Assembly: GCA_964016885.1 (NCBI GenBank)
Contig: OZ024741.1
Location: 105,524,001-105,588,000, forward strand
DNA length: 64,000 nucleotides
Source of the DNA: Eledone cirrhosa
Lineage: Eukaryota
Direction: 5' to 3'
Part shown: one piece after another, positions 1 through 64,000 of the stretch
Layout of the letters: each line of letters starts with the position of its first letter
How positions within the stretch are numbered: the stretch's first letter is position 1
The notes under the pieces: generated by a model
Databases searched by the model: none
The model's input: only the letters and a program-made list of their open reading frames with translations
Told to the model about the DNA's origin: nothing
Made by a program: the position numbers and the translations under genes

Positions 1-62
1 TATAACACAAATCACTAACATATTGGGGTCAACATTTCATTTTCTTGACTAAAGATTGGACA

Positions 63-385
63 GTATGTTGGTTACGGGGTTACTATAGATGTCTGGTAAT
101 ATCTCTACATATACTGCTTACATGGCCACAATAGATGTGTAGTAATAATCCTACAAAATATACTAGTTACAGGGCTACAGTAGATATGCAGTAAAAACCC
201 TACAAAATACTAATTACAGAGCTACAGTAGATGTACAATAAAGACCCTACAATATACTAGTTTCAGGGCTACAGTAGATGTAAAGACCCTGCAGTATACA
301 GGTTACAGGGCTATAAAAGATGTCAAATAAAGACTATACAATATACTGGTTACAGGGCTATAGCAGATGTCCAGTCATTAACCAC
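63..385. repeat. Degenerate ~44-bp minisatellite (tactagttacagggctacagtagatg...)
   Basis: About 7 recurrences of the motif. Confidence 0.8.
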
Positions 386-654
386 AGAAGCTTTATAACT
401 TAGTAAAGAGAAAAACAACAAAATTACCCCTTCCCACCAAAAAAAGCATTCCATTTATCTGTATCTACAGATAAAGACAAAGGTTTTTTAATGGAGAGGA
501 ACAACAATGGTAGATTAAAAATTAAAAAAACACATCGTGGGATAAAATATTTATAGTGAGCTTTGATATATCTTGTAGAAAATAACAGAAACAGACTTGG
601 CAGATTATATACACACACATACAAATTCCTCTCTCCATGCACACATATATATAT

Positions 655-740
655 AGTAAAAATTAAAAGTGGAAAAGCACAGGGGTATATTTAAAATTAA
701 GGTGTTTGCTCCAACATTTCGGGTAAAGACCCCCTTCGGT
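655..740 (-). mobile_element. Penelope-like pLTR remnant truncated by the CR1 insertion
   Basis: aaaagtg.aaaagcacagggg is shared with 39200-39230; minus strand has a decayed hammerhead-like string ccgaagggggtctttacccgaaatgttg. Confidence 0.45.
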
Positions 741-3487
741 CATGATGGGGTTTTCAGCATGACTGGCTACAACCTGTTTCGTAAAGACCGTATTAATCGT
801 TGTGGTGGTGGTGTAATGGTCTACGTTCGGTCAAATCTGTCGGCAATTCCTTGTGCTGATTTGAACCAATCACAGCAGGAAGTTTTTTTCTGCGATATAC
901 GTATGACCATGTCAACACTGCTACTTGGAGTCGTTTACCGTCCCCCAAATTACCATCAGGACACTCAACTTTGTGATATCCTCAGAGCTGCTGCCAGGAA
1001 GACAGCCACTTATGTTTTCATTGCAGGTGACTTCAATCACCCTGAGATTGACTGGGAGACCTTTCGTTGGCCGCCAAGTGCAAATGACTTCCTTGAGCTG
1101 GTGCTGGACTCGAGTTGGTCCCAGGTGGTCACCTCCCCAACGAGAGGTGACAACACTTTGGACCTACTCTTCACCACTACTCCTGAAACGGTCATTAGTG
1201 TTACTGCTGAGGAACCTTTAGGTGACTCTGATCATGCTATGATCATTGCCAATCTATCCCTCATGGGCAGTAACAAGAACCACAACCATCTCCAAACTGC
1301 TCACTTTGACTGGAATAAAGCAGACTGGAACTGTTACTGCACTGAGTTGCAACAGCCAAACTGGCTTGAGTTCTACGACTCTGGAGATGTCAACACTGTA
1401 CTCCAGAACATCCTGAGCTCAATATGGACAGCATGTGCAGCATCGGTGCCACGTAAGCGGAAAAAACATCCCAAAAGCGCAATTTGGGAGACTGCAGCAG
1501 TCCGTCTTGCCAGAAAAGAACGGTGCAATGCTGAACGGGAGTACAAACTTCACAAATCAGACATTAATAGGAAGAGGCGAAATAGATCGTCCAACCACCT
1601 CAAACAGGTGACAAAAAAGGCAGTGCTTCAATTTGAGCAGCGCATAGCAACCAGCCCTGACAGTAAGGTGTTCTGGAAGTATGTTCACTCAAAGCAGAGG
1701 CCTCACTCTCCAGTTGGTCCTCTTCGCAATCCCCACACAAGCCAGGTTACTGACGACCCCAAGGAATGCGCAGAGCTCATTGCTGAATGCTATGCAGGCA
1801 TTTTCACTATTGAAGACCAGAGTGTACCATCTTCACCACCTATGACACCGGACTCTATTACAACCATGGAATTTACACCTGCAATGCTGCGACGTCACCT
1901 AAAAAATAAACGCAACCATGCCTCTCCTGGTCTTGATGGTGTTACGTACCTGCTTCTTAAACGTGGTGGGTACTTCCTTCTACACCAGTTATCACGCTTC
2001 TTCCAATTCTGTCTGAACAACAGTGTTACTCCAGAACAGTGGAAAACTGCCAGTGTCATTCCTCTGTTCAAAAAGGGTGACCGCACATCACCTGTGAACT
2101 ATCGTCCAGTCAGTCTTACTAGTTGCATCGCCAAACTGATGGAATCCTGTGTCAGAGAAACACTTTGGAACTTCTGGAGCTCTCACAGTCTTATCCGGCC
2201 CTCGCAATTTGGATTTATCCCCAACTCCAGCTGCTGTGATCAACTTATAGAGTTTCTTGAGGACATCACCCGGATCACTGATGGCGGCTCATGGGTGGAT
2301 GTTGTTTACCTTGACTTTGCGAAGGCCTTCAATTCTGTGCCACATAAAAGGCTTATGGCAAAACTCTCTGCAATGGGTGTGAAGGATGATCTTTTTAACT
2401 GGTTGAAGTCCTTCATTCTCAGTCGAAGAGAGGTAGTCACGGTTCTGGGACAGCATTCCTCACCATATGAGATGTCATCTGGTGTACCACAGGGATCTGT
2501 TCTTGGGCCCCCTTTTGTTTGTGGCATATATTAATGACATAGATGCCAACTTAAGGAATGCCACAGTACTAAAGTACGCAGACGACATCAAGCTGTACCT
2601 TGAGATAAAAAGGACAGATCCTGAACACTATAGATCTTGCTTGCAGTCTGACCTGGACACAATGCAACAGTGGATCTCAGACTGGCAACTCAAGCTAGCT
2701 GTGGACAAGTGCACCACCATGCATTTTGGGAGTAAAAACCCAGCGTCCACATACTCCCTCCACAGCACTAATATCAAGAAGTCTTCCTGTGAACGTGACC
2801 TGGGCATTACGGTCAGCAGCGATTTGCGTTGGACGAGACACGTCTCTAAAATTGTCAAGAGGGCCAAGGGTGTCTTAGCATCACTCAGCAAGACCTTTGT
2901 CAGCCGCTCTCCAGATATCTATTTAAGGCTGTATACAGCTATGGTGCGACCACACTTAGAATTTGCATCACCAGTCTGGAACCCCTATCTTGCTCAGGAC
3001 ATTGACCGCCTGGAAACTGTTCAGAGACGTGCAACCAAGCGAATACCCTCCATCAGGCATCTATCATACTCTGAGCGCCTTGCTTCCCTGGGCATGGATT
3101 CATTGAAGCTCCGACGCCTGGCAACTGACTTGGTAAACACCCACAAAATTGTTAACCATGTTGCCAACAACAACCCTGAGTACCTTTTCGATTTCCATGT
3201 GTCTAACACACGTGGACATGCCCACAAAGTAAGAAAACAGCACAGTTCCCATGACTTTCGGAAACATTTTTTCACGCTCAGAGTTGCTGAAGCATGGAAC
3301 AAACTACCTGCATCAGTTGTTAGCTGTCGAGACACTGCATCCTTTAAGACCTCCATGCTTCCCGAGATCCGCCAACAGAACAGCTAACACATACACTTCC
3401 CTGACATTTGTGTATTATTCTATGTACTATATTGACGAGTTGTAGTGCACCTGAGCACTTTACACAATAATTTCATTATTATTATAT
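741..3487 (+). mobile_element. 5'-truncated CR1-type LINE: APE endonuclease + RT ORF2, one +1 frameshift near 2508-2512, stop 3387, (ATT)n tail
   Basis: GDFN, LDL, SDH endonuclease motifs; NYRPVSLTS, YLDFAKAF, GVPQGSVLGP, YADD, ERDLG, VRPHLE, WN.LP. Confidence 0.93.
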
Positions 3488-3489
3488 AT

Positions 3490-3806
3490 ATGAATGACCA
3501 TGAGATTTTACTATGGGATTTCCCCTCCGAGGCTCAAGTCCGGGCAAGGTTGTTTGTGGAAGACCAGCAGTCACCCATGCATATTAGCCTACCCTCTCCA
3601 CACCACCGATGTTGTCCAAAGGAAAGGCAATGACTGATACAGCTTAGCACTGGTAATTTCGCAGCTCATTTCTACAGCTGAGTAAACTAGAGAAGTGTGA
3701 AATAGTCTTTTGCTCAAGAACACAATGCACATCCTGGTCCGAGAATCAAACTCACAATCTAATGATTGTAAGCCTGACGCTCTAACCACTAAGCCAAGCA
3801 CCTTCA
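3490..3806 (-). mobile_element. tRNA-derived SINE, family 2 (ttgagcaag core)
   Basis: Minus strand A box tggcttagtgg, B-box-like gagtttgattc; similar to 38906 and 43859 copies. Confidence 0.7.
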
Positions 3807-4240
3807 CTAACATAGCTGTATACATATAAGTATGCGTAGTTTACAGTGATATACGGTATGTTTACAAATACACATTTTGAAAACCTTCAGCTATGAATTT
3901 GGAAACTGTTGATGTAGCGTCATCTAGCAGATTCCAGCAGAAGCTAAGGGTGGATAACTGATGACGACATCGTTTCTGACTCTGGTCATTATCAAGTCAG
4001 TGCTTCTTTACCCTGCTCCCTGCTGGAACTCAATATAGACAAAAACATAGTTTTGCCACCTATGTACATGGTCTGATTAGTCTCATTTATATATGGAGCT
4101 ATCGGCTGGAAAATAGAATTAAGGCGTTCACTCTAACATAGCTGTATACATATAAGTATGCACATTTTGTATATCTAGCAATATACAGTATGTTTATGAA
4201 TAAACATTTTGAAAGCTTTCAGCTATGAATTTGGAAACTG
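3803..4240. repeat. ~105-bp direct repeats (3803-3908, 4127-4240): about 1.3 copies of a ~330-bp monomer carrying a hammerhead motif
   Basis: taacatagctgtatacatataagtatgc and tcagctatgaatttggaaactg each occur twice, 326-332 bp apart. Confidence 0.85.
3957..4001 (-). ncRNA. Type I hammerhead ribozyme candidate, U3:A8 core variant
   Basis: ACTGAC-TTGATAA-TGAC caga GTCA-GAAA-CGA tg TCG-TC-ATCAGT; GUC site; C.A mismatch at the first helix I pair. Confidence 0.55.
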
Positions 4241-4245
4241 CAAAC

Positions 4246-6420
4246 TTATATGCTGCAGGTTGGGTCTTCCTCAACAGTGCATAATGCCAGGCCATCGCAG
4301 TTGTTAGTCATTTCGGTTGTGAGGTTTAGTTTCTTAAGGTCAGCCTTCACAACTTCATCCCATGTCTTCTTGGGTCTACCTCTTCCACAGGTCCCAGCAA
4401 CTGGGGTTTCTCTGCATTTCTTTATGAAGCTGCTATCTCCCATGTGCATCACATGTTTATATCAACAGTCTTCTCTTTTGCACACTACAGCCAATTCATC
4501 TTATGCCAAGTTTTTCCTTCAGTTTGCTTATGCTATATTGCTCATGTACACTAAGATTACACATCCATTGGAGTATACTCAACTCATTTCTTTCTAGCCT
4601 TCACAGGTCTTCAACAGTCAAGGTCCATGTTTCACTGCCCTATAGAATTGCAGTTCACACACAGGTATCATACAATCTACCCTTCTCTCTGAGAGAAATC
4701 ATTTCATTGTTATCAGCGGCAATAATCTCTAAACTTCTTCCAGCCTATTCTTATCCTAACTGTCACACTTTCAGCACATCCTCCCCCAATACTAATTTGA
4801 TTGCCTCGGTAGCGAAAGCCGTTAACAACTTCTATGGAGCACCCCTCCCCCAGAAGCTGAGGGAATCTAATTCACATGTGCTCTTAGTGCTTACTTTTCC
4901 TGTGCATCTGACACATATAAAGTCTATCTTTTCCATTAGCCTACCTGCAATCCCATAATTTACATTGTGTGCACCTTATGGAATTTCTGACCAATCAAAC
5001 AAGGTCATTTTCGTGATGGTATCACCTTCCTGTCTTCTTTTCAACTTATTAAAACCTTTGCTTTGCAAAATTTACTTTTAGGTTCCTCAGCTCTAGGTTC
5101 TTCCTCCATGCTTGAAATTTTGCTTTGGACCCTACCTGCACTTCAAATTCATCACTGTACTCATTGTGAACTCTCACTCTGTTGGTTGCTCTTCTCAATA
5201 TGGCCTGCAAGGCCCTCACAAGCCATTTGTCTACACCTAGATTCCTAAGTGCCCACCTTATATAACGTGGGACCCTCTCAAAGGCCTTCTCCAGATCTAC
5301 AAATGCTAGATACAGTGGCTTACTTTTAGCTAAATACCTCTCCTGTAGCTGTCTCACCAGTAAGAAGGCACTAGTAGTACCTCCTACCTGGCATAAATCC
5401 AAACTGCATCTCATCCGACCATAATTAACTGTGCTATAACCCTTTCAGCAACTTTCATGACTTGGTCTATCAACTTGATGCTTCTATAGTGTATCCCCTT
5501 TGCCCTTGTATCAATTTACAATGACACTGCTGTGCCACTCATTGGGTATGATACCATCCTGTACCACTTGATGAACTATGCATCTGACTAGCTCGTATCC
5601 TACCATGCCAGATGCTTTTAGCATCTCAGTGACTATACCAGATGGTCCAGCTTCTTTACCTTTTATGGCTAGTCCCTCAGTAGGGTCTACATGGGGTAGA
5701 CACTCACTGTCCATTCATTTCCTCGTTCAGCACTCTTTCGTAGTATGTCTTTCATGCCTCCTTCATTTTGGCTTCAGACAAAGCAAGTGCTACACTGTCA
5801 TTTCGAACAACCACATCACGATTTTCTCTAGTATACTATCTCACAATCCTAAACACTTCACGCCTCTGATCTTCATGGCACAGAACATGTGCAAGCTACT
5901 TCTTTTCTGCCTCTCGCCTCACTAGATATACTTGGTATCTAGCCACATTTCTTGCTATCTGGTATTGTTTTCTGTCTCCTCCATTTTCTCTAGGCTTGCC
6001 TTTTTGTTTTAATGGCTCTTTCTACCTTGTCATTCCACCATCATGTCACCCTCCATCTTGGCAGGACCTTGCTCCAGCCACAGACTTGGCTTGTGGCTCC
6101 AGTAGGTTGTCCTGTAGAAATTCATAATTTTTCTCTATGTCATATATCCCTAACTCCTCTTCCTTACGGTCATAGGAATCAAGAAGGATTTCTCTGAATT
6201 TGTTACCCACAGAAGGTTCTCTCAGCTTCCAAATCTTCCTTCTACTGACAGGCTTTTGTCACCTGGTTCACCTAACCCTTACTCTAAAGTCACTGACAAC
6301 TAATCTATATTGGGAGGTACATTCCTCCCCAGGGAAGGACTTTGTATTTACAACCAATTGCTTGTCTTGTTTCCTAGTGGGGATGAAGTCTATTTGGATT
6401 GTGTGCCCCCTGACATCTTT
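4246..6420 (-). mobile_element. Old, disrupted RTE LINE
   Basis: Fragments [41 protein letters not shown], homologous to 48451-51084. Confidence 0.9.
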
Positions 6421-6580
6421 TCAGAATTAGCAGAAAGTCATTCCAGTTAGAACCGCTTTTTCTCTGAATTGAGAGATCACAGCTCCGATACTATGGGCAT
6501 GTGGTTAGAATGTCTCAGGAAAGAATTGCTGGACAGATTTTACTGGCAAAACCAACTGGCAGGAGATCCAATGAAGGCAG
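6421..6580 (+). mobile_element. Short 3' ORF fragment of the RTE family seen at 22284-24656
   Basis: gagagatcacag...ggaaagaattgctgga matches 24376-24440. Confidence 0.65.
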
Positions 6581-8438
6581 CAAAAGTAACTAACACCAAA
6601 CAAATATGTCCATTGTAGATAGACAGTTTATTTAAAACTTTTCTTTTGTTTTTCTGAGTGAAAAAATATTGAAAAATAAATTACACATAAAAATTGCAAA
6701 AAGAAAAAAAAAGATTAAAAATTTAAAAAAATGTAAATACACTGAACATTGTCTTACATTGTTTTGATAACATTGAAGAGATGAACAGAAAAAGAAATTT
6801 AATTGGATTCTTGAATTAAAAAAAAAAAGTAATAATAGAAATTAAATTTGTTAAAAATGTTCCAGCAGACTCATTTACTAAATCTTTTCTTTTAGATTTA
6901 GTTTTTTTTAATCAATTGATAATGAATATTCAAAGATGAATGCAAAATAAATTAATTTGTAAATCAACTTAATAGTGGTTAAGATTGTTTTAGGAAAGCC
7001 AGTAGAAGGTAAGTTAGACATATAAGAGCGAAAACAGCAACAAAATAAGACAAAACAACACTATATATTTACTTCATATTTTATATTTCAGGATTTTGAT
7101 CCTCTTTTCAAAAGAAAATTAAAATGGTGTGTGATGGTGATGAGTTGGGCTTAACCCTAATATATAATGAAATATAAGATAAAAGTGTAAACTTGTTTTG
7201 TTTATTTTGCTTAACTTCTATCTTCACTCCTTTATTTCTAACTTGAATTGTACTGGCTTTTGTAAAACAATTTCAACGAAATATTTCACAAAGTTGCTAT
7301 AATTAAAAAGATGAAGGCATGTGGCCTAAATTTGTCATTATTTAAACAATTACTAGCAAAGCAAGCTATAGGAGTACTTACTGAGTTTTTTTTTACAATG
7401 AACAGCATTTGTTTTCTTGTTTATTTTTTAAAACAACTTTTGAATAGAATGGTTTCACTTGCTTTACAACTGGAGATGAAGGAAATGTTATTCCAGTAGA
7501 AATGTGTTGCTAGTTTAGGGCAACAGTAAATAGCAATAAAAACACAAACAAACAAACACTGTGTAAGAAGAAGCGAGAGATTATAAGTAGAACTATTTAT
7601 ATTAACAATAGTTAAGGGAGTAAAGTATTACTGTGATATTAAAAATCTCAAGCAAAATTAAATTTAAAAAAAAAACATTTTGAAAAGAATCAGAGTTAAG
7701 TCAAGCTCAAACTCATGTCATGGATAATTTCCCTTTATAAGCATATAACAACAACAACAACGCTGTCCTTGTCTTCCTCATGACAGGATAAATGTGTGTA
7801 AAACATTACATCTTTTAAATATTTTATGTAAAATTGGTTTAAGTATGTGAACATGAAACTTCAACAAGATTATCTCCTATGAAAGCAAATGGTATCATGG
7901 TTTCCTAGAGAACTCAGAATTTGAAATAATATCAAAATTAAATATCTTCCTAAGCAGAGGCAAGACAGCATTCCATTTAACAACATTCGCAACTACATCT
8001 CCTTTCCATTTATTTTAGGAGAGATTTTTTTTATTTTCTTGTTTTCTTATTTAAAGAAAGAGATGAGAATTACCAAAAATAAATGAACATTGTTAAAAAG
8101 AAAAATCTATTAATTTATAGAGAATATGAAATACTATACATATATATTTATATATATTTGCTTTTATAATGTATTTTATTTGAAATTAAGGCTTACTTGT
8201 ATTTTTATGCGTACATATTTACATATATATTTACACATAATAGTTGCCAATAAATTCCAGATTATTACATGAAAGTGATCATCCATTCTAGATCAATATT
8301 TACACACACACACATATATACACATGATATTGTTACCTATATATATATGTCACATCACTGAAGTAAAAAATAAAACCTGTTCAAACAAACTTTAAACCCC
8401 TGGTAATAGTTATGGTTTAGTGAAAATTTAAATTTATT

Positions 8439-8477
<39 letters not shown>

Positions 8478-8567
8478 CACACACACATATATATATATGT
8501 GTGTGAAAAACACAGAAACAACAAAGCAAACAATACAGTACAATGAATAAATATATACTTATTAATC

Positions 8568-8618
<51 letters not shown>

Positions 8619-9106
8619 ACCCTTAAAGGAAAATTATGAAAATATCTATTTTGAAAACAATTTCTGATGAAGGCAAATTGGTTGAAAGATGAATATTTCA
8701 TTGTTTTAACCTATATATCTGGGAAAAAACTTAATATATTTAGTTGAACAGAGAGAAAAGAAAGCAGTGCTTAGTGGTTGACAAACTTTGTATAATATTC
8801 AGTAAAAATCCAGAAGTTTCTAGAAACCATTAATGATTTATTAATCAACAATGTTGAAATAAAAGCTCAAAGAAAATTCTAAAATCAATTTCAACTGATT
8901 TTAAATCAATAAAACTGAACAAAGACAATTATTAGACAGAAGCCAACACAACATTAATTAGTTTAAGACAATACATAAAATAATAAATTGTAGAACAATT
9001 AATGAAATTAATAGAAAGTTTTGTGGGCATCAGATTGTGAGGGTTAAAAATGATCATCATAAAAGCAGCAATACCCTAATCTAAATATTAAGCAAAAACA
9101 CCTTAA

Positions 9107-9338
9107 TCCTTTTTATATGAACCTACTGTTTTATGATACAGAACTGTCCATTTAAAAGTATTTTATTTAAAAACCTGTTCTCAAAATTTTATGTAAAAAC
9201 CTTCTGTTTCAGTATGTTCTAAACACCAGCTTAACAATAAGAAAGTTATATTACTAAATCCCTCCAAATTCTTGATTTTGAAAATTATTTGAAAACCATA
9301 GGCAGTGTCTTTCATTTAGAAATATGGTAATGAAAGGG
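9107..9338 (-). mobile_element. piggyBac-type MITE
   Basis: TTAA-tccttt...aaaggg-TTAA; body is the reverse complement of 21721-21932. Confidence 0.7.
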
Positions 9339-9892
9339 TTAACATCTGTAGAAGTGATTGGTCAGTTAGATACCTAGAGTAATATTTCAAAAAGAATTTC
9401 TTTTGAAAAAAAAACAACTACAAAATTGTATACTTCTTTTAATCTTTTAACTCCATTTTATGAAAACATCCCTCAATTTTCTAGAAGAATCTATAACAGT
9501 TAAGAAGTGAGGTACCTTCTACAGCAAAACAATGGACGGAAATGCTAGTAAATGATAATCAGACAGATGAAAAGACAATATTGATAGAGTTTCATAGATT
9601 ATGGTTTGCATGTGGAGATATATATATATCATAGGCTACTTAGACACATGCACATATATGTATGTATATATATCCAGTGATGTATATTATTTACATCCTT
9701 GTAATCAGAAACACGATCTCTTTTACATAGTATGTATATACACACACACACATTCATATACAAGTATATATGTATATATACATATAGACAATATCAATAT
9801 ATATGCAAATATATATGCACAATACACATACACACACATACATATTAGGTTTTCTCAAATTTCAGTGGACTATACTCTCTTTAAGCTCAAAA

Positions 9893-10080
9893 ATAATTGT
9901 TTCTACTTTTGGCACAAGGCCAGCAATTACCCAGTGCATTACTGGTACTTTATTTTATCGACCCCGTAAGGATGAAAGGCAAAGTTAACCTCGGCGGGAT
10001 TTGAACTCAGAATGGTAAGGGCCGTGACTTTATGCGTCAAAGCATGGCATCCGACCCTCTACCGATACTGCCAATCCACT
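9893..10080 (-). mobile_element. tRNA-derived SINE, family 1
   Basis: Reverse complement of the 17188 copy. Confidence 0.9.
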
Positions 10081-10199
10081 ACAATAAATTGTCTGACAGA
10101 AGAAAAAGCAAAAAGAATCTCACCATCTTTCTAAAATTTGTGAAGCAGGAAGTAAAACCATAACCTCTTATTAAAATATAGCACCTAAAGTTAGTCTCT

Positions 10200-10440
10200 G
10201 TATTTCAAATAACACCATACTATTTCAAATATAGCCTCTAATACTATACTATTTCAATACAACCTCTACCTCCATATTATTTAAATATATAGCCTCTGTC
10301 ATTGTAGTATTTCAAATATACCCGCTACCTCCATACTATTCAGATACAGACTTTACCACCATACTATTTAAATATAGTCTTTAACAGTATACTATTTCAA
10401 TATTTCACTGTAATATTTGAAATATACCTTTTATCATTGT
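10200..10440. repeat. Degenerate ~30-bp AT-rich minisatellite
   Basis: Recurring atactatttcaaatatagcctct. Confidence 0.65.
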
Positions 10441-11057
10441 TAGAGTATTTGAAGAGTGAACATCAAGTAAAAATAACATCTAATTCTTAATTATAACATC
10501 AAGAAAATTGATAAAGAAAGTTAATTATACTTTAAATATTCCCTCTTGTTATTCTTTGAAAAATATTTCTAAATTATATCTAAATAGGTTTTAATGATTA
10601 TTACACTGTTTTTTTTTCTGAAAAAAAAACAACAACAAAAAACAAAAACAAAGAAAAATAATTTGGTTATGACACACACACAGACATATATCTACATACA
10701 AAGATATAGGCAGAAACATGCATACAGCCAGTTACCCTCAAACACACAAAGAGGCTCCTCAATATGATTCTCATTACTGTAAGACAGCTAAGACACTACA
10801 AACCTCCCACAATATTTATACTGAGATATACTTTAGTGTGTATATGCCAGTAATATCCTTCCATTTTTCTTTCTCATTCACACACACATCAATTTATATA
10901 AAAACATCAATTCATACACAAATTATAGCCAATATCAATTTATTTATTATTTCTGATATGGACTTGGTGATGAGGTTCATTAAGATCAAGATCTTTTCAC
11001 AGATCGATGTCAACTGATTCACACATACATATACACACACATATATATATATATATG

Positions 11058-11116
<59 letters not shown>

Positions 11117-11140
11117 TTATATATACATATATATGTGTAT

Positions 11141-11303
11141 TTAGTTAGAAAATGGCAAGCAGAATTTGAAAATTGAATTAGAGGATTTCACCGTAACCTT
11201 GACTGAATAAAATAGTCTAATAAAGATGGCCTTATATGCTCCGTTATTATTAGACTATTTTATTTAGTCAAAATTAAAGCGATCGAAATCTGCTCATTCA
11301 ATA
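11141..11303. mobile_element. Fold-back segment between (TA)n tracts, same family as 39365-39460
   Basis: 25-bp inverted repeat 11199-11223/11247-11271; ttagaaaatggcaa.cagaattt shared with 39367. Confidence 0.65.
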
Positions 11304-11487
11304 TATATATATGTATATTTATTTATTTACTTGTGTGTATGCTTGTGTGTGGTGTGTGTACATATGTATAAATATTCATTCATGAAGAGGAGTAAACAGA
11401 TCAAATTATTGAGAAACATTTAAAAGGAATGAGAAGTGATAAGAATACCCAAACAAGGCTTTAATCTCACTAATCAATATTATCATT

Positions 11488-11737
11488 AAATTGACCACTG
11501 AGGTATATGTGGTGACATCTCATTAAACTGACCACTGAGGTATACATGGTCAAATCTCAAATTGACCAATGGGATATATATGGTGTTGTGTCAATATAGT
11601 AACGATCAGTGGGATAAATGTGGTGACTTGTCAACATACTGACCACTGTGATGTATGTGGTTACATCTCATTAAATTGACCACTGGGATACATATATATA
11701 TATAGAGAGAGAGAGACGTCTCATTAAACTGACCACT
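11488..11737. repeat. ~38-bp minisatellite (aaattgaccactgaggtatatgtggtgacatctcatt)
   Basis: About 6 copies. Confidence 0.8.
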
Positions 11738-12049
11738 AGTTTAAACATATATGCTCAAGTATGTGTTTTCTCATCGAGCCAGATTAAAAAAAAGAAAACT
11801 ATCATATAACGAAAAGCTCCATGTATCACATAAGAAGAGAGCCTCAGTAAATTAGTAAATATAGAGGGCAGATGACACTCTGATGCTTATGTTTCTTTTG
11901 AGTGCATCAAATGAATTAGTTCCAATTGTTGACAAAGTCTACATGACAGTTCTTGGATTGCTGAAAAAATATCACATGTACACTGCTATTACAAAGAAAT
12001 ATCATGAGAAATATATTTGTGACTGGCATAATGAATTCTAATTAATCAC

Positions 12050-12152
12050 ATCATTCCCTGACATTTGTATATTATTCTATGTATTATACATGCACCTTTG
12101 ACGAGTTGTAGTGCACCTGAGCAATTAATTTCATTATTATATTATTATTATT
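12050..12152 (+). mobile_element. CR1 3' UTR fragment with (ATT)n tail
   Basis: Matches 3397-3487 (gacgagttgtagtgcacctgagca). Confidence 0.85.
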
Positions 12153-12269
12153 CATTTACAGCATAATGCAATATGTATGTAAATTAGTCCATTTTAGCTA
12201 AGTCTTAATTTGTTATTATACATTTAAAATGGCAATATCATACTAATCCTGCCATGAAAAAAAAAAGGG

Positions 12270-12600
12270 AGTAGGGGTTCCCTGAAGAAGGTTTAATAAG
12301 ACTAGAAACTAGCCAGACTAATCCCACTTTTTCTGTCTACAGAGATATAAACATTTTGTTTATTTTCCACAGTAAAGCTAAATTTGAATAAATTTATGAG
12401 AACGGAACTTCATCGAAATTTTTGACAATAGAAAAATATTCTAAATAATAGGATATATAAGCCTATTTGACAGAATAAAATGTCCATTTTTTTCATCAAA
12501 GGGGCTTATATACACTGTTATTTACAATATTTTTCTAGTCAAACATTTCAATGAAGTTTCTAACTTTTTCATAAATTTCAAATTCCGCTCATCATTTCTA
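12270..12600 (+). mobile_element. Decayed Penelope-like segment: hammerhead remnant then imperfect inverted repeat
   Basis: cctgaagaag...gaaactag at 12281-12312; arms at ~12391-12470 and ~12500-12580. Confidence 0.45.
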
Positions 12601-12940
12601 AAACACACATTCGTAAAATTGTATATTTTTTTTAAAGACACAAAATGAATCTTATATTTCAATTGTAAACATATTCAGTTTTCACTTGATATATACATTG
12701 CCTCTTTCATATATTTACTTCTCTGTAACATCAATATCATTCTTGAACACATTCTAAAATATTAAGTTATATGGGATTTATTTCATTGTATAATTTACAT
12801 ATATATATATATTCAAAACTTTAATAATATCATGTATTATAATGTTGAAATTTCATATCACCACATCAATAATGTTGTATTGAGCCAATAAAGTTTAACA
12901 ACTTTCGTAATAGTAGTAGTAGTAGTAGTAATATTAATAA

Positions 12941-13330
12941 TGGTTTCTGATTTAGGCACAAGGCCAGCAATTTTGGAGGAAAGGGAAAGTCAATTATATT
13001 GACCCAAGCACATAACTGGTTCTTATTTTCTTGACACTGAAAGAATGAAGAAAGCTAAAGTCAGCCCCTGCAGTACTTGAACACAGAACATAACAAGATG
13101 TAATTAAATACTGCAAAGCAATTTCTCTGATACTTTAACAATTCTGTCAAGCCAACAATGGTTGTTTTTTTTTTGCATTAATAATAATTGTTTCTAATTT
13201 TAGCACAAGGCCAGCAATTTGAAGAGAATGGGAAAGTTGATTAAATCCACCCATTTTATCGACCCTATAAGGATGAAAGGCAAAGCTAACCTCAATGGAT
13301 TTGAACACAGAATGTAAAGGGCTGTAACTA
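12941..13330 (-). mobile_element. Two diverged family-1 SINEs (12941-13155, 13184-13330)
   Basis: cacaaggccagcaatt and ggatgaaaggcaaag motifs. Confidence 0.8.
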
Positions 13331-13625
13331 TATAATATATTTCAGTGCTGACTTGGGAGTTAATTTGGGGTTTTATGAGGTTGAACCTTAGATCAATGCA
13401 TTATAATGTTGGAATAATTCAATGTTGAATGATTTTAACATTATAACATCTTTATTTCACTATTGATGTCAACATTATAATGGTGATGATGATAATGATG
13501 ATGATAACAATGATGATTCCAACAAGGTTGGGTGATTTCAACCAGCAACTGGTTACAAATGCATTGAAAAAGTCGAAAATAAAACAACAAAACATGTGAT
13601 GTAACAGCTTTGATATTGAGACAAT

Positions 13626-13681
<56 letters not shown>

Positions 13682-13912
13682 CATACACACACACATATAT
13701 ATATATAAAATCAACATTATAATAATGCATATAATATTGAAAAATGTACTAGGCATAACAAATATTAACAGCTCCATGTAGAAGGCAGTATTGTAAACAG
13801 CAGAGCAATAGCTAGAGCACTAAACTAATTAATCGCTGTAGGAACACACGCGCACATATATATATTAAATTTGGTTTGTCGTAGCACAAGTTAAGAAATG
13901 TTTGTCACTGTG

Positions 13913-13955
<43 letters not shown>

Positions 13956-14129
13956 TATATATATACACATATATATATATATACCAGTGTATGTTTATTA
14001 AACAACAGACTATTTATATTCAAGTAAAACTGCTTAAGAATTATCAGTTTAGACAACTGAAAATTTCGTTGACAGAAAATGATAACAAAACATTGTTTAA
14101 ACAATTGACTAGATGTCTTATTTTACACT

Positions 14130-14515
14130 TATCATAACAGTTGTCATATTTTAGATGATATCCTCACAATTGTCATATGTTAGATGATATCATAAGATCT
14201 GTCATATGTTAGACGATATCATAACAGTTGTCATGTATTAGACAATATCATATGATTTGTCATATGTTAGGCAATATCATAAGATTTCACATGTTAAATG
14301 ATATAACAGTTGTCATGTGTTAGACAATATCATCTGATCTGTCATATGTTAGACAATATCATAAGATCTCATATGTTAGATGATATGATAACAGTTGTCA
14401 TATGTTAGACAATATCATAAGATCTGTCATATGTTAGATTGTCACATGCTAGACATCATAAGATCTGTCATGTTAGATATCATAACAATTGTCCTATGTT
14501 AGACAACATGATAAC
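14130..14515. repeat. ~29-bp minisatellite (atcataagatctgtcatatgttagacaat)
   Basis: About 13 copies. Confidence 0.88.
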
Positions 14516-14579
14516 AAACGTAAGTCTGGAGAGAAACATTAAATTAAGTATTTCATCAATCTCAGACAATTAGTACCTG

Positions 14580-14666
14580 TGTGTGAATATATACATGTAT
14601 ATGTTCATACACATATATTCCACACACATACACACATCACATATATACATACACACATACACCCAT

Positions 14667-14715
<49 letters not shown>

Positions 14716-14754
14716 TATATATATTTATATACACACACACACACATACATATAG

Positions 14755-14785
<31 letters not shown>

Positions 14786-14812
14786 CACACAGAAAGACAC
14801 ATATAGATATAG

Positions 14813-14843
<31 letters not shown>

Positions 14844-14936
14844 TACACACATATAGATATATATACACACACACACATATAGATATATAGATATATAGAT
14901 ATATATACACACACACACACACATATAGATATATAT

Positions 14937-14981
<45 letters not shown>

Positions 14982-15015
14982 TGTGTATGTATATAATTAT
15001 GTATGTATGCACATA
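14580..15015. repeat. Compound (TA)/(CA) microsatellite, probably in the tetraspanin 3' UTR
   Basis: Direct reading; 0.3-0.7 kb downstream of the stop. Confidence 0.9.
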
Positions 15016-15301
15016 CAAACAATATCTTCAACACAAAAAATAGCCATATGTAAAACATTTGAAGAGAAAAAAGAAGAGGATTTTTTTTCTTTTGACATAT
15101 TTTTTGTCAATGTATTGCTGTGTGTCCTTTTACATCCAGCAGCCCATAAATATTTGAATTTCCTCCTGTGCTGGGCTTAGTTGGTTATCAAATACAGAGA
15201 GTTAGACAACACAGAAGTAGTGGTGGCGATGGTAGGCTTGTGTGATAACTGCCTGACAACGAGCATATGTTAACGGCCAGCACAGTATAGTTAGGGTGTT
15301 C

Positions 15302-15406
15302 TTAAGAATTTGCAGAACTTGAGGAGCCGATCACACCAACACAATACCATGTTCGGTATTCTTCAACCCGCCGGATAAAGTAGTACCCCAGCAAAAATCC
15401 AATGAT
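15302..15406 (-). CDS. TSPAN15: Tetraspanin last coding exon: [34 protein letters not shown]
   Basis: Long polypyrimidine tract + ttccag; completes TM4; TAA at 15302-15304. Confidence 0.85.
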   Translation of the reverse strand: MIGFLLGYYFIRRVEEYRTWYCVGVIGSSSSANS

Positions 15407-18400
15407 CTGGAAATAGAAAGAAAGAACACAAGAGGAGAATATTTGAGAATGATTTAAACTGAATATATATACACACAGATCCTATGTTTTTATTTGTTTC
15501 AAACATTGTAGCAAAAGTGTATGAGTTCACAAATTTCTCCTCCAAACCGTGGGAGGGCTCTGTAGAAACAGTAGACAGCTTCTGCTACCTAGGTGACTGA
15601 ATTAGCAGCGGAGGTGGGTGTTCGGAAAGTACAATAACTAGGGTAAGAATGGGATGGAAGAAGTTCAGGGAGCTACTGCCACTGCTAGCTGCAAAAGGCT
15701 TTTCCCTCAAAATGAAAGGCAGACTGTATGATGCGTGTATACGAACAGCAATGTTACATAGTAGTGAGACCTGGGCGTTGTCTGTGGAAGACTTGCGTAG
15801 ATTAGAAAGAAACGAAGCCTGCATGCTCCGATAGATGTGTAACAGTAATATACGCGAACGGCAAAGCATGAACGAATTGAGAGAGAGAGAGACTGAGCAT
15901 AAGAGGAATCAAATGTTGTGTGCAGAAGAGGCGGTTGCGTTGGTATGGACATGTGATGCGTATGAAGGATGACAGCTGCATAAAAAGGTGCAGAGCACTA
16001 GAAGTCGATGGAAACCGCGGAGTGGGGAAACCCAAGAAGACCTAGGATGAGGTGATAAAAGCCGACCTTACCCAATTACACCTCTGGCGTCACAACCATG
16101 ATCTCTGGCGTCACGTAGTAATACAGAAGACCCGACTCCCCACGGGTACAAGCTGAAGGATATAGACAATATGCCGCCACACCCTCCCACTGCAAAGTGG
16201 TCGTGGAGGTGCCACGGCAAAAAAGCACCCAGCCTACACTGTAAATGAGGTTGGTGTTAAGAAGGGCATCCAGCTGTAGAAATCAAGCCAGAATCAGTTC
16301 CCATATGAGCAAGACAAGGTCAGCCAACCGGACACTGCCCACAACAGGACAACCCGTCTAACCCATGCTAGTGTGGAAGAACGGACGTAAAACGGTGATG
16401 ATGATGATGATATATATATAATCATCATCATCGTTTAACATCTATCTTGCATGGGTTGGCAATGTCGTACCTTGCTCAAATGAAACTGTATTTTGGCTGA
16501 GAATTTTACAGCTGGATGTCCTTCCTAACGCAAACCACATTTATTGTGTGGAACTGGGTGGTCTTGTTATGAGACATGTCTGGCCAGATAAATATATATA
16601 TATATATATTTATTTAGGTTTGTTGGTTCACCACTGGATAGAACTGGTCATTCTGTATGGTCAACCTCAATGTAATATTATGAAGAGCACGGAGTTAATT
16701 ATTGTAAAATAACAGGAGGCCGGACTGGTGTAAGGTTTATTATACTGTGATCATTTCAATGACCAGGTTTTTATGAATCCGGTGACATCATCAGGTATTC
16801 GAAATATAATAAAGGAATATAATAGACAAAATCCATGGGGCTGAAAAGCAGAGACGTGAAGGCGGCCGAACATTTAGCAGCTTCTAGCCCGGTCAGCCGC
16901 TACAGGACTAGAATTGTTTCATTTGAATGAAATTATTAGGAATATCCTGGTGATTTATCTCTACTAATGCATTGAGCACCTTATTTAACTGTGGAGTCTT
17001 TTTCTGCCCATCCCACTTAGAAAACCATCCTTGCTAGCATGAAACAGCAGACATAAAAACGATGATGATGATATATATATATTATGCTTGTTAGTAACAG
17101 CATATAGACTGGGTTAGCAAGAGTTATGTCTCATTGGCATTGACAGTTACATCAGTGAAAGAGGTATAAACCATTATTAACCATTCAGGGCGGTGGATTG
17201 GCAGTATCGGTAGAGGGTCGGATGCCATGCTTTCCAGCATAGTTACGTCCCTTTACGATCTGAGTTCAAATCCCGCCGAGGTTGACTTTGCCTTTCATCC
17301 TTACGGGGTCGATAAAATAAAGTACCAGTAATGCACTGGGTAATTGCTGGCCTTGTGCCTAAAGTAGAAACAATTATTAACCATTCAGCTGTCTTCTACT
17401 TTTCTAAAGATCTTAATTAAAGTATATTTATCACATTTAATTTACTTAAATTTTATTAATGCTTATAACTAATAATTTACAACTAACTCCATTATTAGAC
17501 CTCTCCTGGTCACTGGTACTTACCCAATCATCAATATGGCCACAAGCTAAAACAAAAGAACTCTGACAAACTGATTAATCAATAGTTTAAACACCAGTCT
17601 GCCCTAAACCAAGTCTATTAAATATTTATTAATACTTTAAACACCAGCCTGCCCAAAACTGACTCGATATAAATGTTCAAATTTATATTCAAATCTGGAG
17701 CGAAATTTAATTATTTCACACAAGATAATATATTCATCATCATCATTGTGACCACATTCGAAAATTCCTGACAAAGTCTCTCTACAATTCACAATTTTCC
17801 ATTGCTCCTGGAAACTGCTCCCTACTGAGGTTTGTATTATTATATTACAGTAGTTAAACATTTGTCTTTTATTATTAAGTTGGAAGTTATTTTACTAAAA
17901 CTTCCATAATTGTTGATAATTTTGATAATCAAAACACAAAGACATATATATAACACAAAGACACATATATTGTTGTTAGAAATAAGGTCATGATAGGGTT
18001 AAATGAAATATAAATTTGATAAATCTGAGAGAAACAAACCTGAGGTATTGCACTTCCAAGTCCAGCCATTCCAACAATATCTAGTCGTAGAACTAACAGT
18101 CTTCGTAACAAAGGAGTACAGCCATTAGTATGGATGATTTGGTTTGTCTCCACAGTCTAGTAGACAAAATGACAACAAAAACATTATAAACATCATCATC
18201 ATCACCATTTAACATCTAACATCTATTTTCCATGCTTGCATGGGTTAGATAGGTATGTCATGTTCTGAGGCTAGATAGGGCAGGAGACTACATCTTTCTC
18301 ATATGTTCATTTTTGATAGGTTTTCTACAGCTGGATGTCCTTCTTGACACCAACTACTTTATAGAGTAAACTGAGTGTTTTTTGTCATGGCACCAGCACC

Positions 18401-21400
18401 ATCACCTTACAGGGAAGATTAACAAATATAAAAACAAATACTAATGACAATTTATTCTCTAAATAGAGAATTGGCATTTCAACCACTGTAAGGCCAATAG
18501 ATATGTAATTTGGTTCCAAAAAGTCTTTTTGACTCAACATTGCTTTCCAACCACTTTACAGAGTGTACTGGGTATATTTTACTGTGACACCAGCACTACT
18601 ACTTTACAGAGTGTACTGGGTGTATTTTATTGTGGATCCAGCACTACCACTTTACAGAGTATACTGGGTGTATTTTATTGTGACACCAGCACTACCACTT
18701 TACAGAATGTACTGGGTACATTTTATCATGGCACCAGCTTTACCACTTTACAGAGTGTACTGGGTGTATTTTATTGTGGTACCTGTGCTACCACATAACA
18801 GATTGTATTAGCTATATCATTGTGGCTCCAACACTCCCACATTACATGGTGGACTGGGTGTATTTTATTGTGGCACCAACACTACCACTTTACAGTGTAT
18901 ACTGGCTGTAGTTTATTGCAGAACTAGTACTACCAATTTACAGTGTGTACTGGGTGTAGTTTATTGTGCCACTAGCAATATTGAGTTTACTTTGAATCTT
19001 ATATTGTTTCTGTCCATTCAAGCAGCATGATCAAGAAGAGAGACAAGAGTGGTAGGTGATGTGTGCAAGTATATGATGACAGATGTGGCCTTATGGTCAG
19101 GTGATGATCAACTCCAGCCATTTCGTGGAATTTGAACTCAAAATGTAATAGATTCCACAAACATCTCATCCCATCCTCCACCAATTCCACAGATCCACTG
19201 CCATTTTATTGAACCAAATAAGGGGGATGACGAGCTAGGTACATATAACATTAAAGACAACTGGAAATTCCTACGTGACAACCTACTGAGGAGACTTGTG
19301 GCTAGAGTAAAGTACCAACCCGACAGAGAGTGACCTGGTGGTGGAACTACACAGTGGCTAGAACCATTAAAGCCAAGAGACAGGCATAGAAAGACTGGAA
19401 ATATTGGGGTAGCAGAGACCAGTACCAGATTGCTAAGAGAGAAGTTAGATGACAGATATACACAGCTCAGAGAGAGGCTGAAATGAAAGATGGCCAATGT
19501 TTTGAGATGTGAGGACCAGAGAAGTGAAGTGTTTCTCATTGTAAGGCAGTGTGTTAGTGTATGATGATGATGATGATGAAATGAATGAAAAGCAAAGTTG
19601 AACTCAGAGTGTATTGGAGCAAGATGTTCTATCTAACATAACAGAGTTCACTGGGTGTATTTTATTGAGGCACCAGTACTACCACATTACATGGTGGACC
19701 AAGTGTATTTTATTGTGGTACCAGCACAACCACTTTACAGACTGTACTGGGTGTACTTTTTGTGGCACCAATATTCTGCCAATTTGCCACCTTTTGGTGG
19801 TTAAACATCTCCATTAAACTATCTACAATGGAGTTTTATTAAACCAAAGACTTTTAAGACTTAATTGAGACAATTGATATTCAGTGAAAGTTCTAAAAAA
19901 ATAAATAAACAAATATATCTAAGTTATTTTTTGGGGTGGGTGGAAGTAATAAATAGCTTTTGAAATGTGAAGTTTGTAATAAAAGTTACCTACCAGGTTT
20001 CGACGGACATTATAACCACAAGAGTAATGAGGAAAGTTTCCCTGAAAAAGAACAATTTACATTCAGTAAGAGACACAAAAATATTTAGATATTATGTTGT
20101 CATATTGTGACACATTTACAAATAACTCTTATAATTAGCAACATTAGCAACATCATTAGCAACATTATTAACATCTATTTCCCTATGTTGGTATGGCTTG
20201 GACAGGTTTTCAATGCAACAAGTTTTCATGTATCAATTAATATCAATTAATCTGTGAAACAATCTTTATATGAAGTTGTGTGGTCTAGTGATTAGGGTTT
20301 TGGGTTCATAATCATAAGGTTGAGGATTCAATTCCCAGAACATTGTGTTATAGAGCAAGGTACTTCAAATATGAATACCATCAGAATATACTACTACCTT
20401 ACAGAGTGTACAGGGTACATTTTATCATGGTGCCAACACTAAAATGATCATTGCACCCTCAGTAAGAATCTCAACATAGTATATTATTGATCTGGTATAT
20501 AGTAGTTAAGTATTAATATAGAGACTTCACTCGATAGTACCAATGAAAATAACTAAAGAAGTAATGAGTAATAAAATTAAGTAATTAAGTATTCCCTATT
20601 TGTTGTTCCATCTTTATCTTCACTAAAGGGTAGAGACAAAACAACTTGAAGGGAGGACTCAAAATAAAGTCATGTATACATAAAAATAGAATCTCAGTTT
20701 GAATATGGTGAAAATATCCTTGCAATTTCAAGACCAAAATTCCCTGTAGAAGTGTTTAGGTCAGGGGTCACAAATTCAAGAACTCAAAAGGGCCATTATG
20801 TCATGTTGGAGAGGCACAGCAGGCTAATAGTGCAACCAGAGGGGGCGAGGAGGTATGATTTCAACACATATAATACTAATCTGCAATACAGCTTATGGGC
20901 TGATATTTATTTTATTTTATTTTATTTTATTTTTATCAAAATGAATATGTACATGAGAGTAAGTGGGATACGTGAATTTGTAAACTATAAATGAACAAAT
21001 TTTCTGTTTCAAATTTTACTTGATTACTCATGAGAATTGTTCTGCCACAGACCACAGAAAAGTAGTTTGTGGGTCACCTGTTTAAGAACCCTGGTTTAGG
21101 TGATGAAAAGCAAGCAAAAGAGAAATTAAAATGGCTTAGATAAAAGAGAAAAGCAACATTATTTGTAATGAAATATTTTAGTATTACTAACCGGAGAACT
21201 GATACAACAAGAGGGGGGGACACCACATGATTCTTCTCCATTGGCATCACATTTAAAATATTTATTCACCTCGTAGTCATGGAAAGAATCAAAACCACAG
21301 CATTCCCACTGAAAAATAATATTACAAAAAAATATTTCTTTCATTTGTTACCATATTTTTAATGCCTATGATTTTCAAATATCTTTAAAAGTAATCAAGA

Positions 21401-24400
21401 ATTTGGATGGATTTAATAATTTAATTAACTTTTTTATTATTAAGCTTGGAATGTAACAAAAGTTCTGACATAAAATTATAATTGTTTCTACTTTAGGCAC
21501 AAGGCCAGCAATTACCCAGTGCATTACTGGTACTTTATTTTATCGACCCCGTAAGGATGAAAGGCAAAGTCAACCTCGGCGGGATTTGAACTCAGATCGT
21601 AAAGGGACGTAACTATGCTGGAAAGCATGGCGTCCGACCCTCTACCGATACTGCCAATCCACCGCCCTGACATAAAATTATAATGGATGGTTTTTAGATT
21701 AAAAAAAAACAACACTTTAATCCTTTTGTTACCATATTTCTAGTGAAAGAAACTGCCTATGATTTTCAAATAATTTTTGAAATAATCAAGAATTAGGATA
21801 AATTTAGCAAAATTATAACTTTCTCATTATTAAGCTGATGTTTGAAACAAAGGTTCAGACGTAAAATTCTGATGGAATTTTTTATATAAATATAAGCAAT
21901 TTAAAGCAAACACTGATTTAATATGTAAAGGGTTAAAAGGACTAAATAGAGCAACATGAAATAAATTCCATAAATATACTTTAATTAGTAAACTTACCGA
22001 ACTCTGAAGCCTATCCAAAGTTAATTGCATTTGTTTATCGGTATGGTATTCTGCAAGAGATGGTCTTAGTTCTTGGGTATTCAGTGTCATCTCGGTCTGA
22101 AAATAATTGTAATGGCATTAAAGGTATGATTCAAAGGCCATAGTCCTCTATATATAGCATTTCATTTATAGTACACTTCTATCACCAAAATAATTTTAAT
22201 GGCATTAAAAACATGGTTTAGAAGCTACAGTATTCTCATCATTAATGTTACCTCAGTCTAAAAATAATTTTAATGGCATCAAGACCTTCTTCTTGCACCT
22301 GTGATACAAACAAGCACGAAAAGTTGTATTAGAGATAGTAAAGGTGCTCAAAGTTAAAGCAGGAGGACTTTAGGGGTAAGCCTATAAGCAAATAAAGTGT
22401 TCTGGCAGACCACTGCCAACTTCATGATAAGAAGTCCTCCTCCATGCCTGCTATCAGGAATGTGTCTAGGATTCTCTCTTCAGAGAAGTACATCCTTGCA
22501 AGGTGGAGAGAATACTTTTCTGATCTAAATCAAATTCCATGAGACTTATTGTGGAAGGTTCTGCAGAAGTATGGGATCGACGGTCAGCTTCTTGTTGCCC
22601 TGATGTCTCTATATGAATGCCTTAGTATTTGCATTCAGACAAATAGTGCTAAATCAAAACCATTCAATGTAGAAGTCAAACTCTGCCAAGTGTACATACT
22701 GTCACATCTCCTGTTCATCATCTTCATAAACAGGATGGACATGAGCAACCAGATTGGAAGTGGTATCAAGACTGATGGGTGTAGGGTCAGTCGGCTGGAG
22801 TTTGCAGGTATTACTTAACTCATCCAAAGGTGATCTCTGACATGCACTTGATGCTGAGTGCTGCATGGCTGGAATAAAAATCAGTGCAAGGAAGCCTATG
22901 CAGTGCACTCTACATGTGAGTGGAGTTCCACAGAAGCAAGTTGAGAAGTTCAAGTTTCTCGGGGCAGTGTTCATATCTGATGGAAGGTAGGCAGCTGAAT
23001 TAAGTGCAAGAATTGCAGCCTCTGGGGTAGTAATGTTTAGGAGAGATGGTCTCCATTTTATTGTAGTTCCATGTTATAATTGTTGTAAACAAATATTCTC
23101 ATACATAATTAGGTATAGTCCAGATCCATGATAGGTGGTTAGAGAAAAGTTAACATGCTTGTCTTCAGTGTGTGTGCAAAAGAGAAAGATGGGGGTGTAT
23201 GTGGCTCAGGTGTGATAGCGTCTGTATCCAAATGTGCTTGTTTAAGTCTATCAACCGCAATGGTCTCTCTGGATCCCTTAATGTCTACAGTGAAATGTTT
23301 ATCAGAACGAGCTAATACACGGTAGGGTCCAGAGTACGGTTGTGTGAGAGGTGGTCTCACAGCATCGTTTCTTACAAACACATGGGTCCACGAGGCAATA
23401 TCCCTCGGGGCTGCAGATTTTACAGTTTGTTTCCTCGTATCCATCGGCGGCAGGTCCTGAAAATAAGAACGCAGACGGGATACGTAGGAAAGCGGATCTT
23501 GTGCAGCAAGATCGACAGGGGAAAGCATTTTCCCAGGTAACGCTAGAGGAGCACCATACAATAATTCGGCCGAGGAGAACCCAACGCGTAGAGTCAGGAG
23601 AAGTCCGTAGAGCGGCTTTTAGTTGTCGGTGGAAGCGCTCCACCATTCCATTAGAGGCAGGATGATATGCAGTCGTTCAGAAGAGATTTGATTCAAACTG
23701 CCTTCCACGGAACGTAGTAATTGATGTTGGTACTCCATATCGAGCGATCCATCCAGACACAAGGGCACGCGCTGTCGTTTCAGAAGTAATATCTTTCAAG
23801 GGGATGGCTTCAGGCCATCGTGAAAAATGATCAATAACAGTCAATAGTTAAGTATGACCACCACTGACTGGCCAAGGTCCCATGAATGTGCCGGAAACGG
23901 GCGTCCGGTGTACTGAAAGTACCGAGCGGAGCCTTAACGTGTTTATGGATTTTCGATTTCTGGCAAGCAATGCAGGAACGGCACCAAGCAGTAATATCGT
24001 GCCTCATATTTGGCCAGAAGAATCTGGCTGTTATGAGCTTTACTGTGGCAGAAGAACTAAGGGCAGTTAATCGACTGCCTCCAAAGTCAAAGCTAGGTGG
24101 CGTGATCTTCTACAAATGCACCAGCTTCAGTATTCATTCATCAGAAGAAGGGAGGGAGGTAAGTATAAAAGCCAAACTTGTTATCTTCAATTCAGTATTC
24201 GTGCCAAGCCTTAACTATGGTCAGGAGTCTTGGGTAACAACCCAAAGAATACGATTGCAAATAAAAGCGGTTGAAATGAGGTTCCTCTGAAGGATCTTTG
24301 GAGTAATATTACTCGATACAGTGTATAGCTTGGAGATCAGAAGTCACACCAAGTAGAACCATTTTTTCTTTGACTTGAGAGATCACAGATCTGATACTAC

Positions 24401-25968
24401 AGACATGTATTTAGAATGTCTTAGGAAAGAATTGCTGGATAGATTTTAAGGGTAAAAACCAGCCAGCAAGAGCCCCAGGGGTACACTCTGAACAAGATGA
24501 TTGGATAACACCCATGAGCTTGGCTGGTCTCGCTTAGGGATCCAGCTGGATCAATTGGTGGAGACAGTTGCTTCTGACAGGATTCACTGGAAGGCGTGTT
24601 TGAGAACTCTCCTCAACAACATTCCCAGGAATATGTGGGTGAAGAAGTAGAAGAAAGCATTAAGGCATGGTTTAAAAGCCACAGTAGACTATTCTTTGAT
24701 TTCCTTTGAGTTTGAGTTCAAAACATACTTAGCTCTGCTCCATCCTGACAACAGATAGTGTAAAACAGCAGCCCTAACAATATGTTAATGTACAAAATTG
24801 AATTTATACATATATATATATAAATATATATTGATCTTTGACTGATTTATTCACTAATTCCATGTGCTGACACTGGGCTTATCCCCATTGAAACATTTAT
24901 AGAGATTAAAGATGAAATTTGATGAAAAACCTTGGTTTCTTGCTCTGTTAACTATATATATAAACATATCAAAAATAAAGGGGACCTTTAGTTCAATGGT
25001 TCAAAGCATTCAGTCAGAGGTGTGAAAATCAATTCTTTGATATAGCTGCTTGGCCACTTTTTTTTTCAGGCTATATGAGTATTTAACCCAATTTTCTAAG
25101 CTTTTATTTACAACAATCAACTGTGGTTACAGTTATTTCCTGCATTTGGGATTTCTACATTTTCTAAGCATATATATTTTTTCCCCTCCACAATGGCTGA
25201 CTGAATTCATGTTTTTTTTTCTCTAAAGCTTTTTTTCCCGTTCCTTCTTCACACACACATATATCATTTCACTCAGATTGAGAAATAATAAAACAGTAAA
25301 AAAAAAGGAAAAATATTTAAAATGACCCAAACAGCTAAATCCAAAGGATAGAGTATTAAAATATGGAAGCGGACATCAATGTTGAGTGATATATATTAAT
25401 CTTTATTGAAGATAGAAAGTTTAATGCAACTATCCTATTGTTGAGATGCACTTTAGAAATGAAACATGGAAAAGTTATATTAATATCAATCAATAAAATT
25501 CCGATCAGATTGAATAGTTAAAAATCAGCCATCATGATGATTCTATTTATTGTAGAAAAAATAACAAACAAACAAAACAAATTAAAATATTGATAAAATA
25601 CTATTGATAGATAAAATCAAGCATAATGTATACAGATCTTTCTTCTTTCTTTATTTATTTTCTCAATACATATATATATATATATATAGAAAATGGACGT
25701 TAAACGATGATGATGATGATGATATATTGGATGGTTAGTACACTTTAATTTATTCATTTAATTGATTTGTATTCATCTTTCCTTTCATAGACAATATGTT
25801 CATCACTCTGGTGGTTTTTGATCCCCTATGATTGAACACATATCTCTATGTGTACATCTCTCTATATGGTCATTTATAAAGAGCCCAGAATCTATTCCTT
25901 GAGCTCATTAAATTATAGGGGATTAATGTGAGTCTTTAACTTCGTTTTTTAATTTGATATATATGCAT

Positions 25969-26040
<72 letters not shown>

Positions 26041-29000
26041 CTGTAGGAGTAAGACATGGTCACCTGACATGGCATTGCTCACAACAGGACAACTCATCTA
26101 ACCCATGCTAACATGGACAAATGGACGTTAAACAGTGATGATGATAACTGTCTAAGGAACCTGTAGAAAAAGACCTTATTAGATCAGCCATAATAAACTA
26201 GAGAAATTAGATGAGGTGCAGTTCGGTTTTGTACTACAGATGCCCTCTTAATGAAACAACTACAATAGAAGTTCCTAGCTAAGGCTAAGAGTAAGCTTCT
26301 ATATCTAGCTTTTATTTACCTAGAGAAGGCTTTTAACGGATTACCACAATCTGTTATCTGGTGGTCTTTAAAGAAACCAGGAGTAGAAGAGTGGCTTGTG
26401 AGAGCAGTGCAAACCATGTACAGGTAGGTGTCAATCAGGGCTCAGTCCTCAGCCCACTCGTGTTTATTATTTTTCAGTACATCCACTGAAGTAATGTGTT
26501 AGCCATTTTGTTTGTCAGGACTATGACGCAACAACAATAAAATAGAAATCATTAAGTTTAGTATTGGTTATTAGCTTTTTGATCCTAATATAATACACAC
26601 AATTAAAATTCACTCAAAAATGTTCTTGAAACTTTTTCTTATCCACTTTTAAATTATTTGTATTACTAATGAAACATGCTAAATATGTTTCACTAGAACA
26701 GGAAACTGATATATCCAGTGACTGGTATTCATAGTAAATTCTTCAACTCCTGCAAAGGCAAAGGAGATACTTTAGAACGAAGCATCTCAATCGTTATTGT
26801 CAAGGTCGTCATCATTTTTCCAGACTTATTTTCAACTTTTCCATGCTTGCATTGGTTGGACGGTTTTTTTTAGCACAGCATTTTCCTTTGTTATCTCCTC
26901 TGTGAGCTTCAGTAATTTGAGATCAGCTCTCACCACATCCACCCAGGTCTTCATATGGTCTTCCTCAACTGCAGCTTCCTTCCACTAGGATTACTTGGCA
27001 CTTCTTCACCCAGTGATTATCATCCATGTGCATCACATGTCTATACCAATGCAGTCTCCTCTCCTGCACACTACATTTGATTCCTTAAATCCAGTTTCTC
27101 TCTCAGTTCATTCATACTTTGTCGTTCTTGCACATTAACACTGCATATCCATTGAAGCATGCTTGCCTCATTTCTCTCTAGCCTTCGCATGTCATCTGCG
27201 TTCACTGCCCATGTCTCACCAGCATCACACTTTGCACACGTGCATCGAAGATCTATACCAGCACAGTCTTCTCTCTTGCACACTAGTTCTGGAAGGACCC
27301 AAGTTATGAAAGTAACAGCTGATTAGGAAGAAAATTAGTTTGAGCCAAAATGGGGTATCACTGATGTTCTCTTTCTAAAGAGGTAACTACAAGAGAAATT
27401 AACAATGAGCAAGCAATAATACCTAATATTCTTTGACAGTCTACCAGACACTATAATCTAGTCATTACTTGGTGTAGATAAATGGCCTGTATGAACTGTG
27501 CAAGCAATGTAGAGAGATGTAACTAGAGACAGAGAGTTTGCAATGGGTTCAGTGAAAAATGTAGTGTTTAGATAGGTGTCCATCAAAGCTCTTTTCTTAC
27601 CCCTGTCCCATTCTATTTATTATAGTACACCAGGTCATAACAGAATAGTTTAAAACCTAGCTGTTTATTGGAATTTTTGTATGTTGATGTCCTACTCTTC
27701 ACTATGTGTAAGCAAAATGCAATAAGTCAAAATGCTGACAAAACAAAATTCTGAGTTTTTATTTAGTAAATGATGATGATGATGACAAAAAAGAAAAGAA
27801 TAATTCGTTTTTTAAACTGAAAGAATATATTAAATAGATGGTTGCCAAAAATTTACATTTAGCAAAAAGAATATTAAAATAATATTTTCTAAAACTAAAG
27901 TTTGCCAAAAATAATGTTTTTAAAAGAATTAAATCAATTTATTAAAATTGTGAGCCAATGACCTTAAGAAAAAATGCACAGAGTTAGTTGAATTTATTGA
28001 TAGTTTTGGTGTAGTCAGCTACTAACTATGAAGGTGCATGGCTTAGCTGTTAGGATGTTAGTCCAATGATTGTAAAGGTATAGCTTTGATCTCTGGTCCA
28101 GTGGTGGCACATTATGTTCCTGAGCAAGTTATTTCATTATATTTTAGTCCAATCCACTAAGCTGAAAAAATGGGCAGCAGCAGCTGGGGGTTAAGTTTGT
28201 GACAAATTGGTATCCTATTCAAGCTCTTACACTTTCAATTGTATAACACAGACACGGAAACAGGACAAGCTACCGAGGTCTTGTGCTCCCAGTTCTATAC
28301 ACCACAAGGAATCAGGACAAGCTATAAAGGTTTTGTGCTCTCAGTTGTATAACACTACAAGGAACCAAGAGAAACTATGAAGGTCTTGTAATCCCAGTTG
28401 TATACCACATGAAACTAAAAGTTATCAAGGTTTGTGCTCTCAGTTATATAACATCACATGGAATCAGGACAAGCTATCGAGGTCTTGTGCTCTCAGTTGT
28501 TTAAAACCATATGAAACAAGGACAAGATAACAAAATTTTGTAGAACCTTATATATATATCAATAAAACAAAAAGTGATCTGAAAGAGAAACTGTGATAAA
28601 GAGATTCAAACTTTAACTGTTATATATTTATATAAAGAACAGAAACAAATAACTAACTTCATTTCTGTAGATGAATGCCAAAACTCCAATTGACACTTGA
28701 ACAAAGAAAGCCACCACCGTAATAGTCAGGAACTGAAAAATAAATGTGGAAATTAATAAAACACATAAAATATAAAGATACAGAAAAATTAATTCCTAAT
28801 AAAGGCAAACACAGTAAAACCTGAAACACAATGATAACTAAAAGTTATCATTACCTTTCTCTACATCTTACTGACTGAAAGTTATTATTAAGTAATAACC
28901 GAGGTTAACTTTGTCTTTCATCCTTACGGGGTCAATAAAATAAAGTACCAGTAATACACTGGGTAATTGCTGGCCTTGTGCCTAACGTAGAAACAATTAT

Positions 29001-31469
29001 TAAGTAATAACACATTGCAAGCTCTCTCTCTCTCCCTCTCTTTCATACAAACACAGTCTTAACCTGTGTGATGTCATAAGTTTAATATATTGCTAGCTTT
29101 GTCTCTTCCCCCCACCCACTCTCTCTCACACACACATAGTTATAATTCATACACACCATATATATGAAATAGAGAAAGTGTTGGGTGGGATGGTATATAT
29201 TTCACATATGACATTATCTACCAAATCATGTGAAGAAAAGTGAGAGACATTGTGGAAGCCAATGCTGGTAAGTCTAAGAAATGGTAAGGTTTCTAGGTTT
29301 CTTTTGTGTATTGGCAGTCTTTGTTTCCAGGCAGTGTGGAGATGGTTCTCTAACATGTTGTTCTCAGCACACATACATCAATGGAAGGATTGCTTCAGTG
29401 TTTGTGTGTGTGTGTGTAAGCCAATCTAGGTTAATGGTAATAAATAAGCAGTGTTTTATGTCTTGACAATGGGGTGGGGAGAATGCCAGCTAACTCATTT
29501 TCTTTTTCTTTAGATCTCACCACCTCCATCACCATTACCACTACTGCTGCCCCCATTGCCACCATCACCATTACCATCACCAGTAGTACTTTATATTCAC
29601 ATAACCTTTAGAAAACATTTACTGTCATATTTTTATATGTAAATAAATACAATAAAAACTTAATCCATCCAACAGTAAATAGATTTAATCAATGATAGAA
29701 AGTGACACAGAGTAGAGATATATCTTAGATTTATGATTGAATAGAGATATGTCTTAAATTTATGACACAGTAAATATATATCTTAGATCTATGATATAGT
29801 AGAGATATTCTTCTTCTTCAGTTTGGTAGATAAGTGCAGCTATAATGATACAGATAGTATATCTCCCTGCTTAACTCTCTTCATGATGTACGAGGGTAAT
29901 CCCAAAAGTAAGGTCTCCAAAGCGATGGGGACGCAGAGAAACTGTTCGTACGGCTGTTGGCAACACTGTTGTGATTGGTGCTTCCTTCACTCCCAAACAA
30001 GCATGCGCGCGCTTCGCTGGGATGCTCAATCTTGGCTTGGCAGCTGTTGAGAATGGAGCTCCTGTTGAACGCTACTGCCAAGTGCGAATTTCACGCAGTT
30101 ATTATATAGAGGGCAATCCCAAAAGTAAGGTCTCCTTTTCCGAGGAAAACATGCGTAAAGATCGGCGGATCAGTCTGGATACTCTCTGCATTTTGGTTCC
30201 TGAGGTTTCCCGAAGCACCATCCAGAGGATTTTAACGGAAAAGTTGCAATATCAGAAGTTGCAATATTGGAAGTTGCAATATCGGAAGGAGACCTTACTT
30301 TTGAGATTGCTCTCGTATATACGTCATGTAGTTCCCAGATCTGTTTTTATATATGCTGTTTAGTTGGTGTGAGCTTCTTTCAGTAGATTCATGTATTTCT
30401 TGTTAATTGAGGTTTTGTTTAAGAGTTGCCACAAGCTGGGTAGTTTCATGCTGTCAAAAGCTTTTGTGAAGTCAATGAAGGTGATGTGCACAGGATTGTT
30501 GAATTCTATTGATTTCTCAATGATTTGTTCAATAGCTAAAATCTGCTCAATGGTGCCTCTTCCATGTTGATATACAGTTTGTGCTTCAGGAAATGAGACG
30601 TAAAGATTTGACCTCACTCGTGCTGCAATGATACTCATGCAAAGCTTGTAAACATGACTCAATAGTTCACACAATCAAGTCTTTTTTGTAGAGTACAACT
30701 TATCAATGCTTTCTTGAACATGTCCAGGCTTTTTTCCTGTGGTGATAATACAGTTAAAAAGATGTTGAAGTGCTTTGATAAGAGTTTCACCTCCAGCTTT
30801 GATGAATTCTGAGTATATGTTGTCTAGTCCAGGGCTTTTTCCTTGCTTCAAATTGTTGATGGCATGAGATATCTCGCTAATTAAGATAGCTGGAATGGCA
30901 TCTGATGTTGAATCATGAACGGTTGTTTTGAGTTGCTGTAGTACAGTTCTTCCTAGAATTTAGCCCAGCATTCAAGGATATCATCTTTGCTAGTGAGAAT
31001 AGTACTGTTCGAATCTTTGATGCCCCAGCTAAGATTTCTTGGTTTAGTCTTTAGTTTCTTCAAAACAGCATGATATAACTTATCAATCATTTATTACATA
31101 TCTCACAATACTTCATATTAACTATACTACTTTGTTCTTACATATAATTATAATAGAAAAGTTTTAGATAAATATAAACACCTTAAAATAAATAGTTTTG
31201 TCATAGAACCAGAAGTGGTTTGGTAGCTAAAGGATTAATTACAAAATAAAATACGGAAAATGGCTGATATAAAGCTTACTTACCACTTTCAATAGAATAA
31301 CATGTTCCTGGAATGTTCCTACGAGACCCAGAATGGCATTGATGAAGATAATAAGACCAACAGAAAGTAGAAGTGCCACAGGCAAAGACATGTAGTTGTT
31401 GAGGGCACCATACTTCCTACGTTCCACTTCAGCCCATACACCAATTATTAACAATGTAATACCAACAAA
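15302..31469 (-). CDS. TSPAN15: TspanC8 tetraspanin (TSPAN15-like), spliced CDS lacking its first coding exon; exons 31284-31469, 28658-28732, 21998-22096, 21192-21308, 19994-20041, 18040-18156, 15302-15406
   Basis: Seven AG/GT-bounded phase-0 exons (186,75,99,117,48,117,105 nt) join into one open frame with TM segments, CCG, PxSCC and 8 Cys in the large loop. WAEVERRKY resembles vertebrate TSPAN15 YAEVERQKY from memory. Orthology needs a phylogeny. Confidence 0.9.
15546..16412 (+). mobile_element. RTE 3' fragment with 3' UTR and (GAT)n tail
   Basis: [21 protein letters not shown], in-frame stops; ends ggacgtaaaacggt(gat)n. Confidence 0.9.
16421..16590 (-). mobile_element. RTE/SINE 3' UTR fragment, tail-to-tail with the previous element
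   Basis: (ATC)n then gtttaac...cagctggatgtccttcctaac. Confidence 0.75.
16608..16990 (-). mobile_element. Penelope-like pLTR remnant with decayed hammerhead (16741-16799)
   Basis: atac-CTGATGA-helix II-GAAA-tgatca-ca-gtat; ends at (TA)n. Confidence 0.5.
17188..17372 (+). mobile_element. Young full-length family-1 tRNA-derived SINE with TSD
   Basis: A box tggcagtatcgg, B box gagttcaaatcc; TSD attattaaccattcag at 17173-17188 and 17373-17388. Confidence 0.95.
18040..18156 (-). CDS. TSPAN15: Tetraspanin exon (last EC2 Cys, start of TM4): [13 protein letters not shown]...GSAIPQ
   Basis: ctactag / gtttgt, 117 nt, IxTxGC motif. Confidence 0.9.
18191..18410 (-). mobile_element. RTE/SINE 3' UTR fragment with (CAT)n tail
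   Basis: Same motifs as 16421 and 45825. Confidence 0.75.
18550..18978. repeat. 48-bp minisatellite, ~9 copies (more at 19640-19772 and 20391-20440)
   Basis: accactttacagagtgtactgggtgtattttattgtggcaccagcact. Confidence 0.92.
19010..19560 (+). mobile_element. Decayed RTE ORF fragments
   Basis: [29 protein letters not shown]. Confidence 0.8.
19994..20041 (-). CDS. TSPAN15: Tetraspanin exon: [16 protein letters not shown]
   Basis: ctttttcag / gtaggt, 48 nt, CGY motif of the TspanC8 group. Confidence 0.88.
20762..21093. mobile_element. hAT-type MITE
   Basis: Imperfect TIRs CAGGGGTCACAAA / TTTAAGAACCCTG; 8-bp TSD GTTTAGGT at 20754-20761 and 21094-21101. Confidence 0.85.
21192..21308 (-). CDS. 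TSPAN15: Tetraspanin exon (CCG and PxSCC): [12 protein letters not shown]...[13 protein letters not shown]
   Basis: ttttcag / gttagt, 117 nt, signature cysteine motifs. Confidence 0.95.
21483..21667 (-). mobile_element. Young family-1 SINE with 18-bp TSD
   Basis: TSD ctgacataaaattataat at 21465-21482 and 21667-21684. Confidence 0.95.
21721..21932 (+). mobile_element. piggyBac-type MITE
   Basis: TTAA at 21717-20 and 21933-36; ends tccttt / aaaggg. Confidence 0.72.
21998..22096 (-). CDS. TSPAN15: Tetraspanin exon (EC2 helices): [33 protein letters not shown]
   Basis: ttttcag / gtaagt, 99 nt, D-x-LQ motif preceding CCG. Confidence 0.9.
22284..24656 (+). mobile_element. Decayed RTE LINE (second family, (GAA)n tail) interrupted by a Gypsy remnant
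   Basis: [36 protein letters not shown]; colinear with 59815-60397 across the insertion. Confidence 0.85.
23034..24114 (-). mobile_element. Internally deleted Ty3/Gypsy element (integrase remnant)
   Basis: [23 protein letters not shown] (GPY/F), DHFSRWPEA; TG...CA ends. Confidence 0.85.
26040..27270. mobile_element. RTE fragments (+ 26040-26480; - 26800-27270)
   Basis: [24 protein letters not shown]; [21 protein letters not shown]. Confidence 0.75.
28031..28220 (+). mobile_element. Diverged family-2 SINE
   Basis: aaggtgcatggcttag...gttcctgagcaag. Confidence 0.55.
28225..28530. repeat. ~55-bp minisatellite
   Basis: gctctcagttgtataacac...caggacaagcta, about 5 copies. Confidence 0.85.
28658..28732 (-). 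CDS. TSPAN15: Tetraspanin exon (TM3): [25 protein letters not shown]
   Basis: ttttcag / gttagt, 75 nt, hydrophobic with the polar Q typical of TM3; not in the ORF track. Confidence 0.9.
28899..28996 (+). mobile_element. 5'-truncated family-1 SINE with TSD
   Basis: TSD attattaagtaataac on both sides. Confidence 0.9.
29891..30315 (+). mobile_element. Internally deleted mariner with a second left TIR at ~30108
   Basis: TA-cgagggtaatcccaaaagtaaggtctcc ... ggagaccttacttttgagattgctctcg-TA; HTH remnant DRRISL...[13 protein letters not shown]. Confidence 0.85.
30320..31075 (-). mobile_element. Decayed RT fragment of a third RTE-like LINE
   Basis: [34 protein letters not shown]. Confidence 0.8.
31284..31469 (-). 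CDS. TSPAN15: Tetraspanin exon (end of TM1, small loop, TM2): [20 protein letters not shown]...EHVILLKV
   Basis: ttttcag acceptor, gtaagt donor, 62 codons. Confidence 0.93.
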
Positions 31470-31552
31470 CTGAAAATTGAACAAAAATGAATATATATAG
31501 ATTATATTAACTTAAACATACAACACATATATACAGGATGATCTATCAGCTA

Positions 31553-31584
<32 letters not shown>

Positions 31585-31586
<2 letters not shown>

Positions 31587-32058
31587 CGCTTTCTAGCAAC
31601 CAACCCACTCACAACCATTCACACTCTTTCTGACTTGACCACTGCCACGTCACGGTTCTCAGCCATTTTGAATTCGTGTTTGGCGGGGGCCACTTCAGAA
31701 AATAATCTGTCCTAGCGAGTTTGTCCCCTGAAGAGTTCGAAACTCGAGATTTATCCTTAATAGGATATCTCAAAATGAGAATGAAACCCATGGGTCGGGA
31801 TTTAGAGATTTAATCCTGGTATGTATATAAGCATTTCTAACTTTAATTTTATACCTAATTGTGTATGGTTGACCGTATATTTAATTAATTTCCACATGCT
31901 GTTGAAATGTTGGGTAAATATTCTATAGTGGTTGGCCGCGAAGACGCTGCTATCGTTTATTTATTTACTGTTTCTTCATAGGTGCCTTTTATTCTTATAG
32001 CCTGGTCTAATTGATTTTTTGTGTGGTTAATTATGCTAATTGGGAGAAGAAATGATGT
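31585..32058 (+). mobile_element. Penelope-pLTR/retrozyme-like insertion between TA runs
   Basis: More GC-rich segment flanked by TA repeats and carrying an intact hammerhead. Confidence 0.6.
31723..31801 (+). ncRNA. Type I hammerhead ribozyme, canonical core
   Basis: GTCCC-CTGAAGA-GTTC...GAAT-GAAA-CCCATGGG-TC-GGGAT; GUC site at 31794-31796; palindromic helix III ACCCATGGGT. Confidence 0.8.
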
Positions 32059-32754
32059 ATATATATTATCAAATGATTCTATGGACATGCTTTACTTTAT
32101 AGTATATATATATATATATGGAGAAGAAGTTTACGAAATGGAAATGCGGGTATATAGAATTTATTAGGTAACAATTGTTTCTATAGTGTATGGGTAACCA
32201 TATATATATATCATAAACATATTAGCATATATAGGGAGATATATCTGCTAATATATACATGCTAGCATATGGAACACACTCAGGGAGGTTTTCTGCAGCT
32301 ATGCATATATGTAATATACAGATTGTTCAAATAAAAATAAGTATTTAATGGGTGAAATATCTACTGATATGCATATCTACATATCTAGAGTTATGTAGAT
32401 ATTAAAATTACACACACATAGCAAAATTGCAATTGAAAAAAAGAATGGAAAAATAATATGAAACACGTAGGATGAATAAAAGCATCAACCTTCCTCATTA
32501 GCCACCCCCTGGGCAATGCAATTTCTTGCACAATTCTAGTATTGCATAATATTGGGTCCATATTGAATGACTGCTTAGAACAAACAAGCCGTCAGAAAGA
32601 TGCATATCAGACAACACAACAACAACGAAATTGCATTACCCAGGAGAACAAGTGAATGTCTTTCAACTAGAATAGCAAAGTATGTAAACAAATAACAATA
32701 ATAAGTTTTTAAACTGGAAACAGGACAGGATATGTGCATGGGTGTGTATGCATG

Positions 32755-32872
32755 CATCATCATTATCATCATAATTTTATGTCTTCTTTCCATGTTGGCA
32801 GGAGTTGGACAAATTGTCACGGTCTGAGACTAGACAGATCAGAGAGTCCTCATCTAACTCATACATTCCCTG
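32755..32872 (-). mobile_element. Short RTE/SINE 3' end with (CAT)n tail
   Basis: Similar to 18191-18300. Confidence 0.55.
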
Positions 32873-32899
32873 TGTATGTGCATATACACAGACACACAG

Positions 32900-32938
<39 letters not shown>

Positions 32939-32939
32939 C

Positions 32940-33505
32940 GAGATCCATCTGTCTCTTAACCCAGGACGAGGGTTGAGTTCATCACTTTAAGCCAGACAAT
33001 CCATGCAGTGGAATCACCCCTTCTCACCCGCTACAAAAAAGCCAATGTCGTTTCATCTGCAGGGAAGGTGATGGCCTCAGTTTTGGGGAATGCAAAAAAC
33101 ATTGTGTTTATTTACTATCTTCAAAATGTTGTAAATGGAGAGTACTATGCTAACTTATTGAGGCAGTTACGAAAAGCTAGCAAGACCAAATGGCCAGGAA
33201 AACTGATGAAAGGAGTCTCATTTCATCAGGACCATGCTCCAGCACACAAGTCCTTGGTTTCAATGGCTGGTGTGTGTGACTGTGGCTTTGAATTAGTTGA
33301 TCAGCCCCCTTATTCTCCTGATTTGGCTCCATCTGAATATCATCTGTTTCCCAATGGTAAAGACACTTAGCTGAGAACCAGTATCGCAGTAATGATGACA
33401 TCATATTGCTGTTGAGGACATTTTTTACCAATATGATGAAAGCTTCTTCACCAGTGGGATCCAAGTACTGGAGCACTGATGGAAGAAGTGTATGGTCTGC
33501 ATAAA
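32940..33505 (+). pseudogene. Mariner (DD34D) transposase catalytic-domain fragment
   Basis: SAGKVMASV, FHQDHAPAH, PPYSPDLAPSEYHLF; frameshifts. Confidence 0.9.
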
Positions 33506-34310
33506 AAATATTACGAGAGAGATAGAGAGAAGAAATTAACAAGAGGATGAATAGAACTCATGTAACGTTAATTGGGGGAATATATTCTAAGTATATCTAC
33601 TAATGGTATGTGTATTTACGATTAATTAGTTGTTAAAATTCTTTTCTAATATAATATTTACTGTTATAAGTAGATAGAAAAATAAATAGATATAAAAATA
33701 GATATAAAAATAGATAGAAAAATAGATAGAAAAATAGATAGAAAAATAAATCAATAAATAGATAAATATATAATAGATAAATAAATGGATAGATGTGTAT
33801 ATCGTGTTATAGATAATTGTTTTAATGAGTTATGAGGGATATTGGTTTTATATTTAATGTAAATAAATATTAAGTTAAATTAAATTAAGTTAACTGAGTT
33901 AATAAGAATATTTATATTTATATATTTTAAAATGGGAAGATATGGAAAAAACTCCAGTTTTGTTTATTTATTCGTAAGTATGAGATTATTTTGTCAAAAT
34001 AAGTATAAATGTTGAAAGATATATTTAGCCTGAATTAGTTAGTGGTTAAAAATCTAATAAAAGATATTAAAAAATTTTATTAAAAAATATTAAAAATTCG
34101 GGAAGATTTTTCAAAAAGTAATTTATAAGAGATAAGTAATTTTTAAAAAGTAAGTAATTTTTAAAAATATATAAAAAATTTAAGAAATAAAAAATAAAGA
34201 ATTAAAAAAATGAACTATCCAGTGAATTTCCAAATGAACTACCCAGTGAATTTCCAACCGATAAGGTATGATTTTCATGGGTATGTCTCTTATTTATAAA
34301 ACAAACTTTG

Positions 34311-34375
34311 TATTTTATCTGATGAAAGCGTACCAATGTTGTCTTGGTTGCCCTTGAAATGTATATAATAAAATA
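34311..34375 (+). ncRNA. Minimal type I hammerhead ribozyme, canonical core
   Basis: TATTTTAT-CTGATGA-AAG...CTT-GAAA-T gtat A-TA-ATAAAATA; 8-bp helix I; AUA site at 34365-34367. Confidence 0.75.
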
Positions 34376-34861
34376 AATATGGTTTTATAAATATAGTTTC
34401 CATTTATTTAATATCATTGAATATTTACTCCAGTAACTTGTTGAGTGCTCTAAATCCGTTACAAACATTTATGTTTGTTGGACTTCCAACAAATTAAATA
34501 CAACTTCTACTTATGTATATATATCTAATATATATTTGTGAAATGGGTGGTGGTTGAAATTCAGATGTGCACGGTTAAATGGTAGTAGATGTGGTCGGAC
34601 TGACATGAAAATTTACACACCTATGTAAAAAGTGCCAAGGAAGCAAATAGATGAGGTTTCAAATCTCTAACTTGAAAAATATGGTCCCTGGGGCCCCCAA
34701 ACGGTCTATTTACTATCGCGTTCGGTGAGTTATTTCCCCTTGTTCTAATACTTTTGTCTTATTTACAATTTCATAAAATTTCATAAAGCAGTAAATAAAG
34801 GATTATGAGTTCATGCAATTGACTTATGTTTCGTCACTATATATATATATATATATATATA

Positions 34862-34919
34862 ATCATCATCATCATCATTTTACGTCCGCTTTTCCCTGCT
34901 TGCAAGGGTGGGACGGGAA

Positions 34920-34922
<3 letters not shown>
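34862..34922 (-). mobile_element. ~60-bp extreme 3' end of the young RTE, embedded in (TA)n
   Basis: Identical to 48455-48512 through gggacggg; TA on both sides. Confidence 0.9.
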
Positions 34923-34979
<57 letters not shown>

Positions 34980-35516
34980 GAAAACGCTTTCATAAAAAAA
35001 AAATATCAACTGTAATGTATGTATGCATGTATTTATGTGTTTATATGAGCGGAGATATGCAAGTAAATCTTACTTTGTGGACAGCTGCCTCTTAGCATAA
35101 TATTCATGCTAGAACAGCATATATTTGAAAGTTTTCAGGGAGTTGAATTACTGATTTTGGATTGGCAGCTTTAGCTTTGAAAAAATGAAATGCGCAGTGT
35201 AAACATTTTTTATTATTCCTCCGGGGATGAATCTTCTCTGTCTTTTTCCATCTCTTTCTTTCTCTCTGGAAGAAATCAGCCGATAGAAACACCATGATGC
35301 ACCGTGCATCACGGTGGAGTTGAAAAGCAGATTCAGAACATGGCGTTGTGTGGGGGTGGCTCGCAGCCCAATGTTCCAGGGGGAGCAAAAGAAGAAAAAG
35401 AAGGTGTGAGCTGGAGTCCTATCAAATATGTAGGTTGTGTCTTAAATTGAAGGTTTCGTAGAAACAATTCATGTATAGTTTTGTACTTTTCTTTTTGTCA
35501 TTCATATATAAACAAA

Positions 35517-36541
35517 TCTACTATATAAATTGGAAGTGGTCGGACGTTGTATATGTAGGTGTAGTCGGATAAACGTCGAAACGGCTTGGTGGAATGCAGC
35601 GAAAATTTACACAGTTATGCAGAATGACCCGAGGAGGCGTTGGGTCGACTTTAAAGCTACAAGCTTCCATGGTTACGGAGAAAATCGATGAAACAGGAAT
35701 TTCCCATTCAAATTGAACTGAGAGTAATCTGTGAACACAGAAGTAAATATTTCGAGAAACGTTGCAACCAAACGAAAACAGGAAGACGATATTTTGGTTC
35801 ATGAAGACGTTCCCTGGCAATGAACGGGAAAAAAGCGAGGATAATACGTCGTTATGTGGATCGTGAAGAACAATTTCATGCAAAGACAAGACCAAGTTTA
35901 TGGTATAAATGGAGTCGTTAGACTAATATTCTATTTAAAATAACAGAATGATTTCCAGCCCCGGAGTGTAATTAAAATTGAAAACGAAAATGACAGAGGC
36001 TATTAAAATAGTAAAAGTAAATAGTGAAGATTTTGGCCAGTACATAAGTATGCCCCGACGGACATACACATACATACGCACACACAAACACAAATGCACG
36101 CGCCTATGTATAACCCTTATGCCTTTCTACAGTATTTTCACCAAACTTAAGACATAGGTTACTTATGTACTCCGGATGGTCATGAGCACTGTCATTTTTC
36201 CAGATATTGATTATAGGGCCCCCCGGCAGATAACCACTTTAACCACTTCCTTAGAGTCGACTGAAGCACTGCAGTGCAGTGCAACAAAACGTCATAACTT
36301 CTGGAGTTCGCAACCGATTTTCACAAAACTTGACACATGGGCTACGCTTGTCCTACAGATGAATGTGAACTCTCAGAATTGGCACATATTGGGTAGGGGA
36401 CCCCTGGGGGCAGGAACCCCCTTTTGGAAAAAGCCGATGATTTTGTAAAAGTATAGTTTTCGAAGCAGCACTGAAGTATTGACATAAATAGTATACACAA
36501 CTGCTATTTAATATCCGAGCAACGCCGGGTACCTCTGCTAG
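35517..36541 (+). mobile_element. Non-autonomous Helitron (~1.0 kb)
   Basis: a|TCtactatataaa 5' end; subterminal hairpin ccgagcaacgccgg and CTAG|t 3' end; no TSD. Confidence 0.75.
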
Positions 36542-36549
36542 TATATATA

Positions 36550-36641
36550 TATAAACGTTTGTAGTTGTAAGGCCAAGACAATGCAGGTATTTCTATATCC
36601 ATACCTGCATTGTCTTGGCCTTACAACTACAAACGTTTATA
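36550..36641. repeat. Perfect 41-bp inverted repeat with 10-nt loop
   Basis: 36550-36590 is the exact reverse complement of 36601-36641. Confidence 0.95.
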
Positions 36642-36679
36642 CCTCATTACACAATGCTTCAAGTGAACTATAACTTCCT

Positions 36680-36742
<63 letters not shown>

Positions 36743-36991
36743 TATATTAGAAAGTAAGGTTTTTTTTACAAAATGAAAAATAACCGAGGTGTCCTACACG
36801 AGTGAAAGTATAAAGAAAAAAAGATGAAATCGAAAATGCAACTGGAGTCTTATTTAAAAAAAAATATATATATTTATTTGGATACATATATATATATTAC
36901 AAAGTTATCTGGAGGATTAAAAAATTGAATTTATGGAATTTGAATTTTAAAGATTTGTTTTATTTTAGTAGAATATTAATCCTCTGTTAAA

Positions 36992-37152
36992 ATTGGCAGT
37001 ATCGGTAGAGGGTTGGACCCCATGCTTTGACGCATAGAGTTACGTCCCTTTATGATCTGAGTTCAAATCTCGCCGAGGTTAACTTTGCCTTTCATCCTTA
37101 TGGGGTCGATAAAATAAAGTACCAGTACACTGGGTAATTGCTGGCCTTGTGG
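36992..37152 (+). mobile_element. Family-1 SINE
   Basis: Matches the 17188 copy. Confidence 0.9.
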
Positions 37153-37794
37153 CAAAAGTAGAAACAATTATTTAGAAAGAATTTCCCTCAAAAGTTAAAA
37201 AAATGAAACACTTATGGCCAGTTAATATACTTTGAAATGGTGGGAGCAAAAATTGAAAAAAAAGTGAAAAAAAATTTAAACCTGGATTTTTAAAAACCCC
37301 TAACATTTTTATTATGAATTTTTTTATTTAAAAAATTGTCTTTGCAGAATCTATGAAGTTTTTTTTTCTTTTTTCAATCAGAAACTGCAGTGAGTATATA
37401 TATATATATATATTGAAACAGCATTTTAAATTTTCAGCAAGTGGAACAACTAATGCTTTGAAATGTAAGTGTATTTCTACACTAAAAGGTGTATTCATAC
37501 TCATCAAATACAAATAAAGTATATTTATGTAAATATTAAAAAAAAGACTAATTTAAAAATAGAAAATAATTTTTTTATATATAATTAAATTTTTGTTTTT
37601 GCAGATTCTGAATTTCTGATGTTTTTCACATAAAAATTTGAAAACTATGAAAAGAAAAGGTATAATAATAAAAAAAAATAATAATTTGAATGGGATCTTA
37701 ATGCAATCACTTGATCTGTTAAAAATCACAACCAAAATACACTAAACACATTTTAATAAAACCACATTTTAGTACCCCCCCCCCCCCCCCTCCC

Positions 37795-37935
37795 ATAGTA
37801 AAAGAGACTATATACTCACATGGCTATAGTAGACAGCATTATACACTCACATAGCTATAGTAGAAGAGACTATATACTCACATGTCTATAGTAGACGACA
37901 TTATACACTCACATAGCTATAGTAGAAGAGACTAT
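37795..37935. repeat. ~31-bp minisatellite
   Basis: tatactcacatagctatagtaga x4-5. Confidence 0.8.
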
Positions 37936-38339
37936 TGTTCACTTAGCAGAAGTGAACTCCATAACCACACAGCAATGCCTGCTCAACACAAGACACACAT
38001 CAACAAATTTAAAATACATCCTAATGATGTAACATCAATAGTTTAAATTGTGTCACATCATGTTGTTGAGATTCCAGTACTTCTTACTGACAAGTTACCC
38101 CCTCCCCAGACACAAGGAAAAAAAAAACAAAAACAGAACTTCTGACCATCCAGTTAGATTACAAAGATATTGAGGAAGAATATTGACAGAAGTCATTGGC
38201 TTTCTGCCACATGATAAGTGGCTTGCAAACGATGAAAATTGACTGGTCTTCTCCAGATAAATAATATTATATGTGTACATGATTGTTAAGTTTAGTTTCG
38301 TAACAGAAACTGAAGTGCTCTCCTTATATGAAATGAATT

Positions 38340-38565
38340 TAGCATCACCATCATCTTTATTGTTATCACCACCACCATCGCCATTACCATTATTACAATC
38401 GTTATCAGGATCACAATCATCATCACCACCACAACTAACATCTTTATTATCATCAACATTCTCCCCCACCCCACCACCACTATCATCGCTACCTCATCAT
38501 AACTGCCATCACCATTTCTCATCAACACCACTACCACAATCATCACAGTCATCATCATCATCACC
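38340..38565. repeat. Degenerate (ATC/ACC)n tract
   Basis: Direct reading. Confidence 0.8.
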
Positions 38566-38601
38566 TTACATATTAGTGATGGAATATATATATATATATA
38601 T

Positions 38602-38883
38602 AATAAAATAAAACAAGGAAGAGTGGTTAATTCTTCATTACATTTATTGGTTAGTGATGTGCGTTTCGCTATTGATCAGCTCATGGTTCGATCTGTATCG
38701 ATCTAGCCCGACTCTGTATTATACTACACTCTGTCTAGCTCTACACCTCGATACCGACATGAACCTAAACATTGAGTGCTCACCCAAGTAAACCTACAGT
38801 AACTCTGCGTTACATATATATATATATATATATCCAGGGAGTGTAACGCGGAGTTACTGTCAGTTCACTTGGGTGAGCACTCG
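38602..38883 (-). mobile_element. Penelope-like fold-back segment in (TA)n with partial hammerhead
   Basis: ~40-bp inverted repeat 38774-38813/38842-38882; minus strand atga-GCT gatcaat AGC-GAAA-cgcaca-tc. Confidence 0.5.
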
Positions 38884-38905
38884 ATATATATATATATGCG
38901 TGTGT

Positions 38906-39115
38906 GTGTGGCTGAGTGGTTAGAGAATTGGATTCGCAATCGTGAGGTTGTGAGTTCGATTCCCGGACAGGGCGATGCATTATGTCCTTGAGCAAGACAC
39001 TTTATTTCACATTGCTCCTTCTACCTGGAGTTGCAACCGATAGGTAGTATTAGCAATTGGAAAGACCAATGGAAACATTGTTTCCTTGGTCCGATTTGAC
39101 AAAAGTCAGTCGTGC
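38906..39115 (+). mobile_element. Family-2 tRNA-derived SINE
   Basis: A box tggctgagtgg, B box gagttcgattcc, gtccttgagcaagacac core; near-identical to 43859-44070. Confidence 0.9.
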
Positions 39116-39117
39116 AA

Positions 39118-39148
<31 letters not shown>

Positions 39149-39306
39149 TATAGTTGAAAAGGGAGGTAAAATTCCATACAAATAAAAAATTATAGGCAAA
39201 AAGTAAAAGTGAAAAAGCACAGGGGAAATTTAAAGATTATTTTTTCTTCAATTTAATAGAATAATTACTTTAATAATTGTTACATTAAATGGATTTAAAT
39301 TTTGTC

Positions 39307-39351
39307 AAAGATTACTGGTTTCAATTGGTATGTCAATCTTATCAAATATTT
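39307..39351 (-). ncRNA. Minimal type I hammerhead candidate, U3:A8 core, in a Penelope-like segment (39152-39600)
   Basis: AAATAT-TTGATAA-GATTG acatac CAATT-GAAA-C ca G-TA-ATCTTT. Confidence 0.5.
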
Positions 39352-40001
39352 AAAAAGTTTGTATGTTTAGAAAATGGCAAACAGAATTTTAAAATTCAAT
39401 TAGAAGATCTCCCTTAACTTTGACTAAATAAAATAGTATAATAATAACGGGGCAAATAAGCCCACTGAATAGAAAAAGATGAGTATATGGGGGTCAAAAC
39501 CACACCTCTTGTTTACCTTTTATGGCACCCATCTCCTTCCGTTATTTTTAAGAATTATAACTTAATAGTGATAGGTATACAAAGAAAGCTTGTATTTTTA
39601 TAAAAGAGTGATTGTAATTTGAAAATTGAATTAGACTTCACGAAAACAACACAATCAAGTGCAGTGTTCCAACAGAGACAAAAATGTGGAAGAAGCATCA
39701 CAACAAAAGTACTTTCAGAACAAACAGACACAATTAGCCCCTAAATAACAGAAGTGAATTTCATAAGAAGAGAGAACCAACGCTGAACTGTCAGAATGAT
39801 CTGAACACTTGGAAACACTTCTACACATATTCGGATGGGTAAAAGATTTGCGAAAATGCACAATAGAGTCTGATGAAGAATTTTACATCATAAAAGCACT
39901 AACCACTAACCATCAGCTAACCCTTACTAAGCCAGTAATAGTAGCTGTATACCTGCTCATGGTAAATATACTAATCCTAATAATAATTCAATCCTTAATC
40001 T

Positions 40002-40138
40002 GTGATGTACATGGAAGACAGCAGCTGCATAAAGAAATGCAGAGAAACCACAGTGGCTTGGATCCGTGGAAGAGGCAGACCCAGGAAGACATGGGATGAA
40101 GTTGTGAAAACTGACCTTCAAAAACTAAACCTCACAAC

Positions 40139-40140
<2 letters not shown>
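40002..40140 (+). mobile_element. RTE ORF 3' fragment
   Basis: [17 protein letters not shown]. Confidence 0.8.
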
Positions 40141-40166
<26 letters not shown>

Positions 40167-40172
<6 letters not shown>

Positions 40173-40775
40173 GACAAAATAAGATGCAGAGGTTACATAT
40201 ATCGTTTAATCATAATTATTTCCACGGTTCTCCATGCAATCAAGATGCATTTGCTGTTGTTATGAGAACGGTATCCTCAGATGATATCCAATATGTTTGA
40301 TATGTCGCTGGAAGGAAAAACACACGTCCTATTGCTTGTGTGCGCAGCAAATATATTAAACATATTGGATATCATCTGAGGATACCGTTCTCATAACAAC
40401 AGCAAATGCATCTTGATTGCATGGAGAACTGTGGAAATAATTATAATTGTTTCTACTTTTGGCACAAGGCCAGTGTATTACTGGTACTTTATTTTATCGA
40501 CCCCGTAAGGATGAAAGGCAAAGTTAACCTCGGTGGGATTTGAACTCAGACCGTAAAGGGACGTAACTATGCTGCAAAGCATGGCGTCCGACCCTCTACC
40601 GATACTGCCAATCCACCGCCCCGTGGAAATAATTATAATGATTAAACGATATATGTAACCTCAGCATCTTATTTTGTCATTTTTATAAAATTCTCCATCG
40701 TAACTAAAAACTACGATTGTTGAGAGCTTTTCCCTGCTTACTCCTGTTTTTACCAAAACAATCTCTTCTGAACAT
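40167..40775. mobile_element. Fold-back element in (TA)n with ~130-bp inverted arms; right arm interrupted by a SINE
   Basis: 40167-40298 is the reverse complement of 40358-40447 plus 40640-40682. Confidence 0.85.
40448..40621 (-). mobile_element. Family-1 SINE with 17-bp TSD
   Basis: TSD gtggaaataattataat. Confidence 0.93.
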
Positions 40776-40824
40776 ATATATATATGTATGTAGATAGATA
40801 GATAGATAGATATACATACATATA

Positions 40825-41505
40825 TAGTAATATACGTGAACTTAGTGAGAAATTAGAAATAAGAGGGGTCAGATGCTGTTTACTCAAGAGAAAACTGCGT
40901 TGGTATGGTCACGTGATGTGCATGAAAGACGACAGCTGTATAAAAAAGTGCAGGGCAATCAAAATTGATGGAAGTTACGGAGTAGGTAGACCCAGAAAAA
41001 CCTGGGACTGATTTGATAAATTCTGACCTTAGACACTTGCACCTCTCTAAAACAGTAATACAGAAGACCCGCCTTGCCTATGTACAAAGTGAAACCTACA
41101 GTCGGTAGGCACCTCTTAACCAAATATACACCCCATCCCACTACCCCTACTCCACTCTCTCTCCCCACCAACACCACCCTTTCTCTGTAAAATTATGTTG
41201 GTACCACAACATCCAGTCCAAACTAATGAGAAAATGAGATCGAGATCGAAATCGTGTAGGTGTCACGACAAAAAAACACAGTCCACGCTGTAATGTGGCC
41301 ATGTAGGTAACACGGTAAAAAGTTCCCAGGCCACACTGTAAATGTGGTTGGTGTTAGGAAGGGCATCCAGCCGTAGAAAATCTGCCAGATAGTCCTATAT
41401 GAGCGAGACATGGTCACCCGACTAATCTTGCCTCAAGTGGGACAACGCCAGTCTAACACATGCTAGCATGGAAGATAGACGTAAAACGATTATGATGATG
41501 ATGAT
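40825..41505 (+). mobile_element. RTE 3' fragment with long 3' UTR and (GAT)n tail
   Basis: Inverted homolog of 45825-46510. Confidence 0.88.
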
Positions 41506-41828
41506 ACGTACATAGGTATATATATATATATATATACATACACACACACATACATATACATGCATATATATATATGAGCTGGTTAAACTGGTTTTCAAAA
41601 GAAGCTAGGAGCTCATTCCTCTATAGTTGGTATATAATTTTGTATGATTGATTTTTGTATGAAGCAGTGTGTATCATATTGATAGATTGATAGATTGTAG
41701 CAGCTACTCTAAAAATATAGTGGATAGGAGATATGGGTAGGAGTTGTGGTGGCTGTAACTAAAGTTTAGTAATAAAAGATTAGCTGGATGGTGGTGTTTG
41801 TGTTAATATAAGGTTAGGATTAATAATG

Positions 41829-42030
41829 TGAAGCTGCATGGCCTACTGGTTAGGTTGTTGGTCTCACAACTGTAAGGATGTTGGTTTGATTCTTAGACTG
41901 TGCAATGTGTTATGTCCTCATTTGATGAGGCTCCAACTCATCTAAAAAAACATGAATGCCAGCAGCTGTGACAGGTTTGTGTTTATGTTGTATCGAGTAA
42001 GATACTTTATTTCACATTTTACACTGCTCC
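41829..42030 (+). mobile_element. Diverged family-2 SINE
   Basis: gaagctgcatggcc...tatgtcct...actttatttcaca. Confidence 0.5.
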
Positions 42031-42469
42031 ATGACTACCAGTAATATCTGGGGATTGATCCAATAATGAACACCAATGAAACCAGGATAAGCTCTCGGTT
42101 TGAGATGGATATCACATGTGTGTGTGTGTGTGTGAGTATTGGAAAAGAGTCAAGACCCTGACGGCTGAGCTCCGGCCGTTTCGACATCTATATCTATATA
42201 TAGATATAGTCGAAGAAATTTGAAAGTGTTGGAATCCCAAACACAGAGAATAAATGTCACAACAGTCAACTGATATAAATAATAGCTTAGAAAATAGGGT
42301 AAAATACCTCTGCAAATGGACAAAAAAGTGACCAGCAGCAGCTACAGAGAAAAGAACTCTGTATCACTCAAATACTGTTGAGAAATAAACTCCACATCTC
42401 TTGAATACCATTGAGAGATATGGAGTTCAATTCTCCATAGTGGCTGCTGTCCACCTTTTAAACCAACAG

Positions 42470-42670
42470 TCTCAGAAACTGTCAACCAAACTGAGCTAGT
42501 GACATCTCAGTTGTGAGTCATCAGTACTAGATATAGTCAACCAAACCAAACTAGTGACATCTCACTTGTGAGTCATCAGTACCAGATACTGTCAACTAAA
42601 CCGAGCTAGTGACATCTCACTTGTGAGTCATCAATCTCAGAAACTATCAACTAAACTGAGCTAGAGATGA
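42470..42670. repeat. ~55-bp minisatellite
   Basis: ctagtgacatctcacttgtgagtcatca x3. Confidence 0.85.
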
Positions 42671-42862
42671 CCTACCTCTGTTGTAAACCAACAGTATTAC
42701 TAACCAAACTAAATTAGTGTTAATACAATTTCTCTCTTGAGTTACCAACATTTAAAAAATGCCACAAGTAGAAAGTGGCAGTTTTTAATTTCTTTTCTAG
42801 TTCCTCTTTGTCTTCTAATTATTATTACTATTATCACTACTACTAGTGTTATTAATATTAAT

Positions 42863-43080
42863 AGGGCAGCGGATTGATAGTATTGGTAGAACGTCGGACA
42901 TGTTTTGAGACATGTAGTTACATCCCTTTACATTCTGAGTTTAAATCCTGCTGAGGTTAACTTTGCCTTTCATCCCTACGGGGTCGATAAAATAATGTAC
43001 TAGTAAGGCACTGGGGTCGATTTAATCGACTTTCCTCTCCCCCAAAAAGTTGGCTTTGTGCCTAAATCAGAAACCATTAC
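42863..43080 (+). mobile_element. Family-1 SINE (longer 3' variant)
   Basis: gggcagcggattg...ggggtcgataaaat...gtgcctaaatcagaaacc. Confidence 0.85.
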
Positions 43081-43422
43081 TACTACTACCACTACTACTA
43101 CTACTAGTATTACTACTGCTGTAATTATCATTATCGTTGTTGTATACAAGTGAGTCATATCTGATTGCAGACTGTAAGATGTTTGTCCATCTGCTGCCTA
43201 TCAAGAGAGAGTCAGACAAACAGACACATGTTGCAGGGCTAAATATACGACACTGCCAGCAGCAAGATGCTAAATCAGGTGTAATGTTTCATCTTCTTTT
43301 TAATTGCACTGAAGAAATAAACGAGCAAAGGCTGAGTCATAAAAGGCAACACATCATTAATACAAAAACAGTTTGTGTAAAACAATATTTCGCATTGTTA
43401 ACTACTATTTGAACAATCAAAG

Positions 43423-43565
43423 GAGGCAAATTGGTGGAATAGTTAAAGTGCTTGGTTATATGCTTCAATATTTATTTTGGTTCTCTGAACTGTTGTGGGT
43501 TCAAATCTTGCTGAGGTCAACTTTGTCTTTCATCCTTTCAGGGTCAATAAATAAAGTACCAGTCA
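43423..43565 (+). mobile_element. Diverged family-1 SINE
   Basis: gggttcaaatc...gaggtcaactttgtctttcatcct. Confidence 0.7.
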
Positions 43566-43749
43566 AGGGAGGTGGATGAGTAGAATTACTAAAGAACAAG
43601 GTGTTTTGTGATATCTGATCCAGCTTTGAGAATTCTTAGTTCAAATCCCATCTCCTTCTGCTAGGAGTTGTAACTGACAGATAGTATCAGCAATGAAAGA
43701 TATTGTTTCCTTTGTCTAATCTGCTGATCAGCTCCTTTCTATCTTTTTC

Positions 43750-44183
43750 ACTACTATATTTCACAGGTGTTCATTGCTATATTTTACAGTTGTTTACTGC
43801 TATATTTCAGTTATTCATAGTTGTTCACTGCTTTATTTTACAGTTGTTCACTGCTATGAAGACGTGTGGCTGAGTGGTTAGAGAATTGGATTCGCAATCG
43901 TAAGGTTGTGAGTTTGATTCCTGGACCAGGCGATGCGTTATGTCCTTGAGCAAGACATTTTATTTCACGTTGCTCCTTCTACCTGGAGTTGCGACCGATA
44001 GATAGTATTAGCAATTGGAAAGACCAACGGAAACATTGTTCCCGCGGTCCGATTTGACGAAAGTCGATCGTCTTTCTTCACTGCTATGTTGCACTGCTGT
44101 TCACTGGTATATTTCACAATTGTTCACTGTTAAAATTTTATAGTTGTTCATGACTATATTTCACAGTTTTCACTGTTATATTT
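43750..44183. repeat. ~23-bp minisatellite (tatatttcacagttgttcactgc) interrupted by a SINE
   Basis: Units on both sides of 43859-44075. Confidence 0.8.
43859..44075 (+). mobile_element. Family-2 SINE with TSD
   Basis: TSD ttcactgctatg on both sides. Confidence 0.9.
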
Positions 44184-45208
44184 GCCAACATTGAAAGAAA
44201 TATTTATTTCTTGTAATGAACAACTGATAAAAAATTCTTTATGAAGAAGAAGAAAAAAACCTTATAAGATGCTCTGAAATATTTATTGAAAACAGCTGAT
44301 ACTCAAAACCAAGGAGAAAATAGAACCATCTTTAGCAGATATTTTTTTCTCATTTTTTTCAATAGACTGGAGCGAATAGAAAAATATTTTGAAGATAAAG
44401 TTAAAGACAACCCCATTCCTGACTTGGATCAATCATATATTTGCCAAAATGTTGGAACGGCATCAAAGGGAATATCCTGTTAAATGGAATTTGGTGAAAA
44501 AAATATTGTCTGCAGATGAAATTAATGTAGCACAGCTGTTTTTTTTTTATTTTTTATTCTCAAGTTGTTACCAAGAAGTACAGATGCCATCAATAGATGC
44601 AGGAATGTATAGTGAGTAGAACAAAACCTTATCTAAGAAAAGTTCTTCAAATCAAACTATAATTATTTTATATTATTTTTTCAGGAAACTGTTTCTATAA
44701 GATAATCAAATCACATGGATCTATTTTCATTTTAGTTCTGAGGTCATCACAAACAAAACAGTCTAGATTGGTTGAGCGACTAGAGGAAAAAATTCAATAT
44801 TTTTTTCATTAGACTGGACGAGATGAAAGCCTTATACTGATTCCTTGACACTAATAAAGTATATTGGAATACTGCAAGATGGAGGTAGATATGATCCCTT
44901 GAAGAAACCAGTATATGCAGCAGATGAGATAGATAACTTCTTTGAAGAAAATATAGTATTTATTATACTTCATTGTTGCTGCTACCTAGGTGATCTAATT
45001 AGTGTTGGAGGCAGCAGTAGAAAAGAAAGGGTGTTTATTGTATGAGGCATTGATCCACTGTATATTTAATGTTATACAACATGAGAGACAGAACATATGT
45101 GAGCTAACACAGCAGTAGATCAGTAAAGACATCAGTTGATGTATGCTTTATACACAAAATATACACATGAATACAGAATCAGCTCGGTGTTTTATATACA
45201 TTTTTTTA

Positions 45209-45279
<71 letters not shown>

Positions 45280-45439
45280 GTATAATGTCTGATTTCCCTG
45301 CTAGCTAAGTTTGGACATGTTAAGGTTTGGTAAAGAAACCCAATATTATATACTGCATCTGTAAAATAATTGCTTATGTTCTGGTGTATATATACTGATG
45401 TATATAAACCAGAGTTTATATATATATATACATAAGATA

Positions 45440-45726
45440 ATAAATGAGATAATGAGATCGAGATCGTGTAGGTCTCACGAGAAAAAAACACACAGTCCAG
45501 GCTGTAATGTGGCCGTGTAGGTAACACGGTAAAAAGTTCGCAGTTCCACACTGTAAATGTGGTTGGTGTTAGGAAGGGCATCCAGTCGTAGAAAACCTGC
45601 CAGATAGTCCTATATGAGCGAGACACGGTCACCCGACCAACCTTGCCTCAAGTGGGACAACTCCCATCTAATCCATGCTAGCGTGGAAAATGGACGTTAA
45701 ACGAAGATGATGATGATGATGATGAT
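45440..45726 (+). mobile_element. RTE 3' UTR fragment, (GAT)n tail running into (TA)n
   Basis: Homologous to 41225-41505. Confidence 0.88.
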
Positions 45727-45824
45727 ATATATATATATACAATATAGAGAGGAAAAAACACAGGAGAATGTGTTTTCATTTACAGGGATAAACAGGAGTC
45801 CTTTACTCCGTTGCTTTACTTTAT

Positions 45825-46976
45825 ATCATCATCATCATCATCGTTTAACGTCCATCTTCCACGCTTGCATGGGTTTGGACGGGAGTTTTCCCACTTGAGG
45901 CAAGAGTGGTTGTCTTGCTCGCATAGGACTGTCTGGCGGGTTTTCTACGGCTGGATGCCCTTCCTAACACCAACCACGTTTACAGTTGTGACTGGGAGGT
46001 TTTTACCGTGTTACCTACACGGCCATATTACAGCGTGGACTGTGTGTTTTTGTCGTGACACCTACACGACCTCATTTGTTTCGGACTGGATGTTGTGGTA
46101 CCAACATAACTTTACATTGAAAGGGGTGGTGTGGATGGGGTGGGGGTAGTGGGACGGCGGTGTATTTTTGTTAGAGGTGCCTACTGACTGTAGTAGGTTT
46201 CACTTTGTACTTAGGTAAGGCGGGTCTTCTGTATTACTGTGTAGCGCCAAAGATCTCGGTCCAGTGACATTGTCTTGGAGAGGTGTAAGTGTGTGAGGTC
46301 AGAATTTATCAAGTCGTCCCAGGTTTTTCTAGGTCTGCCTATTCCGTGACTACCGTCTATTTTTATTGCCCTGCACTTTTTTATACAGCTGTCGTCTTTC
46401 ATGCGCATCACATGACCATACCAACGTAGTCTTCTCTCGAGTAAACAACATCTGATCCCTCTTATTTCTAATTTTTCCCTTAGTTTGTTTATGCTTTGCC
46501 GTTCACGTATATTACTATTACACATCCAACGGAGCATGCAAGCTTCGTTCCTCTCCAGTCTGCATATATCCTCTGCACACAATGCCCAGGTCTCATTGCC
46601 ATGTAACATTGCTGTTCGTATGCAGGCATCATACAGCCTGCCTTTCATTTTTAGAGAGAACTCTTTAGCAGCTAATAGTGGTATAAGCTCTCTGAACTTT
46701 TTCCATCCAGTTCTGATTCTAGCTACTGTACTTTCAGAGCACCCTCCACCACTGCTGATTTTGTCCCCCAAGTAACAGAAGGTGTCCACTATTTCTCTAG
46801 AACCATCTGTGCAATGGAATGAGCTAGTATTCTGTGGGCACTTGCTGCTACTTATTGCACCAGAGCACCGGCCACATATAAAATCTATATTCTTAGTTAG
46901 CTTACCTGTGATCCCACTACATCTTTTATGCACCCATACTTTGCATTTGGGACATAAAATGGGGTTTCTGCCTACT
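45825..46976 (-). mobile_element. 5'-truncated RTE: open ORF 46976-46211, ~385-bp 3' UTR, (GAT)n tail
   Basis: [41 protein letters not shown]; 5' junction in (TA)n. Confidence 0.93.
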
Positions 46977-48450
<1,474 letters not shown>

Positions 48451-48453
<3 letters not shown>

Positions 48454-51084
48454 ATCATCATCATCATCATCATTTTACGTCCGCTTTTCCCTGCTTGCAA
48501 GGGTGGGACGGGTCTTATTCAGCACAGCATCTCTCCACTCGTCACGGTCCCTCGTCATCTCCACCGTGAGCTTCAATGATCTGAGGTCTGTTCTCACCAC
48601 CTCCGCCCATGTTTTTCGTGGTCTACCTCTACCACGTCTTCCTTCAACTGGCATTTCCTGGCACTTCTTCACCCATCGGTCATCCTCCATGCGCATCACA
48701 TGTCCATACCACCTCAGTCTCCTCTCCCGTACACTACATTCTATCCCTCTCAGACACAGTTTCTCTCTCAACACATTTATGCTGGGTCGTTCACGCACAT
48801 TTACACTGCACATCCAACGGAGCATGCTTGCCTCATTTCTCTCCAGCCGTCGCATATCTTCTGCGGTAGCTGCCCATGTCTCACTACCATGCAGCATCGC
48901 GCTCCTCACACAGGCATCATACAACCGGCCTTTCGTACGCAGGGAGAAACCCTTCTTCGTCAACAGAGGAAGCAGCTCCCTAAACTTCTTCCAACCCGTC
49001 CTTATTCTAGATACTATGGCCTCGGAACACCCTCCTCCCATGCTAATCTGATCTCCTAGGTACCGGAAGCTATCCACCACTTCTATAGCGCCCTCTCGCA
49101 TTTGAAAAATGTGTCTATCAGTGCGACTTCTACTGTCTAATTTCCCTGTACATCTACTGCATACATATTTCTCCCTACCTGTTAGTTTGCCTGCTATCCC
49201 GCTACATCTCTTGTGTACCCAGGACCTACATTGTGTGCATTTTATAGAATTTATGCCAGTTCCTTTTCTGCATATCGAACATGGCCATTTCCCTGACGGA
49301 ATCAGGGTTTTGTCCTCTTTTCTACTCATCAACACTTTTGTCTTAGCTAGATTTACTCTCAGTCCTCTTGCTTCCAACTGCTGTTTCCATAGCCGGAATT
49401 TATTCTCTAGCTCCTCTACTGATTCTGCCATAAGAGCCAGATCGTCAGCATAGAGAAGTTCCCATGGACAGCCAGTCTTAAACTCCTCTGTTATGGCTTG
49501 GAGGACTATAATGAACAAGAGCGGGCTGAGGACCGAACCCTGATGTACTCCTACTTGTATCTGGAATTCCTCACTAAACTCCATTCCTACCCTGACTTTA
49601 CTGAGAGTACCTCTGTACAAAGTTTGCACTGTCCTTACAAGCCATTCCTCAACACCCAGCTTCCTTAGGGACCACCAGATGACAGATCGGGGTACCCTAT
49701 CAAAGGCCTTCTCTAGGTCAACAAAGGCTAAGTATAGTGGCTTATTCTTCTCTAAGAACCTCTCTTGCATTTGTCTCACCAAGAAGAGGGCGTCTGTTGT
49801 ACTCTTCCCAGGCACAAAACCAAACTGCATCTCATCTAGTTTGACCCTTTCTCTAATTAGTTGTGCTAGAATCCTTTCTGCCACTTTCATAACCTGATCT
49901 ATCAGTTTTATACCCCTATAATTGCTCCTCTCCAAAGCATCCCCTTTACCTTTGTAGCAATTTATGAGAATACTGCTGCACCAGTCTTTGGGTATGACAC
50001 CACCATATATAGCCTGATTGATTATGCGTGCAACCAGTTTAGTGCCTACGTCCCCTGATGCCTTCAGCATCTCAGCAACTATTCCCGATGGTCCGGCCGC
50101 CTTACCATTTTTCATTTCCCTAATCGCCTCTTGGACCCTATATTCGTCAATCTCAATAGCTGGTCCCTCTGTCGGATCTACCAAGGGTAATTTCTCTCTC
50201 TCCCATTCGTTCTCCACATTCATCAGTCTCTCATAATGACATTTCCAGGCCTCCTTTTTCTGGTCATTCGTGACACTAAGTACACCGGCATCATCCCGGA
50301 CACATTTATCACCAACAACATCCTGATTTGCATTGACACACTGCCGTCGCAGAACATTGGCAAACCTCCTACTCTCTGCCTCCCTGCGTGCTAAGTACAC
50401 CTGACGTCTAGCTTCTCTCTTAGTGGCTGTATATTCTTCCCTACTCCCACCCTTATTCCAAGCCTTCCATGCTAGTCTTTTGTCTCTAATAGCCTTATCT
50501 ACACTGCTGTTCCACCACCAGGTCACTCTCTGTCTGGTTGGAGCTCTGCTCCAGCCACAGGTTTCATCAGTAGCCTTCAGCAAGTTGTCACGTAAGAACT
50601 TCCAGTTATTATCTATGTCATACGTCTCTAAATCGTCTTCTTTTTCGTCATATACATCTTGAAGGGCTTTCCTAAATTTGAATTTTAGTGAAAGGTCTTT
50701 TAGCTTCCAGACCTTTCTTCTCCACACCTTCCTATATGTCTCATTCCATCTCTTGCTTACTGAGATATCACTAACAACTAACCTATGCTGTGGGGTACAT
50801 TCTTCCCCAGGGTATGCCTTGGTATTAGACACTATCTGCCTGTCCCGCTGCCTAACTAGCAGGAAGTCAATCTGGCTTATGTGCTCACCAGATTTGTAGG
50901 TTATTAGGTGATTGGCAGGTTTCTGGAAGTTTGTGTTGCAAATAGTCAATGTACTTGCATCACAAAATTCAAGAAGTCTCACTCCTTCTTCATTTCTTGA
51001 ACCGTAACCGTGCCCACCATGTACCCCAGTGTAACCATCCTGAGCTGTCCAACATGACCATTGAAGTCTCCTGCTAGCATAACG
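48451..51084 (-). mobile_element. Young 5'-truncated RTE LINE: partial APE, RT with embedded PHD-type finger, stop 48475, (GAT)n tail
   Basis: [48 protein letters not shown]4HC3 finger, FRYLG; open for ~850 codons with one frameshift near 51045. Confidence 0.96.
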
Positions 51085-56512
<5,428 letters not shown>

Positions 56513-57110
56513 TGTTGGTGCTACTGGTAACATGTATCCCAGTACAACCTGTCTCATGGTTGGGGTCGTTGGCGACTAAACTGGCAACCCCACCAAGGTT
56601 TCTTGGTGAGAAGGGTGACTTTGGACATCCTGCAGGACGAAAAACAAAACCTGTCAAAGGGCAAAGGAGCTCTTAAGAGTCAATGGCCATCCAAAATCAC
56701 TGGGAGAGATGACCCCTTAGCCTTTGTCAAGGCAGAATTCTAGGAGAAGGAAAACTCTGATATAACACCTGCAACCCTGATGGTATCCAATGATGTTGAC
56801 TTGTTCCTCTTTTTGGTAAATATCATCTTGGTTACGAGAGTGGGACTGGCTTTGTGCAGTGCCTTTGCTCACTATAAAAGCTTCACGGCACAGGCATTGC
56901 TTTAATCTGGAGATCTCTCTCCACTTGTCGTCACATGGTACCATGGGCCCAGCACAATGTGTCAATGATTGTCACAAGTGTAGTGTTTGTACCAGAGTTT
57001 TCAAGTCGCTGGCTGGACTAAAAAGTCACACTCGTTCAGCGCATCGGTAGGGGTTCTCCTACATTGATATAAAGTAGTGGCCGTACTCGAAAACGAGTTG
57101 GCAGCCACCA
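56513..57110 (+). mobile_element. Probable bipartite non-autonomous RTE derivative (5' UTR-like part joined to a C-terminal C2H2 remnant, (TATG)n tail)
   Basis: ggagaaggaaaactctga resembles RTE 5' UTRs (recall); CSVCTRVFKSLAGLKSHTRSAH* resembles RTE C-termini. Confidence 0.55.
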
Positions 57111-57295
57111 TATGTATGTATATATGTATGTATGTATATATATATATATGTATATATATATATACATATATATATACATACATATATACATACATACATA
57201 TATATATACATACATACATACATATATACATACATATATACATACATACATTCATATATACATACATACATACATACATACAATTATACATACAT

Positions 57296-57330
<35 letters not shown>

Positions 57331-57550
57331 TACATACATACATATATACATACATATATATATATACATACATATATATATACATACATATATATATATA
57401 TACATACATATATATATACATACATATATATATACATACATATATATATACATACATATATATATACATACATACATATATATATATATACATACATATG
57501 TACACCTCTATTCTTTTAACTATATATATATATATATATATACACATATA
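57111..57550. repeat. (TATG)/(TACA)/(TA) microsatellite
   Basis: Direct reading. Confidence 0.95.
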
Positions 57551-57568
57551 AGATATTTATAAGATAAG

Positions 57569-57708
57569 ATGGGTGGAGGTGGTGAGAGCGGACCTCAGAT
57601 CGCTGAAGCTCACGGTGGAGATGACAAAGGACCGTGACAAGTGGAGAGATGCTGTGCTGAATAGGACCCATCCCACCCTTGCAAGCAGGGAAAAACGGCC
57701 GGATGATG
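57569..57708 (+). mobile_element. Short 3' end of the young RTE family
   Basis: Reverse-complement homolog of 48470-48610. Confidence 0.85.
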
Positions 57709-58089
57709 TTTTTTTTTCTGTACAATAATACTCTACAGTATTTGCTGTAAATAATGTATATATATATATATATATATACTAGTGTATATATTACCTGTGT
57801 ATATGTACATCAAAGTTTCTTAGTGTGCATTATTTGCAGTAAATTGTATATCTATCAGCTTATATATATACTAGAGTATATATACCAGTGTATATGTATA
57901 TATACACTGGTATATATACCAGTTTATATATACATCAGTTTCCTATTGTGTATCAATATTCTGCAGTATCTAAATAAACAATGTTATGTGATTACACATT
58001 ACTGATGTTTGTTTAATAATCAGTTGCTATGACTACTGGATTTTCAAGTGGAACCATAACAACGATTATGTCTATAAATCCGGTTACTA

Positions 58090-58430
58090 AACATATAACC
58101 ACAACACATATACCACAGCACATACATCAAAATACATACTAAACACATCAGAGCACATACTCAACATATAAACCTGTATAGTGATACACCACATCCACCA
58201 CAATACACACTAAAGACATATACCACATCCACCACAACACATACTAAACACACACACCACAATACACACTAAAGACATATACCATATCCACCACAACACA
58301 TACTAAACAGATATACCACAACACGCACTAAAGACATATACCACATCCACCACAACACATACTAAACACATATACCACAACACACATACACTAAAGATAT
58401 ACACCATATCCACCACAAAACATACACCAG
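58090..58430. repeat. AC-rich minisatellite (cacaacacatactaaagacatatac)
   Basis: About 10 variant units. Confidence 0.8.
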
Positions 58431-59211
58431 ACAAAATCCTTCCAGCAAAAACATCTACAGATTAATCTTGATTTTTGAAAAAAACAACAACCCCAAAACG
58501 CATAAGCACACTGTGTGTCAGCTTGTGTGTGTGTGTGTGTGTGTGTGTACAAGTGTACATACATACACATACATCTTAACATTAGAAATACATGATTTAT
58601 AACAGCATTTTTATACAGTTAAAAGATCTCTTCTGTGAACATAAATGTTTGTTAAATACCGACAGACAAAGAAATTTTATTTGAAATATCTCTGTTGTCA
58701 GTTAATAAAGTCTTTTCAGTTGTTTTTGAAATAGTAGGAAATATAACCAAGTATCTAAAGTTGAACAGCGTTTTATAACTGTTTGACATTTCTTATATAT
58801 AAGTCTTCTTAGACAGGCTAAGAAGGTCCTCCATGCTTTTCATGTCACATGACTGGAATAAATCAAACAAAAAAAAAAAAAAGAAAAGAAAAGAAACTTG
58901 GCATTGAATAAACAATTTTTTTGCTCAATCCCATTGACTAAATCTTATATTTACACACACATACACTTGATATAGACAGCTTTCTAGAAACCTACTGCAA
59001 CTACATATTACCTTTCTCTGTTATTTCTATAAATTTGTCAGAACACTGGATAGACTCAAATGATTCTAGACAAAATACAGTTGGTTTGATTTGAACTAAA
59101 AAGGGTAAAAGTTAATTATATGAAGAGTTTAATCTACTGTTTAAATTTCATAGTTTACCACTGAAATGAAAGAAAATCTATTGAAATAACATATTCTAAC
59201 ATGAAGAATAG

Positions 59212-59443
59212 TAATTGTTTCTATATTTGGCACAAGACCAACAATTTGAAGGGAAGGGGAATGTTGATTAAATCCCCCCCCCCCCCCCCCCCAGTCACTT
59301 ACTGGTACTTTATTTTATCGATCCTATAAGGATGAAAGGTAAAGCTAACCATGAAAGGATTTGAGCTCAGAATATAAAAGGATGTAACTATATGCCGCAA
59401 AGCATGTTGTCTGACGCTCAACTGATACTGCCGATCTACCACC
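59212..59443 (-). mobile_element. Family-1 SINE (long variant)
   Basis: Same motifs as 42863. Confidence 0.85.
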
Positions 59444-59510
59444 CTATTATGGAAGAATAATAATACAAACAATATTAACAGAAATGCTTTTACTCAAAAC
59501 AGAAAGAACA

Positions 59511-59800
59511 TTAACCCTTTTGGTAGCATAATTCTAATAAAATACACCAGCTATGGTTTTCAAATAATTTTGAAAATAATTCAGAATTTAGAGGGATTTA
59601 GTCATATAACTAACTTACTCATTATCAAGTTAGTGTTTAGTGCATAGCTTTACAAAGGTTCTTATAAAGAATTATGATGGAAGGTTTTTAGATAAATATA
59701 ATCAATTTAATCTTTTCATTACAATATTTCTAATAAAAGATACTGTACATGATTTTCAAATAATTTTGAATATACTCAAAGATTTCGAAGGACTAATTTT
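59511..59800 (+). mobile_element. Two partial piggyBac-type MITE copies
   Basis: TTAAcccttt start; gattttcaaataattttgaa shared with 21721. Confidence 0.6.
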
Positions 59801-59814
59801 AAAATTTATTTAAC

Positions 59815-60397
59815 TGCTAAATCAAAACCATTCAATGTAGGAGTTGGAATCCACCAAGGGTGTGTACTGTCACATCTCCTGTTCATTACTGAATAAGATT
59901 GATATGTGCAGCCAGGTTGGAAGTGGTATGACGACTGGCAGGTGTAAAATCAGTAGGCTGATATTCACAGACGATATGGTGTTACTTAACTCAACAGAAG
60001 ATGATCTCCGACTTGCACTTGATAGGTTTGATGCCGAGTGTTGCAAGGCTGGAATGAAAATCAGTGCTGTGAAAACTGAGACACTTATCCTCTCAAATAA
60101 GCCTGTGCAGTGCACTCTACATGTGAATGGAGTTCCACTGAAGCAGGTGAAGAAGTTCAAGTATCTTGAGTGATGGAAGGCAGGAGGCCGAACTAAGTGC
60201 AAGAATTGCAGGAACTGGTGCAGTAATGCACCAGCTTCAGCATTGGGTAATCAGAAGAAAGGAGGTAGGTGTAAAATCCAAACTTGCTATCTTCAATTCG
60301 ATATTCGTGTCAACTCTTACCTATAGTCATGAATCTTGGGTGATGACCAAAAGAATATGATAGTAAATACAAGCAGCTGAAATGGGGTTCCTCCAGC
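59815..60397 (+). mobile_element. RTE fragment (family of 22284)
   Basis: LIFTDD, GMKIS, KQVKKFKYL, YSHESWV. Confidence 0.85.
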
Positions 60398-60866
60398 AAT
60401 CTTCTCCCTCCATCCAACACCCCCCCCCCCCCCCGGTATATATAAGCAGATACATAAAACAAAATTAACTGGTTACTAGAAATATCTGATAAGAAATTAA
60501 ATGCCCTCTATCTACTTGTTACTGGATTTTAATATCAATTGAGAGAATGAAACATACATCATTCTGATAAGATCAAGCTTAATTAGTAACAACTCTACTG
60601 AATTTTGTTTGAGAGTATTTAATATTCCACACTTGGTCATAACAGAGTTTAACACAAGTTATCAGCTTATAAATAATAGAAATAAATTATAAATCAACTA
60701 AAACTATAGTTGGATTGTTTTTATTCGCAACAGAAAAATCACCTTAATATTTATATAAACAATATTGCATAATATTCTTTTGTCACAGACATTACATATT
60801 TTGGTGAATAGAACATGGATTAATGGACTAGTGCCACCAATAATGACAGCAATAGTATTGAATGCA

Positions 60867-61210
60867 CAGTGGAACCTCAGTTCATGAATTTAATTCATTC
60901 CTGAAGGCTGTTTGTCACTCAAAATGTTCGTAAACCGAAACCATTTTTCTCATGTGAAATTTTGAGAGAGAAATACAGTAAGAGAAAGAGACTGTGTAAG
61001 AAAGACATCTAGATATCACCATAGTAACTAACTGCATAGCAAGTGATGCTTTATTGGTGACACGCCCAGCTTGTCGGCAACATTGTTATTGAGTTGTGTG
61101 TTTTTTACTGGAGACACCATTCATCACCTGAGATATTTTATGTTCAGAAAAAAATGTTCATGAACCAATTTGTTCATAATGAAAGACATTCGTGAACCGA
61201 GGTTCCACTG
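60867..61210. mobile_element. pogo/Tigger-type MITE
   Basis: 23-bp TIRs CAGTGGAACCTC(A/G)GTTCA(T/C)GAAT; TA on the right, CA on the left. Confidence 0.88.
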
Positions 61211-61774
61211 TATTTAATTTTTGGAGTCCAGGATTGGTATGTCATACATACCAGGACTAGTGGACAAGTGCCATCAATAATGATGACAATAACATTCAAT
61301 GTATTTAATATTTGGAGTCCAAGATTGGTATGTCATATATACCAGGATTACTGGCTATATGAACAATCATACACATTGGAAAATTTGAGTTTTGATAAAT
61401 TTATGGTTTACATAAGAGAAACCATATAATTTATGTCAATTACATGGAAGTGATTAAAGATAGGAATGATATTTTCATACTATATTTCAAGGATATATAA
61501 TTACATAAAAATTCAGCATATATGTACAAATGATATACAGGATTAAATCTATGAGTAATTTTGGAGAAATAACTATTTACATGAACAAATGTAGGTTTAC
61601 AATCTTGTAAATGAAAAGTGAACATTTTATGTGCGTGTAAATTGTAAAGAGATGCAGATCGATATATATAAATATAGAAATAAACATGGCATATCATAGT
61701 TGATTAAATTCATAGATATAAACAAATATACGAACACACAGGATGCATTATTATGGCTGAGACATATATATATA

Positions 61775-62394
61775 TGAGATGCATTCAAAAAGTATCCGAC
61801 TTTATTTTTTCCCGCCAAAACTAATGCAGTGTGGACAAAATCCTTTGGGTGGGAGGTCACACCACTCTTACTGCGCATGCATAAACATTTCCATGCTAGT
61901 AGGCTGCATCAGTTCCCAACAGTTATGCCTAGAGTATAGATATATAATGCACACTCATTGGATTTTCATTTTCATGCAAGATGATGAAATACATTGATCA
62001 GAGATATTGCATCAAGTTTTGCCAAAAGCTTGGTGATACTCAAGCTCAAACCAACCAGAAGATTCAGCCAGCCTTTGGCAATGATGCCATAGGTAAAAAT
62101 CAGATCAAGGAGTGGTACAACTGCTTCAAACATGGCTGCACCTTAGTAGAGAGCGAGGCACACCCAGGCAGGCCATCCCTGAAAGGGAAGCAATTTAAGT
62201 CACGAGAAGAAATTATGAGAAAAGTGATGGTGGACCTCCATAGCATTCCAGAGAAGGCATTCCAGAGGTGTTACTAGCAGTAGCAGAACCGCTGGGGGAA
62301 GTGTGTGGACTTCTAAAGAAAGTGTTTTGAAGGTGATTAAATAAAATTTGTGAAATGTACAAAATTGTTTTCTTTATGCCCAACGATCGGATAC
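61775..62394 (+). mobile_element. Internally deleted mariner
   Basis: QRYCIKFC...IKEWYNCFKHG...PGRPS fused to LKGKQF...IPEKAFQRC; degenerate TIR tatccga/tcggata. Confidence 0.85.
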
Positions 62395-62879
62395 ACACAG
62401 AATCTATAATTATAGTTGGTGATTTTAAAGCGTTACCTACCTATATATATATATACATACAGACACAAACACATGCAGCATATTGTTATAGTTGATATTA
62501 ACATTTTCAGAGGCATATGATTATCAAAGTGGCTATGAAAAGCATATAAGTATCCAACTAAAATGGCATCTGACTTAAAATATCCAAGTAAGAATCCATA
62601 GACCTATCCAACCACACTATACCAATAAACTATAGATTTTGTATCTGTACCAACCTACCGCACTATACCAATAAACTATAGATTTTGTAGCTGAATCCCA
62701 ACAATGGAAATTCAATCCGTGTTCAAACAATTTTGAATAGGAGACATATAGAGTCATACACAAACAGTCACAGAAAGTCACACATACATACATGTACATA
62801 TACCATGCCACACATTTTCCCAAGCCAGACTACAACACTATACTGACAACTTTGGCTCTATAGCTTCTGACTTCCGCAA

Positions 62880-63100
62880 TACAAAACAAATAACAACAAC
62901 AAAAGTAACAACAATAATAATAACAACAAAAACAACAATAAAAACAATAGTAACAAAAGTACTAACAACAAAAACAACAATAATAATAACAACAATAGTA
63001 ACAAAAGTACTAACAACAAAAACAACAATAATAATAACAATAGTAACAAAAGTACTAACAACAAAAACAATAATAATAGTAACAATAATAATAATGACAA
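62880..63100. repeat. (AAC/AAT)n tract with higher-order unit
   Basis: Direct reading. Confidence 0.9.
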
Positions 63101-63264
63101 TACACATAAAAGAAATCATAAAGCGCTCATTGGAGCTTAAAAATATAAGGCATATAAAATATAAGGTATATAAAATATTAAGACAAAAACATAACTACAC
63201 TTTGCTTCATCCCCTACCACACTACTAGCATTACCAATAATCATAACAGTATGAATCACAATAA

Positions 63265-63479
63265 TAATAATTGTTTCTACATTTGGCACAAGGCCAGCAA
63301 TTTAAAGGGAAAGGGAAAATTGATTAAATAGACCCCAATGGTGCTTTATTTTATCGACCTCATAAGGATGAAAGGCAAAGCTAACTTCAGCAGGATTTGA
63401 ATTCAGAATGTGAAGGGACTAACTACATGCTGCAAAGCATGTTGTCCAACACTCTACCGAAACTGTCAATCTACCACCC
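63265..63479 (-). mobile_element. Family-1 SINE (long variant)
   Basis: Same motifs as 59212. Confidence 0.85.
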
Positions 63480-63496
63480 TAATAATAGTAATAATA

Positions 63497-64000
63497 ATTG
63501 ATGACATCGGAATGGAGTTTGGGCTTGATAAGTGTGCCAAGGCCACTTTCAAGAAAGGGAAGTTGATAAACTCAAATTCAGTCAAATTAGATGTTGAAAC
63601 AATTATGATAGACATTGAGCAGGAACAAACCTATAAATACCTAGGTATAAATGAAGGCTTCGACATTCAGCATGCAAGCATGAAAGAGAAGATAAGGAAG
63701 GAATGTTATAGGAGAATATGAGCAGTTCAGAAATCTGAATATCATATAACAAAGTGTTTGCTATAAATTCATTAGCAGTTCCAGTTGTTAATTATAGCTT
63801 CAATGTGTTGAACTGGAATATCAGTGAAATAAAGAGAATTGACACAAAAATTCCTATTTTGCTAACTTATAATAATATGTACCACCCAAAGGTAGATGTG
63901 GATCATCTTTACCTTCTCAGAATTCAAGGAGGCAGAGGTTTGACCCTGTTTGAACTTTTTACAAAACCACCACAATTGGACTGGCCAAATAAATTGAAAC
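63497..64000 (+). mobile_element. 5'-truncated, decayed R4/Dong-like LINE RT fragment
   Basis: DDIGMEFGLDKCAK, YKYLGI, AINSLAVPVVNYSF, HPKVDVDHLYL, GGRGL; starts in (TAA)n. Confidence 0.7.

What the first reader, a model, noticed from the sequence alone, without database searches (positions are those of the whole stretch)
33505..34520. Second intact, very AT-rich minimal hammerhead at the end of a 1-kb AT-rich element
At 34311-34375 there is an 8-bp helix I, CUGAUGA, helix II aag..accaa/ttggt..ctt, GAAA, a 2-bp helix III and an AUA site. AUGUAUAU is self-complementary with G.U pairs, fitting a dimer mechanism. Outside the core it shows no visible similarity to the 31723 ribozyme, so several families seem to coexist in this region.
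Basis: partly seen in the sequence, partly recalled or inferred. Interest (0 to 1): 0.75.

Follow-up and report, generated by a model that had tools for sequence, protein, structure and literature searches.

The report
Hydra-clade Penelope end with hammerhead ribozyme
This is a broken, likely inert end-piece of a known type of jumping gene whose predicted self-cutting RNA motif occurs about 75,000 times in this animal genome, and the variants of that motif suggest it would cut only when two copies pair.

Summary
The hammerhead at 34311-34375 is real (0 of 3000 shuffles). It lies in the 3' end (pseudo-LTR) of a Penelope-like retrotransposon of the Hydra clade: copies elsewhere carry it in sense behind an RT plus C-terminal GIY-YIG ORF with the clade's motifs. 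The '1-kb element' is not colinear: 33501-34209 is the 3'UTR inverted, 34238-34511 the sense end. One narrow pattern finds 74,723 exact motifs. The helix III centre, which cannot pair within one molecule, is ATAT, ATGT or GCGC in 70,743 of them, ACAT in 117: natural covariation for a dimer ribozyme. The G.U version here is a private A>G change. Outward-facing arm pairs carry one tailed and one tail-less end (39 of 47). No pile-up of 5' ends at the cut site. The 31723 ribozyme is a separate family. Cleavage is untested. Known kind, new family; the scan noted Hydra-clade fold-back ends on other DNA of this genome before.

The parts
33501..34209 (-). Inverted arm: AT-rich 3'UTR of the Penelope-like element; its outer ~310 nt (with a second hammerhead) are missing
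   Evidence: Aligns in reverse between ORF end and pseudo-LTR in ORF-bearing copies L075, L080, L088, L094; complete two-armed copies L014, L021; 11 differences in 580 scored columns from the majority of 9 copies
34208..34257 (.). Junction of the two arms with a 24-bp tandem duplication
   Evidence: TRF period 24, 2.1 copies; absent from L014 and L021
34238..34511 (+). Sense arm: 3' end / pseudo-LTR, long (tailed) form
   Evidence: 29 of 29 top copies fetched align here at 93-97%; 4 differences in 252 columns from their majority
34311..34375 (+). Type I hammerhead motif; predicted cut after A34367; palindrome 34359-34366
   Evidence: pair counts over 15 subfamily representatives
34420..34511 (+). 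92-nt tail between the two fixed ends (G34419 short, T34511 long), with two conserved hairpins (34426-34447, 34474-34493)
   Evidence: Ends at +52 and +144 from the cut site; consensus fold of 11 sequences, 14 pairs, 3 with double changes
34512..34535 (.). Degenerate (TA)n target remnant
   Evidence: Sequence; other copies run into (TA)n at the same base
32960..33500 (+). Left flank: mariner transposon remnant lacking its last ~80 bp
   Evidence: Pfam PF01359 E 8.6e-08; 7 other copies continue ~80 nt beyond the junction
31585..32119 (+). Neighbouring, unrelated hammerhead repeat family (motif from 31723; palindrome ACCCATGGGT)
   Evidence: 40 of 40 scored candidates (of 1617) match; bounds and lack of similarity

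Best explanation
This is a young, 5'-truncated, two-armed insertion of a Hydra-clade Penelope-like retrotransposon, and its hammerhead motif is predicted to cut only as a dimer and is likely idle in this solo copy. Shown: the motif sits in sense about 190 nt before the ATG in upstream pseudo-LTRs and behind the 3'UTR in downstream ones; insertions consist of two outward-facing 3' ends joined to (TA)n, as a rule one ending +52 and one +144 nt past the cut site; the helix III palindrome covaries. Inferred: the GIY-YIG endonuclease nicks both strands of a (TA)n run; reverse transcription is primed from each nick, once at each of two start sites that bracket a structured 92-nt tail; both cDNAs run through an uncut (or re-joined) ribozyme, stop early and are joined back to back. 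In pLTR-ORF-pLTR transcripts two ribozymes 3.2-3.9 kb apart would pair through the palindrome and release unit-length RNA. At this locus a later deletion likely removed the outer left arm, its TA run and the mariner's end.
For: Clade motifs RWR, DKT, CxCx5C, CxxC, CxH, C-terminal EN, no DKG or GxKF/Y match PMC8557442 section 11. Hammerhead in sense in ORF-bearing copies with 92-95% identity to the window's end (L080, L083, L088, L094). 74,723 pattern matches, reversed control 0. Centre ATAT 25,735, ATGT 24,319, GCGC 20,689, ACAT 117. Over 15 representatives 93.3% of cells pair; the two adjacent loop bases are complementary in 15 of 15 (UA 7, UG 5, CG 3); 8 of 9 helix II pairs show double changes. 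Monomer fold -2.5 against MFE -6.2 kcal/mol. End rule 39 of 47 by script, p 1.6e-6 against independence. Two internal RT starts, extension on both strands and use of uncut RNA were shown for an anole PLE in vitro (PMC11167929).
Against: No cleavage or expression data. No excess of 5' ends at the cut site: 3 of 30 sampled from 533 against 7 of 30 from 422 at a control base, so no genomic trace that cut RNA is copied. Pair 10.1-11.1 is A-U in 9 of 15 and G-C in 1, unlike the conserved G-C of PMC4209133. Copy counts descend from few source elements and the pattern fixed the core, helix I and the outer helix III pairs. 8 of 47 arm pairs broke the end rule by script (4 after reading by eye). Pfam gave 0 families for both ORFs; no tree was built. 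The left junction of this copy is atypical.
Confidence: 0.82

Rival explanations
1. The ribozyme is a fossil or passenger: pairing is kept for RNA structure or protein binding and it rarely or never cuts in vivo.
For: No pile-up of ends at the cut site; all sampled copies span the site; HHR mutants did not change insertion in vitro for an anole PLE (PMC11167929); weak activity of PLE ribozymes (PMC4209133).
Against: The catalytic core is kept across helix II sequences that have diverged widely, though the search imposed it; H17 and the palindrome stay compatible with cutting.
Confidence: 0.25
2. It is a non-autonomous retrozyme (short tandem repeat propagated as circular RNA), not part of a coding element.
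For: No ORF in the window copy (tblastn blank); type I motif as in animal retrozymes (PMC7229834).
Against: Both arms are pieces of an ORF-bearing element; no tandem array of a short unit; in L083 the upstream and downstream ribozymes of one copy differ by a double change in helix I, which one circle copied twice would not give (single case).
Confidence: 0.05
3. The inverted arm came from a single cDNA folding back on itself, or this copy arose by L1-type twin priming at an internal site with target deletion, not by later deletion.
For: Arms often share variants (median 1 mismatch); the window's left arm starts at a non-standard point and does not overlap the right arm.
Against: The tail-less arm can reach further 5' than the tailed arm (L014, L021, L084, L085), which fold-back from the tailed arm cannot give; all 14 inverted arms paired in the window's subfamily began at or near the fixed short end; the mariner's end is missing too.
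Confidence: 0.15
4. The ribozyme has been co-opted to regulate the host tetraspanin transcript.
For: Tetraspanin exon at 31284-31469 and a CCG exon near 21300, minus strand.
Against: The motif is antisense to that gene; the copy is under 2% diverged from thousands of others.
Confidence: 0.02

Closest known systems
Hydra clade of C-terminal EN+ Penelope-like elements (Craig et al. 2021, PMC8557442; section 11, passages, supplement part 2 and searches read), including Hydra-1_Obim
   Same: RWK-like, DKT, CxCx5C, CxxC, CxH motifs; sense hammerhead near the 3' end; (TA)n targets; inverted truncated copies; tail at one end only.
   Different: Different family from Hydra-1_Obim (other ribozyme sequence, protein visibly homologous but much diverged by eye); unit 3.2-3.9 kb with a ~1-kb 3'UTR against <3 kb; tail 92 nt against 30-40 bp; about 75,000 motifs.
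PLE hammerheads of Cervera and De la Pena 2014 (PMC4209133; parts 1-2 of 4 read)
   Same: Type I, short palindromic helix III, dimer proposed, mostly solo motifs from truncated PLEs, opposite-strand pairs 100-700 bp apart.
   Different: 8-bp helix I, A-U or G-U at 10.1-11.1; their largest counts were ~4,000 and ~9,000 per genome.
Poseidon PAc of Anolis (Frangieh et al. 2024, PMC11167929; parts 1-2 of 4 read)
   Same: Two internal RT start sites downstream of the ribozyme that define the tail; both strands extended; uncut RNA used.
   Different: There the ribozyme and tail overlap the ORF start; here both lie in the 5'UTR, ~48 nt before the ATG, and the starts are 92 nt apart.
Animal non-LTR retrozymes (PMC7229834, passages; bioRxiv 10.64898/2026.07.22.740005, part 1 of 5)
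   Same: Type I hammerheads, dimer-dependent in amphibians; 126,247 motifs in axolotl.
   Different: Short tandem non-coding units; this one is a fragment of a coding element.

Membership tests
Type I hammerhead ribozyme | CUGANGA, GAAA and NUH joined by three helices | tested here: met
Type I hammerhead ribozyme | Helices supported by covariation | tested here: met
   10 of 21 pairs with double changes; 0 of 500 shuffles reach the score (relatedness not controlled)
Type I hammerhead ribozyme | G10.1-C11.1 pair (usual, not universal) | tested here: not met
   A-U here; AU 9, GU 4, GC 1, other 1 of 15
Type I hammerhead ribozyme | Self-cleavage | not testable with these tools
   No assay; indirect footprint test negative
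Dimer (double) hammerhead | Palindromic helix III too weak for a monomer | tested here: met
Penelope-like element (EN+) | Single ORF with RT and GIY-YIG endonuclease linked to this end | tested here: met
   Read in L075, L078, L080, L083; YRDD and YVG..F..R..N motifs; Pfam blank; 31 full-length relatives at 31-42%
Penelope-like element (EN+) | Partial tandems (pLTR), inverted truncated copy, tail at one end | tested here: met
   L035, L078, L083
Hydra clade | C-terminal EN; RWK; DKT; CxCx5C; CxxC and CxH; no GxKF/Y | tested here: met
   (RWR in place of RWK)
Hydra clade | (TA)n targeting and canonical hammerhead | tested here: met
Hydra clade | Placement in an RT tree with published Hydra proteins | not tested
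   Published sequences were only viewed
Naiad clade | N-terminal EN, no canonical hammerhead | tested here: not met
   EN is C-terminal, hammerhead present
Non-LTR retrozyme | Short non-coding tandem units | tested here: not met

The most novel reading that the evidence does not exclude
Each insertion is made by an asymmetric dimeric RNP that uses each of two hairpin-marked start sites exactly once, one per target strand, and the hammerhead palindrome serves as much to pair RNA copies as to cut; this family, with about 25 motifs per Mb, is the natural experiment that shows it.
Probability: 0.3. Interest if true: 0.6.

Novelty: new member of a known kind. Interest (0 to 1): 0.33.

Why it matters
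The locus itself is transposon debris. The family matters modestly: it supplies genome-scale covariation for the long-assumed dimer mechanism of PLE hammerheads, a countable one-tail rule that constrains how PLEs insert, near-intact ORFs for an in vitro system of a clade not yet assayed in the papers read, and a motif count (74,723 from one pattern in 3.0 Gb) far above the ~9,000 reported for a frog and near the 126,247 for axolotl.

Tried and rejected
Rfam at gathering score: 0 matches in the window. Repeat finder on the whole window was swamped by TA runs. Pfam on two family ORFs: 0 families. tblastn of the family ORF against the window and the 15 loci of the 31723 family: blank; a GIY-YIG fragment in L072 is separated from that family by TA runs and is not linked to it. 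Sequencing runs: no RNA holder listed. Arm-to-arm identity could not tell one template RNA from two: of 61 pairs, 25 closer, 18 equal, 18 further than the nearest other copy, and pairs were picked for likeness. RNA-editing origin of the A>G change: no A>G excess in either arm. Footprint of cleavage in 5' ends: none; junctions that happen to supply an A are invisible to this test. Naiad identity, first suspected from recalled motifs, rejected. First coding exon of the tetraspanin not found, so 'intronic' is likely, not shown. Literature searches listed no paper on this family or on a strict one-tail pairing beyond the qualitative statement in PMC8557442; subscription journals and Repbase were not searchable.

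Full report
Observation. The motif is as described: helix I 34311-34318 with 34368-34375, CTGATGA, helix II, GAAA, a 2-bp helix III and ATA at 34365-34367. A descriptor scan found exactly two type I motifs in the window, at 31728 and 34319; 0 of 3000 shuffles of the element reached the observed helix lengths, and 60 window shuffles averaged 0.05 motifs at loose settings. Rfam gave nothing at gathering score.

What it belongs to. The genome is 3.0 Gb. A search with 34255-34430 had 1507 candidates, 40 scored, 55 matches. All 29 other loci fetched align to 34238-34535; many carry a second, inverted copy. Upstream of such copies lie RT and GIY-YIG coding stretches. In 20 regions chosen for long RT frames, the ribozyme of this kind lies in sense after the ORF in 12, and window 33501-34209 aligns in reverse between ORF and ribozyme. 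So the window holds the 3'UTR inverted, a junction with a 24-bp duplication, and the sense 3' end. The ORF of L078 has RWR, DKT, CxCx5C, CxxC and CxH and lacks DKG and GxKF/Y: the definition of the Hydra clade (PMC8557442 section 11). A cephalopod member, Hydra-1_Obim, is listed there with another ribozyme sequence. Unit length from tandem copies is 3.2-3.9 kb; the ATG lies about 190 nt after the cut site. The copy is young: 4 of 252 and 11 of 580 columns differ from subfamily majorities.

Abundance and dimer test. One pattern with fixed core gives 37,515 + 37,208 exact matches, reversed control 0. Its four free helix III bases are ATAT in 25,735, ATGT in 24,319 and GCGC in 20,689, together 70,743 of 74,723; ACAT, the mirror change of ATGT that cannot pair, occurs 117 times. 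100 distinct held motifs fell into 15 clusters. On 15 aligned representatives 93.3% of cells pair, 8 of 9 helix II pairs show double changes, and the two adjacent central bases, which cannot pair within one strand, are complementary in 15 of 15. Counts are of copies, not events, and the pattern imposed the core. The window's G34361 is private; its predicted duplex energy equals the family form (-3.2 kcal/mol; ACAT +1.0), and the monomer fold is disfavoured. Pair 10.1-11.1 is A-U, not the usual G-C.

Ends. Copies join (TA)n either 52 or 144 nt after the cut site; the 92-nt tail between holds two conserved hairpins. I took 47 outward-facing arm pairs (40 picked from listings as like neighbours before their ends were seen, 7 from earlier loci): 39 had one tailed and one tail-less end, 7 two short, 1 two long (p 1.6e-6); by eye 4 of the 7 carry a damaged tail, and the two-long case is an internal pseudo-LTR. 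PMC8557442 states a one-sided tail qualitatively; PMC11167929 maps a tail to two RT start sites and shows both strands extended. Either arm may reach further 5', which favours two cDNAs over fold-back. Whether they share one RNA stayed open.

Does it cut? Both start sites lie downstream of the cut site and copies span it, so the template was uncut or re-joined there. Copies starting exactly at the site were 3 of 30 sampled (of 533) against 7 of 30 (of 422) at a control base 12 nt on: no footprint of cut templates in these subfamilies. An earlier scan note (e1-9980513) reports such ends for its own insertions; I did not reproduce that here. Cleavage is untested.

This locus. The left arm lacks about 310 nt with the second ribozyme and the TA run, and the flanking mariner lacks its last ~80 bp; a later deletion is the simplest reading (inference). 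The motif is antisense to a tetraspanin gene and has no partner of its family in the window, so it is likely idle. The 31723 motif belongs to a 535-bp repeat of another family with a 10-nt palindrome; the two palindromes cannot pair with each other.

Verdict. A real hammerhead motif in an ordinary fragment of a new, very abundant family of a known clade. Earlier scan notes describe Hydra-clade fold-back ends, tail hairpins and two fixed ends on other DNA of this genome; none matched this sequence. My clade call and end rule were made before those look-ups. Interest 0.33.

Noticed in passing
window 31585-32119: Second hammerhead repeat family, TA-flanked, with inverted partial copies and two ends 14 nt apart (32105, 32119); no ORF linked in 15 loci.
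   Followed up: partly
window 31284-31469 and near 21300, minus strand: Tetraspanin exons (Pfam PF00335; CCG motif); first coding exon not found.
   Followed up: partly
window 32960-33500 and 29887-30363: Mariner transposase remnants.
   Followed up: partly
window 30360-30959, minus strand: Broken LINE-type RT fragments.
   Followed up: no
window 46976-48452 and 51085-56513: Very long (TA)n-type arrays, 1.5 and 5.4 kb.
   Followed up: no
L083:2316 region (oriented): Upstream ribozyme has a double compensatory change in helix I absent from the downstream one of the same copy.
   Followed up: no
L013, L026, L037, L063, L071, L081, L086, L087: At least six further unrelated type I hammerhead families near fetched loci, most with palindromic helix III.
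   Followed up: no
L078:2488-4710; L075:2584-4800: Near-full-length natural ORFs of the family (741 codons open in L078, with YRDY at the catalytic motif).
   Followed up: partly
window 34512-34624: Right flank matches another repeat (L150:1-113, 93%, inverted).
   Followed up: no
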